Shown: piece after piece, positions 1-64,000 of the stretch
Position numbering within the stretch: the stretch's first letter is position 1
Layout of the letters: each line of letters opens with the position of its first letter
Assembly: GCA_965198005.1 (NCBI GenBank)
Contig: CBDAOI010000004.1
Location: forward strand, 608,001-672,000
Length of the DNA stretch: 64,000 nt
Direction of reading: 5' to 3'
Origin: Spirochaetia bacterium
GTDB lineage: Bacteria > Spirochaetota > Spirochaetia > SZUA-6 > Bin103
Notes under the pieces: generated by a model
Seen by the model: only the letters and a program-made list of their open reading frames with translations
Told to the model about the DNA's origin: nothing
The model's database searches: none
Translations under genes and position numbers: made by a program

Positions 1-307
1 CGAGGATCTCGCCCGCCTCGAGACGTCGGTGGGGATCGCCCGAATCACGGCGGTGAAGCCCAGGTACAGCTTGGCGGAAATGGTCTCCGTCGGCGCCGAC
101 ATCGCGCGCGGCATGGTGCTGCGCCGCTTCCGCGGCACCCTGGAGGAGCAGCCCCGGACGCGGCCGGCGGCGCCGGCAGAACCGGCGGCCGAGCAGCGCA
201 ACTACCGCGACCTCCCCGGCGCCGAAGCCGCGGCCGAGAGCGCCGCCCGCGACGGCAAGGGCCTGCCCGCCTACCTCAACCGCGAAACCCTCCGGCGCCG
301 CCGGTAA
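1..307 (+). CDS. 3' end of a CDS entering from the left edge; possibly a FlgT/CsgG-type C-terminal beta domain
   Basis: Open frame from position 2 to TAA at 305-307; VGIARITAVKPRYSLAEMV resembles such domains (weak). Confidence 0.45.
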   Translation, partial: EDLARLETSVGIARITAVKPRYSLAEMVSVGADIARGMVLRRFRGTLEEQPRTRPAAPAEPAAEQRNYRDLPGAEAAAESAARDGKGLPAYLNRETLRRRR

Positions 308-508
308 GCCGCACGCCCGAACCGACGGCGCTTACCCGGTGTGCCGGCTGACCGGGGCTGAACGGTTGAACGGCCGGGCGCTGACTGACGCTACACTGCG
401 CGAGAAACTGCGCATCCGGCCGGAACTTTGACCGTCCGCATACCGATAATACGTAGTGACGGCGGTTCCTGAACGGCAAACCCCGCTCGGCGTAACGGAG
501 GCAACGCA

Positions 509-2032
509 ATGTGCAGAACAGGTATCGGTGGTTTTCTACTCTTGGCTGCGAGTGCACTGGTGACTCACACCGGCTGCGTGTCTCCGGCGGCAACCGCGGA
601 GACCGTGGCGGTGCCCACGCCGGAGGAGCGGGTGACCGTCCTCGAGGCTGAGGTGGCGGCCTTGGAAGCGGAGGTGGCCGCGGCGTACGCCGAGGCCGAG
701 GCCGCGCTCGAGGAGTTGGACGCGGCCACGGCTGGCGCGATGTCGGCCGAGGAGATGGCCGCCGCGGCGCAGGAGGAAACCGCGCGCGCGAGCGCCGCCG
801 TGGTCGCCGCCGTGACCGCCGCCAGCGCGGCGCAGGCGGAGGCTGCGCAGGCGGAAGCCGCAGTCGCTGCGGCCGAGACCGCGGCCGCGGAGGCCCGGGC
901 CGAAACCGCGCAGGCGCAGGCTGCGGCCGCCACCGCCGCGGTCGCGCTGGCGGAGTTGCAGCGCAAGCGCACCGAGCACGAGGGCGCGGTGCAGGTCCAG
1001 GACACCGATGGGCACGGCGTCGTGGTGCCGGCCGGCCTGGATCTGAGCCTGCTGAATCTGGACTCCGCCCAGGTATCCCTGGCCGGGCCCAGTTCGTTCT
1101 ACCTCTCGCGCATCGGCTATCGGGGAGGCGAGTTCTCGGCCCGCCTGCGCTACGCCGGAGACAACCGGGCCGCCGTGGAGGCACTGTACGTGACGGGTGC
1201 CGGCGACATTCCGGCGATGGATCTATCGGCTCCCGCGCTCGACGTGGTCGCCTCCGATACGCTGGTCGTTTCCAACATCGGAATCGGTGGCGTGGCGTAC
1301 GCCTTCTCTCTGCGGGTGGGGCGTGACGGGGCGATTGCGTTCACCACGGCGCAGCAAGGACACCGAGTCCGGACAACCGCCGAGTTGCTGCGCGACGAGC
1401 TGATGAATTCATCCGATGCCCGGCGCCTCGTGCGCGGGTTCGGCGGCGGCGTCGCGCTGCCCGGCGAGGGGGTGTGGTCGGTGTCCGGCGCCGGGACGGT
1501 GCGCCAGACCGACACCGACGCGAGTCATGCGAAGTTCGCGTTCAGCGGCGTGGCGCAACCGGCGGTGGCAACCCTCTACGGCGTCGTTGCCCGCGCCGAC
1601 GGCGGTGCGCGCGCGGGTTTCGGACTGCACTTCCTGGCGTCGGAAACGCCGTGGTCCGGCAACACCTGGAACTTTGGACATTCCTACCTGATCTGGATGA
1701 CGCGGGAAAAAGGCTTCTATGGCACCGATGAGACCCAGGCCCAGCTCTACGAGTCGCTCGACGGCAATCGGCTGGTGTGGCGCAAGAGCAGAAGCGTCAC
1801 GCAGTCGTTGTCGTCCCGCGTGACGCTCGAGGCGCTCTACGATCCCAATGACTGCGCACCGACCATGGGCGGCGGACCGTGCCACGGGTCGATCACGGTC
1901 CTGGTGGACGGCATGGAGCAGTTCAAGCTGGCGGTATCGGCCGCGATCGCCGGGCGGGCGGCCGACACGGTAGCGCTGCGGGTCCTCGGTGGGCCGGTGG
2001 AGTTCTCCGACCTGTACGTGTATTCGCGCTGA
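509..2032 (+). CDS. Predicted lipoprotein: Ala/Glu coiled-coil stalk, duplicated beta-rich unit, lectin-like C-terminal domain
   Basis: 507-aa ORF; GGAGG upstream; hydrophobic N-terminus ending in lipobox-like HTGC; long heptad AEVAALEAEV region. Confidence 0.7.
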   Translation: MCRTGIGGFLLLAASALVTHTGCVSPAATAETVAVPTPEERVTVLEAEVAALEAEVAAAYAEAEAALEELDAATAGAMSAEEMAAAAQEETARASAAVVAAVTAASAAQAEAAQAEAAVAAAETAAAEARAETAQAQAAAATAAVALAELQRKRTEHEGAVQVQDTDGHGVVVPAGLDLSLLNLDSAQVSLAGPSSFYLSRIGYRGGEFSARLRYAGDNRAAVEALYVTGAGDIPAMDLSAPALDVVASDTLVVSNIGIGGVAYAFSLRVGRDGAIAFTTAQQGHRVRTTAELLRDELMNSSDARRLVRGFGGGVALPGEGVWSVSGAGTVRQTDTDASHAKFAFSGVAQPAVATLYGVVARADGGARAGFGLHFLASETPWSGNTWNFGHSYLIWMTREKGFYGTDETQAQLYESLDGNRLVWRKSRSVTQSLSSRVTLEALYDPNDCAPTMGGGPCHGSITVLVDGMEQFKLAVSAAIAGRAADTVALRVLGGPVEFSDLYVYSR

Positions 2033-2075
2033 CGTACGCGCCAGGTGGCGGCGGCCGCGGCCTGTGCGGGACGTC

Positions 2076-3398
2076 TCAGGCGGGGACGCCGGTCAGCGAT
2101 CCGTCCTCCGCCGCGTGCGCCACGGTGACCCGGCGCAACTCGCCCGCGGCCGGGGGTACGGCGGCCGGGAACCGGATGCGGAGATAGGACTCGCCGTAGC
2201 CGCTGGCGAGGCCGCCGGCCACATCCTCCACCAGCACCCGCTGGGTGCAGCCGCGCAGCCGTCGCGCCAGCCGGCGGCGGCCGGCGGCGGCCAGCGCCCG
2301 CACCGCGGCGCTGCGCTCTTCCTTGACCGGTTCGGGGACGGCATTGGGCAGACGGGCCGCCCGCGTGCCCGCGCGCGGCGAATAGCGAAAGGTGTGGATG
2401 TGCCCGAACCCCACTTCCCCGCAGACCCGCAGGGTAGCGGCGAAGTCGGCCTCGGTCTCGCCCGGAAAGCCCACCATCACGTCGGTCGAGAAATGGGCGG
2501 GGACGCCGCGCCGCCGCCATACGGCCCGGATGCGGGCCACCAGTGCGAGGTAGCGATCGACGTCGTACTCGCGGCGCATGCGCAGCAGCACCCGGTCGGA
2601 GCCGCTCTGGAGACAGAGGTGAAGGTGGGGGCACAGCCGGGGGTGGGCGGCCAGCTCGACGAACTGATCGTCCAGCGGATCCGGCTCCAGGGAAGAGACG
2701 CGGATGCGGAAGTCGCCCGGCAGGTCCAGCAGCTCCCGGAGCAGGCGGCTGAATCCCCAGCCGCACCAGTCGTACCGGCCGAGGTTGACGCCGGTCAGCA
2801 CCAGTTCGCGGTGACCGTCCCCAAGCAGGCGGCGCGCTTCCTCCAGGATGGCCGGCGCCGGCCGGCTGCGGGCGCGCCCGCGTACCGCCGGGATGATGCA
2901 GAATGTGCAGAAGTTGTCGCAGCCGTCCTGAATCTTGAGGGTCGGGCGGGTGTGCAGCGGCTGCGGTCCGGGACGGTACCCGAACGGGTCTTCCGGCAGC
3001 GCCGCCGGGTCCGCCACCTCACCGGCCAGGCAGGCCTCGACCAGATCGAAGATGGCGGCCTTGCGGGCGTTGTCCACGGCGTAGTCGGCGCCGGGCAGAT
3101 CGCAGCTCACGCCGCCCTGCGCGGTCACGTAACAGCCGGTGGCGACCACCAGCGGCCGGCGCCTCGCCGCCGAGTCGCGGCCGGCGCGGCGCAGTGCGTT
3201 GCGTGACTTGCGGTCGGCCTGACCGGTGACGGTACAGGTGTTGACCACCACCACGTCGGGCGGGTGCCCGCCGTTGCCCGCGGGCACTACCCGATAGCCG
3301 GCGGCCAGGAACCGCGCGGCCAGGGCATCGCTCTCGGCGATGTTCAGTCTGCAGCCGAGAGTGGCAAACGCGATGGTGCGCGGGGTCGCGGTCGGCAT
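2076..3398 (-). CDS. mtaB: Radical-SAM tRNA methylthiotransferase, MtaB-type
   Basis: TLGCRLN, NTCTVT, VATGCY, KIQDGCDNFCTFCIIP (CxxxCxxC), VGFPGETE; start re-placed at ATG 3398. Confidence 0.9.
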   Translation of the reverse strand: MPTATPRTIAFATLGCRLNIAESDALAARFLAAGYRVVPAGNGGHPPDVVVVNTCTVTGQADRKSRNALRRAGRDSAARRRPLVVATGCYVTAQGGVSCDLPGADYAVDNARKAAIFDLVEACLAGEVADPAALPEDPFGYRPGPQPLHTRPTLKIQDGCDNFCTFCIIPAVRGRARSRPAPAILEEARRLLGDGHRELVLTGVNLGRYDWCGWGFSRLLRELLDLPGDFRIRVSSLEPDPLDDQFVELAAHPRLCPHLHLCLQSGSDRVLLRMRREYDVDRYLALVARIRAVWRRRGVPAHFSTDVMVGFPGETEADFAATLRVCGEVGFGHIHTFRYSPRAGTRAARLPNAVPEPVKEERSAAVRALAAAGRRRLARRLRGCTQRVLVEDVAGGLASGYGESYLRIRFPAAVPPAAGELRRVTVAHAAEDGSLTGVPA

Positions 3399-3442
3399 TG
3401 GTGCGCGTGCCGGCGGCCGGTGCAGGCGCTCGGACGAACCGG

Positions 3443-4699
3443 TCAGGCGCTGCGGCGCGGCACGGCCGCGGCCGCCGCCGTGGCCGGCTCCTGCACGTAG
3501 CCGCGAAAGAAGTGGTCCAACTTCTGCGCCACCGCGGCGATCTCGTCGACGCGCGGCAGGAACACGACGCGGAAGTGGTCGGGCCGGTGCCATCCAAACG
3601 CCGTGCCGTGCACCAGCAGTACCTTCTCGGCCATCAGCAGGTCCAGAATCAGGCGTTCGTCGTCGACCACGCCGAACCGCTCGGCGTCCAGCTTCGGGAA
3701 CAGATAGAACGCCCCCTGCGGCCTGGTGCAGGTGATTCCGGGAATGGCGGTCAGCGCCTCGTAGAACGCGTCGCGCTGCACGGTCAGACGGCCGCGCGGC
3801 GCGGTGAGCTGATTGATGCTCTGGAAACCGCCGAGCGAGGTCTGGATCGCGAGCTGGCCGGGTACGTTGGAGCTCAGCCGCATCGCCGCCAGAATCCCGA
3901 GGCCCTCGATATAGTCGCGCGCCGCGTGCTTGGCGCCGCTCAGCAGCATCCAGCCGGAGCGGTATCCGGGCACCCGGTAGGTCTTCGACAGCCCGTTGAA
4001 GGTGGCGATCAGCAGGTCGTCGGCGAGCGTTGCCAGCGGCGTGTGGGTCACCCCGTCGTAGATGATCTTGTCGTAGATTTCGTCGGCGAACAGCACCAGC
4101 CGATGTTCGCGCGCCACGGCGACGATCCGTTCGAGGCATTCCCGTGGATACACCGCACCGGTGGGGTTGTTGGGGTTGATCACCACGACGGCGCGCGTGC
4201 GGTCGCTGACCTTGCTGGAGAGATCGGCCAGGTCGGGCGCCCAGTCCGACTCCTCGTCGCACAGATAGTGCACCGCGCGGCCGCCCGCGAGGTTGACCGC
4301 GGCGGTCCACAACGGGTAATCGGGGGCCGGGATCAACACTTCGTCGCCGTCGTTCAGCAGCCCCTGCATCGCCATCACGATCAGCTCGCTGACTCCGTTG
4401 CCGAGAAAGATGTCGTCGATCTCGACCCGCGGCACGCCGAGCGCCTGGTAGTGCTGCATCACCGCCTTGCGCGCCGAGAACAGCCCCTGCGCCTCACTGT
4501 AGCCCTGCCCGTGCGGGAGGTTGACGATCACGTCATGGACGATCTCGTCCGGGGGCGCGAACCCCCACGGCGCGGGGTCGCCGATGTTGAGCTTGGCGAC
4601 CCGGTAGCCTTCCTCTTCCAGGCGCCGGGCGGCGGCCAGCACCGGTCCGCGGATGTCGTAGCATACGTCCCTGAGCTTGTCCGACTTCGTGATCTGCAT
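3443..4699 (-). CDS. alaA: PLP-dependent alanine aminotransferase, AlaA-type
   Basis: KSDKLRDVCYDIRGPV, KLNIGDP, GNGVSELI, INPNNPTG, DEIYDK, GLSKTYRVPGYRSGW. Confidence 0.9.
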   Translation of the reverse strand: MQITKSDKLRDVCYDIRGPVLAAARRLEEEGYRVAKLNIGDPAPWGFAPPDEIVHDVIVNLPHGQGYSEAQGLFSARKAVMQHYQALGVPRVEIDDIFLGNGVSELIVMAMQGLLNDGDEVLIPAPDYPLWTAAVNLAGGRAVHYLCDEESDWAPDLADLSSKVSDRTRAVVVINPNNPTGAVYPRECLERIVAVAREHRLVLFADEIYDKIIYDGVTHTPLATLADDLLIATFNGLSKTYRVPGYRSGWMLLSGAKHAARDYIEGLGILAAMRLSSNVPGQLAIQTSLGGFQSINQLTAPRGRLTVQRDAFYEALTAIPGITCTRPQGAFYLFPKLDAERFGVVDDERLILDLLMAEKVLLVHGTAFGWHRPDHFRVVFLPRVDEIAAVAQKLDHFFRGYVQEPATAAAAAVPRRSA

Positions 4700-4864
4700 G
4701 ACTTGAGACCACATAGTAACGCTTCACACGCCGCTACGGCTACGGTTTACGCGTGCCGAGCGCGTGTGGCGCGCCCGCGCCTTGGCCGTGCGCTGCCGTG
4801 TTGGCCGTGCCGTGCTGCGGCGGCGGTTGCCGCGCGCGCGCGAAAACCCTACCCTGGAGGCGGC

Positions 4865-6241
4865 ATGCGGCGGCTGCGTCTTGTTGGCCATCCGACCAGC
4901 CGGCTCCGCCTGAGCGCGACCGGTTGGCGAGCGACCGGTGTGCGGTTGCTGTTGTTCGGCGCCAGTTGCGCGGCGCTGTTGTCCGTGGCAGGGTGCGATG
5001 GCCTCGGCCCGCTGATCGAGCCGGCGGCCGACGACCACGGCGATACGCGTGCCTCCGCCACCGCGGTCGACCCCGACGCCGCAGCCACCTCCGGCGCCGC
5101 GCTCCGGGGCAGCCTCGAGTCCTCCACCGACGTCGATTACTTCAGTCTCGAAGTACCCGCAGCCGGCACCCTGGTGGCCTGGACCACGGGCGACACCAGG
5201 ACCGCCGGCCAGGTCCTGGACGGTTCCGGGACCGCGCTTCGGGTCGCTGACGAGGGTGCATCGGACGGCAACTTCCGGGTGCTGGCCGAAGTAGGCGCCG
5301 GCGTCCACTACATCCGCGTCGGCGGCCGGATGGAGAGCACGGGCAGGTACCTGCTGCATGTCCGGTACTATCGTGACTCCGACTTCAACATCGAATTGCG
5401 CTACCTGGGACCGACGCCGGACCCGGCGCGACAGCAGGCGGTCGAGGAAGCGGCCGTGTTCTGGATGAGCGCCCTGGTGCGCGACCTGCCGAACGTGGAG
5501 GTCAGAGCCGCCGTGAGGTGCACGGGAGACGCCCCGCTGCTCGCGGCGGGGACCGAAATCGACGACGTGGTGATCTTCATCGAGTGGGCTGATGACCTGG
5601 ACGGTCCGGGAGGAACCGTGGCGCAGGCCGGCGTCTGCCAGGTTCGCGAGGCCGGCAACCTGCCCACGGTCGCGATCATCAGTCTCGACACGCAGGATAC
5701 GGACGAAATGGAGCATCACGAGTTTCGCGCCGTGGTGCTGCACGAGATGGCGCACGCGCTGGGGTTCGGGGTGATCTGGCGGGGGCTGGGATTTCTGGAA
5801 GAGCCGTCCATCACGGGTCCAAAGCCGGTAGCGGGGAAGGATACTCATTTCGATGGACCCAACGCGGTTGTCGAGTTCGATCGGGTGGGGGGCGACCGGT
5901 ACGACGGCAGGCGCGTGCCGGTGGAGAACGATACCGCGCGGTACGGCCGGGGAGCGCTGGACAAGCACTGGCGGGAGTCGGTGTTCGGATCCGAGATGAT
6001 GACTCCCACGCTGGAGATCGGCGGCCACAACCCGGTCAGCCGGGTGACCATCGCGTCGTTCGAGGATCTGGGCTACGAAGTGGACTACGCCGTCGCGGAC
6101 CGGTTCACGTTGCCGGGGGGAGCCGCGGGCGCTCTGGGAGACCCGCCAGCCACCCTGGACCTGGGGGACGACGTCTGGCGCGGGCCGGTGCAGGTGGTGG
6201 ATGCCGCCGGCAACGTGGTCGGCGTGATCGAACCGGAGTGA
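4865..6241 (+). CDS. Lipoprotein zinc metalloprotease, leishmanolysin (M8)-like, with PPC-like domain
   Basis: GGAGG-N5-ATG; lipobox VAGC; DDHGDT/DVDYFS PPC-like segment; HEMAHALGF; HWRESVFGSEMMTP (third His and Met-turn). Confidence 0.8.
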   Translation: MRRLRLVGHPTSRLRLSATGWRATGVRLLLFGASCAALLSVAGCDGLGPLIEPAADDHGDTRASATAVDPDAAATSGAALRGSLESSTDVDYFSLEVPAAGTLVAWTTGDTRTAGQVLDGSGTALRVADEGASDGNFRVLAEVGAGVHYIRVGGRMESTGRYLLHVRYYRDSDFNIELRYLGPTPDPARQQAVEEAAVFWMSALVRDLPNVEVRAAVRCTGDAPLLAAGTEIDDVVIFIEWADDLDGPGGTVAQAGVCQVREAGNLPTVAIISLDTQDTDEMEHHEFRAVVLHEMAHALGFGVIWRGLGFLEEPSITGPKPVAGKDTHFDGPNAVVEFDRVGGDRYDGRRVPVENDTARYGRGALDKHWRESVFGSEMMTPTLEIGGHNPVSRVTIASFEDLGYEVDYAVADRFTLPGGAAGALGDPPATLDLGDDVWRGPVQVVDAAGNVVGVIEPE

Positions 6242-6253
6242 GGCGGGCGCCGG

Positions 6254-6742
6254 TCAGGGAACGGGGTGCTGCGTTCGCGCCGGCCGGCAGTCGGACGACG
6301 GGCAGGCAGCCGCCTCGTAGCGCGCGGTGGCGGGCGCGTCGAAGCCCAGGACCACGCCGGCGGGCAGCCGCCGGCCGCACCAGCGGCACTTCAGGGGGAA
6401 CACACCGAGCCGGCGGCGCAGGGCGAAGGCGGCGCCGGCGGCGGCCAGCAGCATCGGGACGCCGGTCCACTCGGGGGCGTGAAACCGCCGCCCGAGCAGC
6501 ACCGCGCACCACAGCGCCAGCACGATGCCGGCGGCGATCAGCGACGCCGCGCGCCGGGCGTGGCCCGCGGCCGCCGGCACGGGCGGCGGCGCGCCCGGCG
6601 GCGCGGGGTCCGGCTGCCGGGGTTCCTCCGCTGCCGGCGCACCGGGGTGGCCGCCGGCGCGCGTCAGCCCGCGCTGCACCAGGTTGACGATCAGCAAGGC
6701 TACCAGCAGCACCGGCACCACCCGCCCGAGCAGGGTCAGCAT
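6254..6742 (-). CDS. Hypothetical membrane protein with CxxC motif
   Basis: 162-aa ORF, three hydrophobic segments, CRWCG; starts just after the glycosyltransferase stop. Confidence 0.6.
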   Translation of the reverse strand: MLTLLGRVVPVLLVALLIVNLVQRGLTRAGGHPGAPAAEEPRQPDPAPPGAPPPVPAAAGHARRAASLIAAGIVLALWCAVLLGRRFHAPEWTGVPMLLAAAGAAFALRRRLGVFPLKCRWCGRRLPAGVVLGFDAPATARYEAAACPSSDCRPARTQHPVP

Positions 6743-6749
6743 GCGCCGA

Positions 6750-8279
6750 TCAGCTTTCCATCAGGAGGCGCATGGCCGGCGGCGTGGTGAACCGCTCCTC
6801 CACCGTCTCGGCGTGCGCCGCGCCGGTTGCTCCGGCGCCGCCGCCGGTGGCCAGCAACGGCCGCAGCAGCTCGGCGGCGCGGGCGGCGAACGCCGCCGGG
6901 CCGAGGGCGGCGTCGATCGCCGCGCTCCGGTCGGGGGGCGCGCGTTCCAGGCCGCGCACCGCGGCCAGCAGGCCGGCGTTCAGTTCTTCGAGCACCGCCC
7001 GGTAGCCGGGGTCGTCGAGGCGCTGCAGCAGGTCGGTCTGCTGGGCGAGGTCCAGGAACGAAAAGTCGGCGGTGTCGCCGCCGATGATCGACTGCAGCTC
7101 CGCGTGCAGCCGCTCCAGCCGGGCGGGAGGCAGGATCCGCCGCGCGCGTTCCAGGGCCGGCCGATACGCGGCGCTCAGTGCCGCGCGCTGATCGGCCGCC
7201 AGCGGACAGCGGACGGAGTCGTACACCGCGGCCGGGTACCCCGCGAGCAGCTCGGAGAGATCGGCCAGCACCGGCAGCCGCCGCGCCAGCAGCGGCCGGC
7301 GCCACTGCAGGGTGTTGACGAACTGAAAGCCGAATCCCTCCTCCACGGACGACGACACGATCAGGTCGGCGGCGGCTACCAGCTCCTCGAAGCCGAGACC
7401 GTGGGCGTCGAGGTGGGCGCCCACGCCGAACCGGCCCGGGATCGCGCCGTGCGCGAACAGCGCCTCGACCTGACGGGAGTAGGGCGTTTCCGCGGCCGAC
7501 GACGCCGGCAGCGTCACCACCAGATTGGCCTGGCAGAGCCGCGCCAGCAGGCCCGCCTCGAGCACGTTCTTGCGCCGCCGGACGCGCACCGGATACAGCC
7601 ACAGCGGCTGCCCGCGGGTCAGCGTGCCGCGGCCGAACGGGGCGGCGCGCGCGGCCGCGGCACGTTCCACGGCGGCGCGTGCCGCGGCCGCCGGCGCGGA
7701 TGCCGGCAGCGGCGGCGGCGCCACCGGCCGCACCGGGTTGGCCAGCAACGTGACCTGCTGCCGCGGCACGCCGGCGGCGTGCAGCACGGCCAGGTCGCGC
7801 CGGTTCAGCACCGCGTAGCGCACGTGAGGCCCGAGCGGGTAGGGGGAGTCCGCCACCTCGCGCCGCAGCCGGCGCAGGTTGGCGGGCCGCCCGCACTCCG
7901 GGAAGTCATGGATCTGCAGCACCAGCGGCTGGCCGCGCGCGGCCGCCTGCAGCACGGCGCCGGTGAACGCCGGGTTCTTGCCCAGGTGGTGATTGTGAAT
8001 CCACCAGACCCCGTCGCCGTAGCGCCGCAGCAGCAGCTCGCACAGGCGCCGGGTCGCGGCGGGGGTCGCCGGCGCGTCGTCGTAGCCCAGCGCATCCAGC
8101 CGTTCACGCGCAATCTCCGGCGGGAAGGCCGGGGCGTCGCCGGCGGCCACCACCACCAGCCGCCGGAGCTCGGGAAGCCGGTCGGGATGTTGGCTCAGCG
8201 CGCGCACCCCGTCGCGCATGACCGTGGTCACCCCGCCGGGCAGCAGGTGGTAATGGAAGACGTAGACCGTATCTCTCAG
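6750..8279 (-). CDS. GT-B fold (GT4-like) glycosyltransferase; probable CTG start
   Basis: VYVFHYHLLPGGVTTV lies upstream of the called GTG; WIHNHHLGKN, YPVRVRRRKNVLE, SSVEEGFGFQF; in-frame CTG at 8279 overlaps the upstream TGA. Confidence 0.8.
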   Translation of the reverse strand: MRDTVYVFHYHLLPGGVTTVMRDGVRALSQHPDRLPELRRLVVVAAGDAPAFPPEIARERLDALGYDDAPATPAATRRLCELLLRRYGDGVWWIHNHHLGKNPAFTGAVLQAAARGQPLVLQIHDFPECGRPANLRRLRREVADSPYPLGPHVRYAVLNRRDLAVLHAAGVPRQQVTLLANPVRPVAPPPLPASAPAAAARAAVERAAAARAAPFGRGTLTRGQPLWLYPVRVRRRKNVLEAGLLARLCQANLVVTLPASSAAETPYSRQVEALFAHGAIPGRFGVGAHLDAHGLGFEELVAAADLIVSSSVEEGFGFQFVNTLQWRRPLLARRLPVLADLSELLAGYPAAVYDSVRCPLAADQRAALSAAYRPALERARRILPPARLERLHAELQSIIGGDTADFSFLDLAQQTDLLQRLDDPGYRAVLEELNAGLLAAVRGLERAPPDRSAAIDAALGPAAFAARAAELLRPLLATGGGAGATGAAHAETVEERFTTPPAMRLLMES

Positions 8280-9010
8280 ACCGGGTACACGTCCATCTGC
8301 GACAGGTCGATCGTGCTGCCCAGCAGCAGCGTCACGAAGCCGCCGTCCGCAATCGCCTCCCCGTGCAGGTCCAGTCCGCCCTCCTCAAGCACCAGCAGCA
8401 GCGGATTGCTGGCCGGCTGCCGCGTGCGGTACTCCATGATCAGGGCCGGCACCCGCCGGCCGGCGCGCGCATCGTGGTGCTCGCCGTACAGCGGGCCGGA
8501 ACCCACCGCCTCGAACGTGAACTCGCGCTCTTCGTCGCCGTCCCGGATCGGCGGCACGTGCGGGTAGCGGGCGAACTCCAGCTCGTACGGTACGTAGGAA
8601 TCGGGATTGGCCGGCTCCATGAACAGCCACTCGTTGCCCTGGGCGAGCACCGCGGCGCGCGTGCCCGGCTCGAATCCGTCGGGCCGGTAGTAGACCCGCA
8701 GCTCGACCGGCGCGGTGGCGGCGGCCGCGCATACCGCAATCAGCACGTAGGTGGTCTCGCCCGCGGCGAGATCGAACGTCACGTACTCGGCCACCACCCC
8801 GCCGCCGGCGTCGTGGAAGGTGTAGTGGCGCTTGCCGGTCACGGCGTAGTTCAGCCCGTCGCCGCCGCCGGTGAGCTCGGCTTCTTCCAGCGCCTGGAAG
8901 TCGCGCAGCGCAATGGAGCTGCCCTCCGGCAGGCGGCGCCAGAACTCCGGCTCCGCGGGGGAGTGAATGGGAGCGGGCTCCCGGCGCCGCCGGCGCCGGC
9001 TGAACAACAT
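8276..9010 (-). CDS. YjfK/DUF2491- or DUF4178-like protein
   Basis: 244 aa; C-terminus MEYRT...LLLVLEE...LLLGSTIDLSQMDVY resembles YjfK-type C-termini; DUF350 gene in same operon. Confidence 0.6.
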   Translation of the reverse strand: MLFSRRRRRREPAPIHSPAEPEFWRRLPEGSSIALRDFQALEEAELTGGGDGLNYAVTGKRHYTFHDAGGGVVAEYVTFDLAAGETTYVLIAVCAAAATAPVELRVYYRPDGFEPGTRAAVLAQGNEWLFMEPANPDSYVPYELEFARYPHVPPIRDGDEEREFTFEAVGSGPLYGEHHDARAGRRVPALIMEYRTRQPASNPLLLVLEEGGLDLHGEAIADGGFVTLLLGSTIDLSQMDVYPV

Positions 9011-9035
9011 CGCGGCTCGGGGGTGCCCTGCGCGG

Positions 9036-9770
9036 TCAGTCGTAGTAGCGCGACTTGGAGCGCATGACGAAGAAGATGGCGAAGATGATCCCGATCATCA
9101 TCAGCCCGGTCCAGAAGCCCGAGGTCCGGCCGCCGTAGTAGGCGCCCGGCGCCGGCCCGTAGTAGTAGCCCTGCCGCGACATCAGCAGCCCGAGCATGGC
9201 CGCGTCGGTCATGGCGCTGTACAGCACCCAGGTGCCCAGGCTCGGGTGGAGGTAGCCGTAACCGCCGAGCCCGGCGTTGTAGGCGACGTTGACGTTGCGG
9301 CCGTCGACCCGCGTGGACTGGGGAACGTGCCCCGGCCGGGTCGCGGGTTGGCTGGCGTAGCGCGACGGGAACTGGCTGGAATTGCGACTGACGAACGTCT
9401 GCTCCGCCTGCTGCCGGGTCCGGTAGGTGGTGCCGTTGGCGCGCGCCCGCTGATACTGGGCGTTGCTGACGCCGCGGGTGTTGGCGCGCGCCGTGCCGGC
9501 GCGCGACCCCGAGAGCGCGCTGCGGGTGCTGTTCGTGCGCACCCGGTTGCTGCCCCAGGCGCGGGTTCCCACCGTGCTGCGGGTGGAGAAGCTGCGCGAC
9601 GAGAAGCTGCGGCCGAACGAGGCGCCGCCGAAGCCGCCGCCGCGCCGCGCGAGCGCGTCTTCCGCCACCAGCAGCAGCGCTGCCGCCAGGGCCACCACCG
9701 CCCAGATCCGCCGCCGTGCGAACGGCACCCGGCGCCGCGCCGGCCGCGGCGCGGCCTGTGGCCCGGTCAC
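9036..9770 (-). CDS. Exported/membrane protein with Gly/Ser/Arg-rich low-complexity region
   Basis: Signal peptide ending ALA, then RRGGGFGGASFGRSFSSRSFSTRS; C-terminal TM helix; GTGA overlap with DUF350 gene. Confidence 0.7.
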   Translation of the reverse strand: MTGPQAAPRPARRRVPFARRRIWAVVALAAALLLVAEDALARRGGGFGGASFGRSFSSRSFSTRSTVGTRAWGSNRVRTNSTRSALSGSRAGTARANTRGVSNAQYQRARANGTTYRTRQQAEQTFVSRNSSQFPSRYASQPATRPGHVPQSTRVDGRNVNVAYNAGLGGYGYLHPSLGTWVLYSAMTDAAMLGLLMSRQGYYYGPAPGAYYGGRTSGFWTGLMMIGIIFAIFFVMRSKSRYYD

Positions 9771-10681
9771 GGCGCCACTCCGGCGGCGGCCGCCGCGGTC
9801 ACCGCTTCCGCCGGGTTGGCCGCGGCGCTGAACAGAATCGCGATCACCAGGAACGCCCCGGCCGCGACGGCCGCGGCCGCCGTATTCTTGTGCTCCGCCA
9901 CTTCCTGCGACAGCACGCCGTGAGGGAGCAACACCTTGTCCGCGATCACGCGCCCGAGCAGCAGCAGCACCAGTCCGCTGACCGCGATGATCAGCGTGAT
10001 CAGCAGCTCCCGGCCGAGATCGCTGCCGGCCCCGGTCAGGGCGGTGCGGATGATCAGCCCCTGCGCCACCAGAAAGGCGCCGAAACTGATGCCGACCGCG
10101 GGGTTGCCGTCACGTTCGATACTGTCGTGCACGTCGTAGCGGGTAATGGCCTGAAACAGCAGCCCGTCGGCGACCAGTATCGCCTGGCCGGCCACCCAGT
10201 AGATCATCACGTCGCGCAGCAGCAGCAGCAGGCTGCCGCTGCTGCCCAGCATCACGCCGGAAAGCATCAGGCCGGTGGCGATGCTCATGCCGCCCACGAC
10301 GTAGCCGGTGCCGACGTTGTGCTCGTCCGCGATCTCGGTGCCGACGTGAAACGTGTGCAGCACCAGCTTGTCGTTGATCACCATGCTCAGGCGCAGCAAC
10401 CCGATCGACAGCACCCCGGTGACCACGATCCCGGCGAGATCGGCGACCAGCGCGCCGGTGGTGCCGGTCAGGGTGGCCGCCACCGCGAACGCCAGCCCGA
10501 CCAGGTAGCCGACGAAGCTGACCCCGACCGCGTTGTTGCGCTCGGCGGTGAGATGGCGGTCGATGTCGTACCCGGTGGTAAGGTTGTAGAACAGCTTGCC
10601 GAGAAACACCAGCCCGACCCCGAACGCGAAGTAGGGGAGTTTCTCGATCACGAACTCGAGCGTAGCGATCAGCGTCTGCAT
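9767..10681 (-). CDS. Tandem DUF350 (YjfL-like) membrane protein
   Basis: Repeated YDI..HL..ERNNAVG / EIADEHNVGTG / YDVHDSIERDGNPAVG / EVAEHKNTAAA motifs between TM helices. Confidence 0.85.
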   Translation of the reverse strand: MQTLIATLEFVIEKLPYFAFGVGLVFLGKLFYNLTTGYDIDRHLTAERNNAVGVSFVGYLVGLAFAVAATLTGTTGALVADLAGIVVTGVLSIGLLRLSMVINDKLVLHTFHVGTEIADEHNVGTGYVVGGMSIATGLMLSGVMLGSSGSLLLLLRDVMIYWVAGQAILVADGLLFQAITRYDVHDSIERDGNPAVGISFGAFLVAQGLIIRTALTGAGSDLGRELLITLIIAVSGLVLLLLGRVIADKVLLPHGVLSQEVAEHKNTAAAAVAAGAFLVIAILFSAAANPAEAVTAAAAAGVAP

Positions 10682-10817
10682 CGCACTGTACCGTCCAAAT
10701 GTTTCAGGGGTGTGGCATGCCACCCCCCGGTATCATGCCCAGTATAGTGTATCGGTCGGGGCGGCGCCAACGGCGCCAACTTTGGCGCGTGCGCCGCCGA
10801 CGGTACACTACCGGTCG

Positions 10818-11687
10818 ATGACCAGCTATCGCGCTCTGCGCCGTCGCACCTATGAGGTGCTGGAGAAGGCGGGTGCCGGCGATCGCCTGTCGGCGGTGGT
10901 GGACCTTACGGTGACGGCGGTGATCGTGGCCAACATCGCCGCGGTGGTGTTGGAGTCCTTTTCCGGCATGTATGACCGCTATCGGCGGTGGTTCGACTTG
11001 GTCGAGCTGGTGTCGGTGGCGTTGTTCACGGTGGAGTACGTGCTGCGCCTGTGGACCTGCGAGTTTGCGCGCCCGCAGCGCTCGCGGGCGGCGGCCGTGG
11101 CGTTGTTCGTGGTGTCGCCGATCGGCCTGATCGACCTGATCGCGATCCTCCCGTTCTACCTGCCGTTCCTGATCCCGGTCGATCTGCGGGTGGTGCGCGT
11201 GCTGCGGCTGGTACGGTTCCTGCGGCTGCTCAAGCTGGCCCGTTACACCCGCTCGCTCGCGATCATGGGCACCGTGTTGCGCGAGCGCGGTTCCGAGCTG
11301 CTGACGGCGGTGTTCCTGACCTCGCTGCTGCTGGTGGTGGCCTCGACCTTGATGTTCTATATGGAGCACGACGTGCAGCCGGAGGCGTTTCCCAACATCG
11401 TCGCCTCGCTGTGGTGGGCGGTGGCCACCCTGACCACCATCGGCTACGGCGACGTGTTTCCGGTCACCGGGTGGGGCCGGCTGCTGAGCGGCGTGATCGC
11501 CGTGCTGGGCATCGGTCTGGTGGCGCTGCCGACGGCGATCATCAGCTCCGGCTTCATCGAGGCGCTGGCCCGCCGCCGGCCGCAAGCCACGCCGGAGGAC
11601 GCCGTACCGCCGCCGGCAGTCTGTCCGCACTGCGGGCAGCCGCTGGACTCGCCGCCCGAGCGAACCGAGCGGGCTACCGGATCTTGA
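10818..11687 (+). CDS. Voltage-gated potassium channel (ion transporter)
   Basis: S4 LRVVRVLRLVRFLRLLKLARY; WWAVATLTTIGYGD filter; C-terminal CPHCG. Confidence 0.92.
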   Translation: MTSYRALRRRTYEVLEKAGAGDRLSAVVDLTVTAVIVANIAAVVLESFSGMYDRYRRWFDLVELVSVALFTVEYVLRLWTCEFARPQRSRAAAVALFVVSPIGLIDLIAILPFYLPFLIPVDLRVVRVLRLVRFLRLLKLARYTRSLAIMGTVLRERGSELLTAVFLTSLLLVVASTLMFYMEHDVQPEAFPNIVASLWWAVATLTTIGYGDVFPVTGWGRLLSGVIAVLGIGLVALPTAIISSGFIEALARRRPQATPEDAVPPPAVCPHCGQPLDSPPERTERATGS

Positions 11688-12717
11688 TCAGCGCCACCAT
11701 GAACACCATGGTGATGATCCCCTGCAGGAGCGTGAACCGCACCAGCACCTGATTGTTCGACCAGCCCGCCTGATGGCGCGCGTGGTCGTGCAGCGGGAAG
11801 CGGATGCTGTGCAGGATGCTGATGTTGAAGAAGCGCAGCAGCGCGACCTTCAGCAGGCCGGTGCCGCCGTTGACCAGCAGCACGCCGGACACGATCAGCA
11901 GCATGAACGGGTTGCCGCTCTTGATCACCAGAATGCCGAGCAGCAGGCCGACCGCGCGCGACCCCGCGTCGCCCATCAGCAGCTCGCTGGGGTAGGCGTT
12001 GTACCACAGGTAGCCGATCAGGCAGCCGAGCATGGCGAAGGCGGTGATCGCCCAGGTGGCGCCGTCGGGATAGTGCGGCAGCAGCAGGTACTCGGACACC
12101 ACGTCGTGGCCGAGGACGAAGTAGAGCAGGCCGCCGAGCGTCGTGAGCGCCACCACCGACAGACTGCCGGAGAGCCCATCGACTCCGTCGGTGCAGTTGG
12201 TGGCGTTGATCGCAATCCAGAGCAGGGCGGTGGCGGCCGGCACGCAGATCCAGCGCGGCACCGCCACCGCCGCCTTCGCGAACGGCAGCCACACCTCGGT
12301 GGCGGCGCTGCCGCACAGCGCCAGCGCCGCCAGCAGCGCCAGGGCGAAGTCGATCGCCCCCAGCCAGTACTCGGACAGGGCGGTACGGTCGTCGAGATAG
12401 CCGGTCGCCATGGCCAGCACCACCACGCCGAGCACCCCGAGATGGGGCGTATTCCACGGCACGGTGATCAGGGCCACGACCACGTACACCAGCACGAATA
12501 CCACGCCGGCGCTGGTGGGTTTGCCCACCGCGGCCTCGGTCTGCACGGCGAACGGGCGGCCCCGGTCGCGCGGCAGGCGCACCGCCAGACGCGGCAGCAG
12601 CAGCCAAGTCACGATGCCGGACAGAACGATGGCGGCGCCGGCCAGGAAGATATGGGACGTGAGCAGGCGAAACGGGCCGTAGACCGACTCGAGGGCCTCA
12701 CCGAGGACGAACAGCAC
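11674..12717 (-). CDS. mraY: Phospho-N-acetylmuramoyl-pentapeptide transferase, MraY-like
   Basis: GKPTSAG, GYLDD, NATNCTDGVDGL, LWYNAYP, MGDAGS; multi-TM. Confidence 0.85.
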   Translation of the reverse strand: MLFVLGEALESVYGPFRLLTSHIFLAGAAIVLSGIVTWLLLPRLAVRLPRDRGRPFAVQTEAAVGKPTSAGVVFVLVYVVVALITVPWNTPHLGVLGVVVLAMATGYLDDRTALSEYWLGAIDFALALLAALALCGSAATEVWLPFAKAAVAVPRWICVPAATALLWIAINATNCTDGVDGLSGSLSVVALTTLGGLLYFVLGHDVVSEYLLLPHYPDGATWAITAFAMLGCLIGYLWYNAYPSELLMGDAGSRAVGLLLGILVIKSGNPFMLLIVSGVLLVNGGTGLLKVALLRFFNISILHSIRFPLHDHARHQAGWSNNQVLVRFTLLQGIITMVFMVALIKIR

Positions 12718-12786
12718 TCGACCGGAGCATAGCCGCCGGTCGCCGCCGCGTCAAGCAGTCGGACCCGGCGTCGCGGGGCGTCTCCT

Positions 12787-13785
12787 TCAGTACATCAGGG
12801 TCTGCGGGTAGTCCTCGTAGGTGGGACAGCCCTCTTCGGCGAAGATGCGGTCGATCTCCGCGCGGTCCGCGGCGCTCAGGCGCCAATCGACGGCGGCGGT
12901 GTTCTCGGCCAGCTCCCGGTCGTTGCGCATGCCGACCAGCGCCACCGTCACCGCCGGGTTGCCCAGCACCCAGGCGATGGCGAGCTGCGCCAGCGACTTG
13001 CCGTAGCGCGCCGCCAGCTCCGCCAGCCGCGCGCCGACGCGCAGCTCCCGCTTGAAGTTGTCGCGCTGGAACAGCGGCAGCCAGAAGGCGGTGTAGCGGT
13101 TGCGCCAGTCACCCTCCTCGAAGGTGTGGTCCGGCCCCAAGGCGCCGGTCAGCAGCCCGAACGCGAGCGTGCCGTACGCCATGAAGCCGATGCTGTGCTC
13201 CCGGCAGTAGGGCAGGATCCGCTTCTGCATGCGCTGATCGAACAGGTGGTAGCCGACCTGGTTGACCGCGACATCGGTGAATTGGCGGCAGTAGTCCAGC
13301 ATCTCGACGTTGAAGTTGGAGACCCCGCCGTAGCGGATCTTGCCGTCCTGCATCAGCTTCTCGAAAGCGCGCATCGGCTCGTCCAGCGGCGTCATGAAGT
13401 CGGGCCAGTGGATCAGCATCAGATCGATGACGTCGGTGCCGAGCCGGCGCAGACAGCCCTCGGTGCGCTCGATGATGTGCTCGTAGCGCGAGTTGCGGCC
13501 GAGAATCCTGCGCTCCTCGTCGTTGAAGAAGAAGCCGGTCTTGGTGACCAGGATCACTTCCTTGCGCCGCTCGCCGAGCGCCTTGCCCAGGATCTCTTCC
13601 GAGTGGAAGGGACCGTAGACCTCGGCGGTGTCGAACAGGTTGATGCCGTGGTCGATCGCGGCGCGTACGGCCCGCGACGCCTCGTCCACGTCGATCGAGC
13701 CGTACATGGTGGTGCTCATCTCCCAGGTGCCGAAGCCGATCGGCGAGGTCATGAGGTCGGTGTTGCCCAGTGGTCGTCGTTCCAT
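12787..13785 (-). CDS. Aldo/keto reductase
   Basis: IGFGTW, FDTAEVYG, LVTK, IHWPD, GKIRYGGVSNF, AQLAIAW. Confidence 0.92.
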   Translation of the reverse strand: MERRPLGNTDLMTSPIGFGTWEMSTTMYGSIDVDEASRAVRAAIDHGINLFDTAEVYGPFHSEEILGKALGERRKEVILVTKTGFFFNDEERRILGRNSRYEHIIERTEGCLRRLGTDVIDLMLIHWPDFMTPLDEPMRAFEKLMQDGKIRYGGVSNFNVEMLDYCRQFTDVAVNQVGYHLFDQRMQKRILPYCREHSIGFMAYGTLAFGLLTGALGPDHTFEEGDWRNRYTAFWLPLFQRDNFKRELRVGARLAELAARYGKSLAQLAIAWVLGNPAVTVALVGMRNDRELAENTAAVDWRLSAADRAEIDRIFAEEGCPTYEDYPQTLMY

Positions 13786-13883
13786 GTGCGCGCACCCTAG
13801 CACGCTGCGCGATCAACATCAACACCCCCGGAGGTCGCGCTGGATAACGAGATCGGCATCCTCGTGACCCGCAACCCGCGCGA

Positions 13884-15557
13884 CTATCCCAAGGCCGCGA
13901 TGGAATCGTCTGCATGGAACAGTATCCGGTATCGCCCGCGCGCTACCGGGTACAGAAACGGACTGGAGATGATGTGCTGTCCGGCGTGGCTGCTGGTGAT
14001 GCCTTGTCGCATGAGATTGTCCCGGAGTTCCGCAAACGCCATCGTGGACCCCATCCCCGCTACGGCGCGAACCACCCTGCGGTCGGTGGTAGTCAGCTCG
14101 TCGAACCGGATGTCATGTCGCAGTTGCACGTAGTTTCCATCGATGAGACACCAGTTGGTCTGCCTGATCATCTCCAACAGCACGTGAGCGGGGGGCAATT
14201 CGTCGCCCGTTCTCGTCCGTCGAATGGCCCCGTGGATCTCGTCCAGGTGCAGACGGCCACAGACAGAAAACAACTTCCTGCACTGATAGAGGATATTGTT
14301 GCTGCGTCTCGGCCGCCCGTCCGGGGCATGCCAGTAGACACCGGTATCCCGGTCCAGCCATTGATAATCGGGGTGGGCGTCGATGAGTCGCGTGAGGAGG
14401 GTCGCCATCGCGGACCGCCCCCTGGCGAGTCTTGCCGTCTGGCCGACGATGGAGTGCGCCATCGGCCGCGTCGACGAGAGAATCCGTAGCGCCCTACGGT
14501 ATCTCGCCCGTTCTCCGGTCAAGATCAACACCCGGTTCCCACGGGTCGTCAGCGGAACCAGGGGCCACTCCGTCCCCGCCAGCTCCACGGCGTTCCGTAC
14601 CCCCGAATAGTGGAGCCCGACCCGTGAAACGCCGTGCTTTCTGAGCAGATCGGGCACGTCACCCACGGCGATGGGAGTGGATTCCGTCACGATCCGCAGC
14701 GCTTCCGAAATCCGCCGCGGACAGATCCCGTCGAGGCGGTGGCGTATGGCTCGTTTCCCGGTACTCTCGATCTGCCTGATGCGTTCTCGCGAGACCCGCT
14801 TGCCGAGCCGTGACAATTCAGGGTCCTTGGCGAGTTCCTTGAGCGTGCGAATCCGCTGACCCGACCAGCCCAGGCGAAGCATCATGATGCTGCGCTTGGC
14901 AGGTGCAATGACTTCGGTAACGACGTAGTCGAGTTCCGCCTCCGCGGTAGCCAGCCCCGTACTCAAGGTCTGACGAAAAACCTGTCCCCGCGCAGTAGCG
15001 CACTCGGCTGCGGTACGGGGGTCCATGACCAACGCGAGCCCGTGGTCGTCCAGTGCGTCGATGATCTCCTGCAGAGTCCCACTACCGAGGTTGCGGGTGC
15101 GAACGAGGTCCGGAGCGTTCCACTGTATCAGCTCCCCGACCGTGTGGACGCCCAGGGCTTGCAGGCAATTGGAGGCACGCACACCCAGATTGAGCACGTG
15201 CACTCCGGAGGAAAGAATGGACCGTCCGGTGGTATCCGCCGGTAGCGGTTCCGGCGTACGCGCCACTCGGGTCGAGATCGGGTTCTTGTCCATGCCCAGC
15301 CGGAGCCCATGGTTCGCGAGCGCGCGCGTGATCTCCTGCAGGGTCGTCGCACCGAGGTTCCGCGTGCGGAGCAGATCCTCCGGCCGATACGTAACGAGCT
15401 CCTCAACAGTTCCGACCCCAAGCGCACGCAGGCAGTTGGCCGCACGAACACTGAGCCTGAGGCCCTCGACTGCGGACCTGAGGATGTCGCCATTGGTCGC
15501 TTCGGACACTGCCGTGACTGGCGATGGCGTCCCCGGTTTCTGCATTGTCTCCCACAT
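13884..15557 (-). CDS. Protein with two RNA polymerase alpha-CTD domains, a sigma-70 region-4-like HTH and an uncharacterised C-terminal region
   Basis: LSVRAANCL...LLRTRNLG..TLQEI and LGVRASNCL...LVRTRNLG..TLQEI; TLKELA...VSRERIRQIE. Confidence 0.8.
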   Translation of the reverse strand: MWETMQKPGTPSPVTAVSEATNGDILRSAVEGLRLSVRAANCLRALGVGTVEELVTYRPEDLLRTRNLGATTLQEITRALANHGLRLGMDKNPISTRVARTPEPLPADTTGRSILSSGVHVLNLGVRASNCLQALGVHTVGELIQWNAPDLVRTRNLGSGTLQEIIDALDDHGLALVMDPRTAAECATARGQVFRQTLSTGLATAEAELDYVVTEVIAPAKRSIMMLRLGWSGQRIRTLKELAKDPELSRLGKRVSRERIRQIESTGKRAIRHRLDGICPRRISEALRIVTESTPIAVGDVPDLLRKHGVSRVGLHYSGVRNAVELAGTEWPLVPLTTRGNRVLILTGERARYRRALRILSSTRPMAHSIVGQTARLARGRSAMATLLTRLIDAHPDYQWLDRDTGVYWHAPDGRPRRSNNILYQCRKLFSVCGRLHLDEIHGAIRRTRTGDELPPAHVLLEMIRQTNWCLIDGNYVQLRHDIRFDELTTTDRRVVRAVAGMGSTMAFAELRDNLMRQGITSSHAGQHIISSPFLYPVARGRYRILFHADDSIAALG

Positions 15558-15607
15558 ATGGTATAGTACGTCCTTACGATAGGGTCAAAGGGGCGAACAA
15601 CGAGCGA

Positions 15608-17095
15608 ATGGGCGAGCATATCAGCCACCACTGCGGTCTGTGCGTGACCCACACGCTGCACGACGCCTATTCGTTCATCAAGACGCTGCAACACCGCGGG
15701 CGGGACGCGGTCGGGATTGCCGGCGTCGGCCATGGGCGGATCGACGCGGTGAAGTGGCTGGGCACGGTCGAGACCATGGACTTGGTCGACCTGCACAAGA
15801 TCATGCCCAGCTCCGGGTATCACACCTTCCTCGCGCACGTGCGCTACGCCACCAAGGGCAGCAAGCGGCGGCTGCTGGAAGACGCTCACCCGCACGTGAT
15901 CGGCGGCGCGATGACGGATTACGGCAGTCACGTGATCTACGCCGGCTGCGAGATGGTCGCGGTGCACAACGGTCACGTCGCAGACCACCACCTGCACGGC
16001 GCCGGCAACGCCGCGGCGAACGGCGGCGCCGGGGCAGGCGCGTGCGACACCGAGCGGCTGCTGCACCTCTACCGTGCCATCGGCGAGGCGGAGCTGGTGC
16101 GCCGGCTGCCGGGCGCCTACACCATGGCGATTGCCGACTGCAGCCGCGACGACGTGCTGGTGTTGCGCGACCGCACCGGGATCCGGCCCGGCGTGCTGGG
16201 CATCAAGGACGGCAAGCACGTGGTGGTGTCCGAGGACATCGCCCTGCGCAAGAACGGCGGCGATTTTCTGGAGGACCTCGATCCCGGCGCGGCCTATTAC
16301 CTGGCCGCCGACGGCGCCTACCGCAAGCACCAGCTCACGCCCCCGGCGCCGGCCCACTGCTTCTTCGAGTGGAACTACTTCGCCGACCGCGACTCGATCG
16401 TCGAAGGGCTGTACGTCAAGAAGCTGCGGCGCGCCCTGGGCGAGATGCTGGCCGAGGAACTGGAGCTGGACCGCGTGGACTTCGTCAGCTACTTCCCGCG
16501 CGCGCCCGAGGATGCGGCGCGCGGCCTGGCCGAGCGGGCGAAGGTGCCGTTCCGGCCGCTGTTCTACAAGCTGCGCGGCGAGCGCTCGTTTCAGGGACCG
16601 ACGCCGCATGAGCGCTCGCAGTCGATCTCGCGCAACATCTACCTGATTCCGGGCGTGGTGAACGGCATTCGCGGGCGTTCGGTGCTGGTGGTGGACGACT
16701 CGATCGTGCGCGGCAACAACGTCATGCGGGAGCGCGCGTTGCTGGAGGAAAGCGGCGTCCGCCAAGCGCTGCACGCGCTCTACACGCCGCCGATCGGCAT
16801 CGTCGGCGACGACGGAGTGGCGCGCGGCTGCCTGTTCGGGATCGACATGCCGCCCGACGACACCTTCTTCGCGCGCGGCCGCAACCCGCAACAGATGGCG
16901 GAAGCGGCCGGCGCGCAGGTGGTGTTTCTGACCAAGTCGGGGATGCTCAAGGTGTACCAGCGACTGGGCATCTCCCCGGACCGCCTCTGCACCTACTGCA
17001 TCGGCGGTCCGTACCCATATGCCAGGGCGGGCTTCCCCGACCCCGCGACGCGTGCGGCGGGCCGCCGGGCGCAGCCCCAACCGCACGCAATTTAG
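15608..17095 (+). CDS. purF: Amidophosphoribosyltransferase (divergent PurF)
   Basis: Short propeptide then CG; LQHRG, HVRYAT, HNG, CFFEWNYF, VDDSIVRG, FGIDM, LCTYC. Confidence 0.85.
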   Translation: MGEHISHHCGLCVTHTLHDAYSFIKTLQHRGRDAVGIAGVGHGRIDAVKWLGTVETMDLVDLHKIMPSSGYHTFLAHVRYATKGSKRRLLEDAHPHVIGGAMTDYGSHVIYAGCEMVAVHNGHVADHHLHGAGNAAANGGAGAGACDTERLLHLYRAIGEAELVRRLPGAYTMAIADCSRDDVLVLRDRTGIRPGVLGIKDGKHVVVSEDIALRKNGGDFLEDLDPGAAYYLAADGAYRKHQLTPPAPAHCFFEWNYFADRDSIVEGLYVKKLRRALGEMLAEELELDRVDFVSYFPRAPEDAARGLAERAKVPFRPLFYKLRGERSFQGPTPHERSQSISRNIYLIPGVVNGIRGRSVLVVDDSIVRGNNVMRERALLEESGVRQALHALYTPPIGIVGDDGVARGCLFGIDMPPDDTFFARGRNPQQMAEAAGAQVVFLTKSGMLKVYQRLGISPDRLCTYCIGGPYPYARAGFPDPATRAAGRRAQPQPHAI

Positions 17096-17104
17096 CCCGA
17101 CCGG

Positions 17105-18133
17105 CTAGCGCCAACCCACCTGATCGAAGATCTTGACCGCGGCCGTGTTGTGCTCGCCGAGCATCTGCAGTCCCAGCGTGTCCGCCTTCAGCTCACCCCA
17201 GGACTGGAGCAGCGGCGCCGGATCGACGTTGTGGTTTACCGGGTATTCGTAGTTGACGTGCGCCCACAGCCGCTGCGCTTCCTCGCTCGCCAGGAACTCG
17301 AGCAGACGCCGCGCACCCTCCGGGTTCTTCGAGCTGGCCGTGATGCCGGCCCCGCTGACGTTGACGTGCGCGCCGCGGCCGTCCTGGTTGGGGAAGAACA
17401 CCCGCAGCCGCTCGCCGACCTCGCGCTCGGCGTTCATCGACGAGTTCAGCATGCGTCCGACGTAGTAGGTGTTGACGATCGCGATGTCGCCATCGCCGGC
17501 CGCCACCGCGGTCATCTGCGCACGGTCGTTGCCCTTGGGCGTGCGGGCGAAGTTGCGCACCATGCCCTCGGCCCAGGCGCGCGCCTCGGCTTCGCCGTGG
17601 TTGGCGATCATCGAGGCGAGCAGCGACTGGTTGTAGATGTTGGACGAGGACCGGATCAGGATCCGGCCGCGCCAGCGCGGGTCGGTCAGGTTCTCGTAGC
17701 TGCTCAGCTCCGCCGGGTCCACCCGGTCCGGATGGTAGACGATCACCCGCGCGCGCTGGGTCAGGCCGAACCAGTAGCCGTCGGGATCGCGCAGGTGGGC
17801 AGGGACCAGCGCCTCGAGAATCTGCGACGAGACCGGCTGCAGCAGGCCGGCCTGCCGGGCACGGTGCAGACGCCCGGCGTCGACCGTCATCAGGATATCG
17901 GCCGGCGACTCGGCCCGTTCGCGTTCCAGCCGTTCGATCAGCTCGTCGGAACCGCCTTCGATCAGGTTGACCTTGATCCCGGTCCGCTCCTCGAATTTCT
18001 GGTACAGCTCCAGATCTATGTCGTAATGGCGATGTGAATAGACGTTCACCCTTCCCGATTCGTCACCGGCGGCCATGAACGCCGGCAGCATCAGCACGAC
18101 GGCGGCCGCGGCCGCCCCGAACAAGGACCTCAT
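17105..18133 (-). CDS. Fe(III) ABC transporter substrate-binding protein (FutA/FbpA family)
   Basis: VNVYSHRHY, SPADILMTVDAGRL, RSSSNIYNQSL, IVNTYY, GAHVNVSGAG; GGAGG upstream. Confidence 0.92.
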   Translation of the reverse strand: MRSLFGAAAAAVVLMLPAFMAAGDESGRVNVYSHRHYDIDLELYQKFEERTGIKVNLIEGGSDELIERLERERAESPADILMTVDAGRLHRARQAGLLQPVSSQILEALVPAHLRDPDGYWFGLTQRARVIVYHPDRVDPAELSSYENLTDPRWRGRILIRSSSNIYNQSLLASMIANHGEAEARAWAEGMVRNFARTPKGNDRAQMTAVAAGDGDIAIVNTYYVGRMLNSSMNAEREVGERLRVFFPNQDGRGAHVNVSGAGITASSKNPEGARRLLEFLASEEAQRLWAHVNYEYPVNHNVDPAPLLQSWGELKADTLGLQMLGEHNTAAVKIFDQVGWR

Positions 18134-18144
18134 CTGACAGGTAC

Positions 18145-18200
18145 CTCCATTAAGGTCGTTAATGATTCAGAAAGGTATTAATAAAGATTAATTAACGTCA
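18145..18200 (-). promoter_or_regulatory. AT-rich promoter/operator upstream of the Fe(III)-binding gene; possible iron-repressor site
   Basis: Sharp AT-rich patch GTTAATGATTCAGAAAGGTATTAATAAAGATTAATTAAC with a Fur-like AATGAT half-site. Confidence 0.4.
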
Positions 18201-18269
18201 AGCGGAATTCGGACGATTCGGACGATTCGGGCGATTTTCTCCGGCGTCGCGTCCGGGCCGCGTCTGGCG

Positions 18270-18363
18270 GCGGCACAGCGATTCCGAGAAACGCGGCAAA
18301 GAACAGCGCCCCGATCACGTACCAGCCGTAGAACAGGCCGGAGGCTGCGCGCGGCTGCCGCAT
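18270..18363 (-). pseudogene. 5' fragment of an MFS transporter
   Basis: MRQPRAASGLFYGWYVIGALFFAAFLG is a typical MFS N-terminus; similarity stops after about 30 codons. Confidence 0.55.
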
Positions 18364-18506
18364 CAGGTCCCAGCTAACGACCGGTACACCGGCACGGCGC
18401 TCCGTTCGGTCTCGAACTGCGGACCACCGCCCGTCGGCGCCGAACCCGGCCCGTCCCGACCGCCGCTGCCTGCGGGTTGCACGGCGTGCCGTCTCAGCCC
18501 GAATCT

Positions 18507-20273
18507 TCAGCCGGCCGCTGCCGGAGTCGGCGCCGCCGGCGGCTGGCGCGCCATCCCGGCCGCGGCGGCCGCACCGTCGCCGTTCGCGTCACCCGCGTCA
18601 CCCCGCCCGGCGGCCGTGAGCGAACGGTTCAGGGCCGAGATCAGCGCCAGCGCCGAGGCCTTGGCGATGTTGGGGTGGATGCCGACCCCGTAGCGCTGGA
18701 TGCCGTCGTCGCGCGCCACCTGGATGTACGCGATCGCGGTCGAATCGGTGCCCTGACCGAGGGCGTGCTCCGAGTAGTGGGTCAGCCGGAAGTCGGCCAG
18801 CCCGGCGCCGCGCAGCGCGTCCTTGAGCGCGTCGATCGGCCCGTTGCCGCTGCCGCTCAGCTCCATCTGCGTGCCGTCCACGGCAATCGTCAGGCGGCCG
18901 TTCATGCGCGAGCTGTCCTGCTCGTCGCTGGCGATGGCGTAGTCGATGAACTCGATCGGCGCGTTCGCCTGCAGGTACTCGCGTTCGAACTCGCGCCAGA
19001 TCTCCTGCGCCTCGACCTCGCGTTCGACGCGGTCGGTGAGCTGCTGCACCACGCGCCCGAACTCCGCCTGCATGGTCTTGGGAATCTGGCAGCCGAACTC
19101 GCTCTCCATCACGTAGGCCACCCCGCCCTTGCCGGACTGCGAGTTGATGCGGATGATCGCCTCGTAGGAGCGGCCGACGTCGGTGGGATCGATCGGCAGG
19201 TAGGGGACCTCCCACAGTCCGCCCTGCTGCTGCGCGCCCATCCCCTTGTTGATCGCGTCCTGGTGCGAGCCCGAGAACGCCGTGAACACCAGCTCGCCGG
19301 CGTACGGATGGCGCGCTCCGATCGGCAGCTCGGTACAGTAGTCGGAGACCTCGATCAACCGGCTGAGGTCGTGCAGGTCGAGGCCGGGGTCCACCCCCTG
19401 GGTGTACAGGTTGAGCGCCACGGTCACGATGTCGACGTTGCCGGTGCGTTCGCCGTTGCCGAACAGCGTGCCCTCGACCCGCTCGGCGCCGGCCATCAGT
19501 GCCAGCTCGGTGGCGGCGACGCCGGTGCCGCGGTCGTTGTGGGTGTGCAGGCTGAGGATGATGCTGTCCCGGCGCCGGACCTGCCGCAGAAACCACTCGA
19601 TCTGGTCGGCGTACACGTTGGGGGTGGCCAGCTCGACCGTGGCGGGCAGGTTGATGATGATGCGCCGCTCCGGCGTGGGGTCCCACACCTCGATCACCGC
19701 GTCGCATACCTCCACCGCGAACTCCAGCTCGGTGCCGGTGAAGCTCTCGGGCGAGTACTCGTAGACGATCTCGGTGTCGGTGCGGTCCGCCAGCTCGCGC
19801 ACCAGGCGGGTGCCGTCGACCGCGATCTGCTTGATGGCGGCCCGGTCCAGGCGGAACACCACCCGGCGCTGCAGCTCCGACGTGGAGTTGTACAGATGGA
19901 CGATGGCGCGCGGCGTGCCGGCGATCGCCTCGAAGGTGCGCCGGATCAGATGGTCGCGGGCCTGGGTGAGCACCTGCGGATAGACCTGGCTGGGGATCAG
20001 GTCCTGCTCGATCAGGGTGCGGGTGAAGTCGAACTCGACCGCCGCGGCGGAGGGAAAACCGACCTCGATCTCGGTGAAGCCGACGTCCACCAGCAGCGAG
20101 AACATGCGCAGCTTCTGCGCCACGTGCATCGGGTTGATGAGCGCCTGGTTGCCGTCGCGCAGGTCGACGCTGCACCAGAACGGCGCGCGCTCGATGGCGC
20201 GGTTCGGCCAGGTGCGATCGGGCAGATCGATCGGCGGGAACGGACGGTACTTGGTAATGGTGCCTCGTTGCAT
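18507..20273 (-). CDS. leuA: 2-isopropylmalate synthase
   Basis: KYRPFPPIDLPDRTWP, WCSVDLRDGNQAL, HTHNDRG, GNGERTGN, AFSGSHQDAI, RINSQSGKGG; AAGGAG SD. Confidence 0.96.
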   Translation of the reverse strand: MQRGTITKYRPFPPIDLPDRTWPNRAIERAPFWCSVDLRDGNQALINPMHVAQKLRMFSLLVDVGFTEIEVGFPSAAAVEFDFTRTLIEQDLIPSQVYPQVLTQARDHLIRRTFEAIAGTPRAIVHLYNSTSELQRRVVFRLDRAAIKQIAVDGTRLVRELADRTDTEIVYEYSPESFTGTELEFAVEVCDAVIEVWDPTPERRIIINLPATVELATPNVYADQIEWFLRQVRRRDSIILSLHTHNDRGTGVAATELALMAGAERVEGTLFGNGERTGNVDIVTVALNLYTQGVDPGLDLHDLSRLIEVSDYCTELPIGARHPYAGELVFTAFSGSHQDAINKGMGAQQQGGLWEVPYLPIDPTDVGRSYEAIIRINSQSGKGGVAYVMESEFGCQIPKTMQAEFGRVVQQLTDRVEREVEAQEIWREFEREYLQANAPIEFIDYAIASDEQDSSRMNGRLTIAVDGTQMELSGSGNGPIDALKDALRGAGLADFRLTHYSEHALGQGTDSTAIAYIQVARDDGIQRYGVGIHPNIAKASALALISALNRSLTAAGRGDAGDANGDGAAAAAGMARQPPAAPTPAAAG

Positions 20274-20303
20274 GGCTCGCTCCTTGCTTGCTCCTCTGCG
20301 CCG

Positions 20304-20358
20304 AAACAAAAAAAGCCCAGGTCCGCCGGTTGACCGTGGTCAACGGAGCGCCTGGGCT
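20304..20358 (-). terminator. Intrinsic terminator of the leu attenuator
   Basis: Outer stem AGCCCAGG/CCTGGGCT, inner GTTGACC/GGTCAAC hairpin, followed by a U-tract on the minus strand. Confidence 0.85.
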
Positions 20359-20379
20359 GCTTTCGCTGCGCCGCGTGCG

Positions 20380-20469
20380 TTACATACGCGCTCCGGCGGA
20401 GCATCCGGCAACCCAGGCCGGTAGGCCCAGTAGGGTGAGAAGCAGGTTGTCGTGGTCCTGTTGCCGCAT
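20380..20469 (-). CDS. Leucine attenuator leader peptide MRQQDHDNLLLTLLGLPAWVAGCSAGARM
   Basis: 29-aa ORF with Leu codon cluster CTG CTT CTC ACC CTA CTG GGC CTA, directly upstream of the terminator and leuA. Confidence 0.85.
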   Translation of the reverse strand: MRQQDHDNLLLTLLGLPAWVAGCSAGARM

Positions 20470-20549
20470 GTCCGTGCCGGAGTACCGCTAACCTACCACC
20501 GGCGCGCGCGGTTTGCAAGTGGGCGGCGCGCAAAAAATCGCAGGGTGCG

Positions 20550-21521
20550 CTACTGGGCGTGTTCGGCCAGGTAGCGCTCGGCCTCCATGGCCGCCATGCA
20601 GCCGCTGCCGGCGGCGGTTACCGCCTGGCGGTACACCTTGTCCTGCACGTCGCCGCAGGCGAACACGCCCGGCTTGCTGGTGACGGTGGAGTCGCCGGGC
20701 GTGATCAGGTAGCCGGTCTCGTCGGTCTCGAGCTGGCCATCGAGGAAGGCGGTGTTGGGCTCGTGGCCGATGGCGAAGAACAGTCCGCCCGCCGCGAGCT
20801 CACGGGTCGCTTCGGTCTTGACGTTGCGCACGCGCACGCCGGCCACCAGCCCGTCGCCCAGCACTTCGGTCAGCACCGTATCCCACACCACGTCGATCTT
20901 GCCGTTGGCGAACACGCGCTGCTGCATCGCCTTCGACGCGCGCATCACGTCGCGCCGCACCAGCATGGTGACGCTGCTGCCGTACCTGGTGAGGAAAGTG
21001 GCCTCTTCGGCCGCGGTGTCGCCGCCGCCGACCACCACCAGCGGCTTGTCGCGGAACACCGGCAGGGCGCCGTCGCACACCGCGCACGCGGAGATGCCGC
21101 GCTGCCAGAGCCGGTCGGCGCCAGTGACCTGGAGGCGCTTGGCGGTGGCGCCGGTGGCGATGATCAGGGTGCGGGTGCGCGCGGTGGCGCCGCCGTCGGC
21201 GGTCACCGCGTACGGGACGGCGTCAAGGTCCACGGCGGCGACCGTCTCGGTGACGATGCGCGCGCCGCTACGCTCCGACTGCCGGCGCATCAGCACCATC
21301 AGCTCGGGGCCGCTGATGCCGTCGGGAAACCCGGGGTAGTTCTCGACCTCGGTGGTGGTGGTGAGCTGGCCGCCGGCCGCGACGCCGCCGGCCATGAATC
21401 CCTCGTACAGCAGCGGCGCCAGCATGGCGCGCCCCGCGTACACCGCCGCGGTATGGCCCGCCGGACCGGAGCCGATGATTACGCAGTGCTCGATCTGGTC
21501 GTGGTGCTCGTCAGCCGGCAA
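20550..21521 (-). CDS. trxB: Thioredoxin reductase
   Basis: [50 protein letters not shown]. Confidence 0.96.
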
Positions 21522-22113
21522 AGCGGGCGGCCACCGCTTCCCAGTTGATCACGTTGTAGAACGCGGCGATGTACTCCGGGCGCCGATTCTGGTACTTCAG
21601 GTAGTAGGCATGCTCCCACACGTCCAGGCCCAGCAACGGCGTGTCGCCCTGCATCAGCGGACTGTCCTGGTTGGCCGTGCTGTACACCGCCAAGCCGCCG
21701 CCGGCCTGCTTGACCAGCCACGCCCAGCCGCTGCCGAAGCGCTTGGTGGCGGCGTCGCTGAACGCCGCCTTGAAGCCGTCGAAGCTGCCGCAGGCCGCGT
21801 TGATGGCGTCGGCCAGCGCGCCGCCCGGCTCGCCGCCGGCGTCCGGTCCCAGCACGCTCCAGAACAGGCTGTGGTTGGCGTGGCCGCCGCCGTTGTTCTG
21901 CACCGCGGTGCGCTTGTCCGCGGGTACCAGCGAGATGTCGCGCATCAGCTTCTCGATGTCCCAGCTCTCGAACTCGGTGCCGGCCACCGCGGCGTTGAGG
22001 TTGGCGACGTAGGTCGCGTGATGCTTGTCGTGGTGGATGGTCATGGTGGTCGCGTCAACGTGCGGCTCCAGCGCGTCGTACGCGTAGGGAAGGGGAGGCG
22101 TCTCGAAGGCCAT
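21511..22113 (-). CDS. sodA: Mn/Fe superoxide dismutase
   Basis: [46 protein letters not shown]. Confidence 0.93.
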
Positions 22114-22286
22114 ATTCGCTCCTCAGTGGCGGATTTCGAGGTGGTGGAATCGGGCAACCCCACCTCAGCCGGCAAGATACTAAGCTCGCCCGGCGCGGGT
22201 CAAGGTGGCGCCGCCGCCGCAGCCGCCGCGCGCGCCGCCGCCGGGGGCCGGCGTCCGATCCGCCAAGTGCGCTCCAATAACGTCGC

Positions 22287-22752
22287 TCACACGGCGGCGG
22301 TGAGTCCCAGCACCGAAACGAGGATTCCCAGCACGGCGAAGGCAGCCAAGCCCATCCACTTCACCATCGAGAACTGCTTCTCGACGGCCTCGAACGAATC
22401 GCTGGTCGACGGCCGCAAAGCCTGCCTTCATGGTCTCCTGCACAGACTCGAACCGCTGGTCGACGGCCTCGAACCGCCTGTCGACGGCCGCGAAGCGCGC
22501 CTCCATCAGCTCCTGCTGGGCTGCGAAGCGCTGGTCGACGGCCGCGAAGCGCGCCTCCATCAGCTCCTGCTGGGCTGTGAAGCGCGTCTCCATAGTCTCG
22601 CGCAAGTGCTTCAACTCCTGCTGAAGGCGCACTTGGCTCTGCAGCAGGTCGCGACCGGTCACCACTTGTGGTGAGGCGTCGAGCAGCCAGTCACTCAGGT
22701 TCCCCCGTACGTAGTCGCCGATCTGTTGGAGTTCCGATTCTCCGAGCGGCAT
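22287..22752 (-). pseudogene. Coiled-coil repeat protein with C-terminal TM anchor (DUF1640/CCDC90-like), copy 1, frameshifted
   Basis: AGGAG-N5-ATG; repeats QQELMEARFAAVDQRF; a 4-nt TTCG duplication near 22395 moves the tail KWMGLAAFAVLGILVSVLGLTAAV out of frame. Confidence 0.7.
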
Positions 22753-22949
22753 GGTCACTCCTCCCATCACACTACCCCAACGACCTGCCGTCCGTCCTGC
22801 TTCAACCGCGGCCAAGTGCGCAGCACGTCACCGCAGAGCGCGACTCCTGACGAGCGAGACGTACGCAACGGACTCCTCGACTCCTCGAAGAGTCGCACGA
22901 GCTGGACCTCTACCGGCGGATGCGGCTACCGCGGCGCGGCGGGCCGGGA

Positions 22950-23083
22950 TCACGGCACGCTCACCAGTGGCGGCGCCGCCCGCAGCGCGCAATGACCCGG
23001 CGGAACGCCGTGTCGGTGACGTTGGCCATCGGCGCCAGCAGCAGCATGGGCCGCGGCAGCGTATCCCGGAAGTTGACTTGCAC
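22950..23083 (-). pseudogene. Internally deleted dus remnant
   Basis: 5' and 3' ends of dus (25421-26416) joined, 862 bp missing; junction at GCCGCC microhomology. Confidence 0.9.
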
Positions 23084-23162
23084 CGCACCTCAACCTACGC
23101 TCTTGCTATTCTCGGGTCGAGCACCCGGCGACACGAAACTCGACGCATTCTCAGGTGGGACC

Positions 23163-24194
23163 ATCATCGCAACGCACACGACCACGGCTACCGTAGCGGC
23201 ACCGGCCGCGCCTCCGGCAGGGACTCCCGCGCCGGCGGCAGCGACGCCCGTGGCGGCGGCAGCATCCGTAGCCGCGGGGACGCCCGTGCCGGCGGCAGCA
23301 TCCGCGCCCGCGGCCGCGCCCTACCTGCGCAAGCCGCCGTGGCTGCGCACCCGCCCGCGGGCCAGCGAGGCGTTCGGCGACGTACGGCGTCTGATGCGCG
23401 CCAAACGGCTGACCACCGTGTGCGAGGAGGCGCGCTGTCCCAACATCCAGGAATGCTGGGGCGTCCACCGCACCGCCACCTTCATGATCCTGGGCAGCGT
23501 GTGCACCCGCCGCTGCCGCTTCTGCTCCGTGGAAACCGGCCTACCCACGGAACTGGATCTGGCCGAACCGGAGCGGGTCGCGGCCGCCGTGGCCGAGATG
23601 CGGTTGCGGCACGTGGTGGTGACCATGGTGGCGCGCGACGACCTGGCCGACGGCGGCGCCGCGGTGTGCGCGGCCACGGTGGCGGCGATTCGGGGCGCGG
23701 CGCGCTGCAGCGTGGAGCTGCTCACCTCCGACCTGGGCGGCAGCCGGGAGGCAATCGCCGCCGTGGCGGCGGCCGCCCCCGAGGTGCTGTCGCACAACGT
23801 CGAGACGGTGCCGCGCCTGACCCGGCTGGTGCGCTCCCACTCCACCTACGAGCGCTCGCTGCAGTTCCTCGAGACTGCCCACCGGCTGGCCCCGGACCTG
23901 CTCACCAAGTCGAGCCTCATGGTGGGTCTGGGCGAGACCCGGGAGGAGGTGCTGGCCACCCTGCGCGACCTGCGCGCCGCCGGCGTCCGGATCGTCAACA
24001 TCGGCCAGTACCTGCAGCCCACCGCGCGGCAGCAGTCGGTGGTCCGCTACTGGCATCCCGACGAGTTCGCCGAGCTGCGGGCGGCGGCGCGCGCGCTCGG
24101 CTTCATGCACTGCGAAGCCGGCCCCTTCGTCCGCTCCTCCTACCACGCCGGCGATCAGTTCGCCGAGCTGGCAGCCCGCGCCGTGGGGCAGTAG
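23163..24194 (+). CDS. lipA: Lipoyl synthase (start uncertain: ATC 23163 or GTG 23250)
   Basis: RKPPWL, TVCEEARCPNIQECW, CTRRCRFC, HNVETV, GQYLQP, VRSSYHA. Confidence 0.93.
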   Translation: MIATHTTTATVAAPAAPPAGTPAPAAATPVAAAASVAAGTPVPAAASAPAAAPYLRKPPWLRTRPRASEAFGDVRRLMRAKRLTTVCEEARCPNIQECWGVHRTATFMILGSVCTRRCRFCSVETGLPTELDLAEPERVAAAVAEMRLRHVVVTMVARDDLADGGAAVCAATVAAIRGAARCSVELLTSDLGGSREAIAAVAAAAPEVLSHNVETVPRLTRLVRSHSTYERSLQFLETAHRLAPDLLTKSSLMVGLGETREEVLATLRDLRAAGVRIVNIGQYLQPTARQQSVVRYWHPDEFAELRAAARALGFMHCEAGPFVRSSYHAGDQFAELAARAVGQ

Positions 24195-24592
24195 TGGCGC
24201 CGGACGGCTCCACCGTCGGCGCGGCCATTGGCGCGCGGGCGGCGGCCTACGCCCCCTACTCGGGGTTTGCCGTGGGCGCCGCGGTGCGCGGCGAGAGCGG
24301 GGCCATCTACACCGGCTGCAACGTCGAGAACGCCGCCTATCCCGAGAGCATCTGCGCCGAGGCGGCGGCGATTGCGGCGCTGGTGATGGCCGGCGAGCGC
24401 CGCCTCACCGAGGTCGCGGTCGCCGGCGGCGGCGACCAGCTCTGCACCCCCTGCGGCGGCTGCCGCCAGAAGATCCGCGAGTTCGCCGCCGACACCACCC
24501 CCATCCTGGTATGCGGACCGGCCGGACTGCGCCGGCGCTTCACCCTCGCCGACCTCCTGCCCGCCTCATTCGGCCCCGCCAACCTGGCGTGA
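24194..24592 (+). CDS. cdd: Cytidine deaminase
   Basis: YAPYSGFAVGAA, GCNVENAAY, CAE, PCGGCRQ, LLPASF; GTG overlaps the lipA TAG. Confidence 0.93.
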   Translation: MAPDGSTVGAAIGARAAAYAPYSGFAVGAAVRGESGAIYTGCNVENAAYPESICAEAAAIAALVMAGERRLTEVAVAGGGDQLCTPCGGCRQKIREFAADTTPILVCGPAGLRRRFTLADLLPASFGPANLA

Positions 24593-24765
24593 ACGCCGAG
24601 GCACCTCCGTGATGACGATCTGCCGTTCTGGCTCACACACCCGCCACGTGCACGTGGCCCGACGCTTCTCTTCGCAGGCTCGCGCCCTTGAGGATACAGC
24701 GGCCGCGTATGGGGGACGCGCCGAGCCGGTAGAGGAACCGCTCGCACGCGTAGCAATAACGTCGC

Positions 24766-25222
24766 TCACACGGCGGCGAGGAGTCCCAGCACCGAAACGA
24801 GGATTCCCAGCACGGCGAAGGCAGCCAAGCCCATCCACTTCACCATCGAGAACTGCTTCTCGACGGCCGCAAAGCCTGCCTTCATGGTCTCCTGCACAGA
24901 CTCAGACGGCCTCGAACCGCTCGAAGCGGTCGACGGCCTCGAAGCGCCTGTCGACGGCCGCGAAGCGCGCCTCCATCAGTTCCTGTTGCGCTTCGAACCG
25001 CTGGTCGACGGCCGCGAAGCGCGCCTCCATCAGCTCCTGCTGGGCTGCGAAGCGCGTCTCCATAGTCTCGCGCAAGTGCTTCAACTCCTGCTGAAGGCGA
25101 ACTTGGCTCTGCAGCAGGTCGCGACCGGTCACCACTTGTGGTGAGGCGTCGAGCAGCCAGTCACTCAGGTTCCCCCGTACGTAGTCGCCGATCTGTTGGA
25201 GTTCCGATTCTCCGAGCGGCAT
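24766..25222 (-). pseudogene. Coiled-coil repeat protein with C-terminal TM anchor, copy 2, frameshifted
   Basis: Same N-terminus as copy 1; TGA at 24902 after a shift in the repeat array; TM tail in another frame. Confidence 0.7.
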
Positions 25223-25420
25223 GGTCACTCCTCCCATCACACTACCCCAACGACCTGCCGTCCGTCCTGCTTCAACCGCGGCCAAGTGCGCAGCACGTCA
25301 CCGCAGAGCGCGACTCCTGGCGAGCGAGACGTACGCAACGGACTCCTCGACTCCTCGAAGAGTCGCACGAGCTGGACCTCTACCGGCGGATGCGGCTCAC
25401 CGCGGCGAGGCGGGCCGGGA

Positions 25421-26416
25421 TCACGGCACGCTCACCAGTGGCGGCGCCGCCAGCGCCGGCCGGCCGGCCCGGAACCGTTCCACCACGGCGCGGGCGGCGG
25501 CCAGGTCGGTGGTCTCCATCAGCGCCACCCGCAGGTGCCGGGTGCCGGGGAAGCCGCTCAGGTACGCCTTGAAGTGGCGCCGCATCTCCACGAACGGGCG
25601 CACCTCGCCGAGCAGGCGGTGGAACAGGGCGGCGTGCTCCAGCATCACGTCGAGCACCGTGTCCAGCGGCAGCTCCCGCTTGGACAGCGTCGGGTTGAAC
25701 AGCCACGGGTTGCCGAAGATGGCGCGGCCCAGCATGACGCCGTCGGCGCCGGTCAGGGCGGCTAGGTCGCGGGCATGGGTGGGATCGCGCACGTCGCCGT
25801 TGCCGATGATCGGGACGCCGCTGCCGCGGGCCAGGCGGACGGCGCGCGCCACCGCGTCCCAGTGGGCGGCGGTGTTGGACAGCTCGCGCACGGTGCGCGC
25901 GTGCAGGGTGATGGCGGCGGGGCGCAGCTCCAGCAGCACGCTCAGCCACTGCTCCAGGATGTCGCGGTCGATGCCGAGGCGGGTCTTGACCGACACCGGC
26001 AGGCCGCCGGCGCCCTCGCGGGTGGCGGCGTAGATCTCGCGCATGCGAACCGGGTCCCCGATCAGCGCGGCCCCGGCACCCTGCTTGAGCACGCGGCGAT
26101 CGGGGCAGCCGGTGTTGACGTCGATGCCGTCGAAGCCGAGCCTGCGCGCGAGCTGCGCACATTGATGGAAGGTCTCCGGCCGCGGACCGAAGAACTGCAC
26201 CACCAGCGGCCGTTCGCTGGGATCGAAGGCCAGCTCGGCCAGCAGCCGTTCGCGGCCGCGTGAGCACAGCCCCTCGCACGAGGTGAACTCGGTCATCATC
26301 ACGTGCGGCCGCCCGTAGCGCGCAACGACCCGGCGGAACGCCGTGTCGGTGACGTTGGCCATCGGCGCCAGCAGCAGCATGGGCCGCGGCAGCGTATCCC
26401 AGAAGTTGACTTGCAC
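25421..26416 (-). CDS. tRNA-dihydrouridine synthase (Dus family)
   Basis: LAPMANVTD, VQFFG, DVNTGCP, GAGAAL, SVKTRLG, LHART, IGNGDV, GVMLGRAIFGNPW. Confidence 0.93.
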   Translation of the reverse strand: MQVNFWDTLPRPMLLLAPMANVTDTAFRRVVARYGRPHVMMTEFTSCEGLCSRGRERLLAELAFDPSERPLVVQFFGPRPETFHQCAQLARRLGFDGIDVNTGCPDRRVLKQGAGAALIGDPVRMREIYAATREGAGGLPVSVKTRLGIDRDILEQWLSVLLELRPAAITLHARTVRELSNTAAHWDAVARAVRLARGSGVPIIGNGDVRDPTHARDLAALTGADGVMLGRAIFGNPWLFNPTLSKRELPLDTVLDVMLEHAALFHRLLGEVRPFVEMRRHFKAYLSGFPGTRHLRVALMETTDLAAARAVVERFRAGRPALAAPPLVSVP

Positions 26417-26564
26417 CGCACCTCAACCTACGCTCTTGCTATTCTCGGGTCCAGGGCCATCTACACCGGCTGCAACGTCGAGAACGCCGCATGTATACGA
26501 GGTAGACATCGCTACGCGGGTCCGCCAGCGCTCATCAGCACGCCGGCACGCTCGACCAGTTCCA

Positions 26565-27854
26565 TCACGTGGGCGTTGCGCTCTCGGCAACACGTGCGAT
26601 TGCATCCAGTTTCTCGCGGAGCTCCGGGTCGAACTCGCTCTCGGGCACGTAATCGGCCAACTCGTAGAAGCTCTTCTTGGCCATCAGGTTCGGCACCCCC
26701 AGCCTGTCGAAGTATGACTTGAACAGCGGTGTCAGAAACTCGTCGCTGGCCTTGATGCCGGGGTCCCAGGGAGAGCCCTTGCCGAGCGTCGCCAGGGCCG
26801 ACTCGACCTCCGCGATTGCGCTGCGCATCGCGCGCAGCCGTTGGTGGACCTCGGCTTCGGTGAACAGCGGCCCCGGCGCGGATTGCGCAGCCGAAGCCGT
26901 GGCGTAGGCTTCGAGCGTGGCCCGGGAGCACAGATAGTTCTCGATCTCTCGACGCTTCCAGATCTGGCACTCGACGGGTGTGAGGTCGGGTGGCGCCATT
27001 CGATCAAACAGAGCAACGCCGCGCAGGGCAGGCAGAGCCTCCTTCAATCCGTGGAAGTGGCTCTGCACGGCCGACGGCTGATTCCCCACGACCTGCACGA
27101 ACGGCCGCTCAAGCGCCCTGATCGCGGGTTCGTGGCCCAGCCGCCGGGCAAACGCCTGCAGGATGCTGAGGTCGGTCGAGCCTTCTATATAGAGCACCCA
27201 GCCGGTCTGTTCCGCCTGGTAGTACTGGTCGAACGCGATATCCCTGAGCGACTTCAGTACCTGGCTCCCGCGGTTGTCGACGCGGTGCGGCTGGCCGACA
27301 AAGGCCACGACCAGATCGCGGCCGGCGGCCTCGTTGAGCAGCACCTCGGAGTGACTGGCGGCGATGATCTGGCTGCCGCTTTCGCGCGCCACGTCGGTGA
27401 GCAGGCCGTAGATCTGGCGCTGGCGGAGAATCTCCAGGTGCGCGTCCGGTTCGTCCAGCAGCAGGACCGCGCCCGGATTCCAATCCACAGGCCCAGTGGC
27501 GGTCGCCCGACACGCCCTCGACGATGAGATCGATGCGGATGTTGCTGGTCTGGGGACGCCCCTCGACTCGCCGCACGTCTCGCACGTGCAGATCGCGCCA
27601 CAGCAGGTTGGCGTCAGGGACGGGGATCGCCACCAGATCACGCCGATTGACGGTCACTCCCGGCCGTTTCTCGGGCGTGCTCTTGCCTGACCGCTTCTCG
27701 TCCAGCGCGTGAGACCGATGTCCCAGAGCGCGAGCGCCTGCATGGCGGACGTCTTGCCGGAGTTGTTGGGACCGATGAACACCACCGGACTGCCGAGCTC
27801 GACCTCGACCTCTCCGAAGCGTTTGAAATTGCGGATGATCAGCTTGGTCAGCAC
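26565..27854 (-). pseudogene. ABC/AAA ATPase with Toprim-like C-terminus (OLD-like nuclease), frameshifted and internally deleted
   Basis: IRNFKRF and GPNNSGKT; frameshift near 27700; second break near 27480 into LLLDEPDAHL, ASHS, YIEGSTD, RREIENY. Confidence 0.8.
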
Positions 27855-28000
27855 CCGGTCACGCCCTCATCAAGATTATAGCTCATGGCATCGCAGGGTT
27901 CGCCAAGATGTTGGCGGGCAGAGCGGGTTCCCGCCAGCCGGTAGAGGGGGCCGTTGACCCGTCAAGCATATAATGAACATTATATGCATACGAGGTAGAC

Positions 28001-28228
28001 ATGCTCTCTTTCAAGGTAACCACTGTAGGTGCATCGTCCGGCGTTATCCTCACCAAGGCGGTGCTGGCCCGCCTCAGGGTCAAGAAGGGCGACACGCTCT
28101 ACCTGACCGAGGCCCCGGACGGCGCCTATCGGCTGACCGCGTATGATCCCGACTTCGCCCGCCAGATGGCGCTGGCCGAAGAGATCATGCATGACGACCG
28201 TGAGGTGCTGCGGGCGCTGGCCAAGTGA
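28001..28228 (+). CDS. AbrB/MazE-family antitoxin
   Basis: KVTTVGASSGVILTK, DREVLRALAK; GAGG SD; GTGA-coupled to the doc fragment. Confidence 0.85.
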   Translation: MLSFKVTTVGASSGVILTKAVLARLRVKKGDTLYLTEAPDGAYRLTAYDPDFARQMALAEEIMHDDREVLRALAK

Positions 28229-28407
28229 GCAGCGGTGGCGAGGCATGGCGTTGGCTTGAAAGCAGTGTCGTCTTCGCGATCCATGACCGCCAACTCGCCG
28301 AGCACGGCGGCATGGACGGTATCCGCGATCGAGGTATGGTGGAATCCGCACTGGCCCGGCCGGCCAACCTCGCGCGCTACGGGAATGCCGACGCAGCGGA
28401 CCTTTAA
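28225..28407 (+). pseudogene. Truncated death-on-curing (Doc/Fic) toxin
   Basis: AIHDRQLAEHGG..GIRD.G.VESALARP; ends before the catalytic HPFxDGNKR motif. Confidence 0.85.
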
Positions 28408-28463
28408 GCTGAGAGGTAATACGCCGCTGTCCGTGACACGAGTTTGTCGCTATCCTTGCCGCT

Positions 28464-31325
28464 ATGAAGCTATGCGTCACTCGCCCGGTTCGAGTACTCC
28501 TGCTGGTGCTCGCGACCGCCGCCAGCGTGACGCCACTGGGGTGGGCGCAGGCACCGCAGACCGACCTGCCGTTCGATCCCAGCGTGCTCCGTGGAACGCT
28601 CAGCAACGGGCTGGTGTACTACGTCCGGGACAACCCGGATCCACGCGGCCGCGCGCATCTCCTGTTGGTGGTACGGGCGGGCTCGGCACTGGAGGAGGAG
28701 CACGAGCGCGGCCTCGCGCACTTCGTTGAGCACATGGCCGTGCACGGGACTGCCCGGTTTTCGGGCAAGGAGCTCACCGATTTCCTCAAGTTGAGCGCGT
28801 CTGAATCCGATCCCGACCTCAATACCAGATTCGATGAAACCGTGTTCCGGATCGAGATACCCACCGACGACGCCGCGGTAGTCAAGACTGCGTTCGAGAT
28901 ACTCAGTGACTGGGCCTACGGGATCAGCTTCGACCCTACTGCGCTGGAGCGGGAACGCCGCGTCGTTCTGCGCGAGTTGCGGACGAATCACGGGGTTGTC
29001 CCACGAATCTTTGCGCGGCACGTACCGAAGCTTTTCGGGGCCTCTCGCTACGCGGAAAGACTGCCGATGGGCCAACGACGGGTGCTCGCTACGGCATCCG
29101 CCGCGCACCTGCGAGCATTCTACGAACGCTGGTACCGCCCCGATCTGATGGCGGTAATCGCCGTAGGCGACTTTGACCCGGATCAAATCGCCGACACTAT
29201 CCGACACCAGTTCGCGCCGCCCCCGGAGGGAGCAGCCCAACCGGCACGCGCACGCCGTCCGGAGCCACCAACCAGCCGGCCTCGGTTCACCGTTCCCAGC
29301 CATGCCGCTCCCCGGGTCGGCATAGCAATGGACTCGGACATGGGGGCTACCTGGGTAACTCTTTACCGCAAACAGCCGGCTGAAACCGGCCAGGACGTCG
29401 CTGCATTCCGCCGTCGATTCATGGTCGACGTGCTGGTCCAGCGGATGCTCGCCGGCCGACTGTCCAAGCGTACCCAGACGGCCGACCCGCCCTATCTCTC
29501 CGTGTTGGTTGGCCGGTTATCCCTCGTGGCGGATACGGCTGCCTGGACGGTCTTCGCTCAGGTGGATCAGGATGGGGTTGGGCGCGGTGTGGAGACTCTG
29601 ATCGAGGAGATTCAACACGTGCTGCGCCATGGCTTCACCCCCGCTGAGCTGGAGCGCGAGAAGGCGGTGCGCCTGCGTGAGGTGGAGGATATCGAGCAAG
29701 GACGGGTCCCGTTGCCTTCGCGCCTATTCGCGGAGGAGTACGTGCGCCACTTCCTGTATGCCGAACCGGTGCCGGGGATTACCGCCGAGTACGAACTGCA
29801 CCGGCGCCTGCTGCCGGAGATTTCGCTGGCGGAGGTGAACGGGGTGCCCGCGGCGTGGCGGGATCTGCGGGACACCGTATTGTTCGTGTTGGGGCCCGAG
29901 GGTGTGGCGTCCGGCCCCGAAGCGGAGCAGGCGCTGCTGGCCAAGCTGACCGGTGCCGGTGCCCCGGAGGTGCCGAGTGAGAGCCGCGCGCGCGATGTGC
30001 CACTGTTGGTGCCGCGGCCCGAGCCGGGGAGCATCACCGCCGAACGCCGCATCGAAGCAATCGACGCGGTACGGTGGACCCTCTCCAACGGGGTGACGGT
30101 CATCGCCAAACAGACCGAATTCCGGAGTGACGAGGTGCTGGTGGCGGCGAGTAGCCCCGGCGGCGCCTCAGTCGTTGCGGACGCCGACTACATTCCCGCG
30201 CTCACTGCCGCCGAAATCGTTCGGGGCAGCGGCGCCGGACCGTACGACTGGGAGGCACTTGAGGAACTCCTGTCCGGCAACACCGCTGAGGTGAGGCCTT
30301 ACATTCGCGATTTGCATGAGGGGTTCACCGGCAGTTCCGCACCGTGGGATCTGGAAGCGCTGTTTCAACTCATCACCCTGTATGCCACCGAACCACGGTT
30401 CGATCCCGCCTACTATATGCTCTACTTGCTGGCCCTGCACAACCGTTGCAATATCCCGCCCACGTCCCAGATTATTGCGCTGCTTCACGACGACACGCTC
30501 CATAGTGCGACGACCGGGAATCACTTCCGCAGGACGACGCTCTCGTGTGATCGGCTGCAGCGGCTCAATCTGGAGCGCTCCGCCGCCGTCTATGCGGACC
30601 GATTCCGAGATTTCAGTGATTTCACCTTCGTGGTCGTCGGTGCGTTTGACTGGGACCAGCTCCGCACGCTGACCACTACCTATTTGGCCACGCTGCCCGC
30701 CGCCGGACGCGTGGAGCAATGGCGCGACGCGGGGATTGCCGCCCCCGCGGGCGTGGTCGATCGCGTGCTCCATCAGCAGACCGATGCAGGCAGCGTCACA
30801 CGCCTTGTGTTCGCCTGGGAGATGGCGGGGAGCTGGATGGAGACAGCGACCCTCCTGGTACTCAGCGAGATGCTTGAGGTTCGTCTCCAGGAGCGGCTGC
30901 AGAACGAATTGGGAGCGGCCTCTTGGGTCTACGCTCGTTCCACGGTGACGTCGCTGCTTCCTGATCCCCAGTACTGGGTGTTTGTCACGCTGGGTAGTGA
31001 GCCCCATCGCGCCGACGAGATGCTGGAGGAGGTATTTGGAGCCATAGACTGGCTGATAGCCGGGAGTGAGCAGAGCGATCTGGAGCAGGCCAAGGAGTAC
31101 TTGCGTGAGTTGAATTCGGGATCAAGGCTAACCAACGACTTCTGGCTCAACCAGATCGACGTGGTGGTGAAGCGCGGCGAGCCCTTCAGCGCGATTACCG
31201 GCATGGATCAACTGCTTGAAGCGATCACGCTGGAGCAGGTCACGGCGGCGGCGCGAAGCTACCTACGCCGCGATCGCTATGTGCGCGTGGTGCTGCTACC
31301 GGAGGCCGCCACCGAGGCCGAATAA
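28464..31325 (+). CDS. M16-family (PqqL-like) zinc protease with signal peptide
   Basis: GTLSNGL, GLAHFVEHM (HxxEH), FYERWYRPDLM, second half LSNGVTV. Confidence 0.9.
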   Translation: MKLCVTRPVRVLLLVLATAASVTPLGWAQAPQTDLPFDPSVLRGTLSNGLVYYVRDNPDPRGRAHLLLVVRAGSALEEEHERGLAHFVEHMAVHGTARFSGKELTDFLKLSASESDPDLNTRFDETVFRIEIPTDDAAVVKTAFEILSDWAYGISFDPTALERERRVVLRELRTNHGVVPRIFARHVPKLFGASRYAERLPMGQRRVLATASAAHLRAFYERWYRPDLMAVIAVGDFDPDQIADTIRHQFAPPPEGAAQPARARRPEPPTSRPRFTVPSHAAPRVGIAMDSDMGATWVTLYRKQPAETGQDVAAFRRRFMVDVLVQRMLAGRLSKRTQTADPPYLSVLVGRLSLVADTAAWTVFAQVDQDGVGRGVETLIEEIQHVLRHGFTPAELEREKAVRLREVEDIEQGRVPLPSRLFAEEYVRHFLYAEPVPGITAEYELHRRLLPEISLAEVNGVPAAWRDLRDTVLFVLGPEGVASGPEAEQALLAKLTGAGAPEVPSESRARDVPLLVPRPEPGSITAERRIEAIDAVRWTLSNGVTVIAKQTEFRSDEVLVAASSPGGASVVADADYIPALTAAEIVRGSGAGPYDWEALEELLSGNTAEVRPYIRDLHEGFTGSSAPWDLEALFQLITLYATEPRFDPAYYMLYLLALHNRCNIPPTSQIIALLHDDTLHSATTGNHFRRTTLSCDRLQRLNLERSAAVYADRFRDFSDFTFVVVGAFDWDQLRTLTTTYLATLPAAGRVEQWRDAGIAAPAGVVDRVLHQQTDAGSVTRLVFAWEMAGSWMETATLLVLSEMLEVRLQERLQNELGAASWVYARSTVTSLLPDPQYWVFVTLGSEPHRADEMLEEVFGAIDWLIAGSEQSDLEQAKEYLRELNSGSRLTNDFWLNQIDVVVKRGEPFSAITGMDQLLEAITLEQVTAAARSYLRRDRYVRVVLLPEAATEAE

Positions 31326-31737
31326 TCGGCCCGGGTACGCCGCCGACACGGGCTGCGAGCGCTTCGTTGCGCGGTTCAACGCTCCGGTTCTACGACTACC
31401 TTCGACGCCATAAAGCTAAGAGTCGAAAGTTCGCACCACCCGCCGACCGTCTCCGTAGACGATTTGGTACGTCTTCACATCGAACGAGATACCCAGCGCA
31501 AAATAAGCGATAAGATGGTGGATCGTATGCGGGAGTGAACAAAATCGTCATTTTGCGGCAGTTTTTGCGCGCTCATCGGTGTGCGAGCGTGGCTCGGACA
31601 GCATCCGTCGGCGAAATTGTCTGGCGCCCGGGGATGAACAGGTTCATGCGGCTGTTCGGCGGCCAAATTGACCCTCTGTGGTAGTTTCCGGGCATACTGC
31701 TCCCTGCAACGCGGATCACCGAGCAGCCGACGCCGAG

Positions 31738-32124
31738 CTAGATCCGGAGCGCAGCCAGCCGGCCAAGCGCGCTGCCAAACCTCTGGTAGTATTCTCCCGC
31801 AGGCAGCTTGAGCAGCACGCTGCCCCGCCCCGTCTTGGCCACGATCCCCGCTTGGCAGATCCACAGATACAGAAAGCGCTTGAAGCGCAGCACCGCTCCA
31901 TCGCCAAGCTCAAGCAGATTCAGCATCCACGTCTTCAGATTCCAGGCCAGGGCTGCGATCAGAAAGTAAGCTTGGTTCGCGGCCAGGGAGCCGGTGGGGA
32001 TATGGGACAGTCCCAACCCATGCTTGAAGTCCTTAATGAGATTCTCTTGGTTGCCCCGACCCTGCGCGATCCGCAGCACCGCCGTGTTGCTGCGCGTCGA
32101 GTTGGTCACTACGATCCAGTAGAC
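31738..32124 (-). mobile_element. IS1380-family transposase, C-terminal fragment
   Basis: IVVTN...GRGNQENLIKDFK..GL..IPTGSLAANQAYFLIAALAWNL, RFLY...AG. Confidence 0.8.
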
Positions 32125-32701
32125 GTACTGCCGGATAGCGTCCTCGACGGTCTGTCCGGTGAGCGGGTTCTTCAACTCGACGGTGAAGATCGGCAGGCCG
32201 TTGAGGAACAGCACCAAGTCCAGGCTGTTTTCGGTGCCGGCGCTGTACCGCACCGGCCGCGCCACCGCGAAGAGATTCGCCGCATACAGCCGACGCGTCT
32301 CCTCGTCAACGCGCTCGCCGGCCGGAACCACGCCAGCCGAAACGTGGAGCCCATGTCCTTCACGCCGCGCCGCAGCACGTCGAGCGAACCCCGGCGCTCG
32401 ACCTCGGTCGCCAAGCGGCGCAGAAACCGCTCCTTCACCTGCGCGCCGTGGTGCTGCGAAAGCTTCTGCCACTCCTTCGGTTGCGTGGCCAGCACGAAGT
32501 CCACCACATCATTCGGCAACAAGCACAAGTCCCGATCGTAGTCTTCCGAGCAACGTCGGCGGTAACCGCCCGGCTGCATCCTGTCGTAACCAAGGGCTCC
32601 GGACGCTCGCGCATCTCGGCCCCGCCTGCCGCGATCTCATCGGGACTACGCCACAGCAGCGTCGCCTCAATTGCATCCTCGAAAACCCGCTCAGAAATCA
32701 C
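32125..32701 (-). pseudogene. hsdR: Type I restriction subunit HsdR, N-terminal fragment, frameshifted
   Basis: ERVFEDAIE, FVLATQPKEW, GSLDVLRRGVKD, SLDLVLFLNGLPIFTVELKNPLTGQTVEDAIRQY across three frames. Confidence 0.85.
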
Positions 32702-32915
32702 TAACCCTCTACCTTTGGCACGTGAGCACTCTCTATGGTCACCGTCAATGGTTAAGGCCAACTACATGAGTCAAAGTCAAAGAGCTGATACGATGATACC
32801 CACTATACCCGCGGAACAACCTAAGCTGTGGCGAACCATGGCATAATCGAGGTCTATTCCACACCACGATACCCACCCAGAGCCGGAACCGAAATATGCC
32901 ACACCATCTCGCTGT

Positions 32916-33323
32916 TCAGTGGTCATCCGACGGCGGATTTATGTCCAGCGCAGCCAGAGCCGTGGCCAAGTCCGTCATACGACTGTTCCTAAACCACTCT
33001 TCTTCACGCCAAGGGTGACGCTCAATGAACTCCTCTCCCAGTGCCACGAGCAGCATATCCTCTCGTTTCAAGTCGCGTATGTTGATTCCACGAGTAGTGG
33101 CACCAAGAGAACCTGACGATAGTTGGTGGAATACGGCCATGGAACGTAGCGTATGAAGCAACCACGGTCCGCATGCGGCTGCTGTGTAGGACACTCGAGC
33201 GGCATCCTGCGTTAGACCTACCGAGCAGCGTGACCATCCGGCGACCAGTATCGAAGGTGCGGTCCTGGACATGCGGGGGCTCACACTACCGGACCAGATC
33301 TGGTAAGCGGTCTGGCCTCGCAT
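32916..33323 (-). CDS. Hypothetical protein in a low-GC segment, possibly a fragment
   Basis: 135-aa ORF; no recognisable motif. Confidence 0.3.
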   Translation of the reverse strand: MRGQTAYQIWSGSVSPRMSRTAPSILVAGWSRCSVGLTQDAARVSYTAAACGPWLLHTLRSMAVFHQLSSGSLGATTRGINIRDLKREDMLLVALGEEFIERHPWREEEWFRNSRMTDLATALAALDINPPSDDH

Positions 33324-33407
33324 TGTGCCGGTTCAGCCACCGTATCTGTCGTTTCGGAATCTATTTGAGTTGTTACGTGCTTCCGTCGCATCGGCGTCGG
33401 GCGGATT

Positions 33408-34469
33408 TCATTCGAGTTCATTCAGCATCCTATTGAGTTCTCTTTTTCCAATCTTGTCGCCTGTTTTCTTTTCTCCGGTGTACTCTATGAACTCCTTCGG
33501 ATGCACAAATACCCAAAGGCCGGTCCTCCCCCGGTATCTTTTCTTTGCGATCTCACCACGCCTTGGGTCATCCACTTGGTCAAGCTTGAGTCTTTTCTCC
33601 TTGTCCTTCTCAATTCTTCCACGAGAGCCTTTGACCCTCTCCCAATCACCAGTCTTTCTGTTCTTCTTCACGAGTACCCACTTGGCAGGACGCATGCCAG
33701 TTTTTTGCCGATATCCGGTCATCATCGCGGCGATCTCCGCCCGCAACTCCTCTCTGGCGTACGTCTCGGATCCGAACGGCGCGTAGTCGACCAAGGTCAG
33801 CCGCTTCAGGCGGCTGGAGTGGCCAGTTGCGTGCCCTAGCTCATGCAGTGCCGTGTGTGTATATGCGGCCTGCGACCGGAACTGCTTCGGCTCCGGCAAC
33901 ACCACCCGATCGGTCGAGAGTTCATAGTGTGCGTCATCGCCGGCTATGTGGTCGACCCGGATGCCGCTGTTGCGGATCAGGGCCTCGGCGCGCCTGTGTC
34001 CTTTCCACTTCGGCGGCGCGGCTGGGAGTGGTCGCAATCGCAACCGTTCGGTCTGTTCGACGTTGAAGACGTAGTTGAGCTTTTCAAACGGCCGCTCGAC
34101 CCGTTCCAGTCTCGGCCTTCCTTTTGCGTCGAGTACGGGGTTGCCGCGGTCATCTCGGGCCAACTTGAGCCAACTATATTGCCAATACCAGATCGGCGAG
34201 CCCGACTCCCCCTTACGGACGCTCCCACCGGCTTTCTGGATCTGGAGGAAGCTACCCCAGCGCGGGTCGCGGTACCCACGAGCGAGCGCCACCATCGCGA
34301 GGTATACGGCGTTGCCGCCACGGTAGTCGTGTCCGCTGCTGAAGTTGCTGGGCGCGTGCCAGATCCAGGGCTTCTGCCACGGGGCCGTCCCCTCCTTCAG
34401 AGCTGTGATGATGCTGTCAGCGAACTGCTTGTGGTACTCGTCCGCATTCTCTTGCTGCTTTGCCATCAC
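33408..34469 (-). CDS. ardC: ArdC-like antirestriction/ssDNA-binding protein with zincin domain, fused to a foreign Lys-rich tail
   Basis: GTAPWQKPW, YRGGNA, DPRWGSFLQ, VRKGE, VFNVEQ, LHELGHATGH..RL.R, YAREELRAE; composition shifts near 33714. Confidence 0.75.
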   Translation of the reverse strand: MMAKQQENADEYHKQFADSIITALKEGTAPWQKPWIWHAPSNFSSGHDYRGGNAVYLAMVALARGYRDPRWGSFLQIQKAGGSVRKGESGSPIWYWQYSWLKLARDDRGNPVLDAKGRPRLERVERPFEKLNYVFNVEQTERLRLRPLPAAPPKWKGHRRAEALIRNSGIRVDHIAGDDAHYELSTDRVVLPEPKQFRSQAAYTHTALHELGHATGHSSRLKRLTLVDYAPFGSETYAREELRAEIAAMMTGYRQKTGMRPAKWVLVKKNRKTGDWERVKGSRGRIEKDKEKRLKLDQVDDPRRGEIAKKRYRGRTGLWVFVHPKEFIEYTGEKKTGDKIGKRELNRMLNELE

Positions 34470-34769
34470 CGTCCCTCAATGTCGCCCTCCGTCCTGGAAA
34501 CTGACCGGCCGATGCGTACGTAGATCGGACGTTGTGTATCGTCGTCGAAACATCGAGACATATCTTTGATTATTGGCGAAACACCAATTCATCGCAAACA
34601 CCTTGTGGCGCCTCTCTCTCGAACGGGCGGGAACGCCACAAGCGGGTAGTTGAGGTTGACACTATGATCCGTCAAGCACCAGATATCAGATCGGTCGGCC
34701 GCGGACCGACGCGCTGGCCTTGATCAACAGGCCGGTCACGGGAGGCGGATGCACGTCGGCTGCGGACTC

Positions 34770-35000
34770 GCGGGGTACACAGGGCGCTGCATGTGCCGGT
34801 GACGGTGGTAGGGACGCAAAGTAGCCTGAGATCCGCCGGCTCCGCACCACACCCCAGCGCGAACGGTACGATGTGGTCGATCTCGATCCGGTAGCCGGAA
34901 CCGCAGCGCCGGCCACTGGCGGTCGACGTAGCTGGAGCAACCCCGGTCGCGCGGTGCTTCGCCGCCGAAGGACGCTGCGCCGCCCCGCAGTACGGCGGTC
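34770..35000 (-). pseudogene. HNH endonuclease remnant
   Basis: CSSYVDRQ / SGRRCGSGYRIEIDHIVPFALG.GAEPADLRLLC / HHRHRH split over frames. Confidence 0.7.
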
Positions 35001-35860
35001 GCGATTCCCGCGTTGCACCGGCGGTGCCGGCGCCGGAGCGGCGCTGCCACGACGAGCCTCCGCGGTTTGCGCCCGCCATGGCGTGATCCGCGCTCTGAGC
35101 GGGCCGCTTCATCGCCGCCGAAGCGGAGGTGTGCAGGCCCCGCACGTCCGCGGCTGGTGCGCCGCCGTCCTCGCTATATGCATGCCGCTTCAGCGCCGAA
35201 GTGCGACCACTGTCGATGTCGTGCGCCTGCGGCGCCGTTCGTTTCGCCACTTCGCCGGCGAACTGGCACCGCTGCCGTGCGCCTGCGCGCCGGCCGCTGG
35301 CTGGCCGATGCACCGTGGTCCTGGGTATGTGCACTCTGCTTCGCCGCCGAAACGGTACCGCCGAGGATACCGTGCGCCCGCGCGCACGTTGCGCAGTGAT
35401 CGCCGGCGGGGGATCACCGGCTCCGCGGCACGGCAGCGACGGCACACATGCCGCGCGCCGTCGACCGATTCGCCCTGTTCGTTTCGCACGCCGCACTGCG
35501 CTGGCGCCGTCTCGCCGCGCCCCTCACCTACCGCCACCGGCGGGCGCGCGGCTCCTTCCCTGGGCCGGTGGCGCGGGCTCCTCTGCGCCGCCCGCGGGGC
35601 GGGCGGCCCGGATCATAGCGGTCCCGCGCGTATCGCGTCAGCAGGAACTGAAACTCGAGCCCGGTGTCGTGCTCGCTCCAATGCCGACATTAACTCATCG
35701 CCGTTGATGCGGCAACCATAAAATGACGGCACGGTAGCTGTGGATGGCGGTATTTGTTGGCTGACCTACTCCAGGCAGGTTCTCGCCACCAGAAAATGTC
35801 GGCATCGTGACGCAAGTGCCGACATTTTCATCGTGGCAGGGGCTTCGGGGTGGGCGCCGA

Positions 35861-37781
35861 TCACCACACGGGCCCCCGGCGTCTCCTCATGCCCTGGCTC
35901 CCGCGTGGGTGATGTCGGCCAGCATCCGTACGCTCCGGGTCAGGTTCCGGCGCGCCGTCGGCGGCGCGGCAGATCTCGGCCGTCTCGTCGCGCTCGGCCA
36001 GAGCCGTCAGGATCGCCTTCTTCATCGGGGCCGGCAGCTTGGTCTCGGCCTGCCGGGCCGCGGCGGCAAGCTCTGCAAGGAACACGGACCGGTCCCGGAA
36101 CAGGGTGCCCGTCATCGTTTGGAGCATGGTTACTATGGCATGCTGCTGGGCGCGACCCGCGGCCTCCTCCCGGGAGCGGACCTCCGGGTCCCGCTTCTTC
36201 GACGTGGCCAGATTCCGAAAGCCCCTTTGCTGGTCGAGGCGTGCGATGCGCTCCGCGCTCGCCTGGAAGTTGAGCCGCAGCGGTCGTTCGACGGTGATCT
36301 TGCGGTAGCCGAACCGCGTGGTCGGGAAGATGCGGCTCACGGCCACGGCCTCCTCGGTACCGTCCTCGGTTACCGGCCGAGTCGCGCCGTCCTCGAAATC
36401 GGAGAGCAGTTGGAGCACGTCGGCGGCCTTGTCGGGCGGGACCTGGCGCCGCTTGTCACCGAGGCTGCGGCGCATTCGGGGACCAGAACGAGGTGGCGTC
36501 GATCAGTTGCACCTCGCCCCGGCGCTCCGGTGCCTTGCGGTTGGTGAGCAGCCACACGTAGGTGGCAATGCCGGTGTTGTAGAAGAGCTGCTCGGGCAGC
36601 GCCACCAGCGCTTCGAGCAGATCGTGCTCCAGCACGTAGCGGCGGATTTCGCTCTCGCCGCTGCCGGCGTCGCCGGTGAACAGGGGCGAGCCGTTCATGA
36701 TGATCGCGATGCGGGCGCCACCCTACTCCGGCGCCTCCGCGTGGGCGAGCGTGTGCAGCAGGAACAGGGTCTGCCCGTCGCTGATGCGCGGCAATCCCGC
36801 AGCGAACCGGCCAGCCGAACCGCGCTGGTGCTCGGCTTCGACCGCGCTCTTGTCGCGCTTCCAATCCTTGCCGTAGGGAGGATTGGTGATCAGGTAGTCG
36901 AACGGTCGCCCGGCGTGGCGGTCGTTGGACAGCGTGCTGCCGTAGGCGATGTTGTCCGCGTCGCGCCCGGTCGGGTCCTTCATGAACCTGTCCGACTTGG
37001 AGACCGCCCAGGTCTCGGGGTTCACTTCCTGGCCGAACAGGCTGATCTCGGCCCGCGCGTTGATGGCGGGACGCAGCAGTTCGCCGTCCACGCGCATGCC
37101 GCTGGTGACGTGCTCCTTGGCGATCATCAGCATGCCGCCGGAGCCGCAGCACGGGTCGTACACCGAACGCACGACACCGGGACGGGCGATATGGGCGACA
37201 TCGCCGGCGAGCATGAGGTCCACCATCAGGTGGACGACGTCGCGCGGGGTGAAGTGCTCACCGGGGTTCTCGTCCAGGGCCTCGTTGAAGCGGCGGATCA
37301 GCTCTTCGAAGATCGTGCCCATGGTCGCGTTGTCGATCAGGTCGGGGTGCAGATCGACGCTCTTGAACCGCTCCATCACCTGGAACAGCAGACCCGCCTC
37401 GTCGAGCTTGCTGACGGTGTTGTCGAGGTCGAACTTCTCCAGCACCTCGCGCATGTTCTCGCTGAAGCCGGCGATGTAGTTCCTGAGGTTGGCGGCGAGC
37501 TGCGGCGCGTCCGCGACCAGCTTGTCGAAGTCGTAGCGCGAGGTGTTGTAGAACTCCAAGCCCGAGGCGATGCAGAGCTGGCGGTCCAGCGTCTGCAGGC
37601 CGCGCTGCGTCAGTTCCGCCTGCCGGCGAAGCACCGCCTCCTTGGTGGGGGCGAGCACGCAGTCGAGCCGGCGCAGCACGGTCAGCGGCAGAATGACGTC
37701 CTGGTACTTGCCGCGCTTGAAGCTGTCGCGGATCAGGTCCGCGACGCCCCACAGGAAGCTGACGATCTCGCTATGGTTCAT
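35861..37781 (-). pseudogene. hsdM: Type I R-M methyltransferase HsdM with nonsense and frameshift lesions
   Basis: SFLWGVADL, GEHFTPRDV, YDPCCGSGGML, NPPYG; in-frame TAG at 36723-36725; frameshift near 36480; truncated 3' end. Confidence 0.92.
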
Positions 37782-37965
37782 GGGCTTCTCACGCCACGCC
37801 CGTGGTGACGGGCGTCACGGTAGCGACGGCTTTGTCGCCGGTCAACGAGACCGTGCTGCGGATGCTGCGGACCGCACACTCTCTCTCGAACCCGCGCGGA
37901 GCACGCGGTCGAGCCGGCGTAGCGCAGTCGTGGTAGAGTTACAATCCGTGGTGGAGATAACCCGC

Positions 37966-38607
37966 ATGATTCGGGAGACGGTCCTCATCGGCTACCTTCC
38001 CAAACGAATCGTCGACGGCACGGGGAAAGCCTATGCGCCGCAATTTCCAGGAGTGGAAGAGATCTGCAGCGTCAGCGAGTGTTTCTCCAAGTCGCCGCCC
38101 GAGTGGGAACAGTGTTGGCTGCACAACACGGACACGTGGCTGTTCGACGGCCCGGGGGCGGCTTGGTGGGTGGTGCCGGAGAGGGAACGGGAGCGCTACC
38201 GGCTGTACGCGTACCGGCTGCTGCTGGCCCTGTTCCACGAGTCGGGGAAGGAGACCGAGCATCCGCTGCCGGAACTCAAGGTCGCGCCGATCCCGCGTCA
38301 TTTCACCCGTATCGGCTACGACGCGGTCGAGCGGTACGTAGGGGACGCCCATAAAGGGGGCCCTGCACCGCCGGCCTTCTTCTGTTCACCGCTGTCCTGC
38401 AACCTCATGGCAGAGGAGTACCCGGCAAATCGGTACTGCCTGGTCGACCACCTGGACACGGCGCTGGCGATGGCGCGCGACTTCGCCACCGGCAACTGCG
38501 AGCCCGGACCCTACTGCGTCGTCGAAGTCTGGACGCAGGAGCCTCGGCACCGCCGCGATCAGGTCGAAGTAGGCACCAGGCCGACCCGCTCGATCTTGCC
38601 GCGCTGA
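37966..38607 (+). CDS. Hypothetical Cys-rich protein
   Basis: GGAG upstream of ATG 37966; protein-like EICSVSEC, IGYDAV, CSPLSCN, CEPGPY. Confidence 0.65.
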   Translation: MIRETVLIGYLPKRIVDGTGKAYAPQFPGVEEICSVSECFSKSPPEWEQCWLHNTDTWLFDGPGAAWWVVPERERERYRLYAYRLLLALFHESGKETEHPLPELKVAPIPRHFTRIGYDAVERYVGDAHKGGPAPPAFFCSPLSCNLMAEEYPANRYCLVDHLDTALAMARDFATGNCEPGPYCVVEVWTQEPRHRRDQVEVGTRPTRSILPR

Positions 38608-38631
38608 CTGGCCACTTCGCCGTTGGTCACA

Positions 38632-38695
38632 GTGCCAGGGCGACTGCCGGCGATCCATGGCGACCCCTTCGACCGCATCCAGATCGCACAACGCC
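38632..38695 (+). pseudogene. C-terminal fragment of a PIN/VapC toxin
   Basis: LPAIHGDPFDRIQIAQ matches the HxDPFDRxLIAQ PIN motif. Confidence 0.6.
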
Positions 38696-38713
38696 CGGTA
38701 GCTGTGGTCCAGC

Positions 38714-39025
38714 TTGACGGAGCGTTCCGTGAGGCGCGGCGACGTCGAACTGGGAATCAGCGCGCCCGTGGAGCCGGGGGTGGCCGACAGCGGCGATCCG
38801 GAATTCGATCTCGCCGCCTTGTTCGATGCCCTCGGTGCGGCCGCGTCCGCCGCGGACACGGCGCTGATGGTGATCGTCGACGAACTGCAGTACGTCCCGA
38901 AGGCGGAGCTGGCCGCGTTGAGCGCCGCCTTGCACCGTGCCGCGCAGCGGCGGTTACCGATTCTCCTGGCCGGCGCTGGATTGCCGCAGTTGCGGGCTCA
39001 GGTAGCCGAGGCCAGGACCTCTTGA
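38714..39025 (+). pseudogene. Internal fragment of a P-loop ATPase (Walker B region)
   Basis: LMVIVDELQY...ALHRAAQRRLPILLAGAGLP; no Walker A. Confidence 0.65.
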
Positions 39026-39060
39026 CGTGCTCCACGCGTGGGTGTAGCGTAGTCGAACGG

Positions 39061-40350
39061 ATGCGCATGATGCGTGACGACGCCACCCGGCGCTCCACCG
39101 GTTCAGTTGCAGCGCCCCAGGACCGTCGCCCCAGTCCCCCGCCTGTGAGGGGGCAGTCGACCGTGGCTGCGGCGCGCCCGTTCGAGTTCGCGCCGCTCGA
39201 CGAGGTTCGACAGAACCTGCGGGTGAAGTGGTACCGCTCGCCGATCGACCCGGCGACGCTACGCCGCCTGATGCAGCGCAGCGACCTGCATGGGGCGCTT
39301 CAGGCCTTGGGCCATCTCGGCCTGTTTGCCGCTACCGGCACCCTCACCGCCTATTTCTTCACGCAGGCGACGTGGCTGCCGTTTGCCCTGGCACTATGGT
39401 GCCATGGCAGCTTCGGAGCGTTCATGTTCATCGCAAATCACGAGTTGGGCCATGGCACCGTGTTTCGTACCAAGTGGTTGAATCGTCTGTTCCAGAGCAT
39501 CTTCAGCGTGCTGTCGTTCTGGAACCCGCACGAGCACGATCTGAGCCACATCTACCATCATCGCTATACGCTCTACTCGGATGGTGACCGCGAACTGCCC
39601 GGCCAGTACTACAGTCCCGGCGTAGTGGTGCACCCGTGGCTGCTGAACATCCGGCCGTGGCGGGTGATTCAGTTGCTGACCTTCAGCTTCGCCAGCCTCC
39701 GCCACCTGACGATGTCCACGCTGCGCCTGGCCACGCGGCGCTACCGGATGAAGTTCACCGGCATTTTCGCCAGCGAGTGGGCCAGCGCCCTGTTCGCGAC
39801 GAGCCCGGAGATCGAACGCAAGGCGGTGCGTTTCGCACGGATCACCATCGCCTTCCACGTCGCCGCGTTGGTGGTCGCTGCGGTGCTCGGGGCGTGGTGG
39901 CTGCCGATCGTCTTGACCGGCTCGGTGGGCGTCGGCCGCTGGTTATTCGAATTGATCGTGATGCCGCAGCACTTCGGACTGATGGACGGCGTCCCCGATT
40001 TCCGGATGACTACCCGCTCGATCAAGCTCAACCGGTTCACCTCGTTCCTGTACTGGCGCATGAACTGGCATGCCGAGCACCATATGTACGCTGGCGTGCC
40101 CTGCTACAACCTCAAGAGGCTGGCCAAGGAGATCGCCCCCGACATGCCGCGGCTGCGCACCCTGTGGCAGGCGTGGGCGGAGATGATCCAAAGCGCCAAG
40201 CGCCAGCGGCACGACCCGAACTATCAGTACCGGACGCCGCTGCCGCCGACCGCCCATCCGGCGGTATTGAGCGAGGATGAGGTCGTACTGCCGGAGGGCG
40301 AGCGGCTTGCCGCTGAGGCCTCCATCGGCGACTTGGCACACAAGAGGTAA
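39061..40350 (+). CDS. Fatty-acid desaturase family membrane di-iron enzyme
   Basis: His boxes HELGH, HIYHH, HAEHH plus TM segments; start approximate. Confidence 0.88.
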   Translation: MRMMRDDATRRSTGSVAAPQDRRPSPPPVRGQSTVAAARPFEFAPLDEVRQNLRVKWYRSPIDPATLRRLMQRSDLHGALQALGHLGLFAATGTLTAYFFTQATWLPFALALWCHGSFGAFMFIANHELGHGTVFRTKWLNRLFQSIFSVLSFWNPHEHDLSHIYHHRYTLYSDGDRELPGQYYSPGVVVHPWLLNIRPWRVIQLLTFSFASLRHLTMSTLRLATRRYRMKFTGIFASEWASALFATSPEIERKAVRFARITIAFHVAALVVAAVLGAWWLPIVLTGSVGVGRWLFELIVMPQHFGLMDGVPDFRMTTRSIKLNRFTSFLYWRMNWHAEHHMYAGVPCYNLKRLAKEIAPDMPRLRTLWQAWAEMIQSAKRQRHDPNYQYRTPLPPTAHPAVLSEDEVVLPEGERLAAEASIGDLAHKR

Positions 40351-41743
40351 TGGCACGTACACGTTCACGTCTCGGCGCTGCTGGTGCTGCGGGATCTGCT
40401 GAACAGCGGCGCGCAGGGCGACTTCCGCTGCGTGTACGCCAACGTCGAGGCGGGCCAGGCGATGCGCGAGAACGTGGCGGAAGGCATGCGCACCGTACTG
40501 TCCCAGTTTGCACTCAGGGCGAGCCTGACGCTGGGCGACGACACGCTGGAGCGTATCTGTCGCGAGGCCATGAACAGCGCCGGACCAGGTGGCGCACTGA
40601 GCGTGACGCTGAGTCGCTGGGCCGCTGCCGACCGCAAGCCGCTGGTGCGGCTGATCGACGAGATCGACGCGCTGGTGGGCGACACCCTGCTGTCGGTGCT
40701 GCGGCAACTGCGTACGACCAGCGTCCGGCCGCCTTCCCGCACACCATCGTCCTGTGCGGGGTGCCTGACGTGCGCGACTACCGCATCCACTCGACTGCCG
40801 AGAACCGGCTGGTGCTCGGCGGCAGCGCCTTCGACATCAAGTCCGAATCGCTGCGATTGGGCGACTTCTCGGAGCAGGAGATAGGGGCACTGCTGGGGCA
40901 GCACACGGCGGCGACCGGGCAGGCGTTCACGGCGGAGGCGGTGCGGCTGATCCTGACGCGGACCGCCGGGCAGCCGTGGCTGGTGAACGCGCTGTGCCGG
41001 GAGGCATGCTTCGAGGACGAGGTGGGGCGTGACCGCGCGCGCCCGGTCACGGCCCACGCCATTCCGGAGGCGCAGGAGCGGCTGATCCTGCGCCGCGACA
41101 CGCATGTCGACGATCTGGCGCACAAGCTGCGCGAGGAGCGCGTGCGGCGCGTGGTGGAGCTGGTCGACCGAGGACGTCGCCTACGTCTGCGACCTGGGGC
41201 TGGTGGCGCAGGACGCCGCCGGCACGCCGCACATCGCCAACCCGATCTACGCCGAGGTGGTGCCGCGGCATCTGAACTACGCGGTGCAGGCAGGGCTGCC
41301 GCAGCAGATGGCGTGGTACGTGGGCGCGGACGGCGGGCTGGACGTTGAGGGGCTGATCGCGGCGTTCCAGGAGTTCTTTCGCGAGCACTCCGAGCACTGG
41401 GTACAGCGTTTCGAGCAGTACCACGAGGCCGGCCCGCAGTTGCTGCTGCAGGCGGATCGAGCGGGAGTACGCGCTGGGGCGCGGGCGCACCGACCTGCTG
41501 ATCGTGTGGCCGCAGGGCGGGCGCGAGCGCCGTTTCGTGGTGGAGTGCAAGGTGCTGCGCAAGGGGTTGGAGCGGACCATCGCCGAGGGGGTGGAGCAGA
41601 CCCGCGGCTACGTCGACCGGTGCGGGGCGGAGGCGGGCCACCTGATCGTGTTCGACCGCGCGCCGGACCGAACCTGGGCGGAAAAGATCTTCCGCCGCGC
41701 GCCGGCGGGAGCTGGCGTGCCGGTCACGGTCTGGGGGATGTAG
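40351..41743 (+). pseudogene. ATP-binding protein with C-terminal PD-(D/E)XK-like domain, 5'-truncated and multiply frameshifted
   Basis: YANVE, LIDEIDAL, DVRDYRI, TAGQPWLVNAL, IANPIYAEV, REYALGRGRTDL, VVECK in successive frames. Confidence 0.8.
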
Positions 41744-41849
41744 CGCCAAGCTCTGGAGGAGCACCGTGCCGCGTCGACTTCCCCTGCGCCTGCTCGATCA
41801 ACGCGGAGGGCAGCTTCCTTGTATCTGCGCGCCTCGCTGTTTCGTTACG

Positions 41850-41987
41850 CACGTGGCGCTGCCCGCGGCCGAGATCGAGCGGCGCCTGGCCGCCCTGCCG
41901 GAGCGCCCCATCCCCTACAGCCGCGGCGCCCTGGCCAAGTACGCGCGCTTGGTCTCCTCCGCCAGCCGCGGCGCCATCACCCACTAG
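41850..41987 (+). pseudogene. 3'-terminal fragment of dihydroxy-acid dehydratase (ilvD)
   Basis: EIERRLAA...RGALAKYARLVSSASRGAIT is the IlvD C-terminus. Confidence 0.8.
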
Positions 41988-42072
41988 GGCCGCTGTCTCC
42001 GGCGGCTCGGAACCTCGATGAAGAACACCGCCGTTGCGACGTTTTGTCGCGACACGATGGGGAGGAACAACC

Positions 42073-42405
42073 GTGCGAAATATTGAAGTATTCTCGGTGC
42101 GGGACCTTCGGTTGCGTTCCAGTGAACTGGTGCGCGATGCCGAGGGCGGGCAAGTTTCGATCATAACCAAGCGCGGTAAGCCCGCCGTACTGGCGCTGCC
42201 CTTTGGTGGCCGCCTGCTTGACCTGGGCGTCGACAAGGACTTGGCGATTACCCTGTTCGAGCGCCGGCTCCTCACTCTGGGCAAGGCCGCGAAGCTCGCC
42301 GGTCTCACCCACGACGCGTTCATGGACATGCTCGGGGCGGCCGGCATCGTGGCAGTCGACTATCCCCCGGAGGAATTGGACGAGGAGCTGCAAGTCGAGA
42401 TCTGA
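42073..42405 (+). CDS. Phd/YefM-UPF0175 fusion antitoxin
   Basis: SVRDLR...IITKRGKP then LTLGKAAKLAGL...F..ML...GI; GGAGG SD. Confidence 0.8.
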   Translation: MRNIEVFSVRDLRLRSSELVRDAEGGQVSIITKRGKPAVLALPFGGRLLDLGVDKDLAITLFERRLLTLGKAAKLAGLTHDAFMDMLGAAGIVAVDYPPEELDEELQVEI

Positions 42406-42410
42406 CCGCG

Positions 42411-42570
42411 ATGATCGTGTCGGACGCGGGCCCGCTGATCGCACTATTGCGAATTGGGCAGCTTCTCTTCCTCCGCGCGCTGTTCGGGGAGGTTGTGATA
42501 CCACAGAACGTTCTGCGCGAGCTGCATCTCGATGAGCCGCGTGTCGGCGCAACTGCAGTGGCCGAAGAGC
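42411..42570 (+). pseudogene. Truncated DUF3368-type PIN toxin
   Basis: MIVSDAGPLIAL..IGQL..L..LFGEVVIP..V..EL; similarity then lost. Confidence 0.75.
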
Positions 42571-42871
42571 AGCAACGTCGCCGGGGTGGTGGCGCGCAGC
42601 TTCGGCATCGACCAGCGCCGGGTGGGTGTAGCCGGGGGTCACACAGCAGCGCTGCGCTCCTCCGCTCCACGACGTCGGCGGGTGTCGCGCTACCCCTCCG
42701 AGCGGTGCGCAAGCGGCAGCGAAGGCGCGCCCGTTGTAACGGGCAACCAGACATATAGGCGTCTCAACGTCCGCCGCCGGGTGCCGGATCGACGGCCCCG
42801 GCGACACCGCGGTGGCGTGACACTACGCCCACGAAGCGGTAGAGTCCGAGGAGAGCGGAGGCGCCGGAGAG

Positions 42872-43324
42872 GTGTACGTGAGTACAGAGTTGATCGGGCT
42901 ACTTGGCTCCACGATCGCCCTCGGCGGTCTGCTGTTCGCCGTGGGCCGCGCCATTCGCGGCGACCTGAAGGCCGAAGTAGGGGCCATTCGCGGCGACCTG
43001 AAGGCCGAAGTAGGGGCCCTGCGCGGCGACCTGAAGGCCGAAGTAGGAGCCATTCGCGGCGACCTGAAGGCCGAAGTAGGAGCCCTGCGCAAGGGGATGG
43101 GCGCGGGCGATGCCGCACTGAGCGAGGAGATCGGTGCCCTCCGCGCCGAGATGAAGGCCGACCATCAAGCGCTGCGCGCCGAGATGAAGGCCGGATTCGG
43201 AGAGCTCAATACGCGGGTTGGCGGCGTCGAGCAGCGGCTGTCGAAGGTGGAGGGTGTAATCGAGGGTCTGTTTTGGAGCAACCGGAACGAGCCCCCCGAC
43301 AGACCGGGCGAGGGCGTCGCCTGA
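42872..43324 (+). CDS. Small protein: N-terminal TM helix plus 11-residue coiled-coil repeats
   Basis: STELIGLLGSTIALGGLL; (A[IL]RGDLKAEVG)x4; RLSKVEG. Confidence 0.8.
   Translation: MYVSTELIGLLGSTIALGGLLFAVGRAIRGDLKAEVGAIRGDLKAEVGALRGDLKAEVGAIRGDLKAEVGALRKGMGAGDAALSEEIGALRAEMKADHQALRAEMKAGFGELNTRVGGVEQRLSKVEGVIEGLFWSNRNEPPDRPGEGVA
42950..43090 (+). repeat. 33-bp tandem repeat, about 4.3 copies
   Basis: GCCATTCGCGGCGACCTGAAGGCCGAAGTAGGG and variants. Confidence 0.92.
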
Positions 43325-43462
43325 AGGCGGTGGCGTCGCCTGCAGCCGCGTGTGTGCGTGCGGCCTCTACTACCGGGGGAGCCGGGGATTCGGGCTACCG
43401 GTCCGACAGGGAGCTCAAGAATTGGGCCGTTGGGCCGTAGGCCGATTCGTGGTTGGCGTCCT

Positions 43463-43528
43463 CGGGAGCGGAGGTTATGATCACCGAGGGTGGGATCCAC
43501 GGGAGCGGAGGTTATGATAGGGTGGGAT
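43463..43528. repeat. Intergenic direct repeat, 19-bp core, 37-bp period
   Basis: CGGGAGCGGAGGTTATGAT at 43463 and 43500, each followed by AGGGTGGGAT. Confidence 0.85.
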
Positions 43529-43698
43529 GCAGTCAATCGCGACATCGCGACTACATCTGGGTATGGCTGTGCCTCACCTGCGGGGGGCTTGAGTGACCTA
43601 TAACACGTCAACGCTTATGACACTCTGTTCCCCTGACAGCCGCTCGCCGAGATTTGCTGAAAATCAGCTCGCGGCGGGCTTGCTTAATGGTGAGGAGT

Positions 43699-43719
43699 CC
43701 CCCCCCCCCCCCCCCCCCC
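43699..43719. repeat. C21 homopolymer
   Basis: 21 consecutive C. Confidence 0.9.
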
Positions 43720-44071
43720 AAGTATTTGCACGAGAAGCACTAAGACTAGTAGCCAGGTAAACGCTCGGGCTGAACGCGCGGCGCGCGCGCGCCAGGTCGC
43801 GTTCACCACCGCGTCCCCGACCACCTGCACAGCATGCCGCCGGCGTTGCCGGCCACTCACATTCGCCGCGCCGCCCCTCACCGCCCCGCCCGGCGTTCCG
43901 GGCTCCGGTACGCGCGCGCGTTTGAGGAGGTGCCGTGTGTAGGATGCAGAACTGACTCGGAACCCGGGCTGGCGCCCTCGCTTCCTGGTCACCTGCGAAT
44001 GCAGGCATGCCTCGAAAGCGGGCGAGGGGTCGGCAGTGGAAAGCAGAGCTTTCGAACGACAGGAGATCATT

Positions 44072-45904
44072 ATGAGCATTTTGAACAACGGAATGACCAA
44101 AGCGTGCCTCGCGGTACTGTGCGGTCTCGTCCTGACCGCAACCGGCCTATGGGCAAGCGCGGCCGGGGAACAGGAGCCGGCCGCGGCGATGGAGAAGGAA
44201 ATGGTGACGGACCCGTCCACCGGCGAGATGGTAACCGCGCCGGAGTATGGCGGCACACTTACCTTCGCCAATAAGCTGGCGACTGTGTATATCGACAGCT
44301 TTTACGGCGGCTTCGCCGGTTCCACCCAGTCCGGCTTCACGGAGAAGCTCGGCATCGCCAAGTGGGAAATAGATCGGAACGTGTTCAACCTCCAAAGCGG
44401 CTACGTTCCTCTTTCTGTCATACGAGGGTCGCTGGCCGAGAGCTGGGAACAACCCGATCCGACCACCTACATCTTCCACCTCCGCGAGGGCGTTCACTGG
44501 CATGACAAGGCACCAATGAATGGCAGAGAATTGACCGCCGAGGACGTAGTATTCAACTGGCACCGCATGATGGGCATGGGCGAGTTTGCTGAAGCCGGAG
44601 GGAGCCCCCATCAAGGGCAGATCACCGCTATACCATTTGAGTCGATTACGGCTACCGACCGGTATACGGTTGTCTTCACGACGACGGAGGCACAACAGGA
44701 TACCCTGCGGAATCTCGTCATCCACCACGCCGCTTGGGTATACCCGCCCGAGGTAATCCAGGAACACGGCGATATCCAGGACTGGAGGCATTCGGTCGGC
44801 ACCGGGCCCTACATGCTCACCGACGTCGTCGAAGGCGTCTCTATGACCTTCACCAAGAATCCTGACTACTGGGGCTTCGATGAAAAGTATCCGGACAACC
44901 GATTGCCCTACATTGACGAGTTGACGGGCCTGATCATGACCGAGGAAGCGACCATTGTGGCTGCACTTCGCTCCGGCAGCATTGATTACATCGGTCTGCC
45001 GGGCGGTGGCGGCGCTTTCCTGAGCTCTATCGATCAGGCAGAGAGCCTCCGAGAAAACAACCCGGAGCTCGTGCTGACCGCGTGGGCGTATCGCTCTGAG
45101 AATGCTGTTCAGTTCAAAATGATGGAGCCCCCCTTCAACGACGTCAACGTGCGCGCGGCAATGCAAATGGCATTGGACCTCGAATCAATCAACGATACCT
45201 ACTACAAGGGGTTCGCAGACACGACGCCGCGCACGAGGATTGGCGATGCGCTAGCGGGTTATACCGTCCCGTTTGACGAGTGGCCCGAGGACCTCAAGGG
45301 AGAGTACGCGTATAACCCGCAAGAGGCGGAGCGGCTCCTCGATGCGGCCGGGTATCCTCGCGGCGCAGACGGCATGAGATTCGAGACCGACTTGTCAATC
45401 ATTGACCTCCTGGATGTCGACTACTATCAATTGGCCGCCGCGTACTGGAAGGGAATCGGCGTTGACGTCGGGATCATCTTATTGGACCGACCTGCCTTCA
45501 TCGCCGCGTCGCAAGGACTTACCTATGAAGGTATGTCAAGTACGGTATCAGCCTATGATTTTGATGCATTGGAGGCGATAAGAGGTTACCACTCGAGCTC
45601 GGTAGGGAAGTCCGGGACCGGAGCGAGCCAAACCGGACTCCAGGACCCGGTTTTCGACGCCTTGTTTGATGCGGCTCAAGCCGCTGACAACGTCGAGGAG
45701 CAGCAGAGGGTGGTCAGAGAGATCGATCTGTACCTTGCAAAGAACCATCTGCTGGTGTGGAGTCCCAAGCCTCCGCAGTTCAACGTGAACCAGAGCTGGG
45801 TCAAGGGTTACAACGGTGAGATAGACCTGGGATGGGGCGACCGTAACGCCGTATTCTCCCGCATTTGGATTGACCAGGACCTGAAGCGGGAAATGGGCCA
45901 CTAG
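44072..45904 (+). CDS. Family-5 (Dpp/Opp) ABC substrate-binding protein
   Basis: AGGAG SD; signal peptide; PEYGGTL, SLAESWEQPD, LREGVHWH, VGTGPY, PFNDVNVR. Confidence 0.93.
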   Translation: MSILNNGMTKACLAVLCGLVLTATGLWASAAGEQEPAAAMEKEMVTDPSTGEMVTAPEYGGTLTFANKLATVYIDSFYGGFAGSTQSGFTEKLGIAKWEIDRNVFNLQSGYVPLSVIRGSLAESWEQPDPTTYIFHLREGVHWHDKAPMNGRELTAEDVVFNWHRMMGMGEFAEAGGSPHQGQITAIPFESITATDRYTVVFTTTEAQQDTLRNLVIHHAAWVYPPEVIQEHGDIQDWRHSVGTGPYMLTDVVEGVSMTFTKNPDYWGFDEKYPDNRLPYIDELTGLIMTEEATIVAALRSGSIDYIGLPGGGGAFLSSIDQAESLRENNPELVLTAWAYRSENAVQFKMMEPPFNDVNVRAAMQMALDLESINDTYYKGFADTTPRTRIGDALAGYTVPFDEWPEDLKGEYAYNPQEAERLLDAAGYPRGADGMRFETDLSIIDLLDVDYYQLAAAYWKGIGVDVGIILLDRPAFIAASQGLTYEGMSSTVSAYDFDALEAIRGYHSSSVGKSGTGASQTGLQDPVFDALFDAAQAADNVEEQQRVVREIDLYLAKNHLLVWSPKPPQFNVNQSWVKGYNGEIDLGWGDRNAVFSRIWIDQDLKREMGH

Positions 45905-45922
45905 CTGTCCATTGGCTACGGA

Positions 45923-45959
45923 AAGGGGAGCTGGGACACTCGGAATCCCGGCTCCCCTT
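45923..45959 (+). terminator. Stem-loop after the binding-protein gene (terminator or mRNA stabiliser)
   Basis: AAGGGGAGCTGGGA / TCCCGGCTCCCCTT inverted repeat. Confidence 0.75.
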
Positions 45960-46019
45960 CTCATTGACATCGCTGCGCGGTTAGCTGGCAAGTGACACGA
46001 AAGCGATGAGGAGGATTGC

Positions 46020-46982
46020 ATGAGGGTCTACGTCTTCCGGCGGCTGTTGCTCATGATCCCCACACTGTTCGTGTTGAGCATGCTGGTCTTTTTCTCGGTC
46101 CGTTTCATCCCCGGCGACATAATCGACGCCATGTTGGGCCGGATGAACTACGTCGGCGCTTCCGCGGCGATTGACCGTGACACGCTCGAGCACATGCTGG
46201 GATTGGACGTGCCGGTGTACGTGCAGTATGGACGCTGGATAGGAGGTATTCTCCTGGAAGGGACCCTGGGCACGTCACTGTGGGGCGATTGGACGGTGGA
46301 GGAGAAGATACTCGGGAGGTTGCCGGTAACCGTCGAGCTCGGCGCCATGGCGATCCTCATCGGGCTGCTGATCGCGCTGCCGGTCGGCATCTACTCGGCG
46401 GTCCGCCAGGATACCGCCGCCGACTACGTGGGGCGCTCGGTCGCCATCATCGGCCTGGCGACGCCGAACTTCTGGCTGGGCATCATGGTGATGATCTACC
46501 CGGCGCTGTGGTGGGGCTGGGCGCCGCCGATGAGGCTGATTCCGTTCACGGCCGACCCGCTGGGCAACCTCGGAATGTTCCTCATTCCCAGCCTGATCCT
46601 GGGGACCGCCATGGCTGCCGCCACCATGCGGATGACGCGCACCATGATGCTGGAGGTGCTGCGGCAGGACTACGTCAGGACGGCGTGGTCCAAGGGTCTC
46701 AAGGAGCGGCTCGTTGTAATGCGACATGCCGTCAAGAATGGGCTGATCCCGGTGGTGACGCTGGTAGGACTGCAGCTTCCCATCCTGCTCGGCGGCGCGG
46801 TGATCATGGAGAACATATTCAACCTTCCCGGGTTGGGTAATCTCCTGCTGCTGTCCTTAGGCGACCGAGACTACCCGATGGTCTCCGGCATAAACCTGCT
46901 GTTCGGCACCGGGGTCGTGGTGTTCAATCTGCTCATCGACCTCATTTATCCCTATCTAGACCCCAGGGTCACCTATAAATAA
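46020..46982 (+). CDS. ABC permease, DppB-like
   Basis: RRLL..IPTL, RLPVTVEL, PNFWLG, QDYVRTAWSKGL, RDYP, LDPR. Confidence 0.93.
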   Translation: MRVYVFRRLLLMIPTLFVLSMLVFFSVRFIPGDIIDAMLGRMNYVGASAAIDRDTLEHMLGLDVPVYVQYGRWIGGILLEGTLGTSLWGDWTVEEKILGRLPVTVELGAMAILIGLLIALPVGIYSAVRQDTAADYVGRSVAIIGLATPNFWLGIMVMIYPALWWGWAPPMRLIPFTADPLGNLGMFLIPSLILGTAMAAATMRMTRTMMLEVLRQDYVRTAWSKGLKERLVVMRHAVKNGLIPVVTLVGLQLPILLGGAVIMENIFNLPGLGNLLLLSLGDRDYPMVSGINLLFGTGVVVFNLLIDLIYPYLDPRVTYK

Positions 46983-47912
46983 GTGGGAAAGACGGGGAGC
47001 GTTCGCGAGCCAAAGCGGCGTGCCGGGCTGGCTCATTTCTTTGCCAGGATGTGGCGGGAAAAGCCACTGGGTACGATGAGCGGGATAGTTGTCCTGATGC
47101 TGGTTCTTATCAGCATCTTCGCCGATGTGCTGGCTCCCTATGGCTATACGGAAGTGAATCCGGCAGACCGCCTGCAGGGCGCATCGGTGCAGCATCCGCT
47201 GGGCACCGACCAGTTGGGGCGGGACCTGTTGAGCCGCCTGCTCTACGGGGCTCGTATTTCGCTCATTGTCGGTTTGTGCGCCACTTCCATCACGGTTGCG
47301 GTAGCCGTCCTGGTGGGCGGAAGTTCAGGATTCGTCGGTGGAAAACTGGACCTGGTCGTGCAGCGGGTGGTCGATGCCTGGATGGCGTTTCCGGGACTGC
47401 TGCTGTTGTTGACGGTAATGTCGATCGTGGGCCGGGGAATGCTGCAGATCATAGTGGTGCTCGGCATAACCGGGGGCATTCCCGCGTCGCGGATAGTGCG
47501 CGGAGCGGTGATCGGGGTCAAGGAGAGCACCTATTTTCTGGCGGCAGAGTCCATTGGCCGCAAGCAATGGGAGACGCTCGTGCGGCACGTGCTGCCCAAC
47601 ATCGCGGCTCCGGTAGTCATCATCTTCAGTATCAACATCGGAGCGGTGATCATCGCCGAGGCCAGCTTGAGTTTCCTGGGATTCGGTCTGCCGCTGGAGG
47701 TTCCGAGCTGGGGCAGTCTGCTCAGCCGAGACGGGCGCAAGTACATGGAGCAGGCGCCCTGGCTGGCGCTGTGGCCCGGTCTGTGCCTGACCATTCTGGT
47801 CTACAGCCTGAACATGTTCGGTGATGCGCTGCGCGACCTGCTCGACCCCCGGCTGAAGGGCGGCATGGGTCGTATCGGCACGCACGGCGTGCCAACTAGG
47901 CGCGGCGGGTGA
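46983..47912 (+). CDS. ABC permease, DppC-like
   Basis: HPLGTDQLGRDLLSRLLYGARISL, RHVLPN, EASLSFLG, GDALRDLLDPR. Confidence 0.93.
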   Translation: MGKTGSVREPKRRAGLAHFFARMWREKPLGTMSGIVVLMLVLISIFADVLAPYGYTEVNPADRLQGASVQHPLGTDQLGRDLLSRLLYGARISLIVGLCATSITVAVAVLVGGSSGFVGGKLDLVVQRVVDAWMAFPGLLLLLTVMSIVGRGMLQIIVVLGITGGIPASRIVRGAVIGVKESTYFLAAESIGRKQWETLVRHVLPNIAAPVVIIFSINIGAVIIAEASLSFLGFGLPLEVPSWGSLLSRDGRKYMEQAPWLALWPGLCLTILVYSLNMFGDALRDLLDPRLKGGMGRIGTHGVPTRRGG

Positions 47913-48591
47913 GAGGGTCGCCCGCGAACTGCGCCGGCGCGCGCGCTGGCCCACTGGCGCACGCGAACTGTGGTGACCGGAGCCCGGCAGACTGGTAGTG
48001 CGGGCTCTCGTCATCCCGGCGCGGATGGGGACAGGAACTGACGCGCCGAGCGGGAAAGAACAGCTGCGCAAGCAGGGACGGCACCCTCGGTTCGAGACCG
48101 TTCTCCCGCAGGCTCGCGGCCCAGGAATCGAGATAATCCGCGAACGTGCGGTTGGCGGCGGCGTCCCACAGGTTCAGTCGTGCGCAGTCGCGCCACAGGG
48201 CAGGGTGGTCGAGGAACGCCCTCAGCAAGAGCACCGCCACCGCACCGGTCAGCGCCCGCGCACAGCCGGCTGCTTCCAGCGTCGCGCTGTTGTCGGCCAG
48301 CCACTGCGGCGGAGCATCGGGTGCTGAGTACCGGGCCGCGACGTACTCGGCATACTTCACCAACTCCGGCGCGAAGCGCGTCGCCTCCGCGACCCCGGGT
48401 GGCGGATCGTCGATCCAGGTCACCGAGAGCCGATGCAGCACGAACAGCGAGGCCAGCTCGCACAGGCACTCCTCGAACCAGCGGTGCCTGTGCGCGGTGT
48501 GCCGATCGGAGTTGATCATCAGGTGACACAGCTCGTGCGCGAACTGGTACACGTACTGACACCAGAAGGTGTCGCGGGCGCTGATCCGCAT
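47896..48591 (-). CDS. HExxH-containing hypothetical protein, probably 5'-truncated
   Basis: YQFAHELCH...WFEECLCELAS. Confidence 0.55.
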   Translation of the reverse strand: MRISARDTFWCQYVYQFAHELCHLMINSDRHTAHRHRWFEECLCELASLFVLHRLSVTWIDDPPPGVAEATRFAPELVKYAEYVAARYSAPDAPPQWLADNSATLEAAGCARALTGAVAVLLLRAFLDHPALWRDCARLNLWDAAANRTFADYLDSWAASLRENGLEPRVPSLLAQLFFPARRVSSCPHPRRDDESPHYQSAGLRSPQFACASGPARAPAQFAGDPLTRRA

Positions 48592-48710
48592 CTGGTAGGG
48601 CCGAACCTGCGCCGAGGAGGTGGTGCTGGCGGCCTCGACGCCTGATTCGTGCCGACACGTACACGTCCCCGAGACTTGACGGCAGCCAGGCGGGCGGCTA
48701 CTGTGAGCGA

Positions 48711-48965
48711 ATGAAGAATATCACAGTTTCTGTGGATGAAGACGTCTATCACAGAGCACGGATGTGGGCTGCCGAGCGACGGACTTCGGTTTCGGCGATA
48801 GTGGGGCAGATGCTGATAGAATTCGCGGCCGAGGAGACTCGCTTCGAGCGGCTGCGTCGTGAGGAGTGCGAGTTGCGGGAACGCCTCCGGAGCCGTGGGG
48901 TCAGGTTCGCGGCATCCGACCGGCTCTCACGGGATGCGCTGCACGATCGCCATGCGCTTCGTTGA
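48711..48965 (+). CDS. Ribbon-helix-helix type antitoxin
   Basis: MKNITVSVDEDVYHRAR..AA...TSVSA; SRDALHDR; overlaps the PIN gene. Confidence 0.85.
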   Translation: MKNITVSVDEDVYHRARMWAAERRTSVSAIVGQMLIEFAAEETRFERLRREECELRERLRSRGVRFAASDRLSRDALHDRHALR

Positions 48966-49371
48966 CACCAACGTTCTGCTCTACAGCGTGAGCACGGATC
49001 CGGCGGAAGCGGGCAAAGCCGCCGCCGCGGTTGGGTTGCTGGCCGACGAGGACCTCTGTCTCTCCGTTCAAGTGCTGCAGGAGTTCTATGTCCAAGCCAC
49101 GCGGCTGACTCGCGCCGATCCCCTGCCGCACGATGACGCGGTCGCGTTCATCGACACATGGCAGCGATTCCGGGTGCAGGAGATGTCGGTTGCGCTGATG
49201 CTGGAGGCGCTCGCGGCGGCCAGGCGCTGGCGCGTGTCCTACTGGGATGCCGCGATTGTCGAAGCGGCGAGGATACTCGACTGTGACGAGTTGTTGACCG
49301 AAGACCTGAATGCCGGTCAGGTGTTCGACGGGGTGACGGTGGTCAATCCGTTTCCCCGACTTGATCGTTGA
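48952..49371 (+). CDS. PIN-domain (VapC) toxin, apparently intact
   Basis: FVDTNVLLY, SVQVLQEFY, SYWDAAIV, LLTEDL, VVNPF. Confidence 0.9.
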   Translation: MRFVDTNVLLYSVSTDPAEAGKAAAAVGLLADEDLCLSVQVLQEFYVQATRLTRADPLPHDDAVAFIDTWQRFRVQEMSVALMLEALAAARRWRVSYWDAAIVEAARILDCDELLTEDLNAGQVFDGVTVVNPFPRLDR

Positions 49372-49374
49372 CGC

Positions 49375-49580
49375 GACATCACCGCGCCGGTCATCGTCGT
49401 GTTCTCGATCACCATCGGCGGCGTCATCATCGCGAGGGGCGCAGTTTCATGGAGATGGCGCCGCGCCTGGCGATGTGGCCCGGTCTTGCGCTGACTGCTA
49501 CGGTTTACAGTTGAACTTGTTCGGCGACGCGGTGCGGGACCTGCTTGATCCGAGGTGGCGAGGTGGCGTGGGCCGTCATG
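49375..49580 (+). pseudogene. Degraded 3' end of a DppC-like permease paralogue
   Basis: ITAPVIVVFSITIGGVII, WPGLAL, NLFGDAVRDLLDPR; resembles the 3' part of 46983-47912 with indels. Confidence 0.75.
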
Positions 49581-49650
49581 GCCGTCAATCCCCGCTTGCC
49601 GCTTCAGGCGATTTCTCCGATGATAGGAGGGACCGAGCATCCGGGAGGAG

Positions 49651-50610
49651 GTGGACGTGGCGCCACGTTCGAGTTGGAAGGGATTCGTCAGGCTGAGTCT
49701 CGTGTCGGTGCCGGTAAAGGCGTATACCGCCAACGATACCGGCGTGCAGGTACGCCTCAATCAGCTCCACGCCGAGTGCAACAGCCGCATCGCCTACAAG
49801 AAGGTGTGTCCCCAGCACGGCGAGGTAGACAGCGACCAGATCACCCGCGGCTACGAGTACGCCAAGGGGCAGTACGTCGTGATCGACGATGACGAGCTGG
49901 ACAAGCTGCGCACCGCGGGTGACCGCTCGGTCAACATCGAGGGGTTCATGGCCCCGGGGGAGCTGGACGCCGTGTACCACGCCGGCCGCACCTACTATCT
50001 GGTGCCGGACGGTGCGGTCGGGCAGAAGCCGTACGCGCTGCTGGTGCGGAGCATGCAGGAAAACAACGTGCACGCGCTGGCCCAGGTGGTGATCGCGCGG
50101 CGCGAGCAGCTCGTGCTGCTGCGCCCGATCGGCAACGTGCTGGCGATGACCATGCTCAACCACCAGATGAAGGTGAAGGCGGCCGCGTCGTTCGAGGACG
50201 AGGTGGTGGCGGCCGACTGCAGCGCCGCGGAGGTACAGCTCGCCGCGACGCTGATCAACGCCTCCCGGCTGCAGGAGTTCGATTACGCCCGATACACCGA
50301 CCGCTACGTCGAGAAGCTCACGGAGCTGATCCAGCTCAAGGTCGAGGGCGAGGAAGTGGTGCAGGTGGCCGATACCGAGGAGCCGAAGATCATCAATCTG
50401 ATGGAGGCGCTGAAGAAGAGCGTGGCCGAGGCGCAGGGGGCGGCGCCGGCGAGCGACGCGGCGGCGGACGCGGCGGACGGTAAGGCCGCGCCTGCGCGCG
50501 GCGCGGCGGGTGGCCGGAAGCAGGCGCCGAGCGCCAAGGCCCGGCGGCCGCCGGAGGCGGCGGAAGCGGACGTGGCCGCGGCCGCGGACCGCGCGCAGCA
50601 GGCCGGGTAG
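49651..50610 (+). CDS. ku: NHEJ end-binding protein Ku
   Basis: PRSSWKG..RLSLVSVPVK, LNQLH..CNSRI, GYEYAKGQYV, YYLVPD, KPYALL, NLMEALKKS; GGAGGAGG SD. Confidence 0.95.
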   Translation: MDVAPRSSWKGFVRLSLVSVPVKAYTANDTGVQVRLNQLHAECNSRIAYKKVCPQHGEVDSDQITRGYEYAKGQYVVIDDDELDKLRTAGDRSVNIEGFMAPGELDAVYHAGRTYYLVPDGAVGQKPYALLVRSMQENNVHALAQVVIARREQLVLLRPIGNVLAMTMLNHQMKVKAAASFEDEVVAADCSAAEVQLAATLINASRLQEFDYARYTDRYVEKLTELIQLKVEGEEVVQVADTEEPKIINLMEALKKSVAEAQGAAPASDAAADAADGKAAPARGAAGGRKQAPSAKARRPPEAAEADVAAAADRAQQAG

Positions 50611-50627
50611 CCGGCGGAGCGCGCCCC

Positions 50628-51554
50628 ATCGACCGCCTGCCGGCGACGTTCGCCCCGATGCTGGCCAAGCCGGGCCGGCCGTTCGATTCGGCGCGCCACC
50701 TGTATGAGGTGAAGTGGGACGGCATCCGGGCCATCGCCCTGGTCGAGGGCGGCGGCTACCGGCTGCTGAGCCGCACCGGGCACGACCTCACCGACCGCTA
50801 CTCCGAACTGGCCGCACTCGCCCGGCTGCCCGCCGGCACCATGCTGGACGGTGAGGTGGTGGTGCTGGAGAACGGGATCCCCAACTTCGAGGCGGCGTTG
50901 CGGCACCGCCGCCGGAGCGGTGCGGCGGCGTCCCAACCGGCTCCCCGGTACATGGTGTTCGACCTGCCGTACCGTTCGTTCCAGTCGACCATGGACCGGC
51001 CGCTGCTGGAGCGCAGGGCGCCGTTGCCGGAGCTGGTGGACGGCTGCCGTTCGCCTCTGGTGATCAGTTCCGACGGCTTGGTCGGCGCCGGCATCCGCTT
51101 CTATCGCGAGGTGTGCGCGCGCGGCATCGAAGGGGTGATGGCCAAGCGCGTCGACAGCCGCTACCTGCCGGGCAGGCGTACCGACGCCTGGATCAAGATC
51201 AAGCGGCGCCTGCATCTCAACTGCGTGGTGCTGGGATACTTGGACAAGGAGGGGGATGACTTTCAGAGTCTGATCGTGGCTACCGACCGGGGAAACGGGC
51301 TGCGCTACGCGGGCCGGGTCGGCACCGGATTCACCGCCGCCCAGCGCGGTGCGCTCAAGCGGGTGCTGGTGCGCCGGCGGCGCGCCACCGGGCTGCTGCC
51401 GGTGGCCGACCAGCCTGCCCTGCGGCAACTGCCGGACCCGGTGTGCTGGGTGGACCCGGTCGTGTTCTGCGTCGTCTCCTGCCTCGAATTCAGCAGTTCC
51501 GGGGTGATGCGGGCGCCGGTATTCGAGGGGCTGGTGGAGGAACCGGCGCCATGA
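50628..51554 (+). CDS. Stand-alone ATP-dependent DNA ligase (LigD/LigC-type NTase plus OB); start ATC 50628 or ATG 50658
   Basis: PMLA, EVKWDG, LDGEVV, MVFDL, EGVMAKR, WIKIK, YAGRVGTGF, MRAPVF. Confidence 0.92.
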   Translation: MDRLPATFAPMLAKPGRPFDSARHLYEVKWDGIRAIALVEGGGYRLLSRTGHDLTDRYSELAALARLPAGTMLDGEVVVLENGIPNFEAALRHRRRSGAAASQPAPRYMVFDLPYRSFQSTMDRPLLERRAPLPELVDGCRSPLVISSDGLVGAGIRFYREVCARGIEGVMAKRVDSRYLPGRRTDAWIKIKRRLHLNCVVLGYLDKEGDDFQSLIVATDRGNGLRYAGRVGTGFTAAQRGALKRVLVRRRRATGLLPVADQPALRQLPDPVCWVDPVVFCVVSCLEFSSSGVMRAPVFEGLVEEPAP

Positions 51555-52810
51555 ACGCGGACCCCGCGCCGCGGCTGCGCAACCGGGAGGTCGCCTTTAC
51601 CGGCCGCCTCGCCTCCATGACCCGCGACGAGGCCGCGGGCCGGGTGACCGCGGCCGGCGGCAGGGTGGTGGGCACGCCGGGTCCCGACACCGCGTGGCTG
51701 GTGGTGGGGCAGGGGGGCTGGCCGTTGCGCGGCGACGGCCGGCCGACCGCCAGCATGCTCCGCGCCCGCTCCCTCGAGCAGCAACCACGCGCGCGCCTGC
51801 AGGTGGTCTCCGAGACCCGGTTCCTGGAGCTGCTCGGCCTGGACGAGAAGGTGGAAGACCTGCAGCGCCTGTTCACCACCGTCCAGCTCGGCCGCATTCT
51901 CGAGCTGCCGACGCGGGAGCTTCGGACCTGGGTGCGGCGCGGGTTGATCCACCCGGTCAAGGTGGTGAATCGCCTGGCCTGGTTCGATTTTCGGGAAGTG
52001 GCGATGGCGCGCGCGCTCCACTCGCTGACCAGCGCCGGAGTATCGCCGGCGCGGATCAGCCGCAGCATCCGCGAGCTGTCGCGCTGGCTGCCGGACGCGC
52101 AGCGCATGTTGACCCGGTTGGAGACCTTCGCCCACGGCCGCGGCCTCGGCATCCGCCTGCAGGACGGACGGCTGGCCGACCCCGCGGGCCAGTTCCTGCT
52201 CGACCTGCATCGCGGCACGTCCGACCCGGCGGGGCCGTTGATTCGCGCGTTCGATCCGCGCGCGGCGGCCGCGGATCACGCTGATGCCGCACCCGGCGCC
52301 GCGGACGGGGAGGGGGACGCCGCTTCGGCAGCGCCCGGCGGGGTGGCCGAGGAGCTGTTCGGGCAGGGGGTGCAGGCGGAAGATCGCGGCCAGTGGGAGC
52401 ATGCGCTGAGCCTCTACGAGCGGTCCCTGGAGGCGGGCGGACCCGACCCGGAAACCTGCTTCAACCTGGGCAACGTGCTGTACGAACTGGACCGCAAACG
52501 GGACGCGGCCAAGCGCTACCTGCAGGCGGTCGAGCTCGATCCCGAGTACGTCGAGTCGCTCAACAACCTCGGCAACGCGCTGGCCGATAGCGGCTGGCTG
52601 ACGGAGGCGGTCAATGCCTACCGGCGCGCGCTGCGCGTGGAGCCGGACTACGCCGACGCGCACAGCAACCTGGCGGAGACCCTGGTGTACCTCGGCCGCT
52701 ACGACGATGCGCGCGAGCACTGGCACGCCTACCTGCGGCTCGACCCGCACAGCTCCTGGGCGCGCGCGATTCGGGAACTGATCCGCAACCTCCCCACCGG
52801 CCCCGGCTGA
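51551..52810 (+). CDS. BRCT - MerR-type HTH - TPR protein
   Basis: VAFTGRLASMTRDEA...AAGG.V...TAWLVVG...VSETRF (BRCT); LRTWVRRGLIHP...FDFREV (MerR-like); FNLGNVLY, NNLGNAL, AHSNLA (TPR); ATGA overlap with the ligase. Confidence 0.85.
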   Translation: MNADPAPRLRNREVAFTGRLASMTRDEAAGRVTAAGGRVVGTPGPDTAWLVVGQGGWPLRGDGRPTASMLRARSLEQQPRARLQVVSETRFLELLGLDEKVEDLQRLFTTVQLGRILELPTRELRTWVRRGLIHPVKVVNRLAWFDFREVAMARALHSLTSAGVSPARISRSIRELSRWLPDAQRMLTRLETFAHGRGLGIRLQDGRLADPAGQFLLDLHRGTSDPAGPLIRAFDPRAAAADHADAAPGAADGEGDAASAAPGGVAEELFGQGVQAEDRGQWEHALSLYERSLEAGGPDPETCFNLGNVLYELDRKRDAAKRYLQAVELDPEYVESLNNLGNALADSGWLTEAVNAYRRALRVEPDYADAHSNLAETLVYLGRYDDAREHWHAYLRLDPHSSWARAIRELIRNLPTGPG

Positions 52811-52834
52811 CGCCCGCCTCGCGGTGCGCCTCAT

Positions 52835-54010
52835 TCAGCCCGGATCATGGGTCATCTCCAGGATATCGGAGAATGACCGGTCCGGGGTGAGCGCGCGGAA
52901 AAAGGGCTCGCACGGCAGACACAGCACGCCGCGTTCCCGGATGCGGCGCGGACCGCGGTACAGCAGCAATGGTGTTGCCATGGGGTAGTCCTGCGTGAAG
53001 GCCCGCAGCCCGCTGAAGTCGCGCGGATGGAGTGTCGCGCTGTGCTTGACTTCGATGGCGAACAGCCCGCTCTCCCCGTAAAGCACGAGGTCGACCTCGT
53101 TGCCGGCGCGGGTGCGCCAGAAGCTGAGGGTGTCGTCGCGGTTGGCGTAGGCGAGCCAGGCTCGCAGATGCTGGGCAACCAACCCCTCGAGAGCTGCTCC
53201 CGCAAGTTCTTCGGGGCGGTCGAGCGGCCCCCGCGGCCGCAGCGAACGAAACAACCCGGCGTCCATCAGGTACAGCTTGGGGTGCGTGGTCATGCGCCGC
53301 CGCGCGCGCCGGGTGAACACCGGCAGGGTGAACGCCAGCAGCAGGTCGCGCAGCACCTCGACGTAACCCGTCGCCACCTTGCGCTGCACCTCGCACTCAC
53401 GGGCGAGATTGGACACGTTCAGAACCCCGCCGTGACTGAAGCTCACGGCTTCGAGAAAGCGAGAAAACGCGCCGATGTTCCGCACCAGCCCTTCCGCCTG
53501 TACCTCCTCGCGTACGTAGAGGGCGGCGTATGAGCGCAGCGCGGCGTCCGGATCGGGCGCGTCGACGACCAGCGGTATCAAACCCAGCGTCAGGGCGCGG
53601 TTCAGGCTGAAGCCGGCACCCAGCTCCGCCGCCATGAACGGATGCATGGTCGTGAGCACCGCGCGCCCGGCGAGCAGATCCACGCCGGTGCGATGCAGCT
53701 TGCGGGCGCTGGATCCGGTGAGCACGAAGCGCCGACCCTTGTCGAGCTCGATCAGTTGGTGCACGACCTGCAGCAGTTCCGGCACCCGCTGAACTTCGTC
53801 GATGACGATCGGATTGCTGCCGGGATTCGCCGCGACGGTGTGTCGCAGCCGCTCCGGCGCCGCCCCGTAGAAGCGCGTGTTCTCCGGATCGATCAGGTCG
53901 ATTATCAGGGCCTCCGGGTAGCGGTCGCGCAGCCAGGTCGACTTGCCCGTACCGCGCGGGCCGAAGAGGAAGTAGCTCGCCGGCGGCGGCCGGTAGAATC
54001 GCGCCAACAT
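52835..54010 (-). CDS. AAA_14 ATPase with DUF4143 domain
   Basis: LFGPRGTGKST, IDEVQR, LTGSSARKL, LAGRA, HPKLYLMDAG, WRT..G.EVD, IEVK. Confidence 0.9.
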   Translation of the reverse strand: MLARFYRPPPASYFLFGPRGTGKSTWLRDRYPEALIIDLIDPENTRFYGAAPERLRHTVAANPGSNPIVIDEVQRVPELLQVVHQLIELDKGRRFVLTGSSARKLHRTGVDLLAGRAVLTTMHPFMAAELGAGFSLNRALTLGLIPLVVDAPDPDAALRSYAALYVREEVQAEGLVRNIGAFSRFLEAVSFSHGGVLNVSNLARECEVQRKVATGYVEVLRDLLLAFTLPVFTRRARRRMTTHPKLYLMDAGLFRSLRPRGPLDRPEELAGAALEGLVAQHLRAWLAYANRDDTLSFWRTRAGNEVDLVLYGESGLFAIEVKHSATLHPRDFSGLRAFTQDYPMATPLLLYRGPRRIRERGVLCLPCEPFFRALTPDRSFSDILEMTHDPG

Positions 54011-54095
54011 GGGGCGACGCTATCCGCTGTGTGACAATCTGTCCAGTGCGATGCCGTTTTGGGTCGAAAAAAGGCATTTCGATACCCATAATGCG

Positions 54096-56192
54096 TCAGC
54101 GGCTGGCGAGATACTCCTGCAGGCGCTCGATCGCGGGGGCGAAGTCCTGCGGTTCGGTCAGCGTGGCGCGGAACCGGTCGCCGCGCCGCGCCAGCAGGGA
54201 CGGGGTGGTGCCGATGGTGTACCGGCTCGGGTGCAGGTCGCCATCCAGCTCGTCCCAGTCCAGCGGCATCGACACGCAGGCGCCCGGCACCGGCCGCACC
54301 ACGTACGGCGGTACCACGGTGGCGCTCCGGCGGTTCTGGAGGAAGTCGACGTATACCTTGCCGCCGCGGCCGCGCGGCAGCCGTTCGACGCTGGCGAGGT
54401 CGGGCTGCTCGCGCGCCACCACGCGCGCCACGGCCTCCATGAACAGGCGCGCCTGATCGAAGCTGTAGCCGGGCACCAGCGGCAGGTACAGGTGCAGCCC
54501 GGAGGCGCCGGAGGTCTTGACCGCAGGCTCCAGACCGATGCCGCGCAGCACCTTGCCGGCGGTCCGCGCGACCCGTACCGCCGCCGCGAAGCCCGCCTCC
54601 TTGGCGTCCAGGTCCAGCACCGCGAAGTCGGGGCTCTCCAGGCTGCCGCGCCGCGACAGCCACGGATGCAGCTCGATGCTGCCGAGGTTGATCAGGTAGA
54701 TCAGGGTCTCGAGGCCGTTGCACACGAACTGCCGGTCGTGCGCGGCGTCGACCTCCACCAGTTCCACCCAGTCCGGCACGCCGGCGGGGGCCTGGCGCTG
54801 GAAGAACGACTTGCCCTCGATGCCGTCGGGAAAGCGGTTCAGGTGCACCGGCCGGTCGCGCAGGTAGGGCAGCAGGTACTCGGCCACCTGCTCGTAGAAG
54901 CGCAGCAGGTCGCCCTTGGTGTACCCGTCGCGCGGCCAGTAGACCTTGTCCAGGTTGCTCAGCGGGAAGCGTGCGCGCCGCCGGCGGCGGTGGCTGGCGG
55001 CGCGCGCCAGCGCGGACTGCAGCTCGAGGCCGCGCGCGGCGTGGTCCGCGCGCAACCGGATCCGGCGCCAGTCGGCCTGCGGGCCGGCACGGTAGCCGCT
55101 GTGCGCGCGTTTCGCCACCAAGCCGTGAAACCCGGCCGCCGCCGCGGAGGAGGCGAGCTGTTCGCCGCTGCCGGTGACGTGGTCGGCGTAGAGCAGCGTC
55201 CGCATCTCGGGAAGCAGGGCGCGCAGCAGTTGCTTGCGCTCCAGCAACGGCACCGCGCGCAGGTCCCATTCGTCGTAGTGCAGCAGGTCGAACGCGTAGT
55301 AGGTCACGGGCGCGCCGGCGCCGCCGGCCGCCCAGGCGTCGAGCGCGGCGCGGGACGGACGTCCGTGTGCGTCGAGCGCCACCAGCACGCCGTCCAGCAG
55401 CGCCTGCTCCGCCCGCACCCGAGCCAGATCGGCCGCCAGCACCGACTGGGCGCGCGGGTGCAACTCCAGCTCCGATCCGTCCGCGGCGGCCAGCGCCGGC
55501 TGCGCTCCCTGCACGCAGGCGAACGCCCGCAGCCCCTCGAACTCCAGCTCGAAGATCCAGTCCGGATCGGAGAACTGACCGGCGGCTGCCCCGGCGCGCA
55601 TCGCCTGCGGCCGGCGCGGCAACGGCGCAGCGCAGGCGCGCGCATCCAGCACCGGCAGCGGCTCGTCCGCGCCGCGGGCGTACCGGTCACGCGCCTTGAA
55701 CAGCAGCCACTCGTCCGCGCCGCCGGTACGCACCAGGTGCCACTCGCCGCGCAGCCGGCGCCCGCGCAGGATCACCTTCACTTCGCCCGTGGCGAGCGCC
55801 GCTTCCAGCCCGGCGGCCCGCACCACCTCGTACGACCCGCGGTCCCAGATCAGCATCGTCCCGGCGCCGTACTGGCCCGGCGGGATCACCCCCTCGAACG
55901 TCCGGTAGCGCAGGGGATGGTCCTCGGTCCGGACCGCCAGGTGCTTGACCTGCGGGTCGTAGGAGAAGCCGCGCGGCACCGCCCAGCACACCAGCACGCC
56001 GCCGGCGGCCAGGCGCAGATCGTAGTGCAGGCGGCGCGCCTCGTGGCGGTGGATCACGAACGTACCGGCCGTCTCCACCGCCTCCGCGGCCTCCGGCGCC
56101 GCGGCCGGCGCGGGCTCGAACCGAGGCTCCGGCGTGCGGGGAAAGTCGCGCCGGGCGTTATACTCTGCTGGGGAGCGGGACATGCGGGCCAT
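54096..56192 (-). CDS. ligD: LigD-like protein: phosphoesterase - degenerate ligase - primase/polymerase
   Basis: PE: YNARRDF..TPEP, HEARRLHYDLRL, TEDHP; POL: NLDKVYWP, RFPDGI, VLDLD, KTSG..GLH, YVDFLQN; ligase motifs substituted. Confidence 0.9.
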   Translation of the reverse strand: MARMSRSPAEYNARRDFPRTPEPRFEPAPAAAPEAAEAVETAGTFVIHRHEARRLHYDLRLAAGGVLVCWAVPRGFSYDPQVKHLAVRTEDHPLRYRTFEGVIPPGQYGAGTMLIWDRGSYEVVRAAGLEAALATGEVKVILRGRRLRGEWHLVRTGGADEWLLFKARDRYARGADEPLPVLDARACAAPLPRRPQAMRAGAAAGQFSDPDWIFELEFEGLRAFACVQGAQPALAAADGSELELHPRAQSVLAADLARVRAEQALLDGVLVALDAHGRPSRAALDAWAAGGAGAPVTYYAFDLLHYDEWDLRAVPLLERKQLLRALLPEMRTLLYADHVTGSGEQLASSAAAAGFHGLVAKRAHSGYRAGPQADWRRIRLRADHAARGLELQSALARAASHRRRRRARFPLSNLDKVYWPRDGYTKGDLLRFYEQVAEYLLPYLRDRPVHLNRFPDGIEGKSFFQRQAPAGVPDWVELVEVDAAHDRQFVCNGLETLIYLINLGSIELHPWLSRRGSLESPDFAVLDLDAKEAGFAAAVRVARTAGKVLRGIGLEPAVKTSGASGLHLYLPLVPGYSFDQARLFMEAVARVVAREQPDLASVERLPRGRGGKVYVDFLQNRRSATVVPPYVVRPVPGACVSMPLDWDELDGDLHPSRYTIGTTPSLLARRGDRFRATLTEPQDFAPAIERLQEYLASR

Positions 56193-56292
56193 GGACGGCA
56201 GTCAACTACCGTAGCGCCGGGCCCGCGCGCGTTCAAGACGGTAGAGCAGGCAGAGCAGGCAGAGCAGGACAGCAGGACAATAGGTGCGGAAG

Positions 56293-56823
56293 ATGCAACA
56301 GGTGCGGGAGGTGCAGCAGCAGAATCCGGTCGGCGGCGGGGGGTGGCCGGCGCCCTATCTTGAGTTCCTCGCCCGCTACCGGGCCGGCGCGCACTGGTCC
56401 GCGCACGAGGTGCTGGAAGACCTCTGGCGGGCCACCGAGGAGCCGCAACGGCGCCTGTTCTACCAGGGGTTGATTCAGCTCGCGGCGGCAATGGTGCACG
56501 CCGAGCGCGGCAACCTGCGCGGCGTGCAGGGTCTGCTGGCGAAGGCGGCGGCGAAGCTGCGGGCGGTGGCGCAGCCGGCGGGGGCGCAGCCGGCGGGGGC
56601 GCAGCCGGCGGGGGCGCATCCGGCGGGGGCCGGTGCCGGTGCGGCCCGCGGCGCGGTGTGCACCTACCAGGGGCTGGACCTGGTCCGGCTGCTGCAGGAG
56701 ATGGAAGCGGCGGCCGGCGCGGTGCGGGTCGCGTCCGCCGCGGTACCGCCGGGCGCGTTCGACTGGCGCCGCAAGCCGCGCCTGGAGTTGCCGGAGGCGC
56801 GGGCCGGAGGGAGCGACCGGTGA
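56293..56823 (+). CDS. DUF309 family protein
   Basis: WSAHEVLEDLW, YQGLIQLAAA..H..RGN..G; internal 15-bp AQPAG repeats. Confidence 0.8.
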   Translation: MQQVREVQQQNPVGGGGWPAPYLEFLARYRAGAHWSAHEVLEDLWRATEEPQRRLFYQGLIQLAAAMVHAERGNLRGVQGLLAKAAAKLRAVAQPAGAQPAGAQPAGAHPAGAGAGAARGAVCTYQGLDLVRLLQEMEAAAGAVRVASAAVPPGAFDWRRKPRLELPEARAGGSDR

Positions 56824-57830
56824 CCGCCGCGCGCGCCGATCTTGATGGGCGCGGTGAGCCGGAGCCGGCGCTGCCCGATCTGGCCGCGGTGCGGGCCGCG
56901 GCAGCGCGCATCGCCCCGTACGTGCACCGGACGCCGGTCGTGACCTCGGCCCAGCTCGACGCCGCTACCGGGGCGCGGCTGTTCTTCAAGTGCGAGAATC
57001 TGCAGAAGGTAGGTGCGTTCAAGATCCGCGGGGCCACCAACTTCGTGCTGCAGCTTGCCCCCGCCACGGCGGCGCGTGGCGTGGTGACCCACTCCTCCGG
57101 CAACCACGGGCAGGCGGTGGCGGCCGCGGCGTGCAGGCGCGGGGTGCCGGCTACGGTGGTAATGCCGCGCAGCGCGGCCCCGGTCAAGCGGCGGGCGGTG
57201 GCGGACTACGGGGCGCGCGTAGTGACCTGCGCCGACGGCGACCAGGCGCGCTCCGCCGCGGCCGCCGACCTGGTCGCCCGCACCGGCGGCACGCTGATCC
57301 ACCCCTACGGTCATCCGCAGGTCGTGGCCGGGCAGGGGACGGTGGCGCTGGAGCTGCTGGAGCAGGTGGGGGAGCTGGACGCGGTGGTGGTGCCGGTGGG
57401 CGGCGGCGGCTGCCTGAGCGGGATCGGCGTGGCCGGGCGCGCGCTGCGCCCGCGCCTGGAGCTGTTCGGCGTGGAGCCGCAGCGGGCGGACGACGCCGCG
57501 CGGTCGCTGGCCGCCGGCCGGATCCTGCCCAGCCTGCACCCGGACACCGTGGCCGACGGACTGCGCACCGCGCTGGCGCCGCTCACCTTCCGCATCCTGC
57601 GCGCGTGCGAGGTCAGGATCCTGACCGTGACGGAGGAACAGATCATCGACGCGATGCGCACCATCTGGACCCGGCTGAAGCTGGTGGTGGAGCCGTCGGC
57701 CGCGGTCGGGCTGGCCGCGGTGTGCGCCCACCGCGCGCGGTTCCGGGGCAAGCGGGTGGCGCTGGTCTTGACCGGCGGCAACGTCGACCTGGACCACCTG
57801 CCCTGGCCGGGAGCGGGAGCCGTCCGCTGA
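56820..57830 (+). CDS. PLP-dependent serine/threonine dehydratase or racemase family
   Basis: HRTPV, FKCENLQKVGAFKIRGA, HSSGNHGQAVA, VGGGG, VEPSAA, TGGNVD; GTGA overlap. Confidence 0.92.
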   Translation: MTAARADLDGRGEPEPALPDLAAVRAAAARIAPYVHRTPVVTSAQLDAATGARLFFKCENLQKVGAFKIRGATNFVLQLAPATAARGVVTHSSGNHGQAVAAAACRRGVPATVVMPRSAAPVKRRAVADYGARVVTCADGDQARSAAAADLVARTGGTLIHPYGHPQVVAGQGTVALELLEQVGELDAVVVPVGGGGCLSGIGVAGRALRPRLELFGVEPQRADDAARSLAAGRILPSLHPDTVADGLRTALAPLTFRILRACEVRILTVTEEQIIDAMRTIWTRLKLVVEPSAAVGLAAVCAHRARFRGKRVALVLTGGNVDLDHLPWPGAGAVR

Positions 57831-58873
57831 CCCGGATCGGGTCCCCGGCCGCGCGGCTCGCCGGGAGGCTCGCGGCGGTACTCGCCGTGTTGCTCGCCAC
57901 GGCGGCGCTCCTGCTGCTGGCAGGTTGCGTGACCCCGGACCGCCGGCCCGCCGCCGGACGCGCGTTCGAACGGGCGTTCGCATGGACGCACCGGGGCCGC
58001 CCGTACCGCCTCGAGCTGAAGCTGCGTTCCGACGTGTACGAGGAGTTCAGGCGGAGAGAGCGGACGCGCGAGTACGATCTGTTCGCTTCCGACCTCTCCG
58101 GCAAGCCGTTCGTGCGGACGATCACCCGCGGTCTGCGCGACTACGCGCGCGCCAGCGGCCTGACCGAGGAGCAGGTTCCCTACTTCGTCGTCGCCTTTGT
58201 CCAGAATCTGCCCTACACGTCGGATGACGTAACCACCGGCTTCGACGAGTATCCGCGGTTCCCCTACGAGACGCTCTACGACAACGGCGGCGACTGCGAG
58301 GACACCTCGATCCTGGCGTCCGCGCTGCTGCACGAGCTGGGCTACGGAGTCGCCCTGCTGCGGTTTCCGGACCACAACCACGTGGCGGTGGGCGTGCAGT
58401 GCCAGCCGGCCGCCGGCAAGTCCTCCTACACGCACGGCGGCGTCCACTACTGCTACCTGGAGACGACGGGAGAGAACTGGGAGATCGGCGAGGTCCCGCC
58501 CGACCTGCGCGGCCTGACCGCGGTGGTCACGCCGGTGGTCGAGCGGCCGGTCCTGCGGGTCGACTTCGATTCCCGCTCCGAGTATCTGCCAGCCACCGGC
58601 ACCACGGTCGAGGTGGCGGCGTCGGTGACGAATCTGGGGTCGCAGACGGCACGCCGCACCGTGATCCAGGTCGCGTTGCAGACCCCCGCAACGGGCACGA
58701 TCGCAGACTCCGAACGGAGCCGGCAATTCACCCTGGCTCCGGACCAATCCTACGCCTACGAGGTGACCGGTCTGCGGCTGGCGACCGGCAAGGAATTCAG
58801 GATCTACGTGCGCGCCTGGGCCGACAACGCGGCCCCCGCCGAGGCCGTGAGCGACTGGATCCGGTGGGATTGA
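57827..58873 (+). CDS. Transglutaminase-like lipoprotein with Ig-like C-terminal domain; probable CTG start
   Basis: Lipobox LLAGC; FVQNLPY, YPRFPYETL, GDCEDTSIL, HVAVG, YLETT; CTG overlaps the upstream TGA. Confidence 0.8.
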   Translation: MTRIGSPAARLAGRLAAVLAVLLATAALLLLAGCVTPDRRPAAGRAFERAFAWTHRGRPYRLELKLRSDVYEEFRRRERTREYDLFASDLSGKPFVRTITRGLRDYARASGLTEEQVPYFVVAFVQNLPYTSDDVTTGFDEYPRFPYETLYDNGGDCEDTSILASALLHELGYGVALLRFPDHNHVAVGVQCQPAAGKSSYTHGGVHYCYLETTGENWEIGEVPPDLRGLTAVVTPVVERPVLRVDFDSRSEYLPATGTTVEVAASVTNLGSQTARRTVIQVALQTPATGTIADSERSRQFTLAPDQSYAYEVTGLRLATGKEFRIYVRAWADNAAPAEAVSDWIRWD

Positions 58874-58895
58874 CAGGCGCGCGGCGGGTCAAGAG

Positions 58896-59030
58896 TCACG
58901 CCCTCGCGCGCGGCGGGAATCTTTCGTACAACGCTTCGAGTACGGCCAAGCGCTTATCGACGCCGTTCACGTCGCGACGCAACTCGTGCACGTCAGTGCT
59001 CAGCGCTGACACCGCCGAGCGTACCGCGTT
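58896..59030 (-). pseudogene. Possible C-terminal remnant of a small coiled-coil gene
   Basis: VSALSTDVHELRRDVNGVDKRLAVLEALY; no clear start. Confidence 0.4.
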
Positions 59031-59100
59031 CGAACGCTGCCGGCGGGCAACGCGGTGCATTGCCTCGCGCCCGATTGCGCGGTAGCCTGTAGCGAGCGCC

Positions 59101-62100
59101 GTGTCTACTACGATAACATCGACTCCTGAACGGCCCGCCGGGGCCGCCCATTCGCGCGCGGCGGTCCAGAACGTGGCCGACTTCCTGGCGGACCTGGAGC
59201 CGCAGGTGCGTGGTGAGTTGCGCACCGACACCTACAGCCGGCTGCTGTACAGCACCGACGCCAGCATCTACCAGGTGATGCCGCACGCCGTCCTCATTCC
59301 GCAGAGCATGGAGGACGTGCACGCCGCCGTGACCTTGGCCGCCGAGCGCGCGATCCCGATCGTGCCGCGCACCGCCGGCTCCAGTCTGGCCGGGCAGGCG
59401 ATCGGGGAGGCGCTGATCATCGACTTCTCGCGCCATCTCGACCGCATCGTGGAGCTGAACGCCGAGGAAGGCTGGGTGCGGGTGCAGCCGGGCATCGTGC
59501 TGGACGAGCTGAACCTGTACCTCAAGCCGCACGGCCTGCAGTTCGGACCCGATCCCGCCAGCAGCAACCGCGCCGCGATGGGCGGCATCGTGGCCAACAA
59601 CTCCACCGGCGCGCACTCCATTCTCTACGGCATGACCGCCGACCACGTGCTGGAGCTGGACACCATTCTCAGCGACGGCAGCGGCGCCCACCTGGGGCCG
59701 GTGGCGGCGGACGCGTTCGACCAGTACGCGCGCCGGCCCGGGCTGGAGGGGCGGCTCTACCACGGCGTCGCCGAGCTGGCGCAGCGCAACGAGGACACCA
59801 TCCTGGCCGGCACGCCCCGCCACTGGCGCCGCTGCGGCGGCTACAACCTGGACCGGTTCGTCGACGGCGCGGCGTTCCGCTACCCGCGCGACCCGCGCTT
59901 CAACCTGGCCAAGCTGATCTGCGGCTCGGAGGGCACGCTGGCGGTGATGACCGAGCTGAAGCTGGGCGTGGTGCCGCTGCCGCGGCGCACCGGCCTCGCG
60001 GTGGTGCACTTCGACAGCCTGTACGAGGCATTGTCGGCGGTGCCGCCGATGCTGGAGACCGGCCCGAGCGCGATCGAGCTGCTGGACAACCTGGGGCTGA
60101 CCCTGTGCCGCGGCGTGCCGCAGTACGCGCGCCTGCTGTCCACCTTCGTCGAAGGCGATCCCGACTGCGTGCTGATCACCGAGTTCTACGGCGGCACCGA
60201 GGCGGAAGTGCGCGCTTCGGTGGACAAGCTGCAGCGGCGCTTGGCGCGCCAGGGGGTCAGGACGCGCACCGTGGCGGCCATCGATCCGGCCTTGCAGCGC
60301 AACGTGTGGGCCGTGCGCAAGGTGGGGCTGGGGCTGATGATGAGCATCAAGGGTGACTACAAGCCGATTCCGTTCATCGAGGACGCGGCGGTGCCGCCGC
60401 AGCACTTGGCCGACTACGTGACGGAGATTCAGCGCTTCTGCGGCGAGATCGGCGTGCAGCGCGTGGCCATGTACGCGCACGCCAGCGCCGGCTGCCTGCA
60501 TATCCGGCCGCTGATCAACACCAAGCTGGCCAGCGACGTGGAACGGCTGCCGCGGATCTCCTCGTTCGCGGTGGAGTTGCTCGGACGCTACGGCGGCGTC
60601 TGGTCCAGCGAGCACGGCGACGGCCGCGCGCGCAGTTGGCTCAACGAGCAGTTCTTCGGGCGCGAGCTGTACCAGTTGTACCGCCAGGTGAAGGGGCTGT
60701 TCGATCCCGTCGGCATCCTCAACCCCGGGCAGGTGGTGGACGCGCCGCCGATGACCCAAGACCTGCGCTACGGGGCCGACTACCGCGCGCTGCAGCAGCC
60801 CGAGCATCTCGACTTCAGCACCGACCAGGGGTTCGAGCGCGCGGTCGAGATGTGCAACGGCGCCGCCATCTGCCGCAAGAAGACCGAGGGCACGATGTGT
60901 CCCTCCTTCATGGTGACGCGCGAGGAGGAGCACAGCACGCGCGGCCGTGCCAACCTGCTGCGCGCGGCGCTGAGCGGCGAGCTGCCGGCGGAAGAGCTGA
61001 CCGGCGCGCGGCTGTACGCCGCGATGGACCTGTGCATCGAGTGCAAGGCGTGCAAGGCGGAGTGCCCCTCGTCGGTGGACATGGCCAAGATCAAGTTCGA
61101 GTACTTGGCGCGCTACTACGAGGCCAACCCGGTGCCACGCCGGGTGCGGTTCTTCGCCGACGTCGCCCGCACCAGCCGGGCCGCCAGCGGCTGGCGCGCG
61201 CCGCTGGTCAACGCGCTGAACGGCGCCGCCCCGGTACGCTGGCTGCTGGAGAAGGCGCTGGGCATCAGCCGCGCGCGCACCCTGCCGCGGTTCGCGGCGC
61301 GCCCGTTCACGCGCTGGTTCGCCGGGCGCGCGGCGGCCCGCGCCGGCGACAACCTGGAGCTTCCGGGCGGAGCGCCGCGGGCCGACGATGCCGCCGCTAA
61401 GCGGCCGGCGCCGACGGCCAACGGCCACCCGGGCGCGCGTCCGCCGCGGCCGGGCGCCAACGGGGGCCCGCCCACCGCCGCCGCCGGGGGCGTCACCCGC
61501 GACGTGGTGCTGTTCAACGACACGTTCAACACCTACAACGACCCCGAAGTGGCGATCGCCGCCACCGAGGTGCTGGAGGCCGCCGGGTACCGCGTGGTGC
61601 TGCCGGGCCACTGGTGCTGCGGCCGGCCGATGGTGTCCAAGGGGCTGATGGAACCGGCGCGCGCGGCCGCCCGCGCCACCGTCGAGCGGCTGCACCCGCT
61701 GGTCGCGCGCGGGATGCCGGTGATCGGCCTGGAGCCGAGCTGCATCCTTACGCTCAAGGACGAATACCTGTCGCTGCTCCCCGACGACCCGCGCGTGCGG
61801 GAGGTCGCCGATGCCGCCGTCACCTTCGAGGAGTTCGTCGCGGCGGAGGCTGCGGCCGGGCGCTTCAACCTGCGGTTCCGGCCGCAGGCGGGCCGCGTGC
61901 TGCTGCACGGACACTGCCATCAGAAGGCGCTGGTCGGGACCGGCGCCAGCCACCGTACGCTGGAGCTGGCCGGCTTCACGGTCGAGGAGGTCGACTCCGG
62001 CTGCTGCGGCATGGCCGGCTCCTTCGGCTACGAGGCGGAGCACCTGGACCTGTCCCTGGCCATGGCCGAACGGCGGCTGCTGCCGGCGGTGCGCGCCGCC

Positions 62101-62226
62101 GCGCAGGACACCCGGATCGCCGCCGCCGGCACCAGTTGCCGCGCCCAGATCGCCCACGGCACCCGGCGCAGCGCCCTGCACCCGGCCCAGCTCCTGCGCC
62201 AAGCCCTGGCCCCCGATCGGCCCTGA
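59101..62226 (+). CDS. FAD-binding / Fe-S oxidoreductase (YdiJ, GlcD-GlcF fusion type)
   Basis: YSTDASIY, GSSLAGQ, GSEGTL, HASAGCLH, SEHGDG, CNGAAIC, CIECKACKAECP, CCG motifs. Confidence 0.92.
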   Translation: MSTTITSTPERPAGAAHSRAAVQNVADFLADLEPQVRGELRTDTYSRLLYSTDASIYQVMPHAVLIPQSMEDVHAAVTLAAERAIPIVPRTAGSSLAGQAIGEALIIDFSRHLDRIVELNAEEGWVRVQPGIVLDELNLYLKPHGLQFGPDPASSNRAAMGGIVANNSTGAHSILYGMTADHVLELDTILSDGSGAHLGPVAADAFDQYARRPGLEGRLYHGVAELAQRNEDTILAGTPRHWRRCGGYNLDRFVDGAAFRYPRDPRFNLAKLICGSEGTLAVMTELKLGVVPLPRRTGLAVVHFDSLYEALSAVPPMLETGPSAIELLDNLGLTLCRGVPQYARLLSTFVEGDPDCVLITEFYGGTEAEVRASVDKLQRRLARQGVRTRTVAAIDPALQRNVWAVRKVGLGLMMSIKGDYKPIPFIEDAAVPPQHLADYVTEIQRFCGEIGVQRVAMYAHASAGCLHIRPLINTKLASDVERLPRISSFAVELLGRYGGVWSSEHGDGRARSWLNEQFFGRELYQLYRQVKGLFDPVGILNPGQVVDAPPMTQDLRYGADYRALQQPEHLDFSTDQGFERAVEMCNGAAICRKKTEGTMCPSFMVTREEEHSTRGRANLLRAALSGELPAEELTGARLYAAMDLCIECKACKAECPSSVDMAKIKFEYLARYYEANPVPRRVRFFADVARTSRAASGWRAPLVNALNGAAPVRWLLEKALGISRARTLPRFAARPFTRWFAGRAAARAGDNLELPGGAPRADDAAAKRPAPTANGHPGARPPRPGANGGPPTAAAGGVTRDVVLFNDTFNTYNDPEVAIAATEVLEAAGYRVVLPGHWCCGRPMVSKGLMEPARAAARATVERLHPLVARGMPVIGLEPSCILTLKDEYLSLLPDDPRVREVADAAVTFEEFVAAEAAAGRFNLRFRPQAGRVLLHGHCHQKALVGTGASHRTLELAGFTVEEVDSGCCGMAGSFGYEAEHLDLSLAMAERRLLPAVRAAAQDTRIAAAGTSCRAQIAHGTRRSALHPAQLLRQALAPDRP

Positions 62227-62338
62227 GACCGCGCCGCCGCACCGCCGCACCGCCCCGCGGTTGAAGCACGGCGGAAGATCGAGCCGTAGAACGGTGGTGT
62301 GGTTACGCGTTACACTGGGCAGGCACCGCTGAGGTGCG

Positions 62339-62656
62339 ATGATGAGTCCTGAACTGGTCGGCATCCTGACCGTCGGCGTAGCGTTGGCGGCACTGAACCT
62401 GACGACCCTGCGCACCCTGCGTACGGAGCTCCGCACCGACCTTCGAGGGCTGCGTGGCGAGTTGCGCGGCGTGCGCGATGAGTTGCGTGGGGACATTCGC
62501 GCTCTGGACGACCGGATGCGGGGCCAGGAACGGTCGACGGCAAGACTGGAAGGCCTGCTGGAAGGCCTGCGCGAGGCAGTCGTGGTACGGGCCGGTCCAT
62601 GGTCGAGCGCCGGTGGACCTGCGCGCGCCGACAGCGACGAACAGGCTCACGGGTAA
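62339..62656 (+). CDS. Small protein: N-terminal TM helix plus coiled coil
   Basis: GAGG SD; MSPELVGILTVGVALAAL; LRTELRTDLRGLRGELR; ARLEGLLEGLRE. Confidence 0.75.
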   Translation: MMSPELVGILTVGVALAALNLTTLRTLRTELRTDLRGLRGELRGVRDELRGDIRALDDRMRGQERSTARLEGLLEGLREAVVVRAGPWSSAGGPARADSDEQAHG

Positions 62657-62683
62657 CATCCAATGGCGGCGCGGCGCGCGGCG

Positions 62684-63385
62684 CTATCCGGTTGACCGGG
62701 GTAGCAGGTAGCCGCGGCCGTAGCCGCGCACCAGGTGGCTGGCCAGCCAGCGGCCGCGGCCGTCGCGCGGAGAGCCGCGCTGGCGCATCGGCGCGTTCAG
62801 GGCACGGGCATCGGGATGGCGGAGGTTCATTCGTTCGATGGTCACGCCCGTGCGGATGTGGTTGTGCACGTAGCTGATGGTGCCGTCGGCTGCGACCGCC
62901 ATGACCATGCCCACGTGGGTCAACTCGTCGTTCCAGCGCTCATCGCCGTTGCGGTCGAAGGTGTTGTCGAAGAACACGACGTCACCGGGAGCGGGGTGCT
63001 CCCAGGCGCGCGCCGGGTAGTACAGCGCGTGGCGTTGCATCATCTGGTAGACCCGGTGCACGCCGCTGCCGGTGTAGCGCTCGAAGTGCGCGTCGAGGTT
63101 GATGCCGGCGGCCGCGTAGACCGCCAGCACGGTACCGGTGCAGTCGTCGTTGTACCGGGTGCCGCCGACGTAGAGCGCGTCGCGGCCGACCAGGTCGTGT
63201 CCGGCGGCCACCAGGTTGCGCTGGCGCGCGTCCATCCGGCGTACGTCCGTCTGCGGTGCTTCCCGGCCCGCGGGCGCCGCCGCCGGCAGACCGCCGAACG
63301 GCGGTGGCGAGCTGGCGCACGAGCACAGCGCCGCGATCAACGCCGCTCCCACCAGTGCCGGACCCGGTTTTACCCACACCTTCAC
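62684..63385 (-). CDS. NlpC/P60 or CHAP-like lipoprotein amidase
   Basis: LCSC lipobox; DCTG, PAPGDVVFF, THVGMV. Confidence 0.8.
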   Translation of the reverse strand: MKVWVKPGPALVGAALIAALCSCASSPPPFGGLPAAAPAGREAPQTDVRRMDARQRNLVAAGHDLVGRDALYVGGTRYNDDCTGTVLAVYAAAGINLDAHFERYTGSGVHRVYQMMQRHALYYPARAWEHPAPGDVVFFDNTFDRNGDERWNDELTHVGMVMAVAADGTISYVHNHIRTGVTIERMNLRHPDARALNAPMRQRGSPRDGRGRWLASHLVRGYGRGYLLPRSTG

Positions 63386-63513
63386 AGTATTGGTATCGGC
63401 ATTCGGGCCGCCGACCGGCAGGTGCCGCCGGTGCCGCCGTGCCGCCCCGGGCCGCCGGTGGACGGCCGCCGCCTTCGGCGCTAGGCTGATTACTGGAGGT
63501 ACGTCGCACCGCC

Positions 63514-64000
63514 ATGTCAGATCCGTTTGCCGCGCGCGCCCGGCTGACCGTGAATGGAACGCACTACACGGTCTATCGTCTTACCGCGCTGGAGGCGCAG
63601 CTCGGGCGCGACCTGGCCGCGCTGCCCTATTCCCTGCGCATCCTGCTGGAGTCGCTGCTGCGCGGTTGCGGCCAACGCGGGAGTCCGATCACGCCGCAAC
63701 AGGTGCTGGACCTGGCGGCCTGGCAGCCGCACGCGGCGCGCCGCTCGAGTCTGTCGTACCGGCCCGCGCGGGTGCTCATGCAGGACTTCACCGGGGTGCC
63801 GGCGATCGTCGATCTGGGGGCGATACGGGCCGCGGTGGCCCGGCTGGGAGGCGACCCGTCCAGGGTCAACCCGCAGGTGGCCGTCGACCTGGTGATCGAC
63901 CATTCGGTGCAGGTCGATCACTTCGGCACGCCGGACGCGCTGGCGCGCAACGCCGCGCTCGAGTTTCGGCGCAACCGGGAACGCTACGAGTTCCTGCACT
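63514..64000 (+). CDS. acnA: Aconitate hydratase A, 5' part
   Basis: GGAGG upstream; LPYSLRILLESLLR, PARVLMQDFTGVPAIVDL, DLVIDHSVQVD, RNRERYEFL. Confidence 0.95.
   Translation, partial: MSDPFAARARLTVNGTHYTVYRLTALEAQLGRDLAALPYSLRILLESLLRGCGQRGSPITPQQVLDLAAWQPHAARRSSLSYRPARVLMQDFTGVPAIVDLGAIRAAVARLGGDPSRVNPQVAVDLVIDHSVQVDHFGTPDALARNAALEFRRNRERYEFLH

Follow-up and report, generated by a model that had tools for sequence, protein, structure and literature searches.

A predicted split end-joining locus in a Spirochaetia bacterium, with a ligase-dead LigD variant, a separate LigD-type ligase and a BRCT/MerR/TPR gene behind ku

The locus lies in a window of 64 000 nucleotides (the whole stretch of DNA that was analysed) from a Spirochaetia bacterium. 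Three genes stand on the forward strand: ku (49651–50610), encoding a 319-residue Ku of the bacterial homodimer type; lig (50658–51554), encoding a stand-alone LigD-type ATP-dependent DNA ligase of 298 residues with nucleotidyltransferase (NTase) and OB domains; and a gene (51551–52810) for a 419-residue protein with BRCT, MerR-like winged helix–turn–helix (wHTH) and TPR domains, referred to here as BMT. The reverse strand carries an AAA_14/DUF4143 gene (52835–54010), assigned by Pfam search, and a gene (54096–56192) for a 698-residue LigD variant with the order 3'-phosphoesterase (PE), dead NTase without an OB domain and primase-polymerase (POL). A preliminary description of this DNA had reported that the three forward genes are co-oriented, the last two being ATGA-coupled, and that a convergent PE-LIG-POL LigD lies about 1.3 kb away beyond the AAA_14/DUF4143 gene. 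Both points held on re-checking: the BMT ATG is shared with the ligase TGA at 51551–51554, and the BMT stop is 1285 nt from the 3' end of LigD. The AAA_14/DUF4143 gene was taken to be a local insertion outside the end-joining system because none of 20 related loci carries it.

Ku was matched over its full length by the NCBIfam profile TIGR02772 (244.9 bits, cut-off 150) and also by PF02735 (139 bits, cut-off 25, E = 2e-40), and a profile search of the genome returned the gene at 49651–50610 as the sole Ku match. The genome, which is 90% complete, contains one Ku and one PrimPol. PF01068 matched two of its proteins, the stand-alone ligase and LigD, both in this locus; an NAD-dependent LigA is encoded elsewhere. 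Since the assembly is 90% complete and relatives carry additional ATP ligases, a further ligase could have been missed.

The stand-alone ligase was matched above cut-off by PF01068 (97.5 bits) and PF04679 (52.1 bits). Its best NCBIfam match was the NHEJ ligase module TIGR02779 at 215.2 bits, marginally below the cut-off of 227.75, and it scored 98 bits against the LigC model NF006078. Motifs I–VI are intact in the motif table, with the motif I lysine aligned with Lys481 of M. tuberculosis LigD. The gene stands directly behind ku in 21 genomes, and of the lig–BMT junctions in 23 loci, 20 fall between −4 and +4 nt.

In the LigD variant, the PE domain (55668–56165, reverse strand; residues 10–169) scored 176.7 bits against TIGR02777 (cut-off 144) and the POL domain (54123–54962, reverse strand; residues 411–675) scored 270 bits against PF21686 and 235 bits against TIGR02778 (cut-off 214.7). 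All six PE residues, His42, His48, Asp50, Arg52, His84 and Tyr88 (P. aeruginosa numbering, as listed in the available text of PMC8656161), are present in an alignment with 2LJ6/3N9B from that species. In POL, the Asp-x-Asp pair and the third Asp are present, with DLD, SGxxGLH and VD..QN aligned with 2IRU and 2FAO.

The intervening ligase part (55038–55610, reverse strand) is degenerate and comprises an NTase domain only (residues 205–381). The preliminary description had called this domain dead, and alignment with M. tuberculosis LigD (1VS0) bears this out: the catalytic lysine position is Glu (ELEFEG aligned with EGKWDG), the motif III Glu is Val, the motif IV Glu is His and both motif V lysines are Arg. 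No PF04679 match for an OB domain was found in LigD, the motif VI columns are gapped in the alignment and only about 30 residues separate NTase from POL. The loss of the OB domain had been overlooked in the preliminary description. The whole-protein LigD models were not reached (NF004628, 530.8 bits against 895; TIGR02776, 351.7 against 373.2). Because the adenylation lysine, motifs III–V and the OB domain are all missing, we propose that this LigD cannot seal and that its conserved ligase module is a pseudo-enzyme.

The dead state was found in all 22 LigD orthologues checked. A dead, OB-less module occurs in 38 of 79 protein clusters, and in a tree the dead ligase domains form one split with 100% support. 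Among 33 dead-type clusters, 52 positions of the pseudo-ligase are at least 90% conserved, and differences from active LigDs are confined to the catalytic positions. The dN/dS ratio was about 0.46 for the dead module, compared with 0.32 in PE and 0.35 in POL, a crude estimate (Nei–Gojobori, high GC, non-independent pairs). Judged from these comparisons, the ligase-dead state appears to be old and under selection, and that the module has been retained points to some function of the LigD ligase fold other than catalysis.

The preliminary description had proposed a search of gene neighbourhoods for co-occurrence of the components, and such co-occurrence was upheld. All 20 related loci have Ku, Lig and BMT in one orientation, with LigD convergent and at most 10 kb away in nine of them. 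LigD orthologues occur in three families of the order, and BMT orthologues in those same three; a search of 12 genomes from five further families yielded neither. All ten LigDs from loci with a stand-alone ligase, or from that clade, are dead, whereas the motifs are intact in all six LigDs beside Ku–BMT pairs that have no separate ligase. Every dead LigD came together with an intact stand-alone ligase encoded between ku and BMT. This comparison gives good support to the view that the small ligase seals in trans, because LigD is dead where the small ligase occurs and intact where no separate ligase is present. The sister genus has its LigD 0.2–1.7 Mb away from ku–lig–BMT, so the four genes do not form one locus everywhere.

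This unlinked position could be read as two separate pathways, in which the small ligase is a LigC-like excision-repair or back-up enzyme, the dead-ligase LigD is a stand-alone end processor and there is no four-part machine. Stand-alone ATP ligases and AEP polymerases do take part in mycobacterial base excision repair, according to the accessible portion of PMC5663958. The ligase, however, fits the LigD module rather than the LigC model, directly follows ku and coincides exactly in its occurrence with a dead LigD ligase, and we regard separate pathways as improbable. The earlier interpretation stood in part: the division of end processing and sealing between two proteins is borne out by the dead and intact LigDs and by the intact PE and POL residues. 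A role of BMT as adaptor, and a single machine of four proteins, are putative, given a relative without BMT and the lack of the BRCT domain in the sister genus and in a second Ku-linked clade. That relative (G014, 95% complete) keeps Ku–Lig and a dead LigD, with an altronate dehydratase gene directly after lig, which indicates that BMT is dispensable there.

Compared with canonical Ku plus three-domain LigD systems of the Pseudomonas aeruginosa or Agrobacterium type, this locus has in common a bacterial-type Ku, the PE-LIG-POL order and intact PE and POL sites. It differs in that LigD is without the catalytic lysine, motifs III–V and the whole OB domain, that sealing would have to come from the separate 298-residue ligase and that an extra conserved gene is present. 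Mycobacteria with LigD and LigC resemble this arrangement in that a second ATP ligase can likewise seal while LigD gives other functions; ligase-dead LigD mutants reportedly still support NHEJ via LigC, in work ascribed to Aniukwu et al. in 2008. The present locus shows a natural and ancient version of that experiment, and it differs from the mycobacterial case in that the ligase-dead state is fixed and that sealing would fall to a LigD-type enzyme, encoded in one operon with ku, in place of a LigC. In the available text of PMC8068969, LigC and PrimC are called a back-up in mycobacteria. Sharda et al. (2020; PMC7719229) describe a 'non-conventional NHEJ' with the LigD domains on separate proteins, in which functions are likewise spread over several polypeptides; their survey classifies by domain presence alone, and its accessible part contains no mention that we found of a third NHEJ gene. 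By that scheme the present genome would score as conventional (LIG, POL and PE in one protein), with the dead module unnoticed. Our literature searches found no published account of this split arrangement.

BMT has three recognizable parts. The BRCT domain (51575–51832, forward strand; PF00533) was matched weakly on the protein alone (18.7 bits, cut-off 21.3) and at 22.2 bits in a whole-genome scan, which returned LigA and BMT only; PF00533 matched 34 of 44 BMT family members (best E = 1.6e-10). The best PDB matches of the N-terminus were weak (E = 0.025–0.2) and were to the BRCT domains of RFC1 and LigA. BMT shares with LigA and the DNA-binding BRCT of RFC1 p140 the pattern TG...R.EA...GG...T..LV.G, but this BMT sub-clade lacks the basic residue that precedes the conserved Thr. 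BRCT domains of this class have a role in 5'-phosphate binding. The domain is absent from the BMT homologues of the sister genus (11 loci) and of a second Ku-linked clade. The wHTH (51875–52075, forward strand; PF13411, MerR_1, 33.8 bits, cut-off 21.6) occupies residues 109–175 and is internal rather than N-terminal; it matched all 44 family members and is the best-conserved non-TPR domain. The TPR domain (52358–52786, forward strand; residues ∼270–412) has about four or five repeats, matched by TPR_2, TPR_11 and TPR_1 with E values from 4e-25 to 5e-20.

BMT is one of a large family of MerR-TPR proteins, whose tree has two clades with members encoded immediately after ku or lig. Among 61 metagenome relatives with enough flanking sequence, ku or lig lies directly upstream of 16 and the other 45 are not beside NHEJ genes, their neighbours including acyl-CoA dehydrogenase, DUF2760/Hsp70, CNNM and pur genes. 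These 45, and the loss of BMT in G014, are what would be expected if BMT were a hitch-hiker from a broad housekeeping family with no DNA-repair role. Against such an origin, adjacency is seen in two separate clades, the NHEJ label requiring six changes on the tree against a shuffled mean of 30.9 (a difference inflated by near-copies), the lig–BMT junction is tightly coupled and adjacency to ku recurs in Alpha- and Betaproteobacteria. In S. meliloti, a full-length homologue follows ku2 directly (hhalign probability 100%, E = 1.8e-41), and on a Paraburkholderia plasmid a shorter TPR protein follows Ku and matches BMT residues 130–398 with 30% identity. We give hitch-hiking little credence. The S. 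meliloti ligD2–ku2 locus on pSymB resembles the present one in this gene order, but motif I of its LigD2 is intact (HEIKFDGYR) and the locus contains no stand-alone ligase.

A different account would make BMT only a MerR-type transcription factor, autoregulated, that turns on ku–lig under stress or in stationary phase and has no physical role in repair. The universal MerR_1 match is consistent with this, as are the unrelated gene contexts of most family members, which resemble those of general regulators. S. meliloti ku2, beside which the BMT homologue lies, is induced by heat and in stationary phase, and its regulator is stated to be unknown, not being RpoE2, RpoH or RelA, in the available text of PMC6379672. 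Only TPRs are seen by Pfam in that homologue, however; its MerR part is undetected and has deletions in the recognition-helix region. BMT shares a wHTH of the MerR_1 pattern with MerR-family regulators (nearest PDB sequence GlnR, 4R4E, E = 0.05), but here it is flanked by BRCT and TPR domains, and no long dimerization helix or effector domain is recognizable by sequence; MerR-DNA-bind was not among the Pfam matches listed for BMT. MerR target promoters have an over-long spacer of 19–20 nt that holds a palindromic operator. The region upstream of ku in relatives showed no such promoter; its conserved promoter-like site is TTGAC(A/T)-N17-TAGCTT, with a 17-nt spacer and no shared palindrome. BMT is also co-directional and translationally coupled rather than divergent, and the nearest relatives of its BRCT, at weak E values, are of the DNA-end-binding class of RFC1 and LigA. 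We consider a role in transcription alone rather unlikely. In the host itself, the region upstream of ku is rearranged relative to relatives.

Taken as a whole, the locus probably encodes a non-canonical NHEJ system. Ku would bind the broken ends, and the LigD variant would trim them with its 3'-phosphoesterase and fill gaps with its primase-polymerase. The nick would be left to the small ligase, whose gene comes next after ku and which would seal it in trans; with a dead ligase part in LigD, a separate ligase would have to seal the breaks. The pseudo-ligase module may be retained as a structural or docking element, and the translationally coupled BMT would be a functionally linked accessory of Ku-dependent repair.

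For BMT itself, a DNA- and protein-binding adaptor acting at the break is slightly favoured, at a little under even chances, over a regulator that acts locally on transcription of the ku operon, which we keep as a tentative second reading. A more ambitious proposal, to which we assign a lower probability still, is that BMT and its relatives are a third core NHEJ factor, a DNA-end scaffold with BRCT and wHTH on DNA and TPRs holding Ku, the ligase or LigD, and would be a bacterial counterpart of eukaryotic scaffolds of the XRCC4, XLF or XRCC1 type; such a factor might in this lineage have let the ligase leave LigD, with the dead module left as its docking site. Any likeness to BRCT-scaffolded eukaryotic end joining of the XRCC4–Lig4 and Pol lambda/mu–Ku kind, where BRCT domains mediate contacts among scaffold, ligase or polymerase, and Ku, stays speculation because BMT is missing from G014 and its BRCT domain from the sister genus and the second Ku-linked clade.

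In standard teaching, bacterial NHEJ consists of two proteins, Ku and LigD. The dead module occurs naturally within LigD, so domain-based surveys and automatic annotation will miscall such genomes as having a complete LigD. The locus also adds evidence that a conserved, uncharacterized BRCT/HTH/TPR gene accompanies ku across several phyla. As a BMT homologue adjoins S. meliloti ku2 and repair assays exist, accessory or regulatory NHEJ factors are directly testable. Contigs from four metatranscriptome runs, all belonging to one study, matched ku, parts of lig and the lig–BMT junction with no mismatches, a weak hint that ku–lig–BMT is transcribed.

Five genes make up the locus. On the forward strand, ku (49651–50610; TIGR02772, 244.9 bits against a cut-off of 150) is followed after a gap of 47 nt by the gene for a 298-residue stand-alone ATP-dependent ligase of the LigD type (50658–51554), which matches PF01068 and carries an OB domain (PF04679). 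The TGA of the ligase gene overlaps, as ATGA (51551–51554), the ATG of a gene encoding a 419-residue protein (51551–52810) with a MerR_1 match at residues 109–175, TPRs at about residues 270–412 and a weak BRCT match; this protein is referred to here as BMT (BRCT, MerR-like winged helix–turn–helix, TPR). On the reverse strand lie an AAA_14/DUF4143 gene (52835–54010), assigned by family scan, and the gene for a 698-residue LigD (54096–56192) with a 3'-phosphoesterase domain (PE; residues 10–169), a nucleotidyltransferase stretch only (NTase; 205–381) and a primase-polymerase domain (POL; 411–675). The coordinates of the five genes in the preliminary description were exact and the family scans agree with it. 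The locus is a real, conserved and non-canonical arrangement for non-homologous end joining (NHEJ).

Both ligase modules were aligned using M. tuberculosis LigD (PDB entry 1VS0) as the reference. In the small ligase, the lysine of EVKWDG sits on the catalytic lysine of 1VS0, and motifs III (LDGEV), IV (EGVMAK), V (WIKIK) and VI are retained. Motif I of the LigD reads ELEFEG, with glutamate at both the lysine and the aspartate positions, and motifs III, IV and V read LDGVL, HGLVAK and WRRIR, respectively. An OB domain was not found in this LigD: there is no PF04679 match, and only about 30 residues lead from the NTase domain to POL. The alignment thus bears out the proposal of a dead LigD ligase module accompanied by an intact separate ligase. 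In the PE domain, His, His, Asp, Arg, His and Tyr residues align with P. aeruginosa residues that are given as essential in the accessible part of PMC8656161. The Asp-x-Asp motif and third aspartate of POL align with those of 2IRU and 2FAO. The genome (4.9 Mb, four contigs, 90% complete) contains one Ku, one LigD-type PrimPol and two PF01068 matches; since both of the latter are at this locus, the ligase following ku is the only intact ATP ligase found in this 90% complete genome. The NAD-dependent LigA is encoded on a different contig. Most relatives have a second, stand-alone PrimPol gene (37–40% identity to LigD residues 410–690) and several have further ATP ligases; the genome of the window shows neither.

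The relationship between the two enzymes was followed through open frames with a match to the NTase region, of which 34 came from the window together with 20 loci of genomes and 80 of metagenomes. Eighteen of these are stand-alone ligases, with the motifs intact in all. Ten are LigDs from loci that contain a stand-alone ligase or, in L095, are cut before it, and every one is dead and lacks the OB domain, whereas in all six LigDs located beside Ku–BMT pairs with no stand-alone ligase (metagenome loci L094, L109, L129, L138, L142 and L157) motifs I, III, IV and V are intact. Of the comparative evidence, the way in which the state of LigD tracks the stand-alone ligase argues most strongly that the small ligase took over sealing. 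The comparison supports the earlier suggestion that end processing and sealing are divided between two proteins: on comparative grounds it is well supported that the dead-ligase LigD and the small ligase share the work. No description of a dead-ligase LigD or of a BRCT/MerR/TPR partner in NHEJ was found in the search listings and passages of the literature covered. A term search of the available text gave no mention of BRCT, TPR or MerR in PMC11936186 or PMC6379672, or of BRCT in bioRxiv 10.1101/2023.09.30.560322, and no literature was found under the locus tags SMb20685–87. In the accessible part of PMC7719229, NHEJ is classed by domain presence; because this scheme scores presence, the genome of the window would count as having conventional NHEJ.

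The motif I lysine is absent from all 22 LigD open frames of the order, that of the window included, and the motif IV glutamate is also absent from 21 of them. A protein search using LigD residues 190–400 as the query gave 79 clusters. Dead motifs and no OB domain were found in 38 (37 without the motif I lysine and one that keeps it, with motifs III–V lost); the remaining 41 have every motif and are LigDs of the ordinary kind, about 900 residues long. Planctomycetes and Spirochaetaceae MAGs are among the source names of the dead group. In a quick tree, one split unites the 35 dead domains and another the 18 stand-alone ligases, each with 100% SH-aLRT support. In a comparison of 33 dead-type clusters, 52 module positions reach 90% conservation or more, and most of them are shared with active LigDs; the positions that are invariant in active LigDs and altered in the dead type are catalytic (K217E, D219E, R237P, E269V, F281R, E356H, R371A and K377R). 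Crude Nei–Gojobori dN/dS (199 of 210 pairs usable) and mean amino-acid identity are 0.46 and 60% for the dead module, 0.32 and 74% for PE, and 0.35 and 70% for POL. The dead module is under relaxed yet still purifying constraint. Taken together, these comparisons indicate that it is old and under selection.

The presence of the genes was searched for in 41 genomes of the order, including that of the window. BMT orthologues (E below 1e-50) were found in 25: nine of 11 in the genus of the window, 11 of 13 in a sister genus and all five in two other families. The families with LigD orthologues are the same three as for BMT (22 of 23 genomes besides the window's own, three of three and two of two); in the five other families of the order, represented by 12 genomes, orthologues of neither protein were found. 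Gene order was read in 20 kb stretches surrounding 20 of the BMT matches. The order and orientation Ku–Lig–BMT are kept in all 20; the lig–BMT junction is a 4 nt overlap or a 1–4 nt gap in 20 of 23 loci, stop-finding having overshot in the other three. Nine of the loci include a convergent LigD (seven genomes of the window's genus and two of another family), and in all 11 sister-genus genomes LigD lies outside the locus, 0.2–1.7 Mb away. These distributions support co-occurrence of the four genes, which do not form a single locus in every genome. The related genome G014 (95% complete, two contigs; loci L176 and L178) has Ku–Lig and a dead LigD; a BMT orthologue was not found in it with the window's BMT as the query, and a convergent altronate/galactarate dehydratase gene stands behind lig in its stead. 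This argues against an indispensable role for BMT. The AAA_14/DUF4143 gene was rejected as part of the system, as it was matched in none of the 20 related loci; among 21 loci it is unique to the genome of the window. At its place, downstream of LigD, the five same-genus relatives inspected have a PhyH-family dioxygenase gene (among them L025, 10895–11680, and L028, 10740–11567), confirmed by Pfam in two.

The BMT family was aligned as 44 clusters. A conserved N-terminal block (FTGRLASMTR.EA...GG...T.LVVGQ.GWPL..DG) is followed by a MerR-like block (LFTT.QL.RIL......IR.W.R.GLI.P......FDF..V..AR.L), a short hairpin-like stretch (L.VRL.DG.LA.P.GQL.FDF), a variable linker and the TPRs. MerR_1 matches all 44 members, and 34 also match PF00533 (BRCT) with E values no higher than 0.01, the best being 1.6e-10. 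When the whole genome was scanned with PF00533, BMT (22.2 bits, cut-off 21.3) and LigA were the sole hits. TPR matches dominate a profile search of the PDB with the whole protein; the N-terminal 240 residues gave weak matches to the RFC1 BRCT (E = 0.025), to GlnR, a MerR-family winged helix–turn–helix (wHTH) protein (E = 0.05), and to the LigA BRCT (E = 0.1–0.2). BRCT domains of the RFC1/LigA class bind DNA ends. A 620-residue database protein, P0009, was discarded as a ligase–BMT fusion: it is a frameshifted gene call with out-of-frame read-through between and after the domains. Longer proteins with the BMT N-terminus fused to other parts were looked for and not found, which is weak evidence. 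BMT is a credible NHEJ-linked factor.

The N-terminus of BMT had no match in 400 other genomes of the phylum, so within this sample the family is confined to the order of the window. At least 580 relatives turned up in a metagenome scan, and 80 loci were retained. An NHEJ gene is present in 19 of the 80, and ku or lig lies directly upstream on the same strand in 16 of the 61 loci with at least 900 nt upstream. Neighbours in 20 non-NHEJ loci were varied (acyl-CoA dehydrogenase, DUF2760 with an Hsp70-like protein, CNNM/metallophosphatase, purine synthesis, and UDG-family and AP_endonuc_2-fold genes). BRCT-less MerR–TPR paralogues recur beside DUF2760 and Hsp70-like (DUF3731) genes (L110, L116 and L131) or acyl-CoA dehydrogenase genes (L104, L108, L139 and L156), which are further conserved settings of the family. 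L087 and L089 encode BRCT-bearing members that are not beside ku; the gene immediately upstream is of the UDG family or the AP_endonuc_2 fold, and these may be additional settings linked to DNA repair. In a tree of 100 MerR–TPR cores the NHEJ-linked genes form two groups. The first (34 rows, 27 NHEJ-linked) holds the window and every BRCT-bearing member; the second (14 rows) has no BRCT, and all 12 members of known context lie behind ku. Six changes of the NHEJ label are needed on this tree, compared with a mean of 30.9 after shuffling, a contrast inflated by near-copies. BRCT was lost in the sister genus, where the MerR part begins at once after the ligase stop. On S. meliloti pSymB (L180), ligD (motif I intact), ku and a 361-residue BMT homologue stand in a row. 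This homologue matches the BMT family in hhalign with a probability of 100% (E = 1.8e-41, 344 columns, N-terminus included); Pfam detects only its TPRs, and there are deletions in the wHTH region. An xth gene (exodeoxyribonuclease III; L180, 6655–7428) lies about 650 nt downstream, beyond an unannotated gap. On a Paraburkholderia plasmid, a gene annotated as Ku precedes one that encodes a TPR protein, and plasmid matches outside Sinorhizobium, Ensifer and Paraburkholderia are TPR-only.

BMT had been proposed as an adaptor or a regulator, and it may be either, with an adaptor role slightly favoured; the likeness to scaffolds of eukaryotic end joining is speculative. In favour of a regulator, the wHTH is the most conserved part of BMT outside the TPRs, many paralogues occupy unrelated gene contexts and, in the accessible part of PMC6379672, the regulator of S. 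meliloti ku2 is stated to be unknown and not RpoE2, RpoH1/2 or RelA. Regulation in the classical MerR mode is opposed by the co-directional, translationally coupled position of the BMT gene and by the degenerate wHTH of the S. meliloti homologue. It is also opposed by the region upstream of ku, in which a MerR-type operator was not found: the promoter-like site TTGAC(A/T)-N17-TAGCTT, present there in two families (L025–L032, L029 and L044), has a normal spacer and no common palindrome. The sister genus has an extended −10-like TGCTACAAT instead.

Mismatch-free contigs, assembled at a depth of 2–8, were found in four metatranscriptome runs of one study. They cover ku (49883–50674) in all four runs and pieces of lig in two, and one bridges the lig–BMT junction (51477–51682). 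In these four runs no RNA contig covers most of BMT, the AAA_14 gene or LigD, which is not evidence of silence. The contigs are a weak hint of transcription, DNA carry-over being a possible source of them.

Directly upstream of ku, at 49370–49590, the 3' end of the upstream OppC/DppC-type permease gene (46983–47912) recurs as a degenerate copy, spread over three frames and with a deletion; because it stands there, the window is without the ku promoter-like site of its relatives. A PIN-domain gene (48859–49371) is preceded by a small ORF (48711–48965) with a sub-threshold DUF6364 match, and the two probably form a toxin–antitoxin pair whose insertion separates the ku operon from the ABC transporter genes. 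The GC content is 58–66% over 44–50 kb of the window, compared with 70–75% downstream.
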